Positions 1-28,144 of a stretch of DNA of 28,144 nucleotides are shown piece by piece; position 1 is the stretch's first letter; each line of letters starts with the position of its first letter. The stretch is from assembly GCA_016179005.1 (NCBI GenBank), contig JACOSF010000023.1, positions 1-28,144 of the forward strand. The letters are read 5' to 3'. The notes under the pieces were generated by a model. It worked only from the letters and a program-made list of their open reading frames with translations, did no database searches and was not told the origin of the DNA. The stretch is from Acidobacteriota bacterium. GTDB taxonomy: Bacteria; Acidobacteriota; Terriglobia; Acidiferrales; UBA7541. The position numbers were made by a program, and so were the translations under genes.

Positions 1-18
1 AACCGCAAAGCGAAGCAT
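1..18 (-). CDS. 5' end of the next gene downstream of the exosortase (MLRFAV...), probably an EpsI-family exosortase-associated protein; truncated by the window edge
   Basis: Minus strand reads ATG CTT CGC TTT GCG GTT from position 18, 2 nt after the exosortase TGA (21-23), with an AGGAG in the exosortase 3' end. EpsI identity is inferred only from the usual epsH-epsI order. Confidence 0.35.
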
Positions 19-20
19 CT

Positions 21-923
21 TCATCGTGCGGCGCGCTCCTTTCGCGCGACGAGCCAGCGCTCGCCGGTCCGCAGCAGTCCGTGCAGGCCGAAAAGCAGAG
101 CCAGCGACATCACAAAGATCAGCCAGCCGGAAAACGTGTGGAAGAAGCCCAGGGCTTTGTCCGGATCCCAGTATTGGCCGAGCAGCCCGGTGCCCACGAT
201 GCGCAGGGCATTCGCCGCTACGGCGATAGGAATGGCGCCGAGCGCCAGCAGCACGCGCCGCCAAATCCCGGATTCGAGAAAGTATCCGTAAATGATGGCC
301 AGTGCGCCCAGGGACATCAGCGAGCGAATGCCGCTGCACGCTTCCACCACTTCGAGCGACATGGCCGGAAGATGCAGCACGTTGCCTTCGCGCAGCACGG
401 GCACGCCTAAGGTGACGAGCGTGGAACTGGCCAACTGCGAGGCCAGAAGCTGAAGCGGAAACGCAATTTGATTAAAAATGATCACGGGGATGGGAATCAT
501 CAAGAACAAGAAAGCCCATGGGAAAAACAGCGCGCGGAACCACACCCAGCCGCGGAATTGAATCAGCAGCCCGCCTAACAACAGGACCAGCGAAGAGCGC
601 GAAAGAAACAGCTCTGCGCCAAATACACCCAAAACGAGCACGCCCAACGCCAGCGCGACGATCACCGCTCCCCACCAGGAGGGCTGCTCCTTCAGCTTGG
701 CCAGTCGCTTCCTCTCATTCCAAACCACAAAAGCAGAAAACGCCGGAACGAAAAAGCCATGGGAGAAATTGGGGTCGCTCATCCATTGCTGCACGAGGCG
801 GGCGAGAACTCCATAGTAGAGAAGGGCGATCAGTGCGGCCAGGATGAGCCATTGCCACCAGTCACGGCGCCAGCTTGCAGACATGGCTGTGACATTCATC
901 TGTTGTTCTTTGGCCTGTTCCAT
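21..923 (-). CDS. Exosortase (EpsH/XrtA-type transpeptidase), stand-alone without a fused EpsI domain
   Basis: Multi-pass membrane protein with HGFFVP, VVEACSGIRSL (catalytic Cys), ANALRI (Arg) and FFHTFSG (His). ATG 923 chosen; alternatives are TTG 971, ATG 899 and ATG 884. Confidence 0.93.
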   Translation of the reverse strand: MEQAKEQQMNVTAMSASWRRDWWQWLILAALIALLYYGVLARLVQQWMSDPNFSHGFFVPAFSAFVVWNERKRLAKLKEQPSWWGAVIVALALGVLVLGVFGAELFLSRSSLVLLLGGLLIQFRGWVWFRALFFPWAFLFLMIPIPVIIFNQIAFPLQLLASQLASSTLVTLGVPVLREGNVLHLPAMSLEVVEACSGIRSLMSLGALAIIYGYFLESGIWRRVLLALGAIPIAVAANALRIVGTGLLGQYWDPDKALGFFHTFSGWLIFVMSLALLFGLHGLLRTGERWLVARKERAAR

Positions 924-1131
924 GAGCCGCCTTGTGAGTCGCAGAATACCCAAGCACAAGAAGCTTCGCAATAGCGCGGCCGCATCCTACATCAGTTGAG
1001 AGGCGGAGTTCACTTCATCTTCTTGCTTGGAGTTCCTGCCAGCAACACCAGTCACGGAAACACGTGCCACGGAAATGGAAAACACTTTCCTAAATGACCG
1101 AGGATCCTTCCAAAGAGTTTTTGTTCAATGC

Positions 1132-1144
1132 TAAGTTCTTTATT
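1132..1144 (-). promoter_or_regulatory. IHF-like binding site
   Basis: Minus strand AATAAAGAACTTA has one mismatch to WATCAANNNNTTR and lies in an AT-rich tract. Confidence 0.3.
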
Positions 1145-1183
1145 TTGTTTGAAATTGAGTTGGACCGGCCGTGTAGAGACTTG

Positions 1184-1200
1184 TTTTAGTGGAACTAAAA
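1184..1200. promoter_or_regulatory. Perfect 7-3-7 palindrome, candidate operator or enhancer
   Basis: TTTTAGT-GGA-ACTAAAA in the divergent intergenic region. Confidence 0.45.
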
Positions 1201-1257
1201 TGGGCAAAAGAGACAAAGAATTACCACTTTTAGGGATGCCAGTTGGAGCTCATCTTG

Positions 1258-1273
1258 TAGTACGGGTGTACTA
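1258..1273. promoter_or_regulatory. Perfect 6-4-6 palindrome, candidate upstream activator site
   Basis: TAGTAC-GGGT-GTACTA, about 80 bp upstream of the sigma54-like element. Confidence 0.4.
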
Positions 1274-1354
1274 TTGCGGCTCCGACTTTTTGTAACTTAT
1301 TCTCCTTGCTTGACTTGGAGCTCTTAGCAAAAGTGTGAAGCAGCACGCCATTCT

Positions 1355-1370
1355 TGGAAGCTGCCTTGCA
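1355..1370 (+). promoter_or_regulatory. Putative sigma54 (-24/-12) promoter of the EPS operon
   Basis: TGGAAGCTGCCTTGCA has GG at 1356-57, exactly 10 nt, then GC at 1368-69 within TTGCA. It lies about 60 nt upstream of ATG 1432. Confidence 0.5.
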
Positions 1371-1431
1371 CATTGTTCCTGTGAAGCGGTTCATTCCGCA
1401 GACAAGGGGATTCTGTTTGCGTGGAGGAGCG

Positions 1432-2406
1432 ATGGAAGTCAGGCAGTCGGACTTGGAGTCAAGCGTGGCTGTAGCCACCACCTTACAAGGCAATCACGCC
1501 TACGTGCCAGCGCTGAGCCCGGCCATGCGCGCGGTGGAGCGGGTGATAGTGGATATCGCACCCACGGACATCCCCGTGCTGATCGAGGGCGAAAGTGGAA
1601 CCGGGAAGGAAGTAGTAGCGGCACAAATCCACCGGCTGTCCATGCGCCGGAGCGAGCCGTTCACCAAGGTGAGTTGTGCGGCGCTGACGCCGGAGTTCTT
1701 CAGCACGCGCGCGCACAACGGAGCGAACGGGTCGGAATCCTGCGGCATCTTCCTGTTGGACGAAATCAGTGAATTGGATCCCGCCTGCCAGCCGAAGCTG
1801 CTGCATGTGCTGCCGGACGGGGACGCACTGCCATTGGAAGGTGCGCTGGCGGCGCTGGGAGCACGGGTGATCTGTACGACGTCGCGAAACCTGGAAGAGG
1901 AGATGCGCGCAGGGCGCTTCCGCGAAGATCTCTACTTCCGGATCAACGGGGTGTGCTTGCGGCTGCCGCCGCTGCGCCACCGCAAGGAAGACGTGCCGGT
2001 GCTGGCGAGCTATTTCTTGTCCAAATACGCGGCGCAGTTCGGGCGGCCGCAGCCAAAGCTGAGCGGGTTCGTGCTGGCGCAGTTCGGCGAATACGACTGG
2101 CCGGGGAACATCCGGGAGCTGGAAAACGCAGTGAAAAAGATCGTGGCGCTGGGAGACGAGCGGGCCGCCGTGGCCGACCTGCGGGCCCGGGCGGCAGCAC
2201 AAGGCAACAGCGGCGGCACAGAGATCCTCTCATTGAAGGATGCCGCGCGGACCGCCAGCCGTCAGGCTGAGCGGGAGCTGATCCTGAAGGTGCTGGGACG
2301 CACGCGCTGGAACCGCAAGCGCGCCGCGCAGGAGTTGCAGATCAGCTACAAAGCCTTGCTCTACAAACTGAAACAGATTGGGTTGGATGACCAGACGGCT
2401 TCCTAA
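1432..2406 (+). CDS. Atypical NtrC/Fis-family AAA+ transcriptional regulator (no receiver domain, no GAFTGA loop)
   Basis: Walker A GESGTGKE, Walker B FLLDEISE, FREDLYFRIN, WPGNIRELEN and a C-terminal Fis HTH (WNRKRAAQELQISYKALLYKLK). Strong SD GGAGGAG at 1423-1429 precedes ATG 1432. Confidence 0.9.
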   Translation: MEVRQSDLESSVAVATTLQGNHAYVPALSPAMRAVERVIVDIAPTDIPVLIEGESGTGKEVVAAQIHRLSMRRSEPFTKVSCAALTPEFFSTRAHNGANGSESCGIFLLDEISELDPACQPKLLHVLPDGDALPLEGALAALGARVICTTSRNLEEEMRAGRFREDLYFRINGVCLRLPPLRHRKEDVPVLASYFLSKYAAQFGRPQPKLSGFVLAQFGEYDWPGNIRELENAVKKIVALGDERAAVADLRARAAAQGNSGGTEILSLKDAARTASRQAERELILKVLGRTRWNRKRAAQELQISYKALLYKLKQIGLDDQTAS

Positions 2407-2424
2407 TTCTCAAGGAGAAGGTGA

Positions 2425-3066
2425 ATGAGGACGAATAACAGAGAGTGGATGTTGTTGGCGGCGGCGCTGCTGTTGCCGCTGGGCGGTCTCTCCGCGCAGG
2501 AAAAAACCAATCCCAAGGAATCCAAAGCGCCTGCGCACGCGGCGGTGGAGCAGACGGCCGCACCCAAGGCGGCGACCGAAGACCCGGCCTATGAGATCGG
2601 CGCCGAGGACCAGCTCAACATCAGCGTGTGGAACGAGCCAAATGTCACGCGGATTGTGCCCGTGCGGCCGGACGGCAAGATTTCGCTGCCGCTGATCAAC
2701 GATGTGCAGGCCGCCGGGCTGACGCCGATGCAACTGGCCATGTCCATCTCGGAAAAGCTGAAGAAATTTATCGCCGATCCGCAGGTGACGGTAATCGTCA
2801 TGGCGATCAACAGCCGGCGGTACTACATTGTCGGGGAAATGACCCGCGCCGGTGCCTTCCCGCTGATGCCCAACATGACCGTGCTGCAGGCGCTGTCGAG
2901 CGCGGGCGGATTCTCGCAGTTTGCGAACCTGAAAGCGATTTACGTGCTGCGAATCGTGGAAGGCAAATCTGTCAAGTTTCCTTTCAACTACAAGCAAGTG
3001 ATCAAGGGCAACCATCCGGAGCAGAATATTGTTTTGAAACCGGGCGACACCATTGTCGTTCCGTGA
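2425..3066 (+). CDS. Polysaccharide export protein (OPX/Wza family; Poly_export plus SLBB), short periplasmic type
   Basis: YEIGAEDQLNISVW, VRPDGKISLPLINDVQAAGLT, LKPGDTIVVP end, SPI-type signal peptide, AAGGAG SD. Confidence 0.93.
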   Translation: MRTNNREWMLLAAALLLPLGGLSAQEKTNPKESKAPAHAAVEQTAAPKAATEDPAYEIGAEDQLNISVWNEPNVTRIVPVRPDGKISLPLINDVQAAGLTPMQLAMSISEKLKKFIADPQVTVIVMAINSRRYYIVGEMTRAGAFPLMPNMTVLQALSSAGGFSQFANLKAIYVLRIVEGKSVKFPFNYKQVIKGNHPEQNIVLKPGDTIVVP

Positions 3067-3076
3067 GGGGGGAGAA

Positions 3077-4564
3077 ATGATGAAGTGGCGAGTGCAAACT
3101 TGGGCTTTGGTTCTCGTCCTGGCGTTGGCTGTCCCCGCCGCCTGGGCGCAACAGCAGAAGGATCCGCGGCTGAACCCGCCGGTGGCGCCGCTGCCGCCGA
3201 TCATGGCCGGCGAGAGCAGCAGCAAGTCGCTGCTGGATGATCCCGCGCCGAACCCGCAGAATGCGCTGAAGGCGGACCAAAGCCCGCTTTCCGGGGCACA
3301 GGATTTCACACTCGGTGTCAAGAGCGGTGGGCGGAGCTTCGTGACGCCGATGATCCGTTTTATGCAAGTCGCGGACAACAACGGGCACTCGGCGACCTCC
3401 AGCAACGACTGGCGCGCCACCGGCACGCTGACCGGGAATCTGTCCTTGAAGCACACCAAGAGCCGATCGCAATTGGGCATTGACTACTCGGCCGGTGGCC
3501 CTGTCTATATGACGACCGGCGCGCTGCGCGCGTCATACCAGCGCCTGGGAATCAGCGAGCAGATCAGCTGGCGCAGGGTTACTCTGCTGCTGGCCGACTC
3601 GATGACGTATCTTCCGGAGTCATCCTTCGGGAGCGGCGGGTTTGGCGGGATTAGCAGCGGAATGATGGGTGGCCTGGGTGGTGGCAGCATTGGCACGGGT
3701 CTGGGCGGCGGCCTGGGTGGCTTGGGCGGGGGCATCAATCCGGGGATCATGCCGGGCCAGTCCATCCTGACCGCAACGGGCCGGCGAATCAGCAACACCG
3801 CGCTGGGGCAATTCCAATACACGCTCAGCCCGCGCGCCTCCATGACGGCCAGCGGCGCCTACGGCCTGCTGCGCTTCCTGGATAGCGGGTTCATCGACAG
3901 CGACAACTACCAGTTTTCAGCCGGATACGACTACAAACTGAACGCGGCAGACACCATCGGGGTGATCTATTCGGTCAGCATGATGCGGTTCGCCGGAATC
4001 AACCGTTCTGCGGATTTCCATCACATCCAACTGGCCTACGGGCGACGCTTGACCGGACGGCTGGCCATGCGACTCTCCGGCGGGCCGCAGATCGGCAATT
4101 TTACCAACCCGGTGGCCGGTTCCAGGAACCGCGCATCGTGGATCCTGCGCAGCTCGCTGATCTACAACATCCGGAACACCAACCTGGGGCTGAACTACTC
4201 GCACAGCACGACTTCCGGTTCAGGCGTCCTGGTGGGTTCAGATGCCGATCGCGCCGATGGTTCCATCAGCCGACAACTGACCCGCATGTGGAGTGGCGGG
4301 CTGGTGTTCGGCTTTGCGCACAACCGCACCATCCAGCAGTTGAATACCTCGGCATTGGAACGCACTGTGAACACCTGGCACGCGGGGTTCAACCTGCAGC
4401 GGCCGCTGTCGCGCAAGGCGAACTTGACGTTTACCTACAACGTGACCGGGCAGAGTGCCAATAACCCGACCGGTTGCACGGGTCTGGCCTGCGGGCGACT
4501 CCCCTTGCGGCATCAAATTGCCCTCGGGATCAGCTGGGGTTTTGGCCCGTACGCGATTGACTAG
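3077..4564 (+). CDS. Outer-membrane beta-barrel protein associated with EPS export
   Basis: Signal peptide (LVLVLALAVPAAWA-QQ), many Ser/Thr/Gly/Tyr-rich amphipathic strands, terminal strand HQIALGISWGF, position directly after the OPX gene. Start is 3077 or 3080. Confidence 0.75.
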   Translation: MMKWRVQTWALVLVLALAVPAAWAQQQKDPRLNPPVAPLPPIMAGESSSKSLLDDPAPNPQNALKADQSPLSGAQDFTLGVKSGGRSFVTPMIRFMQVADNNGHSATSSNDWRATGTLTGNLSLKHTKSRSQLGIDYSAGGPVYMTTGALRASYQRLGISEQISWRRVTLLLADSMTYLPESSFGSGGFGGISSGMMGGLGGGSIGTGLGGGLGGLGGGINPGIMPGQSILTATGRRISNTALGQFQYTLSPRASMTASGAYGLLRFLDSGFIDSDNYQFSAGYDYKLNAADTIGVIYSVSMMRFAGINRSADFHHIQLAYGRRLTGRLAMRLSGGPQIGNFTNPVAGSRNRASWILRSSLIYNIRNTNLGLNYSHSTTSGSGVLVGSDADRADGSISRQLTRMWSGGLVFGFAHNRTIQQLNTSALERTVNTWHAGFNLQRPLSRKANLTFTYNVTGQSANNPTGCTGLACGRLPLRHQIALGISWGFGPYAID

Positions 4565-4625
4565 ACGCGGCCCGAAATCCGAGGCCCGACGGTAGAGTAC
4601 GGAAGAAGAGAGGAAGCGAGGACTC

Positions 4626-6164
4626 ATGCTGGGACATCGTTCCATGTCGGTTGAGGATTATGTGGGGATGCTGCGGCGCCACGTGTGGCAGATCATCATT
4701 CCCATCCTGTTGACGCCGCTTTTGGCCTTGGGGGTGGCGATGCTGCTCCCGGAACGCTATACGTCCCAGACCCTGGTGCTAGTGGAGCAGCAAAAAGTGC
4801 CGACTTCCATCGTGCAATCCACGGTAACGGACGCGCTGAACCAGCGGCTGAGCACAATGCAGCAGCAAATCCTCTCGCGCACGCGGCTGCAGCCGATTAT
4901 CGAGCGGCTAGGCCTGTACAAGGATCAGGTGGCCAACAAGGCGCCAATGGAAGACCTGGTGGCGCAGATGCGGAAGTCCATCACCGTAACCACGGTGAAA
5001 TCGGTGGGGACTTCGCGACAGAACGAAGTGCCGGGGTTTACCATCGCCTTCGAATCGGATCACGCCCGCACGGCGCAGCTCGTCTGCGCAGAAATCCTTT
5101 CCATGTTCATCGACGAAAACATCAAGCTGCGCGCGCAGGCTGCCGATAGCACGACCGAATTCCTTCAGAAACAGGTGGAGGAAGCCAAGCGGAAACTGGA
5201 CGAGAAGGACCAGCGGGTGGCGGAGTTCAAGCGGCGCTACCTGGGCCAGCTTCCCGGCCAGGAACAGTCCAACATGAACATTTTGATGGGACTGTCGCAG
5301 CAGCTGGAGGCCGTCAGTCAACTACTCACGCGCACGCACCAGGACAAGACCTATGCCGAATCGCTGTTGGCACAACAGGTGGCCGCCTGGGAAGCCTCGC
5401 AGCAGGGCAGCAACCCGCAGACGCTGGAAACGCAGCTGACCGCGCTGCAAAACCAGCTCATCACGCTCGAAGCGCGCTACACCCCCGACCATCCCGATGT
5501 GACGAAGATGAAAGCGGACATCGCCCAGCTCAAGAATAAGATTGACGAAGCCAACGCCACGACCAAGGACAAGCCGTCCGACAAGGACAAAGCCGCGGTG
5601 GCCAAGCTCAATGAGCCTGCGCAGATCCAGCAACTGCGAGGCCAGATCCACCAGTACGAAATGACGCTCAAGGAAAAAACGCGCGACCAGGAGCGCATGC
5701 AGGAGCAGATCAAGGTCTATCGCTCCCGCGTGGAGGGCTTTCCTCTCGTCGAGCAGCAGTTCAACGAAATCCTGCGCGACTACAGCACCGCGCAGGGGTT
5801 TTACGATGACCTGCTGAAGAATCGCGGGAAGGCGGAAGTGGCCGGGGACCTCGAGCGCCGCCAGCAGTCCGAACAATTCCGCGTAGTGGACCCGCCGAAC
5901 CTGCCCGTGAATCCGACGTTTCCCAACCAGCTGCTGTTTGCCGGCGGCGGCCTTGGCGGCGGCATCGGCATCGGCTTCGCCATCGCCCTACTGCTCGAGT
6001 TGAAGGACAAATCCATCCGCACCGAGGCGGACATCGAAGCGCTGCTGCAACTGCCCACGCTGGCGCTGGTGCCTTCGGTAGTCGAAGGCAGCAGCCGCAG
6101 CCGGGGCCTGCTGTCGCGCATTCGCAAGACGGAAGAACGGGCCTTGCCCGGGGCGGGAGCCTAG
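4626..6164 (+). CDS. Polysaccharide co-polymerase / chain-length determinant (Wzz/GumC, Wzc N-terminal type)
   Basis: N-terminal TM followed by PERYTSQTLVLVE, a long periplasmic coiled coil, FRVVDPPNLP, and a Gly-rich second TM followed by DKSIRTEADIE. Confidence 0.92.
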   Translation: MLGHRSMSVEDYVGMLRRHVWQIIIPILLTPLLALGVAMLLPERYTSQTLVLVEQQKVPTSIVQSTVTDALNQRLSTMQQQILSRTRLQPIIERLGLYKDQVANKAPMEDLVAQMRKSITVTTVKSVGTSRQNEVPGFTIAFESDHARTAQLVCAEILSMFIDENIKLRAQAADSTTEFLQKQVEEAKRKLDEKDQRVAEFKRRYLGQLPGQEQSNMNILMGLSQQLEAVSQLLTRTHQDKTYAESLLAQQVAAWEASQQGSNPQTLETQLTALQNQLITLEARYTPDHPDVTKMKADIAQLKNKIDEANATTKDKPSDKDKAAVAKLNEPAQIQQLRGQIHQYEMTLKEKTRDQERMQEQIKVYRSRVEGFPLVEQQFNEILRDYSTAQGFYDDLLKNRGKAEVAGDLERRQQSEQFRVVDPPNLPVNPTFPNQLLFAGGGLGGGIGIGFAIALLLELKDKSIRTEADIEALLQLPTLALVPSVVEGSSRSRGLLSRIRKTEERALPGAGA

Positions 6165-6173
6165 GACACGACG

Positions 6174-7163
6174 ATGTACAAAAAGTTTTTTGGCTTGCGC
6201 GAGAATCCGTTCAACGTGAATCCGGACCCGCGCTATCTCTGCCTGAACCGGCACACGCAGGAGGCGCTGTCCTGCCTGACTTACGGCATCCAGAGCCGCA
6301 AAGGGTTCATTTTGCTCACCGGCGAGGTGGGCACGGGCAAGACGACGCTGCTGAACAAGCTGCTGGACTGGCTGCACCGCGAGCGCGTAGCCACTGCCTT
6401 CCTTTTCAACTCGCGGCTGAATGTGACGCAATTTTTCGACTTCATGATGGCCGACTTCGGCATCCCCACCGACCCCAAGCAGAAGAGCCAGGTGTTGATG
6501 AAGCTGAACCATTGGCTGCTGGAGCGCTACCAGGCGGGCGAGACCGCGGTGCTGGTGGTGGACGAAGCACAAAACCTCTCCACGCAGGTGCTCGAGGAGA
6601 TTCGCCTGCTGACCAATCTGGAGACGGCCACCGACAAGCTCCTCCAGATCGTGCTCTCCGGCCAGCCGGAACTGGAATACAAACTGAACCAGCCGCAATT
6701 GCGGCAACTCCGCCAGCGCATCACCCTGCGCTGCAAGACGCACGCGCTTTCCCTGGAGGAAACCGGCAGCTACATCACGAACCGGCTGCAGATCGCCGGG
6801 GCCGACGGGCACGAGATTTTTTCGCCGCAGGCGGTGGAGACCATTCACGACTACGCGCGAGGCATTCCGCGCGTGACCAACTTGTTGTGCGAGCACTCCC
6901 TGATCAGCGCGTTTGTAGACCAGCAGTGTCCCATCACCGGAGCCACCGTGGACGAAGTGGCCCGGGAGTTCCAGTTGCACGAAGTTGAACCGAATGCTCA
7001 GCCGATCGAAGAAGACGAGCCGAGCGGAGAAAACCGGCGCCTGATGGAGGCGCTGCAAAGTCTGGTGACGCTGGTGGACCACCTGCGCCGTTCGGACGCT
7101 TCCCCGCAAACCACGAGGAAAGGAAGTTATGAGCCGCATTCACGAAGCATTAAAGAAAGCTGA
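6174..7163 (+). CDS. ExeA-like AAA ATPase (exosortase/PEP-CTERM-system-associated type)
   Basis: MYKKFFGLRENPFNVNPDPRYL start, Walker A GEVGTGKT, Walker B LVVDEAQNL, LQIVLSGQPEL, LRQRITLR, GIPRVTN. Confidence 0.9.
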   Translation: MYKKFFGLRENPFNVNPDPRYLCLNRHTQEALSCLTYGIQSRKGFILLTGEVGTGKTTLLNKLLDWLHRERVATAFLFNSRLNVTQFFDFMMADFGIPTDPKQKSQVLMKLNHWLLERYQAGETAVLVVDEAQNLSTQVLEEIRLLTNLETATDKLLQIVLSGQPELEYKLNQPQLRQLRQRITLRCKTHALSLEETGSYITNRLQIAGADGHEIFSPQAVETIHDYARGIPRVTNLLCEHSLISAFVDQQCPITGATVDEVAREFQLHEVEPNAQPIEEDEPSGENRRLMEALQSLVTLVDHLRRSDASPQTTRKGSYEPHSRSIKES

Positions 7164-8061
7164 ACAGGAACGCAGCGGCAACCCCCGTCCGCCCGAAGAG
7201 ATCCTGGCGCCGGTGGAGTTTCCGGAGGCCGGTGCGCTGCACCGCCCGGCGGAGACTCGCGCCATCGTGTCCGCGGCCGTGGAAACCTCCGACGGGATGA
7301 CCTTTGACATGATCCGGGAGCGTTGCCGAGCCACCTCGTGGAGCTTCGACCCGCGCACGGTTCTGTTCGGCACTCCGCGCCCCGGCGAACAGAAGGCGCG
7401 GCTTGGCACCGAAGAGTTCCGGACGCTGCGCTCGCGGCTGTACCAGATCCGGGAACGGCAGCCCTTGAAGACGGTGCTGGTGACCAGCGCCCTGCCGGCC
7501 GAGGGAAAGACTTTTGTCGCCGCCAACCTCGCGCAGGTGATTGTCCGGCAGCACGAGCGTCGCGCCCTGCTGATCGATGCGGACCTGCGGTGGTCCCGCT
7601 TGCACCTGTCGTTGGGCACCTCGCTGAAGCCGGGGCTTACGAATTATCTCACCGGCGACGCAGACGAGTTCTCCATCATCCAGCGCGGGGCCTACGAGAA
7701 TTTGTTCTTCATTCCTGGTGGCAGCCCTTGCTCCAACCCTGCAGAACTGATTGCCAGCGGCAAGCTGGAGTCTCTCCTGCGGCGTGTGGCGCCGCTGTTT
7801 GATTGGGTGATCATCGATTCGCCGCCGGCCGTGCCCGTCTCCGACTCGAGCCTGCTCGCGGACATGTGCGACGGCGTGCTGATGGTGGTGCGCTCAGCAG
7901 TGACCCCGTACGACATGGCGCAGCGCGCCGTCCAGGAATTCCGCGAAAAGCACCTGGTCGGCGTGGTGCTCAACGATGTGGAGCCCGGCTCCGGCTACAG
8001 CTCGTATTACTACCACTACTACCACGGGCGTTCCGGCGTGAACGGCAAAGGCAAGGGATAG
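7129..8061 (+). CDS. Bacterial tyrosine kinase (CpsD/CapB family)
   Basis: EEFRTLRS, Walker A SALPAEGKT, A' LLIDADLR, B VIIDSPP and a C-terminal Tyr cluster YSSYYYHYY. Overlaps the ATPase gene by 35 nt. Confidence 0.93.
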   Translation: MSRIHEALKKAEQERSGNPRPPEEILAPVEFPEAGALHRPAETRAIVSAAVETSDGMTFDMIRERCRATSWSFDPRTVLFGTPRPGEQKARLGTEEFRTLRSRLYQIRERQPLKTVLVTSALPAEGKTFVAANLAQVIVRQHERRALLIDADLRWSRLHLSLGTSLKPGLTNYLTGDADEFSIIQRGAYENLFFIPGGSPCSNPAELIASGKLESLLRRVAPLFDWVIIDSPPAVPVSDSSLLADMCDGVLMVVRSAVTPYDMAQRAVQEFREKHLVGVVLNDVEPGSGYSSYYYHYYHGRSGVNGKGKG

Positions 8062-8067
8062 AGGATC

Positions 8068-9444
8068 GTGGTCCGTCTCTTCAACGTCTACTACCCGGCT
8101 CGAACCCTGGTGCTGATCGCCGGGGAAGCGATAGTGGTGTGTCTCTCCTTCCTCGCGGCGGTGTTCGTGCAGCTTGGGCCGGACTCCTACATCGCTCTGA
8201 ACTACGAGGGCGGCTTCCTCAAGATTTTCAGCGTCAGCGGCCTGGCGATGCTCTGCGCGTACTTCTTCGACCTGTACGACTTTCAGCGGTTGCCCTCGCG
8301 TGGCGAAACCTATTTCCGCGTGCTCATGCAACTGGCCACCATGTCCTTCCTACTGGCGGCGGTGGCTGTGCTCTTCCCGAACTTCATGGTTGGGAAGGGC
8401 GTGTTTCTGATGGGCCTGGTTTTCCTGACGTTTACGATGATCGCCTGGCGGGCGATGTACGGGTGGATGCTGCGGCAGCCGTTCCTGCGGGAGCGCGTCT
8501 ACGTGTTGGGCGGCGGCGAACGCGCCCAGCGGCTGGTACACGCGCTGCGCACGCGCCACGAGTTGGGCATGGACGTGATCGGGTGGGTGGGCGCCATGGG
8601 CAACGGCTCGCTGACGCGCGAAAACCTGTCCCAGGCGTTGCTGCCGCTGCGCGACGCCAAAGCGGTGGACCGCGTTATCGTGGCCCTCTCCGACCGCCGC
8701 GGCACCATGCCGGTGCGCGAGTTGCTCGATCTTCGCTTGAGCAATGTGAAGGTCGAAGAAGCCACCGGCCTGCTGGAGAAAATCGACGGCAAGATCGCCG
8801 TAGAAGAGTTGCACCCGAGCTGGCTGATTTTCTCAGAAGGATTCCGCCTGAACGCCTCCATCATTTTAGGGCGCCGCGTGATGTCGCTGCTGATTTCCGC
8901 AATGCTGCTGGTCCTGGTGCTGCCGCTGCTCCCGCTCATCACGCTGCTGATCAAGCTGACCTCGCCGGGTCCCGTGCTCTATAAGCAGAAGCGCGTAGGG
9001 CGCAACGGCAAGATTTTCTTCTGCTACAAATTCCGCACCATGCGCGCGGACGCCGAGGCGGACACCGGCCCCACCTGGGCGGGAGACGACGACCCCCGCA
9101 TCACCAGAATCGGCCGCATCCTGCGCAGCGCGCGTTTGGACGAGATCCCGCAGCTCTGGAATGTCTTCAAGGGGGACATGGGTTTCGTCGGCCCGCGTCC
9201 AGAGCGCCCCGAATTTGTCGAATGGCTCAGCCGCGAGATTCCCTACTACCACTTGCGGCACTTGGTCCGCCCTGGCATCACCGGGTGGGCCCAGATCAGC
9301 TACCAGTACGGCGCATCGCTCGAGGAGTCCAAAGAAAAACTGCAGTACGACCTGTATTACATGAAGAACATCTCGATGGCGTTTGACCTCTACATCATTT
9401 TCCTGACCATCAAGATTGTGCTCTTCGGCCGGGGGGCGAAGTGA
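8068..9444 (+). CDS. Priming undecaprenyl-phosphate glycosyl(phospho)transferase (exosortase-system sugar transferase type)
   Basis: N-terminal TMs, a Rossmann-like middle region, and a C-terminal Bac_transf domain (KFRTM, DDPRITRIG, LDEIPQLWNV, GPRPERP, RPGITGWAQI). GTG start. Confidence 0.93.
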   Translation: MVRLFNVYYPARTLVLIAGEAIVVCLSFLAAVFVQLGPDSYIALNYEGGFLKIFSVSGLAMLCAYFFDLYDFQRLPSRGETYFRVLMQLATMSFLLAAVAVLFPNFMVGKGVFLMGLVFLTFTMIAWRAMYGWMLRQPFLRERVYVLGGGERAQRLVHALRTRHELGMDVIGWVGAMGNGSLTRENLSQALLPLRDAKAVDRVIVALSDRRGTMPVRELLDLRLSNVKVEEATGLLEKIDGKIAVEELHPSWLIFSEGFRLNASIILGRRVMSLLISAMLLVLVLPLLPLITLLIKLTSPGPVLYKQKRVGRNGKIFFCYKFRTMRADAEADTGPTWAGDDDPRITRIGRILRSARLDEIPQLWNVFKGDMGFVGPRPERPEFVEWLSREIPYYHLRHLVRPGITGWAQISYQYGASLEESKEKLQYDLYYMKNISMAFDLYIIFLTIKIVLFGRGAK

Positions 9445-10559
9445 AGTGGGTGTTCTGGCTCTCGGTGCTGTTGATCGGGTACAGCTACGCGGGTTTTCCG
9501 TTGTGGCTCTACCTGCGCAGCCACTGGCGGGCCTTCCCAGTCCTCCGCGAGCCGATTCTCCCGTTTGTTTCGATTGTCATGGCCGTCCGCAATGAGGCGC
9601 AGGCGCTGCCCGGCAAGCTCAAGAACCTAGAGGAGCTGGATTACCCGCGCGACCGCTATGAGATCATCGTCGCGTCCGACGCCTCCACGGATGCGACCAA
9701 TGCACTGCTCGCGGAGCGGGCCGGTGCCCGCTTGCGCCCCGTGTTCTGCGCCGAACATGTGGGCAAGGCATCCGCTTTGAACCAGGGAATTCAGGCGGCC
9801 CGCGGCGAAATCGTGCTGTTCACCGACGCACGGCAGATGCTGGAAAGCGAATCCGCGCGCCGGCTGGTTGGGCGTTTCGCCGACCCCGCGGTTGGCTGCG
9901 TCAGCGGCGAACTGATGTTGGGCGAACCGGTTCCCGCGGAGCGGCACGAGGGAGTCGGCCTGTACTGGAAGATGGAGAAAAAGATCCGGGAGTGGGAAGG
10001 AGCGGCCGGTTCGGTGGTCGGCGCCACGGGGGCGATCTATGCGGTGCGCAAGAAATACCTTGTGCCGCTGCCCGCCGGAACGATCCTCGACGACGTCTAT
10101 CTTCCGCTGCACGTCGTGCGGCAGGGCGGGCGCGTCGTCTTTGAGCCTGGCGCGCGCGCCTGGGACAACTTCACCGACACTCCGGCGCGCGAATTTCGCC
10201 GCAAGGTGCGCACGCTGACCGGCAACTATCAGCTTTTGCAACTCGCTCCCTGGCTGCTCACGCGGGAGAACCCGGTGCGGTTCGAGTTCATCAGCCACAA
10301 ATTGCTGCGCCTGTGCGTGCCGTTCGCGCTGGTGGGCGCGCTCGGCAGCTCCCTGCTGCTGGCGCATCCGTTTTACAAAGCGGTGGCCGTGGCCCAACTG
10401 GCGCTCTACTCCCTGGCGCTGCTGGCGCTGGTGCGGCCCGCGCCGGGGCTCGCTGGCCGACTGGGCAATGTGGTCTTCAGCTTCTTGATGTTGAACACCG
10501 CGGCAGTCGTTGCGCTGGTCAATTTTGTAACGGGAAAGAAGGAGGTCTGGGTGCGGTGA
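9441..10559 (+). CDS. Glycosyltransferase family 2 (CESA/IcaA-like, membrane anchored)
   Basis: VSIVMAVRNE, DASTD, GKASALN, LFTDA, GATGAIYAVR, LDD, EFRRKVRT. GTGA overlap with the upstream gene. Confidence 0.9.
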   Translation: MKWVFWLSVLLIGYSYAGFPLWLYLRSHWRAFPVLREPILPFVSIVMAVRNEAQALPGKLKNLEELDYPRDRYEIIVASDASTDATNALLAERAGARLRPVFCAEHVGKASALNQGIQAARGEIVLFTDARQMLESESARRLVGRFADPAVGCVSGELMLGEPVPAERHEGVGLYWKMEKKIREWEGAAGSVVGATGAIYAVRKKYLVPLPAGTILDDVYLPLHVVRQGGRVVFEPGARAWDNFTDTPAREFRRKVRTLTGNYQLLQLAPWLLTRENPVRFEFISHKLLRLCVPFALVGALGSSLLLAHPFYKAVAVAQLALYSLALLALVRPAPGLAGRLGNVVFSFLMLNTAAVVALVNFVTGKKEVWVR

Positions 10560-10564
10560 CGCCT

Positions 10565-10583
10565 AGCGGGCTTCGGCCACGCT
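10565..10583 (+). other. Intergenic RNA hairpin with a cUUCGg tetraloop
   Basis: AGCGGGC-TTCG-GCC(A)CGCT: 7 bp stem with one bulged A and no immediate U-tract. Confidence 0.5.
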
Positions 10584-10674
10584 GAGCGAGCTGCGTTTAC
10601 CCTGAAAACGCGCCTTGGCAACCACCGTCGTAGCGAAAAATGGGACCAAGAAGGACACCGGCCAGGCGGAGGGG

Positions 10675-12036
10675 ATGACCTTCGCCTACTTCGGACTTGT
10701 CGCCTTCCTCTTCGTTTACTGCGCGCGGCCGAGCGATTGGACGGGGCTCCGCCTTTTCCCTTTTGCCAAGATCACCGCAGCACTCGCGATTTTGGGACTG
10801 CTCGCGGCCTTGTTTACGGGAGGCCGTAAGTTCCTGCACTTGCCCAAAGAAGTGATCCTGCTTTTCTTTCTCTTTGCACAACTCTGCCTGTCGGTGCCGT
10901 TTGCCGTCTGGCCGGGAGGAAGCTTCGAAACGGTGTTTGTGGACTTCTCCAAAGTAATCCCAATCGTCATCCTGATTGTGGCCACGGCCACAACAGCGGC
11001 CAGATTGAGGATTCTGTTCACTGTCCAAACCGCCTCCGTCGCCCTCATCGCATTGGTTACACTGCTGGGCAGATCCCAGCAGGTAGGCCTGTCCCAAAGC
11101 TCAGATATTGTCCGATTCGGTGGAGCGATTGGAGGAATCTTCGGGAATCCGAACGATTTCGCCTGGGCGCTGAGTCTGATGTTTCCTTTGGCCTTTGCCT
11201 TGATGCTGCGCAGCCGGAACATATTGACGAAGTCCCTCTGGGTAAGCGCGATGATCATGATGGTTATTGCTGTGATGAAGACTTATTCGCGCGGCGGCGT
11301 AATCTGCCTAATCGTGTCAGGTGGAATGACGATGTGGCTTTTCGGAGTGCGGGCCCGGAGGCCACATCTGGTCATTGCCGCTGCAATCGCCGGTCTGCTG
11401 CTTCTAGCCGTAGCCGCACCACCAGGCTTCTTTGGGCGAGTCGCATCCACGACGGATTGGGCGGAGGACGATACGGGTTCTGCATGGGCCCGAAAGCATC
11501 TCTTCATTTTGAGTTTAAAGACGACGATGCAGCATCCCCTGTTGGGCGTCGGACCGGGGAATTTTACAATTGTTTCCGGCTCGTGGCATGGAACCCACAA
11601 CACGTTTACGCAGTTCAGTTCTGAAGCGGGTATCCCAGCGATGTTGCTGTTTGTTGCCATCCTCTGGTCTTCCATGCGAAACCTGCGCATGGTGCGCAAG
11701 TGGACTTCCGAGAAAGACGACCTGTGGATCCTGTCCGCCGGATTGAGCGCCAGCTTTGCAGGTTTCGTCGTGGGTGGCTTCTTTGGAATGGCGGCGTACC
11801 ATTTCTTCGCCTACTTCATGATCGGCTATTCCTGTGCGCTCTATAGGCTCGCGCAGAACGCGCGGGGTGAATGCGATCCCGATCAACTGGCGTCGAAGAA
11901 ATCAAGCATCGCGCGGAATTCTCTGCGCAGGGAAGAGCCCGGTCCCAACGGGGCGCCCGATTATTCCCGGGTCATGCGGCGGAGCTGGCGCACCACCGTC
12001 GGGCCTCTGCCGGAACGAATGCGCTCTGGAGGCTGA
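10675..12036 (+). CDS. Wzy polymerase / O-antigen ligase family protein
   Basis: About 10-12 TMs, IFGNPNDFA, TYSRGG, HPLLGVGPGNF, THNTFTQFSSEAG. Start uncertain (ATG 10675 or TTG 10615). Confidence 0.85.
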   Translation: MTFAYFGLVAFLFVYCARPSDWTGLRLFPFAKITAALAILGLLAALFTGGRKFLHLPKEVILLFFLFAQLCLSVPFAVWPGGSFETVFVDFSKVIPIVILIVATATTAARLRILFTVQTASVALIALVTLLGRSQQVGLSQSSDIVRFGGAIGGIFGNPNDFAWALSLMFPLAFALMLRSRNILTKSLWVSAMIMMVIAVMKTYSRGGVICLIVSGGMTMWLFGVRARRPHLVIAAAIAGLLLLAVAAPPGFFGRVASTTDWAEDDTGSAWARKHLFILSLKTTMQHPLLGVGPGNFTIVSGSWHGTHNTFTQFSSEAGIPAMLLFVAILWSSMRNLRMVRKWTSEKDDLWILSAGLSASFAGFVVGGFFGMAAYHFFAYFMIGYSCALYRLAQNARGECDPDQLASKKSSIARNSLRREEPGPNGAPDYSRVMRRSWRTTVGPLPERMRSGG

Positions 12037-12125
12037 ACCGTGTGCGGAATCGCAAGCGTCCGCGTGCTTGATTCCATGGGCGGTCCCGTCTGTCCCGACC
12101 TAATCGCAGGAGAGGGAAGTCTCTT

Positions 12126-14474
12126 TTGAGTCCATTGCTTGACCAGAGCGCACGCGACGCGGCAAGTCGTAGCGATCCTCGCAGCGGCCGCGCACGCGTG
12201 TTTTTGATGAGCAACAACTTGGAGACTGGCGGCAGCGAACGGCAGTTCGCGCTGATGGCCCAGGCGCTACGCGACGGCGTCTTCGAAGTCGAGCTGGGCT
12301 GCCTGGGGCGCAGCGGCGCGTTCCTCGAAGGGTTGGGGCAGATCAGTGAATTCGGCGCCGGCGGGAGCTTTCTGAGTGCGAAGGCGCTGAAGTCGCGCAT
12401 CGCGCTGGGGCGACACCTGCGGCGTCAAGGAATTGCCGTGGCCCACTCGTTCGACTTCTATACGAATCTGATGCTGATCCCCACGGCGCGGCTGGCGGGC
12501 GTGCCGGCAGTGATCGGCAGCCAGCGGCAGCTCGGCGATTTGCTCCCGCCAATGAAGCGCGCGGTGCAGGCGCGCATCCTCAGGCTTTGCGACCGCGTGG
12601 TGTGTAATTCGCGCGCGGCAGCGGACCTCTTGCGCGCGCAGGGTGTGGCCGAGCGCAAGCTGGCCGTGATTCCCAATGGGCTGCCGGCGGAAGCGTTTGC
12701 AGAAACGCCACCGGCGCTGCCGCGCCAACCGGGCGTGCTGCGCGTCGGCGTGCTGGCACGCATGAACGAGCCGGTGAAGAACCATCCGGTGTTCCTCCGC
12801 GCCGCGGCGCGGCTGCTGGAAAAATTCCCGGCGCTGGAAATCCTGCTGGTGGGTGACGGAGCGCTGCGTCCCGGCCTGGAAAAGCTGGCTGCCGAACTGG
12901 GTTTTGGAGCGCGCGCGCGGTTCCTCGGCGACCGGCGCGACGTGCCGGCCGTGCTGGCCTCGATGGACATTTCCGTACTTCCCTCGCACTCGGAGAGCCT
13001 CTCCAACGCAATCATGGAATCCATGGCTGCGGGCAAGGCGGTGGTGGCCTGCCGCGTCGGCGGCAATCCGGATCTGGTGCGCGAAGGGGAGACGGGCCTG
13101 CTGGTGCCGCCGAATGACGAACAGAGCCTGGCCGATGCCATTGAGCATTTGCTCTCGCGGCCAGAGTTGATGCGGGAATGGGGCGTGCGCGGAAAAGAAA
13201 TTGCGCTTGCCGGCTTCACAGTGGACCGCGCACGAGAACGCTATGAGCAGCTCTATACCGATGTGCTGGTGGATAAAGGGAAGTTGGCACGCCCGGCGCC
13301 GCGCACAGCGGATTTTTCAGCCGCGCGGCCGCTGCGCGTGGCGATTGTGGGCCCGTCGATGCAAATGATTGGCGGTCAATCGGTGCAGGCAGACCTGCTG
13401 CTGCGGAACTGGCAGAACGACCCCGCCGTGGACGTCCGCTTCATCCCTGTGGACACGCCATTTCCGCGCTGGCTCCAGTGGGCCAGCCGAATTCCGTTCC
13501 TGCGAACGGCAATCCGGACGCCGTTGTATCTGAGGTCGCTCTACCGCGGGCTCGCTGACGCCGATCTTGCGCACATCTATGCGGCGTCTTACTGGTCGTT
13601 CTTGCTCGCGCCGGCGCCGGCGCTGTGGGTGGCGAAACGCTTGGGCAAGCGAGCGCTGATCAATTATCACAGCGGCGAGGCGCGCGACCACCTGGAGAGG
13701 TGGCGCTCGGCGCAGCGCGTGTTGCGGCGGGCCGACGGGCTGGCCGTGCCCTCGCAGTTTCTGGCCGATGTGTTCCAGCAGTTTGGCCTGCAAGCGCGAG
13801 TGGTGCCCAACCTGGTTGACCTGGCGCAGTTTTCCTGGCGGCCGCGGCAGCCGCTGCGCCCGCGGCTGGTCTGCACGCGAGGATTCGAACCGTACTACAG
13901 CGTGGACGTGGTGGTGCGGGCGTTCGCTGAGGTGAAGAAGACGGTTCCCGAGGCTAGCCTGTGCCTAGTGGGTGGCGGGTCGCACGAACAGAAGATTCGC
14001 GTCCTGGTGCAGGAACTCGGACTGGCGGACGTCGAGTTTACCGGCCCGGTCTCGCGGGAAAGTATCGGCCGCTACTACAATTCCGCGGACATTTTTATCA
14101 ACGCGTCCTGGCTGGACAACATGCCTGGGTCGATTCTGGAGGCCTTCACCTCGGGTACGGTGGTGGTCAGCACGGCGCCGGAGGGGATCCGCTACCTGGT
14201 TACGCATGAGAAGACCGGGCTGTTGAGCGATCCGGGCGACGTGCACGCGCTGGCGGCCAACGTGCTCCGCGTGTTGCGCGAGCCGGAACTCGCCGCGCGC
14301 ATCGCGCGCAATGCCTGTGAGGAATCGAAGCGCTACCACTGGGATTCCGTGCGCTCCGAGTGGCTGGCGGTTTACCGCTCCGCGCTGGGTCTCCCGCCGC
14401 TCGCCGCCGGTGAGCCTGCGCTCGGGGCCGAGCCGCAAGAATCCGAAAGGAACCTGCTCCAGTGCCGCCCGTGA
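12126..14474 (+). CDS. Tandem GT4-GT4 glycosyltransferase fusion (782 aa)
   Basis: Two complete GT-B units: GGSERQ...ESLSNAIME (E-x7-E) and GGQSVQ...DNMPGSILE (D-x7-E). The TTG start follows AGGAGAGGG; the next ATG would cut the first beta strand. Confidence 0.88.
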   Translation: MSPLLDQSARDAASRSDPRSGRARVFLMSNNLETGGSERQFALMAQALRDGVFEVELGCLGRSGAFLEGLGQISEFGAGGSFLSAKALKSRIALGRHLRRQGIAVAHSFDFYTNLMLIPTARLAGVPAVIGSQRQLGDLLPPMKRAVQARILRLCDRVVCNSRAAADLLRAQGVAERKLAVIPNGLPAEAFAETPPALPRQPGVLRVGVLARMNEPVKNHPVFLRAAARLLEKFPALEILLVGDGALRPGLEKLAAELGFGARARFLGDRRDVPAVLASMDISVLPSHSESLSNAIMESMAAGKAVVACRVGGNPDLVREGETGLLVPPNDEQSLADAIEHLLSRPELMREWGVRGKEIALAGFTVDRARERYEQLYTDVLVDKGKLARPAPRTADFSAARPLRVAIVGPSMQMIGGQSVQADLLLRNWQNDPAVDVRFIPVDTPFPRWLQWASRIPFLRTAIRTPLYLRSLYRGLADADLAHIYAASYWSFLLAPAPALWVAKRLGKRALINYHSGEARDHLERWRSAQRVLRRADGLAVPSQFLADVFQQFGLQARVVPNLVDLAQFSWRPRQPLRPRLVCTRGFEPYYSVDVVVRAFAEVKKTVPEASLCLVGGGSHEQKIRVLVQELGLADVEFTGPVSRESIGRYYNSADIFINASWLDNMPGSILEAFTSGTVVVSTAPEGIRYLVTHEKTGLLSDPGDVHALAANVLRVLREPELAARIARNACEESKRYHWDSVRSEWLAVYRSALGLPPLAAGEPALGAEPQESERNLLQCRP

Positions 14475-15631
14475 ACGACATCATCTGCTTCGCCAACGAT
14501 TGGTCCGGCGACCCGCTGAGCAAGAAGCACATCATGCTGCGGCTGGCGCGGCGCCACCGCGTGTTGTGGGTGAACTCCATCAATAACCGGCGGCCCCGTC
14601 TGGCGCAGAAAGACTTTCGCCGGATTGTGGAAAAGTTAAAGGCGTTTCGCAGCGGGCTGAAACAGGTCGAAGAAAGAATCTGGGTGCTCTCCCCGGTCTT
14701 CGTGCCCTTTCACGGCAACCGCACGGTGCGCTCGTTCAACCGCTGGCTGCTGGGCTTTCAAATCCGCCGCGCGCTGCGCAGCCTGGGCCTGACCGATCCG
14801 ATTACGTACACGTTTGTCCCCACGTCGGCCGACGTGGTGGGCACGCTCGGCGAGAAATCGGTGGTGTATCACTGCGTGGACGAATATTCCGCGTTCAGCG
14901 ATGCGGCCGGGGAAGTGCGCGCGCGGGAGAATGAACTGCTGCGCAAGTCCGATTTGGTGCTGGTCTCCGCGTCGGACCTGCTGAAGACGAAGCGCGAGCA
15001 CAATCCCAAGACGTTTCTCGTGACGCACGGCGTGGATTATGAGCACTTCCGCCGCGCCACCGACGAGGCCACGCCCGTTGCACCCGAACTGCGCGACCTG
15101 CCGCGGCCCATCCTCGGTTTCCACGGGCTTATCGCCGACTGGGTGAATCTGCCGCTGCTGGGCGAATTGGCGCGGATGCGGCCGCAATGGTCCATTGTGC
15201 TGGTCGGGCGCGCGGACACCGATTTGTCGCCGATTCAGGGCCTGCCCAACGTCCATGTGCTAGGCCACCGACCGTACGCCAGGCTGCCGGAGTATTTGCG
15301 CGGGTTTGACATTGCCTTGCTACCGTTCGTGGTGAACGAGCTGACGCTGTCGGCGAACCCGCTGAAGCTGCGGGAATATCTCGCGGCGGGGTTGCCGGTG
15401 GTGGCGGCGCCGCTGCCGGAAATCGCGCGGTTCGAAGGGCTGGTCACGCTGGCGTCCACGGCCGCGGAGTATATGAGCGCGATCGAATCGCTGCTTGCGC
15501 GGAAGCAAGTTGGGCCGTCGCGCGAGCGGTCCGACCAGGTGGCCGGCGAATCCTGGGACGGAAAAGTCGCGGAGATCGAAAAGTTGCTTGCCTCAGTCTT
15601 ATCCAATCACAGCGGACACCGTCCCCAGTAG
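14462..15631 (+). CDS. GT-B glycosyltransferase (TuaH-like / Glyco_trans_1_4)
   Basis: FANDW..., VVYHCVDEYSAF, HGVDYEHF, NPLKLREYLAAGLPVV. GTG start at 14462 or 14471, overlapping the upstream stop. Confidence 0.88.
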   Translation: MPPVNDIICFANDWSGDPLSKKHIMLRLARRHRVLWVNSINNRRPRLAQKDFRRIVEKLKAFRSGLKQVEERIWVLSPVFVPFHGNRTVRSFNRWLLGFQIRRALRSLGLTDPITYTFVPTSADVVGTLGEKSVVYHCVDEYSAFSDAAGEVRARENELLRKSDLVLVSASDLLKTKREHNPKTFLVTHGVDYEHFRRATDEATPVAPELRDLPRPILGFHGLIADWVNLPLLGELARMRPQWSIVLVGRADTDLSPIQGLPNVHVLGHRPYARLPEYLRGFDIALLPFVVNELTLSANPLKLREYLAAGLPVVAAPLPEIARFEGLVTLASTAAEYMSAIESLLARKQVGPSRERSDQVAGESWDGKVAEIEKLLASVLSNHSGHRPQ

Positions 15632-15741
15632 TACCCAATCCGCCGACGAACTTCGAAATGGTGACTGCAAGCGTGAGATGATTCTGTGCGATACGCCCAA
15701 CCGGATGAGACGGCGCCGGGGTGAGGCCGAGAACAAAGAGA

Positions 15742-17313
15742 ATGAACGAAAATAGACAAGTCACAGAACTGTCCGGGACGTGGATAGGGCGCCACCGCAA
15801 TGCCATCAACGTCTTCTCTAACTGGATTGGCTTTGGTTTTGCGGCGGTTGTAAATTTTTTCCTGTCGCCCGTGGTGGTCAATCACCTGGGGAACACCGGG
15901 TACGGCGTCTGGGTGCTCACGGGAACCCTGACCGGGTACCTGGGCCTGTTGGATTTGGGAGTGCGCGGCGCCGCTTCGCGCTACGTCGCCAAGCTGCACA
16001 CCCAGTCGGACCACCAAGGATCGAGCCAGGTGGTTTCCTCCGCGCTCAGCATCTTCGCGGTCGGCGGCGTGCTGGCCATCGTGGTCGCGGCTATCCTGGC
16101 GTTCGGTGTGCTCGGCATTTTTCACATGCCCGCGGAGTTCCAGAGCCAAGCCCGCGTCGTGCTGTTGCTCACCGGAGTCACAGTGGCGACCTCCCTGGTG
16201 GGCGGAGTTTTTGGCGGAGTGCTCACGGGCCTGCAACGCTTCGATATCTCCAACGCTATTGAAATGCTGGGCGTCGCGCTGCGCGCGGTGACGTTCGTCC
16301 TGGCGCTCAAAGCCGGGCAGGGCATTGTGGCGCTCGCCTGGCTGAATGTGGCGTTGTCCGTACTCACAGGGCTCTCCAATCTCGCGGCCAGCCTGCACTT
16401 CTATCCGCAACTCGAGCTCCGGATGTCGCACTGCACCCGCGACGCGTTGCGGATGATTTTCTCCTTCTCCGCGTATTTCTTTCTCCTGGTCGCTGCCAAT
16501 CGGATCGTTCTCTTCGCCGATGTGATCGTGATCGGGCTATTTTTGCCGGTGAGCATGATCACCTTCTTCGCCATCGCTTCGAATCTGATTAATTACGGGC
16601 GCACACTCCTGAGCGGCATTTGGACGGCTACAACGCCGCTGGCCAGCTCGCTGGAAGCCCGCGGAGCCCACGAAGAGCTGACGCGAATGCTGTTGAGCCG
16701 TGCGCGATTCGCCAGCTTGCTGATGCTGCCGATTGGGATCACTTTTCTGCTGCGGGGCAAATCGTTCATCGGGCTGTGGATGGGTGCATCGTACGCAGAA
16801 CCTTCCGGCCTGGTGCTTCAGATTCTGACCGTGTACCTTTTGGTGTCTTCGGGAAACCTCATTTCCAACGCCACCATGCTGGGGATCAGCAAACATAAAG
16901 CTGTCGCGCCTGTCGCCCTGAGCGAAGCCGCGTGCAAGCTGTCACTCAGCGTGGCCCTGATCCGCCCATACGGCATCTACGGGGTTGCCTGGGGCACTAC
17001 GATTCCCAGTGTGATCGTCAGCTTTTTCTTTTGGCCCTGGTATGTGCGGCGAACTCTGGGAATTCCGATCCGGAGCTATGCCTTGGCGGTGTGGGGACAG
17101 CCCTTCGCGGCGGCAGTGCCCTATGCCCTGGTAACGTATCTGGTGGAAAAATATTGGGCGGTTTCGCATTTGCTTCTGTTCTTTGTGCAAGTGGCCGTGG
17201 TGCTGCCGCTGGCGCTGGCGGGCTTCTGGTACGTCTGCTTCACGCGCGCCGAGCGGCAGGAGTATGCAGCCCACTATTTGCAACCATTGATCAAAGCGTT
17301 GCGGCTAGCGTAA
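15742..17313 (+). CDS. Wzx flippase (MOP superfamily)
   Basis: About 12-14 TMs, LGNTGYGVW, LDLGVRGAASRYVA, PYGIYGVAWGT. Confidence 0.9.
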   Translation: MNENRQVTELSGTWIGRHRNAINVFSNWIGFGFAAVVNFFLSPVVVNHLGNTGYGVWVLTGTLTGYLGLLDLGVRGAASRYVAKLHTQSDHQGSSQVVSSALSIFAVGGVLAIVVAAILAFGVLGIFHMPAEFQSQARVVLLLTGVTVATSLVGGVFGGVLTGLQRFDISNAIEMLGVALRAVTFVLALKAGQGIVALAWLNVALSVLTGLSNLAASLHFYPQLELRMSHCTRDALRMIFSFSAYFFLLVAANRIVLFADVIVIGLFLPVSMITFFAIASNLINYGRTLLSGIWTATTPLASSLEARGAHEELTRMLLSRARFASLLMLPIGITFLLRGKSFIGLWMGASYAEPSGLVLQILTVYLLVSSGNLISNATMLGISKHKAVAPVALSEAACKLSLSVALIRPYGIYGVAWGTTIPSVIVSFFFWPWYVRRTLGIPIRSYALAVWGQPFAAAVPYALVTYLVEKYWAVSHLLLFFVQVAVVLPLALAGFWYVCFTRAERQEYAAHYLQPLIKALRLA

Positions 17314-17355
17314 GAGGGCAACCGCATTCCGTATAGTGATCCCAGGGACGCAGCG

Positions 17356-19707
17356 GTGACACAACTCCTCAACCCGGGACTGTGGAAGCGGCTGGCGCGA
17401 ATGTCCGCGGCTGAGTTGTTTGACCGCGGGCGGCAGGAAATTGCCAAGCGCCGGGACGCGGCGCTCCATCGTTTGGGCCGTCATTTCGAAGGCGACGCTC
17501 CGCTCGCGGCTGCGCCTGCGCGTGCGCATTTTTTTTTCGAGCCGGACGAATTGGAGGACCGCGCCGCGCTCTTCCGCAGCCGTTTTCCGGAAGAAGCGCA
17601 AGCGCTGCTCGCGCGGGCGGAGCGCATCTGCCGGCACCGCTTTGACCTCCTGGGCTACGAAGACGTCGATTATGGCGGCGAAATCGACTGGCACTTCGAC
17701 GCAGTAAACGGACGGCGTGCGCCGCAGAAGCCGTGGCACAAGATCCGGCTGCTCGAGTTCGAGGAAGTCGGCGACGTCAAGGTCACCTGGGAGCTCAACC
17801 GGCATCAGCATTTTTTCACGCTGGCCCTGGCCGAACGCATGACCCAGGACGGGCGGTTCGCTGGCGAACTGGTGCGGCAGTGGATTTCTTGGCGCGAAGC
17901 AAATCCCTATCCCATCGGCATCAACTGGGCAAGCAGCCTGGAAGTGGCGTTTCGCGCGATGTCGTGGCTGTGGGCGCGGGCGCTGCTCGAGAATTGTCCG
18001 CACCTGCCGGGTGAATTCCGCGTGGGCTTGTTGCGAGCACTTGCACTCGGCGCGCGCCACATCGAAACGCATCTTTCCACTTATTCCTCGCCGAATACTC
18101 ACTTACTGGGCGAAGCCGTAGGACTTTTGTTTATCGGGACTCTTTGTCCGGAGTTGCCGGCGGCGGCACGGTGGCAGCAGAAAGGCTGGCGGATCATCCT
18201 CGAGCACGCGGAGCAAAAGGTGCGCGAGGACGGCTTCTACTTCGAGCAATCCACCTACTACCACGTATATGCGCTCGATTTCTTCCTGCACGCCCGGATC
18301 CTGGCGACAGCGAATGGGATGGCGATACCGGTTGCACTCGACCGGACGATCGAAAAAATGCTGGAGCTGCTTTGCGTGCTGGGGCGCGCGGGCGAGCCGC
18401 CACGCTGGGGCGACGACGACGGCGGGCGCGTCTTCGATCCACGGCGCAACCAAGCGCAACACCTGCTGGATCCGCTCTCGACGGGCGCGGTGCTTTTCGG
18501 CCGCGGAGATTTCAAGAACATCGTGGGCGGGCTGCGTGCGGAGACGCTGTGGCTGTTGGGCCGGCGCGGCGCCGAGAAGTTCGACGAGACTCCCGCGCAT
18601 GCGCCGGCGCGCACGTCCGCCCATTTCGAAGAGAGTGGGATTCATGTGATGGCGGGGTCGCAAGGGCCTCCGCAGCAAGTGGTCATCGATGGTGGGCCGC
18701 TCGGCAGCGGCACCGGGGGCCATGGCCATGCGGATACACTGAGCCTGCACCTCACGGTGGATGGCCACGAATGCCTGGCCGACCCGGGAACATTTCTCTA
18801 TGTGGCGTCGCAGGGCGAGCGCGATGCCTTCCGCGGTTCGGCCGCGCACAACGTGCTCCTCGTGGACGGGAAAGACCACGCGGAAATGGGCGGGCCGTTT
18901 TCGTGGCGTGCGCGGCCAGAAGCGCGAGTCGAACAGTGGGTCACAGCCGAAGAGTTCGACCTGTTTGTGGCCAGCCACGATGGCTACACGCGGCTGCCGC
19001 AGCCGATCACGCACCGCCGCTGGGTTTTTTATCTGCGCAACCGCTTCTGGCTGGTGCGCGACGTCGTGGTGGGGAGTGGTACGCACGACGTGGAAATCAA
19101 CTGGCATCTGGCGCCAGGTTTGCAACCCTCGGCCACCACCGCAAACGTGCTGCGCGCGGAAGTCAGCGCGCGGTCGGCGCTGGCGTTTGTGGCGCCCGAC
19201 GGGCACGATTGGGAGCAGTCACTCGAATCCGGATGGTACTCGCCCGCCTACGGAAAGAAGATACAGAGTCCGCTGCTGCGTTTCCGGCGGCACGCGCAAC
19301 TCCCGGCAGAGTTCGCTACAATGATTTGTGTTACGGGAGCTTTGGCCGAAGCGCCCGAATCACTTTTGCGCATGAAGGGACCTGCGAAAGGCGATGTGTC
19401 CGGCTACGAGTATGCGACGGCGCAAGGGAGCCACGTGCTGATTTTCTCGGACAGCGACTGCGTCTGGAAACTGGGGTCGTGGGCGAGTGACGCGAAAATG
19501 TTCTATTGCCAGCGGGCGCGGGACGGCGCACTCCAGCATTTCGCGCTGGTCCAGGGAAGTTTCGTGGAACACGACGGCCACAAGATCCTTTTCGCGGAGC
19601 GGCGCGTGACGCGGTGTGAAGCGTGGCAGGAAGCCGGTGGCTGGAGAGTTTCCTGCCCGGCCGGCGAATCCGTCCGCGTGGCGGAACAACTGGAAAAGGC
19701 CCACTAG
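17356..19707 (+). CDS. Heparinase II/III-family (oligo-alginate-lyase-like) protein
   Basis: DVKVTWELNRHQHF, SPNTHLLGEA, EQSTYYH, DDDGGR, GHGHADTLS, DPGTFLY, AAHN. No signal peptide visible. Confidence 0.88.
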   Translation: MTQLLNPGLWKRLARMSAAELFDRGRQEIAKRRDAALHRLGRHFEGDAPLAAAPARAHFFFEPDELEDRAALFRSRFPEEAQALLARAERICRHRFDLLGYEDVDYGGEIDWHFDAVNGRRAPQKPWHKIRLLEFEEVGDVKVTWELNRHQHFFTLALAERMTQDGRFAGELVRQWISWREANPYPIGINWASSLEVAFRAMSWLWARALLENCPHLPGEFRVGLLRALALGARHIETHLSTYSSPNTHLLGEAVGLLFIGTLCPELPAAARWQQKGWRIILEHAEQKVREDGFYFEQSTYYHVYALDFFLHARILATANGMAIPVALDRTIEKMLELLCVLGRAGEPPRWGDDDGGRVFDPRRNQAQHLLDPLSTGAVLFGRGDFKNIVGGLRAETLWLLGRRGAEKFDETPAHAPARTSAHFEESGIHVMAGSQGPPQQVVIDGGPLGSGTGGHGHADTLSLHLTVDGHECLADPGTFLYVASQGERDAFRGSAAHNVLLVDGKDHAEMGGPFSWRARPEARVEQWVTAEEFDLFVASHDGYTRLPQPITHRRWVFYLRNRFWLVRDVVVGSGTHDVEINWHLAPGLQPSATTANVLRAEVSARSALAFVAPDGHDWEQSLESGWYSPAYGKKIQSPLLRFRRHAQLPAEFATMICVTGALAEAPESLLRMKGPAKGDVSGYEYATAQGSHVLIFSDSDCVWKLGSWASDAKMFYCQRARDGALQHFALVQGSFVEHDGHKILFAERRVTRCEAWQEAGGWRVSCPAGESVRVAEQLEKAH
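17529..17537 (+). repeat. T9 homopolymer in the 5' part of the heparinase gene
   Basis: CAT TTT TTT TTC GAG (H-F-F-F-E); the longest homopolymer I noticed in the window. Confidence 0.6.
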
Positions 19708-19709
19708 CG

Positions 19710-21596
19710 ATGTGTGGAATCTGCGGCGTCTTTCACCAACACGGCAATCGCACCGTCGAGCGGGCCACGCTCGAAGCTATGAACCGGCAAATGATCCACC
19801 GCGGCCCGGACGACGAAGGATTTTTCTTGGGCGGGCCCGTCGGATTTGGCGCGCGGCGCCTGGCCATCGTCGATGTGGCCGCTGGGCACCAGCCTCTTTC
19901 GAATGAAGACGGCAACATCTGGATCGCGTTCAACGGCGAGATCTACAACCATCCCGAATTGCAACCCATGCTGGAAGCGCGCGGGCACCGCTATCGCACC
20001 CATTGCGACACGGAGACCGTTGTCCACTGCTACGAAGAATACGGCGAACGGATGGTGGAGAAGTTGCGCGGCATGTTTGCGTTCGCCATCTGGGATGCGC
20101 CGCGGAAGCGGCTGCTGGTCTACCGCGACCGTCTGGGCATTAAGCCGCTCTACTACTGCCGTCTGGGTGAGACGCTGCTGTTTGCTTCTGAAGTGAAGGT
20201 GTTGCTCGAATACGGCGCGCCGTTCGGCGTGAACGAAGCCGTGCTGGAATGCTACCTGCGGCTCGGCTACGTGCCGGGCGAGCAGACGCTCTTTCGCGAC
20301 ATCTACAAACTCTTGCCCGGCCACTTTCTGGTTGCCGACCAGGGCCAGTCCGAGCTGCGCATCGAGCGCTACTGGAAGCCGCCGTTCGCGCCCGGCGCGG
20401 AGCGCAGCGAAGCGGAATACGCCGCAGAATTTGTCGCGTTGCTCGAGGAGACGGTTGCGCAGCACCGGCTGGGCGAACGGCCGCAGGGAACGTTCCTGAG
20501 CGGCGGCGTGGATTCGAGCTCGATCGTGGCCATCAACGCGCGGCAGGTGCGCGAGCCGGTGATGACCTTCTCCATCGGCTATGCGGAAGAGCGCGACGTC
20601 AGCGAATTCCCCTACGCGCGGAAAGTGGCGCAACAGTACGGCGCGCAGCACCACGAGTTCGAGCTTTCCCTCGGTTCCTTCGCTGAAGCTCTTCCCAAGC
20701 TGGTCTGGCACATGGACGAGCCCGTGGCAGATATGGCCGCCATCCCGCTCTACTTCATCGCCCAGCTCGCGCGCGAGAAAATTACGGTGGTGCATTCCGG
20801 GGAAGGCGCGGACGAAATCCTGGCCGGGTATTCAATCTACTCGAAGATGAAATGGATTTCGGGCTTGCAGAAAAAAGTGGGCGCCCTCGGCTCACGGCTG
20901 CTCGCGCGCAGCCTGAGCCTGCCGGGGCTGCCGGTGCGTGTGAACCGCTACGCCGACTGGCTGGATAAGCCGCTAATGGAACGCTACCAGGGAGTGCGCC
21001 GGCTGCTGACCGAGAATTGGATGCGCAACCTCGGGCGGAATGGTTTTCCCGGAGTGGAACACGCCGCCTACCGCGCGCAGTTTTTTGCTGAGCTCTACGG
21101 CCGCTACCAGGGCGCCGACGAATTGAACCAGATGCTGGCCGCTGACCAGCAAGCCTGGCTGCCGGACGACCTGCTGGTCAAGGCCGATAAGATGACCATG
21201 GCGGCGTCCATCGAGTTGCGCGTGCCGTTTCTGGACCACCGCGTGGTGGAGTTCGCGGGGAACTTGCCGGTGTCGCTGAAATTGCATGACGGCGAGCACA
21301 AGTACCTGCTGAAGAAAATCATGCGGGAGCGGCTGCCGTCGGAAATTTTGGACGCGCCGAAGCGTGGCTTCCCCATCCCGCTCGCGCAATGGTTCCGTGG
21401 AAAACTCCACAACGCGGCGCGCGGCTGGCTGCTGGACTCGCCGTTCCTGCGGAACTATTTCCGCGCCGAACAAATGGAACGCATGCTGGAAACACACCGC
21501 ACCGGACAAGCCGACCTGAGCGGCGAAATTCACGGACTGGCCTGCCTGGGGATTTGGCACGAAGTTTTCGGCCGCCCGGGGAAAAACCCCTCCTGA
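19710..21596 (+). CDS. asnB: Asparagine synthase (glutamine-hydrolysing) family amidotransferase, probably amidating a sugar carboxylate
   Basis: N-terminal MCGI (Ntn Cys), HRGPD, FNGEIYNH, DRLGIKPLYY, LSGGVDSS, SGEGADE, KADKMTMAASIELRVPFLDH, PKRGF. Confidence 0.95.
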   Translation: MCGICGVFHQHGNRTVERATLEAMNRQMIHRGPDDEGFFLGGPVGFGARRLAIVDVAAGHQPLSNEDGNIWIAFNGEIYNHPELQPMLEARGHRYRTHCDTETVVHCYEEYGERMVEKLRGMFAFAIWDAPRKRLLVYRDRLGIKPLYYCRLGETLLFASEVKVLLEYGAPFGVNEAVLECYLRLGYVPGEQTLFRDIYKLLPGHFLVADQGQSELRIERYWKPPFAPGAERSEAEYAAEFVALLEETVAQHRLGERPQGTFLSGGVDSSSIVAINARQVREPVMTFSIGYAEERDVSEFPYARKVAQQYGAQHHEFELSLGSFAEALPKLVWHMDEPVADMAAIPLYFIAQLAREKITVVHSGEGADEILAGYSIYSKMKWISGLQKKVGALGSRLLARSLSLPGLPVRVNRYADWLDKPLMERYQGVRRLLTENWMRNLGRNGFPGVEHAAYRAQFFAELYGRYQGADELNQMLAADQQAWLPDDLLVKADKMTMAASIELRVPFLDHRVVEFAGNLPVSLKLHDGEHKYLLKKIMRERLPSEILDAPKRGFPIPLAQWFRGKLHNAARGWLLDSPFLRNYFRAEQMERMLETHRTGQADLSGEIHGLACLGIWHEVFGRPGKNPS

Positions 21597-21597
21597 A

Positions 21598-21616
21598 CCG
21601 TCCGGTGTCTTGACGG
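21598..21616. terminator. Weak hairpin between convergent genes
   Basis: CCGTC-N9-GACGG in the 26 bp gap between two convergent stops; no U-tract. Confidence 0.2.
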
Positions 21617-21622
21617 ATTCCT

Positions 21623-23395
21623 CTATCGTGCAGGGGGCTTGACGTTCACCACGACGCCCTCTGTGGCCTTTTCCAGGGCATCGATGTCCGCGCCGGGGTC
21701 CTTGCCGCCGATGCCGGCCTTGCGGTACTTGCTCGAAGGGAGCAGCCGATAATCACCCGCAGCGAAGTTGCGGAACTGCATTTTTTCTAATTTCCCCTCG
21801 AACGAATTCTTGCCGGGATAGGGCACGAGAGCCGGGCCAACGATGACGTTCCTATCGAAGGTGCTATGCGGGGTGTGAAAGGCAAGCGTTACCGATCCGT
21901 CCGCAGTGCCGTTGCCGCCGACGCCGCGCACGCCGCTCCAAACGATGTTGTTGCGGAAGACGAAGCGTTCGGGCAGCCGATTGGGGCCCCGCCCCGGGCC
22001 AGGGCCGGCGAAGAAAGCAATCCACTGGTCTTCAAAAACCGTGTTGTTTTCCAGCACAATGTCGTCAACGGGGCCGATGACCTGAAACATTTTTCCTTCG
22101 CCGCCCCAGACGGCGCTGGAAACATCCTCGACGACGTTATCGTGAATGTGCCAGCGGCGCGCGCGGAGGCAGCCTTCCGGCACCTGATTCTCGGAGCAAA
22201 CCACGTCGGGCGGGGAGGCAGGCCCCTTGCCGTTATCCCCGGGAGAGAAAAAACGGGAATTGATCCAGCTCGAAGCGTGAGCAAATCGGTTGTAGCGAAT
22301 AGTGATGTCCTGCACGCGAGCCTGCGGCACCGCGCCCAGTTCGTGGGCCGGCGTAAGCACCAGCATGTAGCCGCGCTGGCCGCCGGTGGAGGGCCACGTG
22401 TTCTCTACCACGTTGCCTTCGACCAGGATGCGCTGGCCATTCTTCACCTCGAGGTGATTCTTCACTTGCCAGGGGGTGCCGGCGAAGGCGGGATTGCCGG
22501 GGCGCCAGGAGAGCGGCTTGAAAAAATGATTACGGCGAATCTCGATGTCCGACGGCACTACGCCTTCGATCACTTTCGGCGAGCCGCCGAACATCACGTT
22601 TTCGCCGGAGGCTTCCAGATAGTTGTTGACGATCTTCAGCGGCCCCCGAAAGTTCCAGCCGCCGATGGCCTGGGAATCGTTGCCCACCTCGTGGATGTCC
22701 GAAATATAACTATCAATGATGCCGACGTAGTCGGCGCCGATCCAGATGCCCCGACGCATGTTCCCTTGCGGATGGCCATGAATGTAGCAGCGGTCCACGA
22801 TGAAGTGATGGGGCAGGTCGCTGAGCGACGTTGCGCCGGCGGGCAGAGGGGCCAGCGAGAGAATGCCGCTTTGCGTGGCCATGCCCTCCGTCATCCCCAT
22901 CTCAATGCCGATGAAACGGTAGTGATGCGAACGCGCCCGGGCGACGAATGGGCGGCCGTTCATGAAGTTTCCGAGGATCTTGGGCATGAACTGGGCGTGC
23001 AACGCAGGATGGACGCGGGTACCTTCGGGCGCAAGCTTTTCCAGCGCCGAAGTTCGGATGATGATCCAGCCTTCGCCGGAGGTTTTCTCCGTCAGGTTGA
23101 ATTCACCGGGGCAGGTGAGGCTGGCATCAATGACGATGGTGTCACCGAGCGCAGCTTCGTCGATGGTCTTTTGCAGCAGGTTGCAGGCGGAGACGTTACG
23201 CGTCTTGCCGGATTGGACCGGCATCGTCGTGTCCACGAAAACGCGGGGAAGCTCCGAGTGGCCTGCCTGGGGTTTTTCGTCGGAGGGCAGGGGCACGGCG
23301 GAATTCAAGTCAATTGAGCCGCAATACACTGCGGCGAGCAAAAGCAGAAGGCAAGCGAAGCCGAGGGAGCCGTTCATCGTGGTGTGGTTGAGCAT
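21623..23395 (-). CDS. Exported right-handed parallel beta-helix protein (pectin-lyase-like fold; candidate polysaccharide lyase, hydrolase or epimerase)
   Basis: Hydrophobic N-terminus (FACLLLLLAAVY), GDTIVI, repeated Asn-ladder strands (IVNNYLE, IRRNHF, VEGNVVEN, IRYNRF, IHDNVVE, LENNTV, FRNNIV), C-terminal DYRLLPSS...GKDPGADI. Alternative start 23377. Confidence 0.75.
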   Translation of the reverse strand: MLNHTTMNGSLGFACLLLLLAAVYCGSIDLNSAVPLPSDEKPQAGHSELPRVFVDTTMPVQSGKTRNVSACNLLQKTIDEAALGDTIVIDASLTCPGEFNLTEKTSGEGWIIIRTSALEKLAPEGTRVHPALHAQFMPKILGNFMNGRPFVARARSHHYRFIGIEMGMTEGMATQSGILSLAPLPAGATSLSDLPHHFIVDRCYIHGHPQGNMRRGIWIGADYVGIIDSYISDIHEVGNDSQAIGGWNFRGPLKIVNNYLEASGENVMFGGSPKVIEGVVPSDIEIRRNHFFKPLSWRPGNPAFAGTPWQVKNHLEVKNGQRILVEGNVVENTWPSTGGQRGYMLVLTPAHELGAVPQARVQDITIRYNRFAHASSWINSRFFSPGDNGKGPASPPDVVCSENQVPEGCLRARRWHIHDNVVEDVSSAVWGGEGKMFQVIGPVDDIVLENNTVFEDQWIAFFAGPGPGRGPNRLPERFVFRNNIVWSGVRGVGGNGTADGSVTLAFHTPHSTFDRNVIVGPALVPYPGKNSFEGKLEKMQFRNFAAGDYRLLPSSKYRKAGIGGKDPGADIDALEKATEGVVVNVKPPAR

Positions 23396-23413
23396 AGTTT
23401 AAGCGCGGTGGGA

Positions 23414-23443
23414 ACAATATCACTCGCCCACGGCCTCTGTAAA
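23414..23443 (-). promoter_or_regulatory. Putative sigma70 promoter of the beta-helix gene
   Basis: Minus strand TTTACA-N18-TATTGT with an extended -10 (TG-A-TATTGT). Confidence 0.5.
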
Positions 23444-23553
23444 TTGGACGCCCAAAAGGCCCCCAAGAGTTGGCCGGTTGGCAACGGAATGTGCAGCAGG
23501 CGGTGCCCGATTTGGCGGTGATATGGGATGATTGTCGGTTGGAGTTCGCACGT

Positions 23554-23588
23554 TCCGGCGGAGAGTTTCCCGCCGGACAATACTCTCC
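23554..23588. repeat. Two interleaved inverted repeats in the second divergent intergenic region
   Basis: TCCGGCGG (23554-61) pairs with CCGCCGGA (23570-77); GGAGAGT (23560-66) pairs with ACTCTCC (23582-88). Confidence 0.6.
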
Positions 23589-23656
23589 TGCGGCCAAGAA
23601 GCGTCTGAAGCCGGTTACGGGCTGCGGCTGGGAACGAGCGTCCGGAGGCTCATGGC

Positions 23657-24637
23657 ATGAGGTATCTGTACGTCACCGGGGGAAAACAGAAGCCGCGGCT
23701 CCTGAAGTCGGAAGAAGAATGGAACCTCTACGAACGGGCGCTGATCCTTCGGCTGGACACGCAAGCGAAGACTTCAGAAGTGTGTGTTGATTACGTTTCG
23801 CCGGCGGAGGCGCAACCGGACGACGTTTCCTCCATCCTGTTCAAGGCCGGAACGCTCGAGGGCCGTCGAATGTGGGTGACCACCTCGACCGAGGTACTCA
23901 TCTACGACGTGCCGGGCTTCCAAGCGGCCGGCCGCATCTCGCTGCCGTGCTTCCACGACGTGCATCACGTGGTGCCGACGCCGGAAGGGAACCTGCTGAT
24001 CGCCAACACAGGGCTGGACATGGTGGCGGAAATCACGCCGGACGGCAAGACCCTGCGGGAGTGGGACGTGCTGGGAGAGCCGCTCTGGACGCGCTTCTCC
24101 CGCGAAACCGACTACCGTAAGGTGGCTTCGACCAAGCCGCACAAGTCGCATCCGAATTTTGTTTTCTTCCTTGGGAATGAACCATGGGTGACGCGCTTCA
24201 AGCAGAAGGACGCCCTTTGCCTGACGCAACCCGAGCGGCGCATCGCCATTGAGGTGGAAAAGCCGCACGACGGCGTGAAATTCGGCGAATGGCTCTACTT
24301 TACGACCGTGGACGGGCGGGTGGTCATCGCAAACCAAAGGAGCCTGAGCGTCGAACAGGTGGTGGACCTGAACAAAATCGACGGCGGCGAAGGGCACATC
24401 CTCGGCTGGTGCCGCGGCATCCTCGTGGTGGACGAACGGAGAGTCTGGGTGGGCTTCACGCGCATCCGGCACACGAAGTTCAAGGAAAATGTCCTCTGGG
24501 TCAAACATGCGTTCCACGAAGTGGACCGCCCGACGCACATGACCCTTTACGACCTCGTGGAGAAAAAGGCCCTGACCGAAATCAATCTCGAGGAATGCGG
24601 GGTCAACATCATTTTCGGTATTCTCCCGGCGACATGA
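23657..24637 (+). CDS. Uncharacterised beta-propeller protein with conserved-looking His motifs (DUF4915/arylsulfotransferase-like by pattern)
   Basis: GGAGG SD 8 nt upstream, repeated four-stranded blade-like segments, motifs HDVHH, HPN, PHDG and WCRGI. No signal peptide. Confidence 0.7.
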   Translation: MRYLYVTGGKQKPRLLKSEEEWNLYERALILRLDTQAKTSEVCVDYVSPAEAQPDDVSSILFKAGTLEGRRMWVTTSTEVLIYDVPGFQAAGRISLPCFHDVHHVVPTPEGNLLIANTGLDMVAEITPDGKTLREWDVLGEPLWTRFSRETDYRKVASTKPHKSHPNFVFFLGNEPWVTRFKQKDALCLTQPERRIAIEVEKPHDGVKFGEWLYFTTVDGRVVIANQRSLSVEQVVDLNKIDGGEGHILGWCRGILVVDERRVWVGFTRIRHTKFKENVLWVKHAFHEVDRPTHMTLYDLVEKKALTEINLEECGVNIIFGILPAT

Positions 24638-24671
24638 AGCATGAATTGGTGCCTGCCTGAGGTGCGAAGGT

Positions 24672-24697
24672 GCTGCGAAAGGAGCCGGCGGCGCAGC
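24672..24697. terminator. Possible hairpin between convergent genes
   Basis: GCTGCG-N14-CGCAGC in the 61 bp gap; no U-tract. Confidence 0.2.
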
Positions 24698-24698
24698 T

Positions 24699-25850
24699 TC
24701 ATGCCCGCTTCGGCGGCGTAATGAGGCGGAACCGATAGTCGCGGTACTTGCCCGGGTCGCCTTGCTGGTCGTCACAAGCAGCGAGGATAATATTCACCAT
24801 CTCCCGCGCGGTCGTGAAATGCAGGCGGCAGGCCCCATCTACCCGCGCAGCCGCGATGAGTTCCCCCAAAAATCTCTGCATCGGCGGGCCGAACATGGCC
24901 GCTTCATCGCGGGGATCCATTCCGTGACAATGCAATTTGATGAAAATCCAGTCGGGACGGCCCTGAACGCAGACCGCCGCCTGCTTCCACAAGCTCAATC
25001 GGTCGAGGCTCGCAGGGTTCTTGCCGGACAACTCCGCGTTCTCGATGCTGGGCAGCGGCAGTCCATTGCGACGCTCCCGAAAGGTCAGCATCAATGGCCC
25101 CTGCACGATTAGCGGGAAAATCTGCGGCGCATGCCCGCATCGCAAATTGCGACCTTTGCGATGCGGGGCGCGCTGCTGGAGGGGCAGGACACATTCGTAG
25201 AGCGAGTTGATCTTGGCCACCTGGGCGCGGCTGGGCGCGGAAGGCATCGTCAGATCGGCATAGCAGCCGGTTTCCGCCAGGATCTGCATCTCGTCGTCCA
25301 CTCCGCAGAATCTGCCTTGCGCGGAATTTGCCAAAGCCCAGTTGCCGTGCACGAAAGCGTACCGCGGCGGCCCGCTGCCTTGCCATCGCGAAAGACAGCC
25401 GTGCCGGACCAGCGTGTCTCTGTACTCCGAGAGCACATGCCGCGTGTTTTCGGAAGTGTCTGGAGCGGTGATCCCGTGGTGCAGGTGAATCTCCAGCTCG
25501 CCCCAGCCTGCCTGGCAGTGGGCAGCAATGCCCTCGATTAATTCCTGCTGATATTGTTCGGCCGGGTAGAAAAATGTGTGGCGGAAGGGATAGCCATCGC
25601 TGTCGCGGAATTCTGTGAGGGCTTGCGGATACTCCCGGCACCAGCGTTCCAGCCGCCGCTCCTGTTCGTGCAATGGGGCAGCCTGCCCAGGTGCCTCCGG
25701 GAGGATTCCCGGCTCGAAGTGATCCGCGAGCGCAAAGATCAGATCAACTTGACCGCGCCCCGGTCCGCGGCGTGCGAGCCGCTGCAAAACAAAAGAGGGC
25801 AGCCACCGCAGGGTGTGCCACAGCTTTGCGGACTTGCTCATCGGGGCCAT
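24699..25850 (-). CDS. Uncharacterised protein with a NodB/CE4-like (polysaccharide deacetylase) motif pattern
   Basis: DLIFALADHFEP, HTFF, ELEIHLHH, YAFVHGNWAL, YADLTMP, IKLHCHG and LHFTTAREM occur in NodB-barrel order. Start uncertain (GTG 25898, ATG 25850 or ATG 25841). Confidence 0.65.
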   Translation of the reverse strand: MAPMSKSAKLWHTLRWLPSFVLQRLARRGPGRGQVDLIFALADHFEPGILPEAPGQAAPLHEQERRLERWCREYPQALTEFRDSDGYPFRHTFFYPAEQYQQELIEGIAAHCQAGWGELEIHLHHGITAPDTSENTRHVLSEYRDTLVRHGCLSRWQGSGPPRYAFVHGNWALANSAQGRFCGVDDEMQILAETGCYADLTMPSAPSRAQVAKINSLYECVLPLQQRAPHRKGRNLRCGHAPQIFPLIVQGPLMLTFRERRNGLPLPSIENAELSGKNPASLDRLSLWKQAAVCVQGRPDWIFIKLHCHGMDPRDEAAMFGPPMQRFLGELIAAARVDGACRLHFTTAREMVNIILAACDDQQGDPGKYRDYRFRLITPPKRA

Positions 25851-25881
25851 AAACTGGAATTGAATTCGCCTTTTCGAAGTT

Positions 25882-27213
25882 TCAGGAGCTCCGCTCACGC
25901 ACTACCTGCACCAGCTTGCCTTGGGGTGTGCGGGGAATCTGCTCCACCCAGGTCCAGCGGAATGGAGTCTCGCCCAAAAAGCTCCGCAGCACGTGCTTCA
26001 GTTCCTCTTCGCGCGCCGCAGAGAAGCCCACGCCCTTCAGAAGAAGCTGCAACCCGCCGTCCTGTTTCAAAATGATCTGGAAATGGTGCACCTCGGAAAA
26101 CTCCTTAAACAGGTGGTTCCAGAAGAGGTTGCCGACCTTTTTTCCACTGGGCAACTCGAGGATCGAGCCGGTCCTGCCGTGCAAATCGCGCAGCGTGCGG
26201 ATGCCGGATTCATCCTGATCCGAGGAATCGGCCGCCGCGAGATCGCCGATTTCATACCGCAGAAACGGCGTGCCACGGCAGATGGTGCTGGAGCAAAGCA
26301 CACGTCCCGGAACGCCCGGGCTTGCGGGTTTGTTCTGGTCATCCACAATCTCCAGGAAGACCCAGGGGCGCATCACGCGCATCAGTTCGCCCTCACGGAA
26401 CTGGCAGGCGATGACGGAAAACTCCCGGCCGCCGTAGCGATTGAGAATGGTCGCGCCAAACGCCTTGCGGAAGATGTCCACCTGCGCGGGATACAGCATT
26501 TCACCGCCGTTCCACGCCGTGCATACACTGCCCAATGGCGGCGACGCTTTCATGGCCAGGGTCTCGCGGGCCACGTGCTCCAGCATGGAAGTAAAGCCGT
26601 ACATGGCCACGGGTTGGTGGCGCCGGATGAGATGCAGAACGCGCTCGGCGGTTGCGCGATCCAGGCTGTAGCCGGCAACCACGTAGTTGCGCGCGAAGCG
26701 GTTCCACTGATCGATGCGGAATGGTATGGACTTGCCGATATCCCGCTCGCCGCCCCAGACGATGACCGTGCCCATCCCCGGCTTCCAGCCCATCTGCGTG
26801 CGTGTGTAAATATTTGAACTCACGCCAGCGCGGATCATCTCCGGATCGTGGAAGAACTGCGTCGGCTCGCCAGTGGAGCCGCCGGTGGCATCGCAGCGGC
26901 CTTTCAACTTGAAGCGCGCCTGCATCTGGCGCGGCTCAAATATGGACTTGAGCATGCTCCGGGTGACCACGGGCAAAGACGCCCAGTTTCGCCAGAGCTC
27001 GTCGGGATCGCGGAGGCGCGCGGCATCACGCCATTCAGGCAAGGCGTCCGCGCGGTTTCCAAAGTACTGAAGCTGCGCCAGAAGACGTTCGGCGAGGACG
27101 CGCCGCTGGCGTTCCGGCGTCAGGGCAGGGAATTCCTCCAGCTCATTCCACGGACGGCTACTGCGAGCCAGGTAGTTACGCCACCAGAGCTTGCTCGCCA
27201 GTCGGGTGATCAT
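25882..27213 (-). CDS. Phenylacetate-CoA ligase family (PaaK/CapK-like) adenylate-forming enzyme
   Basis: ATGGSTGEP P-loop, NGGEML, NRYGGREF, PFLRYEIGD, IPRTPQGK. ATG 27213 chosen because the ORF-track extension to 27408 lies inside the DUF362 gene. Confidence 0.85.
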   Translation of the reverse strand: MITRLASKLWWRNYLARSSRPWNELEEFPALTPERQRRVLAERLLAQLQYFGNRADALPEWRDAARLRDPDELWRNWASLPVVTRSMLKSIFEPRQMQARFKLKGRCDATGGSTGEPTQFFHDPEMIRAGVSSNIYTRTQMGWKPGMGTVIVWGGERDIGKSIPFRIDQWNRFARNYVVAGYSLDRATAERVLHLIRRHQPVAMYGFTSMLEHVARETLAMKASPPLGSVCTAWNGGEMLYPAQVDIFRKAFGATILNRYGGREFSVIACQFREGELMRVMRPWVFLEIVDDQNKPASPGVPGRVLCSSTICRGTPFLRYEIGDLAAADSSDQDESGIRTLRDLHGRTGSILELPSGKKVGNLFWNHLFKEFSEVHHFQIILKQDGGLQLLLKGVGFSAAREEELKHVLRSFLGETPFRWTWVEQIPRTPQGKLVQVVRERSS

Positions 27214-28144
27214 CCTTGGTCCCCAGTTCGCAATGTCCCTGCCAGCCCCGCGGAGGGCAAAAGGCGCGCGCGTCGAATGGGAAGATCTCGTCTGCGGAGC
27301 GTTCAGCGGAATCCATGCGCACGCGGATCGCCGCGGGGGCGAAGGCCACCAGCGGGTACGGGAAACTCGCGAAGGCCTCGCGCACCAGCGGAATCCTTCG
27401 CGGATCAAGACCCATCAACCGGCAGTGGACCCATTCGGCCGCGGCCGGATTCACGGCGCCAGTCAAGAAACCCGACGGCACCGCCGTCGGCGCCATGGGT
27501 CCATCCCCCTCGCCGCCGATGATGGCGTCGGTGATGCTGATTAGCTTTCGCTGCGGCGCATCTGCGAGCGTGCCATCTGCCCGGCCGTAGACGGCAATCC
27601 GCTGCAGATCCAGGCTGGTGCGCCACACTGTGTCGTTGCCGAACCAGGAGCCTTCCAAATTGTTGTCGCTCCCCAGCAGCACGGCGCCGCGAATCAGAAT
27701 CGCCGCGGCGCGGGCTAGCGCCACCTGGAAGCGGCCGGGGCGCGCCCGGTTTGCGATGTCGAGCAAATCTTCGGCGCGACCTTTCAGCCAGGAACGGCCG
27801 GCATAACAATCACCCCCGCTGCTGCCTCCGCCTTTGCGGTGGTGCGGCAAATATTCTTTATGCCCGTTGATGCCGACAAGGTTCTTCAGGGCGCCGGTGA
27901 CGCAGGCCTTTTTGTGGGTCTTGAGTTTCGGAAGGTTGATGATCGCGTCCGATTCGAGGATTTCGCGGGCAATCAGATATTGGTGCCGCTGCGGGGCATG
28001 GGTGCGGTGCAGAAGGTCGGGGTTGTACATCGTCACGCGGAATTTTTTGGAATCCGCACGCAGCGGTTCGAGCAGGCTTTTTTCTTTCAAATCGAAGAGG
28101 ACGTACTGCTCCATGCTGCGGCACTCTTCGATTTTGCTCCGCCC
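27176..28144 (-). CDS. DUF362 domain protein, 5'-truncated by the window edge
   Basis: SDAIINLPKLKTH, GALKNLVGIN, ITDAIIGGEGDGP. The frame stays open upstream of ATG 28114 to the window end (GRSKIEECRS-MEQY). Overlaps the ligase start by 38 nt. Confidence 0.85.
   Translation of the reverse strand, partial: GRSKIEECRSMEQYVLFDLKEKSLLEPLRADSKKFRVTMYNPDLLHRTHAPQRHQYLIAREILESDAIINLPKLKTHKKACVTGALKNLVGINGHKEYLPHHRKGGGSSGGDCYAGRSWLKGRAEDLLDIANRARPGRFQVALARAAAILIRGAVLLGSDNNLEGSWFGNDTVWRTSLDLQRIAVYGRADGTLADAPQRKLISITDAIIGGEGDGPMAPTAVPSGFLTGAVNPAAAEWVHCRLMGLDPRRIPLVREAFASFPYPLVAFAPAAIRVRMDSAERSADEIFPFDARAFCPPRGWQGHCELGTKDDHPTGEQALVA

Follow-up and report, generated by a model that had tools for sequence, protein, structure and literature searches.

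The gene at positions 1432–2406 of the window (the whole 28,144-nt stretch of DNA that was analysed) opens the exosortase-linked exopolysaccharide (EPS) operon of a groundwater Acidobacteriota bacterium, and encodes a paralog of the sigma-54 enhancer-binding proteins (EBPs), P0001, from which both the sensory domain and the sigma-54-contacting GAFTGA loop are missing. Judged from its sequence, P0001 cannot activate sigma-54 in the conventional way, as the entire L1 hairpin is deleted family-wide, which backs the proposal of the initial annotation that the protein should not activate sigma-54. P0001 is viewed here, with about an even chance of this being right, as a DNA- and nucleotide-binding, non-activating paralog which would modulate, and probably dampen, the sigma-54 activation of its own operon.

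Locus and gene product

The regulator gene and its neighbours were assigned as follows.

21–971, minus strand: divergent XrtA-type exosortase gene, left neighbour (Pfam Exosortase_EpsH, E 5.6e-74)
1423–1429, plus strand: ribosome-binding site GGAGGAG, read from the sequence
1432–2406, plus strand: loop-less, sensor-less EBP paralog P0001, ATG start, 324 aa (Pfam, phmmer, AlphaFold2, Foldseek)
2425–3066, plus strand: XrtA/PEP-CTERM-type polysaccharide export gene, first structural gene of the operon (Pfam Poly_export and SLBB; NCBIfam TIGR03027, partial)

A longer frame, starting from TTG at 1354, was rejected, as it was not backed by the homologs (311–337 aa) and would overlap the predicted −24/−12 promoter. 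The gap between the regulator and the export gene is 18 nt, no terminator was found between the two, and the same-strand genes run on to about 21.6 kb, in agreement with the initial view of the gene as the head of the EPS operon. The left neighbour scored 208.2 with the NCBIfam exosortase A model (cut-off 208).

The gene order was shared by six independent contigs (60–89% identity), and also, as far as they extend, by three short contigs from distant representatives in which Walker B is dead, i.e. divergent exosortase, loop-less gene, Poly_export, an unannotated protein of outer-membrane size, Wzz-type co-polymerase, XrtA-associated ATPase, BY-kinase, and priming glycosyltransferase. The export gene was the right neighbour in all nine fetched contigs, and the exosortase the left neighbour in seven of them, the short contigs L076 and L077 showing none. 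Positions 3053–4564 of the window encode a 503-aa protein with no Pfam or NCBIfam match, located at the same position in all fetched loci.

In P0001, Pfam identified the domains Sigma54_activat (residues 29–175), AAA_lid_14 (182–260) and HTH_8 (277–315). The match to PF00158, the sigma-54 interaction domain of clade-6 AAA+ proteins (E 5.8e-33), reached about 113–114 bits, when the 12 canonical EBPs of the same genome reached 213–252 bits. No NCBIfam model was above its cut-off for P0001, and the best were partial matches to NifA, AtoC, FlbD and PrsR. Upstream of the AAA+ core there are just 28 residues, unconserved and of low confidence in the AlphaFold2 model, with no regulatory domain among them, as is characteristic of sensor-less EBPs and close to the about 30 residues counted initially. 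Three longer homologs have N-terminal extensions, in which no Pfam domain was detected and which probably reflect over-called starts.

The following motifs were located in the coding sequence.

1588–1611, plus strand: Walker A GESGTGKE, residues 53–60 (G56, G58 and K59 invariant in 103 family members)
1693–1746, plus strand: remnant linker, residues 88–105, G/N/S-rich, in place of the L1/GAFTGA hairpin (ortholog-variable, with no consensus residue)
1750–1764, plus strand: Walker B FLLDE, residues 107–111, intact in the window (from the sequence)
1912–1941, plus strand: arginine-finger region GRFREDLYFR, residues 161–170 (R164 and R170 at least 90% conserved)
2098–2121, plus strand: sensor II WPGNIREL, residues 223–230 (W223 and N226 invariant, P224 and G225 at least 90% conserved)
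2260–2376, plus strand: Fis-type helix-turn-helix (HTH), recognition helix ISYKALLYKLKQ (Pfam HTH_8, residues 277–315)

Walker A, Walker B, REDLYFR, WPGNIREL and the HTH, earlier read as intact, were thus all found in the translated sequence, and orthologs conserve them. In the recognition helix, residues I304, S305, Y306, K307, L309, L310, Y311 and K312 were at least 90% conserved across the loop-less family.

The loop-less family

The segment from CAAL to FLLDE comprises residues 82–111 (nt 1675–1764), exactly the interval in which the initial annotation had reported the GAFTGA segment absent and about 15 residues missing. The distance from Walker A to Walker B was 54 residues in P0001 versus 68 in the canonical EBPs yielding a spacing, which sets the deficit at 14. 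In phmmer alignments to the solved ZraR, NifA and NtrC4, two gaps fell exactly over ELFGHEKGAFTGA and the next strand, and the 14-residue deletion takes out the hairpin by which EBPs contact sigma-54. P0001 was the sole outlier in its own genome, the 12 other EBPs all carrying GAFTGA, GAYTGA, GSFTGA or GSFTDA.

No GAFTGA-like motif was present in P0001 or in any of its 120 closest homologs (58–91% identity, ca. 300–340 aa, Acidobacteria where named), which all lacked the loop. The linker varied among orthologs both in sequence and in length (Walker A to Walker B spacing 49–61). An exhaustive search over 50%-identity cluster representatives added about 65 distant short proteins without the loop, and all GAFTGA-bearing matches scored below the best of these. 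A tree built from 105 AAA+/HTH cores placed every loop-less protein in one clade with a support of 100, apart from the two canonical clades, which comprised the response-regulator EBPs (RR-EBPs) and the short EBPs, respectively.

A clear ortholog was found in about 28 of the 150 sampled genomes of the window’s class, and none in ca. 180 genomes of other Acidobacteriota classes with P0001 as the query; a single match outside the class, a 487-aa frame, was set aside as probably canonical. All members of the family recovered with this query thus came from the window’s class of Acidobacteriota. Intact GAFTGA in close orthologs had been named in advance as the sign of recent decay, and it was seen in none of the 120 homologs, because by its distribution in the compared sequences the loop deletion is old and conserved.

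The same conservation makes it hardly credible that P0001 is a functionless, decaying relic. The signature loop is gone, and in relatives Walker B as well, but the reading frame is open and conserved in the 120 homologs at the identities given above, the HTH and P-loop are near-invariant, and synteny is fixed across the class, by which the relic reading is already refuted.

The AlphaFold2 model of P0001 (mean pLDDT 87.5) retained the AAA+ fold, the lid and the HTH. Residues 87–99 formed a continuous helix, with lower confidence at its linker end, where the L1 hairpin normally interrupts, and the L2 region was a low-confidence loop with no family consensus. By Foldseek, the best solved match was Brucella NtrX, followed by ZraR, NtrC1, FleQ, PspF and VpsR.

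P0001 and the subclade of the window have the full ATPase set of Walker A, Walker B, arginine fingers and sensor II. At the switch-asparagine position, which is variable across the family, P0001 has S. The P-loop (Walker A) was near-invariant in the loop-less family, and the interface arginines were conserved. Of the 42 clade members sampled, in turn, 20 kept the Walker B residues DE and 22 had lost them, which amounts to six or more changes along the tree, whereas DE was kept in 62 of the 63 rows outside the clade. Residues for ATP hydrolysis are therefore under relaxed selection in the clade. In loci L075 to L077, Walker B DE was lost and the sigma-54 promoter was still upstream. Since such ATPase-dead members still sit behind sigma-54 promoters, the conserved function of the family would depend on DNA binding, and probably on nucleotide binding, with no need for hydrolysis, and cannot be the remodelling of sigma-54. 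Members of the window’s subclade may hydrolyse ATP, because DE is retained, and their complete ATPase set suggests an ATP-dependent activity beyond passive competition, a point against the modulating role favoured here.

It is very improbable that P0001 is an unconventional sigma-54 activator, making the contact through another surface. The gene does lie behind a sigma-54 promoter and its ATPase motifs are intact in the window, but no conserved substitute for L1 or L2 was present, the ATPase-dead relatives hold the same position and promoter, and GAFTGA is reported to be the sigma-54 contact, most mutants of which do not activate (PMC7175178).

Promoter, palindromic box and candidate activators

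Two regulatory elements were identified upstream of the operon, and a third one on another contig (C243) of the same assembly.

1077–1090, no strand assigned: candidate enhancer/operator palindrome GGAAAACACTTTCC, GGAAA-N4-TTTCC, 278 nt upstream of the −24 element
1355–1370, plus strand: sigma-54 type −24/−12 element TGGAAGCTGCCTTGCA, with TGG-N8-TTGCA spacing, 77 nt before the start codon
C243 (L056), 4962–4975: perfect 16-bp palindrome GGGAAAACGTTTTCCC, same box type as 1077–1090, preceding a histidine kinase (HK)/RR-EBP operon

The pattern TGG-N8-[TG]TGC was present 40–110 nt before the start codon (median 77 nt) in 33 of the 37 loop-less loci, against a background rate in the same DNA of 0.011 expected per interval of this kind; the four other loci had one-base variants or an uncertain start codon. 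A sigma-54 promoter requires a loop-bearing activator, and therefore some other EBP must open 1355–1370. In addition to its 12 canonical EBPs, the genome has an rpoN fragment, the last ca. 31 residues of sigma-54 (end of the RpoN box) being encoded at a contig edge (C252, locus L001, positions 1–93). The assembly (1.63 Mb in 356 contigs) is 60% complete and fragmented, and absences there therefore mean little. Between the palindromic box and the −24/−12 element, positions 1120–1160 of the window form an AT-rich tract, which may be a bending site of the type common at sigma-54 promoters.

The extended form of the palindromic box reads aaa..GGAAAa..tTTTCC..ttt. The exact box was found in 11 of 36 orthologous upstream regions, with at most two in shuffled sequences, and in 23 of 37 regions when one mismatch was allowed. 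In most loci having both elements, the box lay 127–166 or 235–299 nt upstream of the −24 element. In G033 and G087, two complete genomes of the same family, the box before the EPS operon was present in degenerate form only, which counts against the favoured reading.

The own genome has eight exact copies of the box versus about one expected. Six of these are inside long ORFs and were not counted as sites, and the two intergenic copies are the one at 1077–1090 of the window and the one that precedes the HK/RR-EBP operon at position 4962 of contig C243. The called start of the C243 kinase (4960) is probably too far upstream, as the kinases of relatives are shorter. In the relatives, the box was enriched in the intergenic DNA of the RR-EBP/short-EBP loci (17 copies versus 3 expected).

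The RR-EBP encoded on C243 is the best paralog of P0001 in its own genome, where the recognition helix ISYKALLYK is common only to these two, the RR-EBP being canonical. The same unusual helix was present in all 20 RR-EBPs of relatives. Among 17 short EBPs, the helix lay inside the examined C-terminal stretch in 16, and all of these had ISYRAL(L/I/F)YK. The pair of RR-EBP and short EBP was conserved across 18 further genomes. The conserved sigma-54 promoter and the same-helix RR-EBP lend real support to one of the options raised initially, in which P0001 would pair or compete with a true EBP at the promoter immediately before the gene.

G033 and G087 have an RR-EBP ortholog of 76% identity, separated by a few kb from the EPS operon downstream, within the following regions.

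L055 (G087:C1), 4401–14131: regulatory island upstream of the EPS operon
L054 (G033:C1), 4282–15687: regulatory island upstream of the EPS operon

In these islands, a sigma-54-type −24/−12 motif precedes a GGDEF gene and another one a PilZ gene. A kinase/RR-EBP pair, a CBS protein, a second PilZ and a short sensor-less EBP (GSFTGA, helix ISYRALLYK) are encoded there too, as is the loop-less protein, whose gene has a promoter of its own. The G033 locus (L054) additionally contains an ECF sigma factor gene. Loci L051 (G095:C356) and L052 (G149:C394), from a different family of the class, had been taken as orthologs, and were dropped from the counts as short EBPs carrying GSFTGA; a sigma-54-type motif is located 83–92 nt before their short-EBP starts, which hints at an EBP cascade.

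Sharing of the helix also bears on an improbable alternative, in which P0001 would be a required positive subunit in mixed rings with the loop-bearing RR-EBP or short EBP on the enhancer, in positive autoregulation, providing DNA anchoring or ATP binding when its partner provides the L1 loops, as in HrpR/HrpS. The three paralogs do share the helix and are clustered in the complete relatives, the interface arginines are conserved, and sensor-less EBPs such as HrpR/HrpS are a known group (PMC7175178). On the other hand, the repeated loss of Walker B fits an obligate motor subunit poorly, and the short EBP/RR-EBP pair was also found in genomes with no detected loop-less ortholog. HrpR and HrpS, moreover, both carry the loop.

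The gene content of the islands suggests that c-di-GMP signalling belongs to the circuit. In P0001 itself, the initial annotation had considered a FleQ-like site. In FleQ, c-di-GMP is contacted by R144 of LFRS, R185/N186 of KExxxRN, and the ExxxR motif (PMC7288161). In a manual register set from GxS and Walker A, with no computed alignment, R144 corresponded to A23 and R185/N186 to A64/Q65 of P0001, at positions variable in the family, and the FleQ-type site was thus absent at two of the three motif positions, ExxxR being the third. An input of c-di-GMP at some other point of the circuit is plausible, because the island next to the operon in relatives holds GGDEF and PilZ genes.

Proposed role and relation to known regulators

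In the proposed circuit, the EPS operon would be transcribed from the sigma-54 promoter at 1355–1370, and opened by a genuine EBP, for which the histidine-kinase-controlled RR-EBP on C243 is the best candidate and the short GSFTGA-bearing EBP encoded next door in the complete relatives the second. The loop-less protein would be the first product of the operon, and is expected to bind the same GGAAA-N4-TTTCC boxes, because it has the same recognition helix. By competing with the activator or by joining its rings, it would limit or shape activation as a built-in feedback; the negative sign of this effect is presumed, dampening being most simply the form that modulation would take. The divergent exosortase promoter may be a further target of P0001. 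The more specific proposal of a natural dominant-negative EBP, which would owe its transcription to the same sigma-54 promoter that it restrains, and would occupy enhancer boxes or poison rings, is tentative and stands below an even chance.

Atypical EBPs without GAFTGA are established (PMC6158489; 10.1101/2023.06.06.543975), and P0001 resembles them in combining homology to EBPs with absence of the sigma-54 contact motif. VpsR of V. cholerae, NtrX of Brucella, the NtrC of Rhodobacter capsulatus and Caulobacter, TyrR/PhhR, HupR and HsfA have the same AAA+ core and Fis-type HTH, with the loop missing. TyrR/PhhR, HupR and HsfA keep an N-terminal receiver or sensory domain. VpsR has a degenerate Walker B, like some members of the loop-less family, and also governs a biofilm polysaccharide locus. 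The cited atypical EBPs keep their N-terminal receiver or sensory domain and are reported at sigma-70 promoters, whereas the loop-less family has no N-terminal domain. Unlike in the atypical EBPs, the loop-less gene comes first in a conserved sigma-54 transcription unit, and the helix of P0001 is common to canonical EBPs of its own genome. The family forms a separate clade, and is orthologous to none of these atypical EBPs. PexR of Myxococcus was rejected as a precedent, since this protein activates sigma-54 and has GAFTGA.

The main rival explanation, although somewhat unlikely, follows from these proteins and is compatible with a modulating role. P0001 would then be a sigma-70-type factor like VpsR, TyrR, NtrX or the Rhodobacter and Caulobacter NtrC, i.e. 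a nucleotide-dependent DNA-binding oligomer, which activates or represses targets such as the divergent exosortase or PEP-CTERM cargo promoters independently of its own sigma-54 promoter. The cited characterised GAFTGA-less EBPs all work at sigma-70 promoters (PMC6158489; 10.1101/2023.06.06.543975), the closest structure is that of an atypical EBP (NtrX), the decay of Walker B resembles VpsR, and the box at 1077–1090, in the shared intergenic region, lies about 106 nt from the start of the exosortase ORF. However, no conserved sigma-70 promoter was identified, the single consensus match in the region 900–2500 being hardly more than the mean of 0.4 in shuffles, and the rival leaves unexplained both the sharing of the helix with two canonical EBPs and the retention of the gene in a transcription unit under sigma-54. 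Against the modulating role, in turn, the same sequence data are also compatible with P0001 acting positively or at sigma-70 promoters. After the sigma-70 role, the co-activating subunit, the unconventional activator and the dead relic are progressively less likely.

P0001 is also comparable to several systems of sigma-54 control. Sensor-less EBPs (PspF, HrpR/HrpS) make up group 4, and their control is exerted in trans or through the amount expressed, not through a sensor of their own (PMC7175178). Like P0001, they consist of the AAA+ core and HTH only. PspF and HrpR/HrpS carry GAFTGA and activate sigma-54. Their loop is functional, whereas in P0001 it is deleted.

Sigma-54 control of PEP-CTERM systems has been described in Proteobacteria for PrsK/PrsR (PMC1569441, Haft 2006; TIGR02915), with which the locus has in common the exosortase/EPS genes, sigma-54, a response regulator of the NtrC type, and a −24/−12 motif accompanied by an upstream activator box. 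P0001 scored 189.9 with the PrsR model (TIGR02915, cut-off 502.6), over model positions 143–442 only and with no receiver domain, and the RR-EBPs of C243 and G033 (380.5 and 372.7, respectively) were also below the cut-off. The described Prs system has no counterpart of the loop-less third paralog.

Anti-activators of sigma-54 EBPs include FleN (for FleQ), PspA, HrpV and NifL. They are alike in the role proposed here, as they restrain an EBP at the promoter it serves, but they are of unrelated folds and bind the EBP, whereas the putative modulator P0001 is itself an EBP paralog with the helix of the activator.

A Desulfovibrio regulome paper contained nothing on loop-less EBPs, a full-text literature search found no paper describing the loop-less family, and no regulator study on exopolysaccharide control in Acidobacteriota was found in the literature search. 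New in relation to the known systems are the loss of both sensor and loop, the conserved sigma-54 unit, the helix common to two canonical paralogs, and a class-wide clade of its own. The homologs bear the pipeline labels ‘sigma-54 interacting transcriptional regulator’ or ‘AtoC’, and because loop-less proteins are labelled as sigma-54 regulators, domain-based EBP counts in regulon predictions miscount.

Sigma-54 promoters are usually seen as on/off switches with one activator, the known brakes being unrelated proteins, e.g. FleN. If the proposed role is true, the loop-less family represents a self-limiting circuit made from the activator’s own fold, class-wide in Acidobacteriota, and a different way to shape sigma-54 output. 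Should P0001 be such a modulator, its family would also offer a way into exopolysaccharide control in the abundant Acidobacteriota of soil and groundwater.

Follow-up and report, generated by a model that had tools for sequence, protein, structure and literature searches.

The five genes that follow the exopolysaccharide (EPS) operon in the window, the 28,144-nucleotide stretch of DNA analysed here and one whole contig of an Acidobacteriota MAG (60% complete), raise the question of whether they encode a single coupled pathway, as originally predicted, or a set of separately inherited functions. The source organism has been described as a soil acidobacterium. The reading favoured here, with a probability of about 0.7, is that an XrtA-like exosortase Wzx/Wzy EPS locus has its variable "decoration" end here, a mosaic of four independently inherited units (C; E and D; B; A) rather than one pathway. 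The folds, family sizes and gene neighbourhoods given below are tool results, while every chemical step proposed for A to E is inferred from those folds and neighbourhoods; a fold alone does not establish what an enzyme catalyses.

Organisation of the locus

The window is an XrtA-like exosortase, Wzx/Wzy-type EPS locus, its marker genes encoding an exosortase, chain-length determinant, ATPase, tyrosine kinase, TIGR03013 priming transferase, Wzy, Wzx and AsnB. The plus-strand EPS operon ends with a heparinase II/III-like gene and an XrtA-system-like asnB, and all five flagged ORFs (A to E) are present, each with many conserved relatives:

17356..21596, plus strand: heparinase II/III-like gene and XrtA-system-like AsnB amidotransferase gene (Pfam and NCBIfam matches)
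21623..23395, minus strand: A, 590 aa, exported, probably a right-handed beta-helix
23396..23656, no strand: divergent A-B intergenic region, 261 bp
23657..24637, plus strand: B, 326 aa, six-bladed beta-propeller (AlphaFold2)
24699..25850, minus strand: C, 383 aa, NodB/CE4-type (beta/alpha)7 barrel (AlphaFold2)
25882..27204, minus strand: D, 440 aa, PaaK/CapK-type adenylate-forming ligase (Pfam AMP-binding)
27176..28144, minus strand: E, DUF362, LarA clan, C-terminal 322 of about 503 residues (PF04015)

The genes had been described as abutting with gaps of 26-61 bp or overlaps, and the coordinates bear this out for the convergent asnB and A (26 bp apart), the convergent B and C (61 bp), D and C (31 bp) and the overlap of E with D (29 nt), the description having left out the 261-bp divergent gap between A and B. 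This intergenic region contains one sigma-70-like site upstream of A, a count not above that in shuffled sequence. An antisense ORF at 23774-24775 had no family matches and was taken as spurious. E, D and C all lie on the minus strand with little or no space between them. In a sister genome of the same genus (G002) the gene order is identical with protein identities of 82-88%, the locus there also carrying EpsI, a PEP-CTERM protein and a long TPR protein.

Distribution and predicted functions of the five genes

AlphaFold2 models and Pfam matches confirmed the NodB-like fold, adenylating ligase, DUF362 and propeller identities that had been read from the sequence, and the proposed link to polysaccharide loci held, with each unit found in such loci elsewhere. 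The C ORF extends from 24699 to 25898, and since homologues are 380-383 aa long the start was placed at 25850, giving 383 aa. C has more than 5,490 homologues, which fall into 1,194 clusters at 50% identity and carry no Pfam domain, and C itself did not match PF01522. The model is a NodB-type barrel (pLDDT 94.8, pTM 0.94) with VIA Z scores of 16.6 to 3qbu (HP0310 PgdA), 16.3 to an insect chitin deacetylase (5znt), 14.1 to Agd3 (6nwz), 13.4 to the NDST1 deacetylase domain (9f6z) and 13.1 to ArnD (8t0j), and residues D43, H44, E46, H122, H124, H125, H168, D199, H309 and H344 are invariant or nearly so. The gene is found inside exosortase EPS loci in several phyla, lying in many Terriglobia loci between Wzy and AsnB or GT4, with asnB (44/80), a heparinase-like gene (33/80) and a double GT4 (37/80) as companions across 80 C loci. 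The C family, which is undescribed, regularly forms part of the core of exosortase EPS loci. In other organisms the domain is fused to Beta_helix/NosD (one cluster of 987-aa proteins), Polysacc_deac_1, hexapeptide acyltransferase and GT2 domains. C is predicted to be a NodB-fold hydrolase that depends on a metal; as no signal peptide or hydrophobic segment was seen by eye, it would be cytoplasmic, and it would most likely act on the lipid-linked repeat unit, deacylating an amino sugar there by removal of N-acetyl or a different acyl group.

E and D are a conserved adjacent pair, the only one among the five genes. Of 23 Acidobacteriota loci with a long DUF362 gene, 19 have a D-like gene next to it, and most E-D loci have asnB, GT4, heparinase-like or Wzy genes nearby; in the four loci with E but no D, LpxB or GT9 genes adjoin instead. 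D matches Pfam AMP-binding at 43 bits (cut-off 29.9) and phenylacetate-CoA ligase in the PDB (9s3l, E 1.5e-6), its 508-aa ORF being over-extended relative to the ATG start in the sister genome, which gives 440 aa. E matches DUF362 (PF04015) at 56.7 bits (cut-off 24) and lacks its 5′ part because the contig ends; the full-length orthologue in the sister genome is 503 aa (L006:12212-13723, minus strand), and homologues of about 490 aa number more than 5,000. To our knowledge no reaction has been assigned to any DUF362 member. The overlapping pair would act as a translationally coupled cassette, in which D would adenylate a carboxylate and, by analogy with VpsH of Vibrio cholerae, most likely couple an amino acid or amine through an amide bond to a uronic acid in the lipid-linked repeat, and E would provide a companion step, possibly an epimerisation or a redox reaction.

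The B family is undescribed and linked to sulfate-activation genes. Its more than 2,290 homologues carry no Pfam domain, and B did not match the HMMs of DUF4915 (PF16261), TIGR03032 or PF05935. The AlphaFold2 model is a six-bladed propeller (pLDDT 90) with conserved His, His-x-Asn, His-Asp and Arg motifs, giving VIA Z scores from 24 down to 17.6 against six-bladed propellers, and the nearest named shapes were DUF4915 clusters (TM 0.68-0.72). The guess that the propeller is connected with sulfation gained support from context: in 22 of 59 metagenome loci a B homologue has PAPS synthase, CysQ, TauE or sulfotransferase genes next to it, against 2/80 control C loci; the metagenome loci are mutually related, so that the counts overstate independence. 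Clustered at 80% identity, 13 of 29 B-locus clusters contain sulfation genes, arranged in several ways. About half of the B loci have no sulfation gene, some of them lying among housekeeping genes, and in a subset of loci B neighbours Wzx, CE4 deacetylase, FemAB-like and other EPS genes. In the sister genome a Sulfotransfer_3 gene stands at the far end of the same locus as B, on the same contig, this being the only genome within the genus in which both genes were found; no PAPS or sulfotransferase genes were seen in the window's own MAG, which is 60% complete with its contig ending at the exosortase. DUF4915 propellers are themselves found fused to sulfotransferase domains, including the PAPS type. 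Because B has no signal peptide it would be cytoplasmic, a propeller enzyme working with a PAPS sulfation system, and together with the far-end sulfotransferase of the sister genome it leads to the prediction of a sulfated EPS.

A is a recurrent companion of exosortase-type EPS loci, with A-like genes in 25 of 80 C loci. Its translation begins, by eye, with a hydrophobic signal-peptide-like segment, and the protein is probably an exported right-handed beta-helix: the original beta-helix identity is made probable by a language-model Atlas feature search that placed A among Beta_helix/NosD clusters (0.95-0.98), with no match in Pfam or NCBIfam. In the sister genome, just to the right of the region corresponding to the window, a TIG-repeat protein exceeding 2,000 aa terminates in a domain 58% identical to A. 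Once exported, A may bind, cleave or epimerise the polymer outside the cytoplasm.

One pathway or four units

In a sample of 300 other genomes of the phylum, 20 had C, 22 had E, none had both and one had B. D and E lay near C in 2/80 C loci, C was absent from the neighbourhood of E in all 23 E loci, and B was near C in 0/80 C loci; counted from the B side, C was near B in 2/83 loci and A-like genes in 2/83. The lack of overlap between C and E (0/300), the rarity of D and E near C (2/80) and the absence of B near C (0/80) argue that the units are independent. The proposal that all five genes form one coupled pathway of deacetylation, re-acylation, epimerisation, sulfation and extracellular remodelling, giving a glycosaminoglycan-like EPS, failed the co-occurrence check that had been proposed alongside it and is very improbable: the genes are physically close in an order kept in the sister genome, heparinase-like and AsnB genes adjoin them and the sister locus has a sulfotransferase, but the five do not co-occur outside the genus, and A and B are transcribed separately, from opposite strands. 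The coupled DUF362-ligase-NodB trio fared better in part, the E-D pairing standing (19/23 loci) and the linkage to C not (2/80; 0/23). E, D and C are also co-oriented and tightly spaced in two Pyrinomonadaceae/Blastocatellia loci (L065 and L071), which together with the arrangement here makes a local functional link possible. A true chain within the genus, in which de-N-acetylation by C exposes an amine for D to re-acylate or to join to an acid prepared by E, is nonetheless rather unlikely. It would account for the co-orientation, the 29-nt overlap and 31-bp gap, and the trio in the sister genome, reordered in L065 and close together in L071, as well as for a genome (G059) in which C is directly followed by a D-like ligase gene after a tyrosine kinase gene and for two E-D cassettes (L092 and L093) followed by a different, weak CE4-like gene; against it stand the co-occurrence counts just given and the target of the analogue VpsH, a sugar carboxylate and not a freed amine (PMC13463779). 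As C and E-D are rarely together, deacetylation by C followed by re-acylation by D is at most a local arrangement, VpsH pointing instead to amidation of a uronic-acid carboxylate.

Two further readings concern what the neighbours act on, if anything. B could be a DUF4915-like propeller acting on protein, helping to modify the beta-helix protein A before export rather than a glycan, in keeping with the divergent positions of A and B 261 bp apart and with a DUF4915-sulfotransferase fusion (G141) that adjoins a Calx-beta/DUF11/IPTL-CTERM surface protein. This is quite improbable given that A-like genes are near B in so few loci, that the usual neighbours of B are PAPS, Wzx, CE4 deacetylase and FemAB-like genes and that homology between B and DUF4915 was not significant by HMM or hhalign. 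It is scarcely credible that the five genes, or some of them, stand here by chance and play no part in the EPS; some B homologues do lie among housekeeping genes and one E-D pair lies among peptidase genes, but EPS loci in many lineages contain A, C or the E-D pair, and B recurs by sulfate-activation genes and, in a subset, by Wzx, deacetylase and other EPS genes.

Comparison with known systems

C shares with the CE4/NodB de-N-acetylases (3qbu, 5znt, 6nwz, 9f6z, 8t0j) the (beta/alpha)7 barrel, at Z 13-16.6 over 214-274 residues, and conserved Asp and His clusters at the strand ends. It differs in having 8-16% sequence identity to them, no canonical TFDD or H(S/T)xxH motif, about 100 more residues, extra conserved His residues and no signal peptide seen by eye; its fusion to true CE4 domains suggests that the two probably do not duplicate each other's function. 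Among studied proteins the nearest analogue of D is VpsH, a PaaK/CapK-like protein of V. cholerae required, by genetics, for L-GulNAcA of lipid-linked VPS to carry its glycine amide (PMC13463779), and these genetics support the amidation analogy for D. D resembles VpsH in being short, of the PaaK/CapK adenylate-forming type and encoded within a Wzx/Wzy EPS locus, and is in contrast paired with a DUF362 protein. For E the relatives are LarA and DUF2088, which fall with DUF362 in Pfam clan CL0471 (PMC11770544).

B is a six-bladed propeller like ASST (3elq), Cpz4 (9kf6) and the DUF4915/TIGR03032 propellers, with ASST giving the longest structural alignment (276 residues, Z 21.8), although the Z values of B do not distinguish it from other propellers. 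Unlike B, which lacks a signal peptide and travels with PAPS synthesis genes, ASST works in the periplasm without PAPS. The synechan (xss) cluster of Synechocystis is likewise a Wzx/Wzy EPS locus with sulfotransferase genes (PMC8205485), differing in its phylum, in its sulfotransferases and in having no propeller partner, and its authors knew of no such clusters outside cyanobacteria (PMC8205485).

The closest systems overall are the XrtA/PEP-CTERM EPS loci (TIGR03109, TIGR03013, TIGR03007, TIGR03015, TIGR03018, TIGR03108), with which the window shares the exosortase, TIGR03013 priming transferase, Wzy, Wzx and AsnB-type amidotransferase, together with a split chain-length determinant and tyrosine kinase with the ATPase between them, its TIGR03007, TIGR03015, TIGR03018 and TIGR03108 markers scoring below the curated cut-offs. 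The deacetylase and FemAB-like pair usual in those loci was not seen in the window, which adds C, E-D, B and A as extra, undescribed families.

Genes at the end of the exopolysaccharide locus

The window is one complete contig (C355) of the 356 in the metagenome-assembled genome (MAG; 1.63 Mb, 60% complete), assigned to Acidobacteriota through named homologues, with bases 21 to 21,596 spanned by an exosortase-type Wzx/Wzy exopolysaccharide (EPS) locus, a locus type that is already known. The head of the locus encodes an exosortase followed by a sigma-54-type activator, a chain-length determinant, an XrtA-associated ATPase and a tyrosine kinase, while the remainder encodes a TIGR03013 priming transferase, GT2, Wzy, three GT4 domains, Wzx, a heparinase II/III-like protein and an AsnB-type amidotransferase. 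The exosortase scored 208.2 against TIGR03109 (cut-off 208) and the priming transferase 454.6 against TIGR03013 (cut-off 393), with the matches to TIGR03007, TIGR03015, TIGR03018 and TIGR03108 in the XrtA/PEP-CTERM partner test all falling under the curated cut-offs. The activator (window 1354-2406) is short (350 aa) with no receiver domain. With a start at its first GTG, the AsnB ORF would share 85 nt with the heparinase-like gene (window 19623-19707); the TIGR03108 alignment starts at residue 30 and therefore the true AsnB start is probably near 19710.

In a sister genome of the same genus (G002) the locus continues leftward beyond the equivalent of the window (locus L202, G002:C113, 12940-19492) with genes for both EpsI (DUF3485) and a 237-aa PEP-CTERM protein, a 763-aa TPR protein, an SDR epimerase/dehydratase and, as the last gene of the locus on that side, a Sulfotransfer_3 gene. 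The window contig stops at the exosortase, so this left-end part is simply missing from the MAG.

Five genes (A-E), all of them real, lie past the operon end:

21623-23395, minus strand: gene A, beta-helix-like protein
23657-24637, plus strand: gene B, propeller
24699-25850, minus strand: gene C, NodB-like protein, best placement
25882-27204, minus strand: gene D, ligase, 440 aa, start as in the sister genome
27176-contig end, minus strand: gene E, DUF362 protein, 5′ part lost at the contig end

The start of C was placed at 25850 because its homologues measure 380-383 aa. The asnB-A spacing is 26 bp, the divergent genes A and B are separated by 261 bp and B and C by 61 bp. A scan for promoters and terminators gave counts not above those in shuffled sequence.

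The original prediction had read these five genes as one coupled glycan-tailoring pathway, a chain that broke down when the families were followed across the same 300 other Acidobacteriota genomes. Homologues of C occurred in 20 of these and of E in 22, with none carrying both (chance expectation about 1.5), and B occurred in one. Co-occurrence with EPS loci was found for each of the genes, while co-occurrence with each other was not, a result that the original prediction had itself listed as counting against the chain. A local link inside the co-oriented E-D-C operon of this genus is kept as a rival explanation. In this operon D and C are 31 bp apart and E and D overlap by 29 nt, and the sister genome keeps all five genes in identical order at 82-88% identity, with a full-length E of 503 aa. 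In the neighbourhood samples D and E lay close to C in only two of 80 C loci (L065 and L071), and C was absent from all 23 E loci. Tight spacing at the end of an operon is as such poor evidence for a pathway, a warning that applies to annotation.

Fold and neighbourhood of gene C

Gene C gave no Pfam or NCBIfam match at E <= 0.01, PF01522 included, even with more than 5,490 close homologues in 1,194 clusters at 50% identity, a family for which there is no Pfam model. Searching the PDB by sequence, both with A, B, C and E and with C and B profiles, returned nothing meaningful, with C having no match at all. An AlphaFold2 model of C built from a 50-sequence alignment (pLDDT 94.8, pTM 0.94) ranked carbohydrate deacetylases first in exhaustive structural alignment (VIA), namely HP0310 PgdA (Z 16.6), insect chitin deacetylases (16.3 and 15.9), Agd3 (14.1), the human NDST1 deacetylase domain (13.4) and ArnD (13.1), with GH57 and GH38 barrels ranking next. 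Foldseek gave a probability of 1.00 against 3rxz and 5z34, and an Atlas shape search matched C to Polysacc_deac_1 clusters at TM 0.53-0.68. Each of the three comparisons recovered a NodB-type (beta/alpha)7 barrel and, since they agree, C is called NodB-like at the level of the fold, bearing out the name given to it in the original prediction. The fold is common to C and the CE4-like deacetylases, but C fails the sequence test for that family. CE4 membership is therefore not supported by sequence: C has no HMM match and its alignment, compared by hhalign with a true PF01522 domain (P0166:1-360), gave a probability of 0.2%, that is no detectable homology.

The conserved residues of C lie at strand ends and comprise D43, H44, H122, H124, H125, H168, H309 and H344; in the model the D43-H44 pair sits at the strand 1 end and the trio H122, H124 and H125 at that of a later strand. 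This Asp/His set would fit a metal-dependent hydrolase. By eye C has neither signal peptide nor membrane segment, and in the fusion P0139 a membrane helix precedes the C domain and carries positive charges on the side facing it, from which we infer that C is probably cytoplasmic. Elsewhere the C domain is fused to Beta_helix/NosD, true Polysacc_deac_1, hexapeptide acyltransferase or GT2 domains. The fusion proteins are P0126, P0134, P0139, P0141, P0144, P0166, P0179, P0183, P0219 and P0248; in P0126 (1,028 aa) a long C-terminal stretch is without any Pfam hit.

The neighbourhood of C was sampled at 80 loci from named species genomes, mainly of Acidobacteriota and also of Planctomycetota, Verrucomicrobiales, Omnitrophica, Brocadiaceae, Methylomirabilota, Gemmatimonadales and Binatia. 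The companions of C were asnB (44/80), a double GT4 (37/80), a heparinase-like gene (33/80), GT2 (30/80), Wzy (28/80) and an A-like gene (25/80), and many Terriglobia shared the order Wzz, ATPase, tyrosine kinase, priming transferase, GT2, Wzy and C, then AsnB or GT4. With EPS genes as recurrent companions, D and E rarely close by and B near C in none of the 80 loci, C thus counts as an independent and regular member of EPS loci.

Gene A has a signal-like N-terminus and gave no HMM match, including to the right-handed beta-helix PF13229; a feature search placed it among Beta_helix/NosD clusters (feature similarity 0.95-0.98), and an A-like homologue in locus L010 carries a faint Beta_helix match. 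Among the 25 C loci holding an A-like gene the two were directly adjacent about ten times, and A-like genes were present in 5/23 E loci. This recurrence, together with the beta-helix-C fusions, points to some loose connection in function between C and a beta-helix enzyme acting outside the cytoplasm, although the fused beta-helix is not detectably related to A (BLASTP of A against the beta-helix of one C fusion gave no match). A gene right of E in G002 (L006:13942-19998, minus strand) encodes a protein of more than 2,000 aa with 16 IPT/TIG repeats, the C-terminal domain of which shares 58% identity with A; this protein may be exposed at the surface and carry the same beta-helix module.

The DUF362-ligase pair

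Gene D matched Pfam AMP-binding (PF00501) with 43 bits (cut-off 29.9) and the phenylacetate-CoA ligase 9s3l in the PDB at E 1.5e-6, which identifies it as a short PaaK/CapK-type adenylate-forming enzyme. The CapK C-terminal domain (PF27533) had no match in the window D at E <= 1, with a weak match found only on a 51%-identical D homologue in the acidobacterial EPS locus L092. Gene E matched DUF362 (PF04015; cut-off 24) with 56.7 bits for the truncated window copy and 76.7 bits for the full-length G002 copy and sits in a well-conserved DUF362 subfamily of about 490 aa. The uncharacterised DUF362 family and the LarA racemases belong to one Pfam clan, CL0471, and the likeness of E to these nickel-pincer enzymes is one of clan membership only (PMC11770544).

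In 19 of the 23 E loci a D-like gene lay within about 1.5 kb of the E homologue, often overlapping it or coupled stop to start, and most of the E-D loci also carried asnB, GT4, heparinase-like, Wzy or tyrosine-kinase genes, with one pair found amid peptidase genes. Clustering of the neighbouring ORFs revealed no constant third partner, the simple ORF caller used being unreliable in GC-rich DNA. A complex prediction for E and D (G002 copies) scored 0.01, which is not evidence either way. The pair acts as a portable cassette moving between loci rather than as part of a fixed pathway. The remaining four E loci had no D. In two of these four (L100:7620-9197 and L107:7991-9223) the long DUF362 gene adjoins LpxB in one case and a GT9 heptosyltransferase gene in the other, a setting that suggests that such proteins may have a role in lipopolysaccharide besides EPS.

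The only studied analogue of D that could be verified is Vibrio cholerae VpsH, a PaaK/CapK-like protein required to place a glycine amide on the uronic acid in the lipid-linked disaccharide of VPS (PMC13463779). The two proteins are similar in kind and, by analogy with the amide role of VpsH, carboxylate amidation would be the best guess for the D reaction. In L092 and L093, metagenome contigs with acidobacterial EPS loci, a weakly CE4-like gene and an ATP-grasp gene come after the E-D cassette. Sulfotransfer_1 genes are present in these loci as well (two in L092, one in L093), as are an MBOAT gene and either an amine oxidase or an NRPS-like adenylation/carrier/thioesterase protein.

Propeller B and a possible sulfation of exopolysaccharides

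Homologues of gene B number more than 2,290 and lack any Pfam domain. Modelling of B (pLDDT 90) gave a six-bladed propeller, the structural matches of which grade continuously through other propellers, from Z 24 to 17.6. The longest alignment was to the E. coli aryl-sulfate sulfotransferase (276 residues, Z 21.8), with Cpz4 at Z 19.4, but neither score stands out from those of other propellers. There was no PF05935 match, the sole Pfam match being weak and Mala_s_1-like (19.3 bits, cut-off 27.5). The nearest named shapes were DUF4915/TIGR03032 clusters (TM 0.68-0.72; feature scores 0.95-0.99) and an Arylsulfotrans/Mala_s_1 cluster (TM 0.68/0.74), and a protein annotated 'CHP03032 domain' in AFDB gave TM 0.65/0.60. 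The PF16261 and TIGR03032 HMMs matched nothing in the genome at E <= 10, B included, and the hhalign comparisons of B with DUF4915/TIGR03032 were not significant (E 0.0023 and 0.029, probability 12% and 1.7%); membership of B in DUF4915/TIGR03032 is therefore unsupported by sequence, and B is an undescribed propeller family. A B-like propeller also occurs fused to an Acetyltransf_6 domain. No mention of DUF4915 or TIGR03032 was found in the literature.

The context of B was sampled at 59 loci with at least 3 kb of flank, 56 from metagenomes and three for individual homologues. An ATP-sulfurylase/APS-kinase fusion, a CysQ-like phosphatase, TauE or a Sulfotransfer_1 gene was present in 22 of these, corresponding to 13 of 29 clusters at 80% identity, while as a control the same queries matched only 2/80 C loci. 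The sulfation genes occurred in several gene orders and were frequently accompanied by Wzx, a CE4 deacetylase and a FemAB-like gene; other B loci lay amid unrelated genes. Within the genus, B and the Sulfotransfer_3 gene were found together only in G002, both on one contig, this gene being the sole sulfotransferase found among five genomes of the genus. In addition, both full DUF4915/TIGR03032 proteins found among 200 Acidobacteriota genomes are fused to Sulfotransfer_3 domains. Taken with the gene context and the co-presence in the genus, these fusions link B to sulfation, the link being one of gene neighbourhood. Queries for PAPS synthase, CysQ and sulfotransferases found none in the MAG itself, which at 60% completeness is not evidence of absence. 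The two DUF4915-sulfotransferase fusions lie at L198:1438-3222 and L199:1444-3972 (both minus strand); one of them also bears an Asp/Asn hydroxylase fragment, and the L198 fusion adjoins a Calx-beta/DUF11/IPTL-CTERM surface protein.

Soil aggregates are shaped by the slime polymers of Acidobacteriota, which rank among the most abundant bacteria in soil. The interest of the present locus lies mainly in the C and B families, two large families with no Pfam model that gain a confident fold and a testable role in polysaccharide tailoring, and in the sulfation lead. The B family, perhaps with its DUF4915 look-alikes, might represent a new class of glycan-sulfation enzyme, for example an ASST-like second-step sulfate carrier or transferase working alongside a PAPS-dependent sulfotransferase, an unlikely reading to which we assign a probability of about 15%. 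If true, many soil Acidobacteriota would make sulfated exopolysaccharides. For comparison, Maeda et al. described sulfotransferase genes in EPS clusters and sulfated EPS as unknown in bacteria besides cyanobacteria (PMC8205485). The gene content of the acidobacterial loci L092, L093, L115 and L116 and of G002 suggests otherwise and, with the link between B and PAPS genes and the presence of sulfotransferases in acidobacterial EPS loci, sulfated EPS may exist outside the cyanobacteria.
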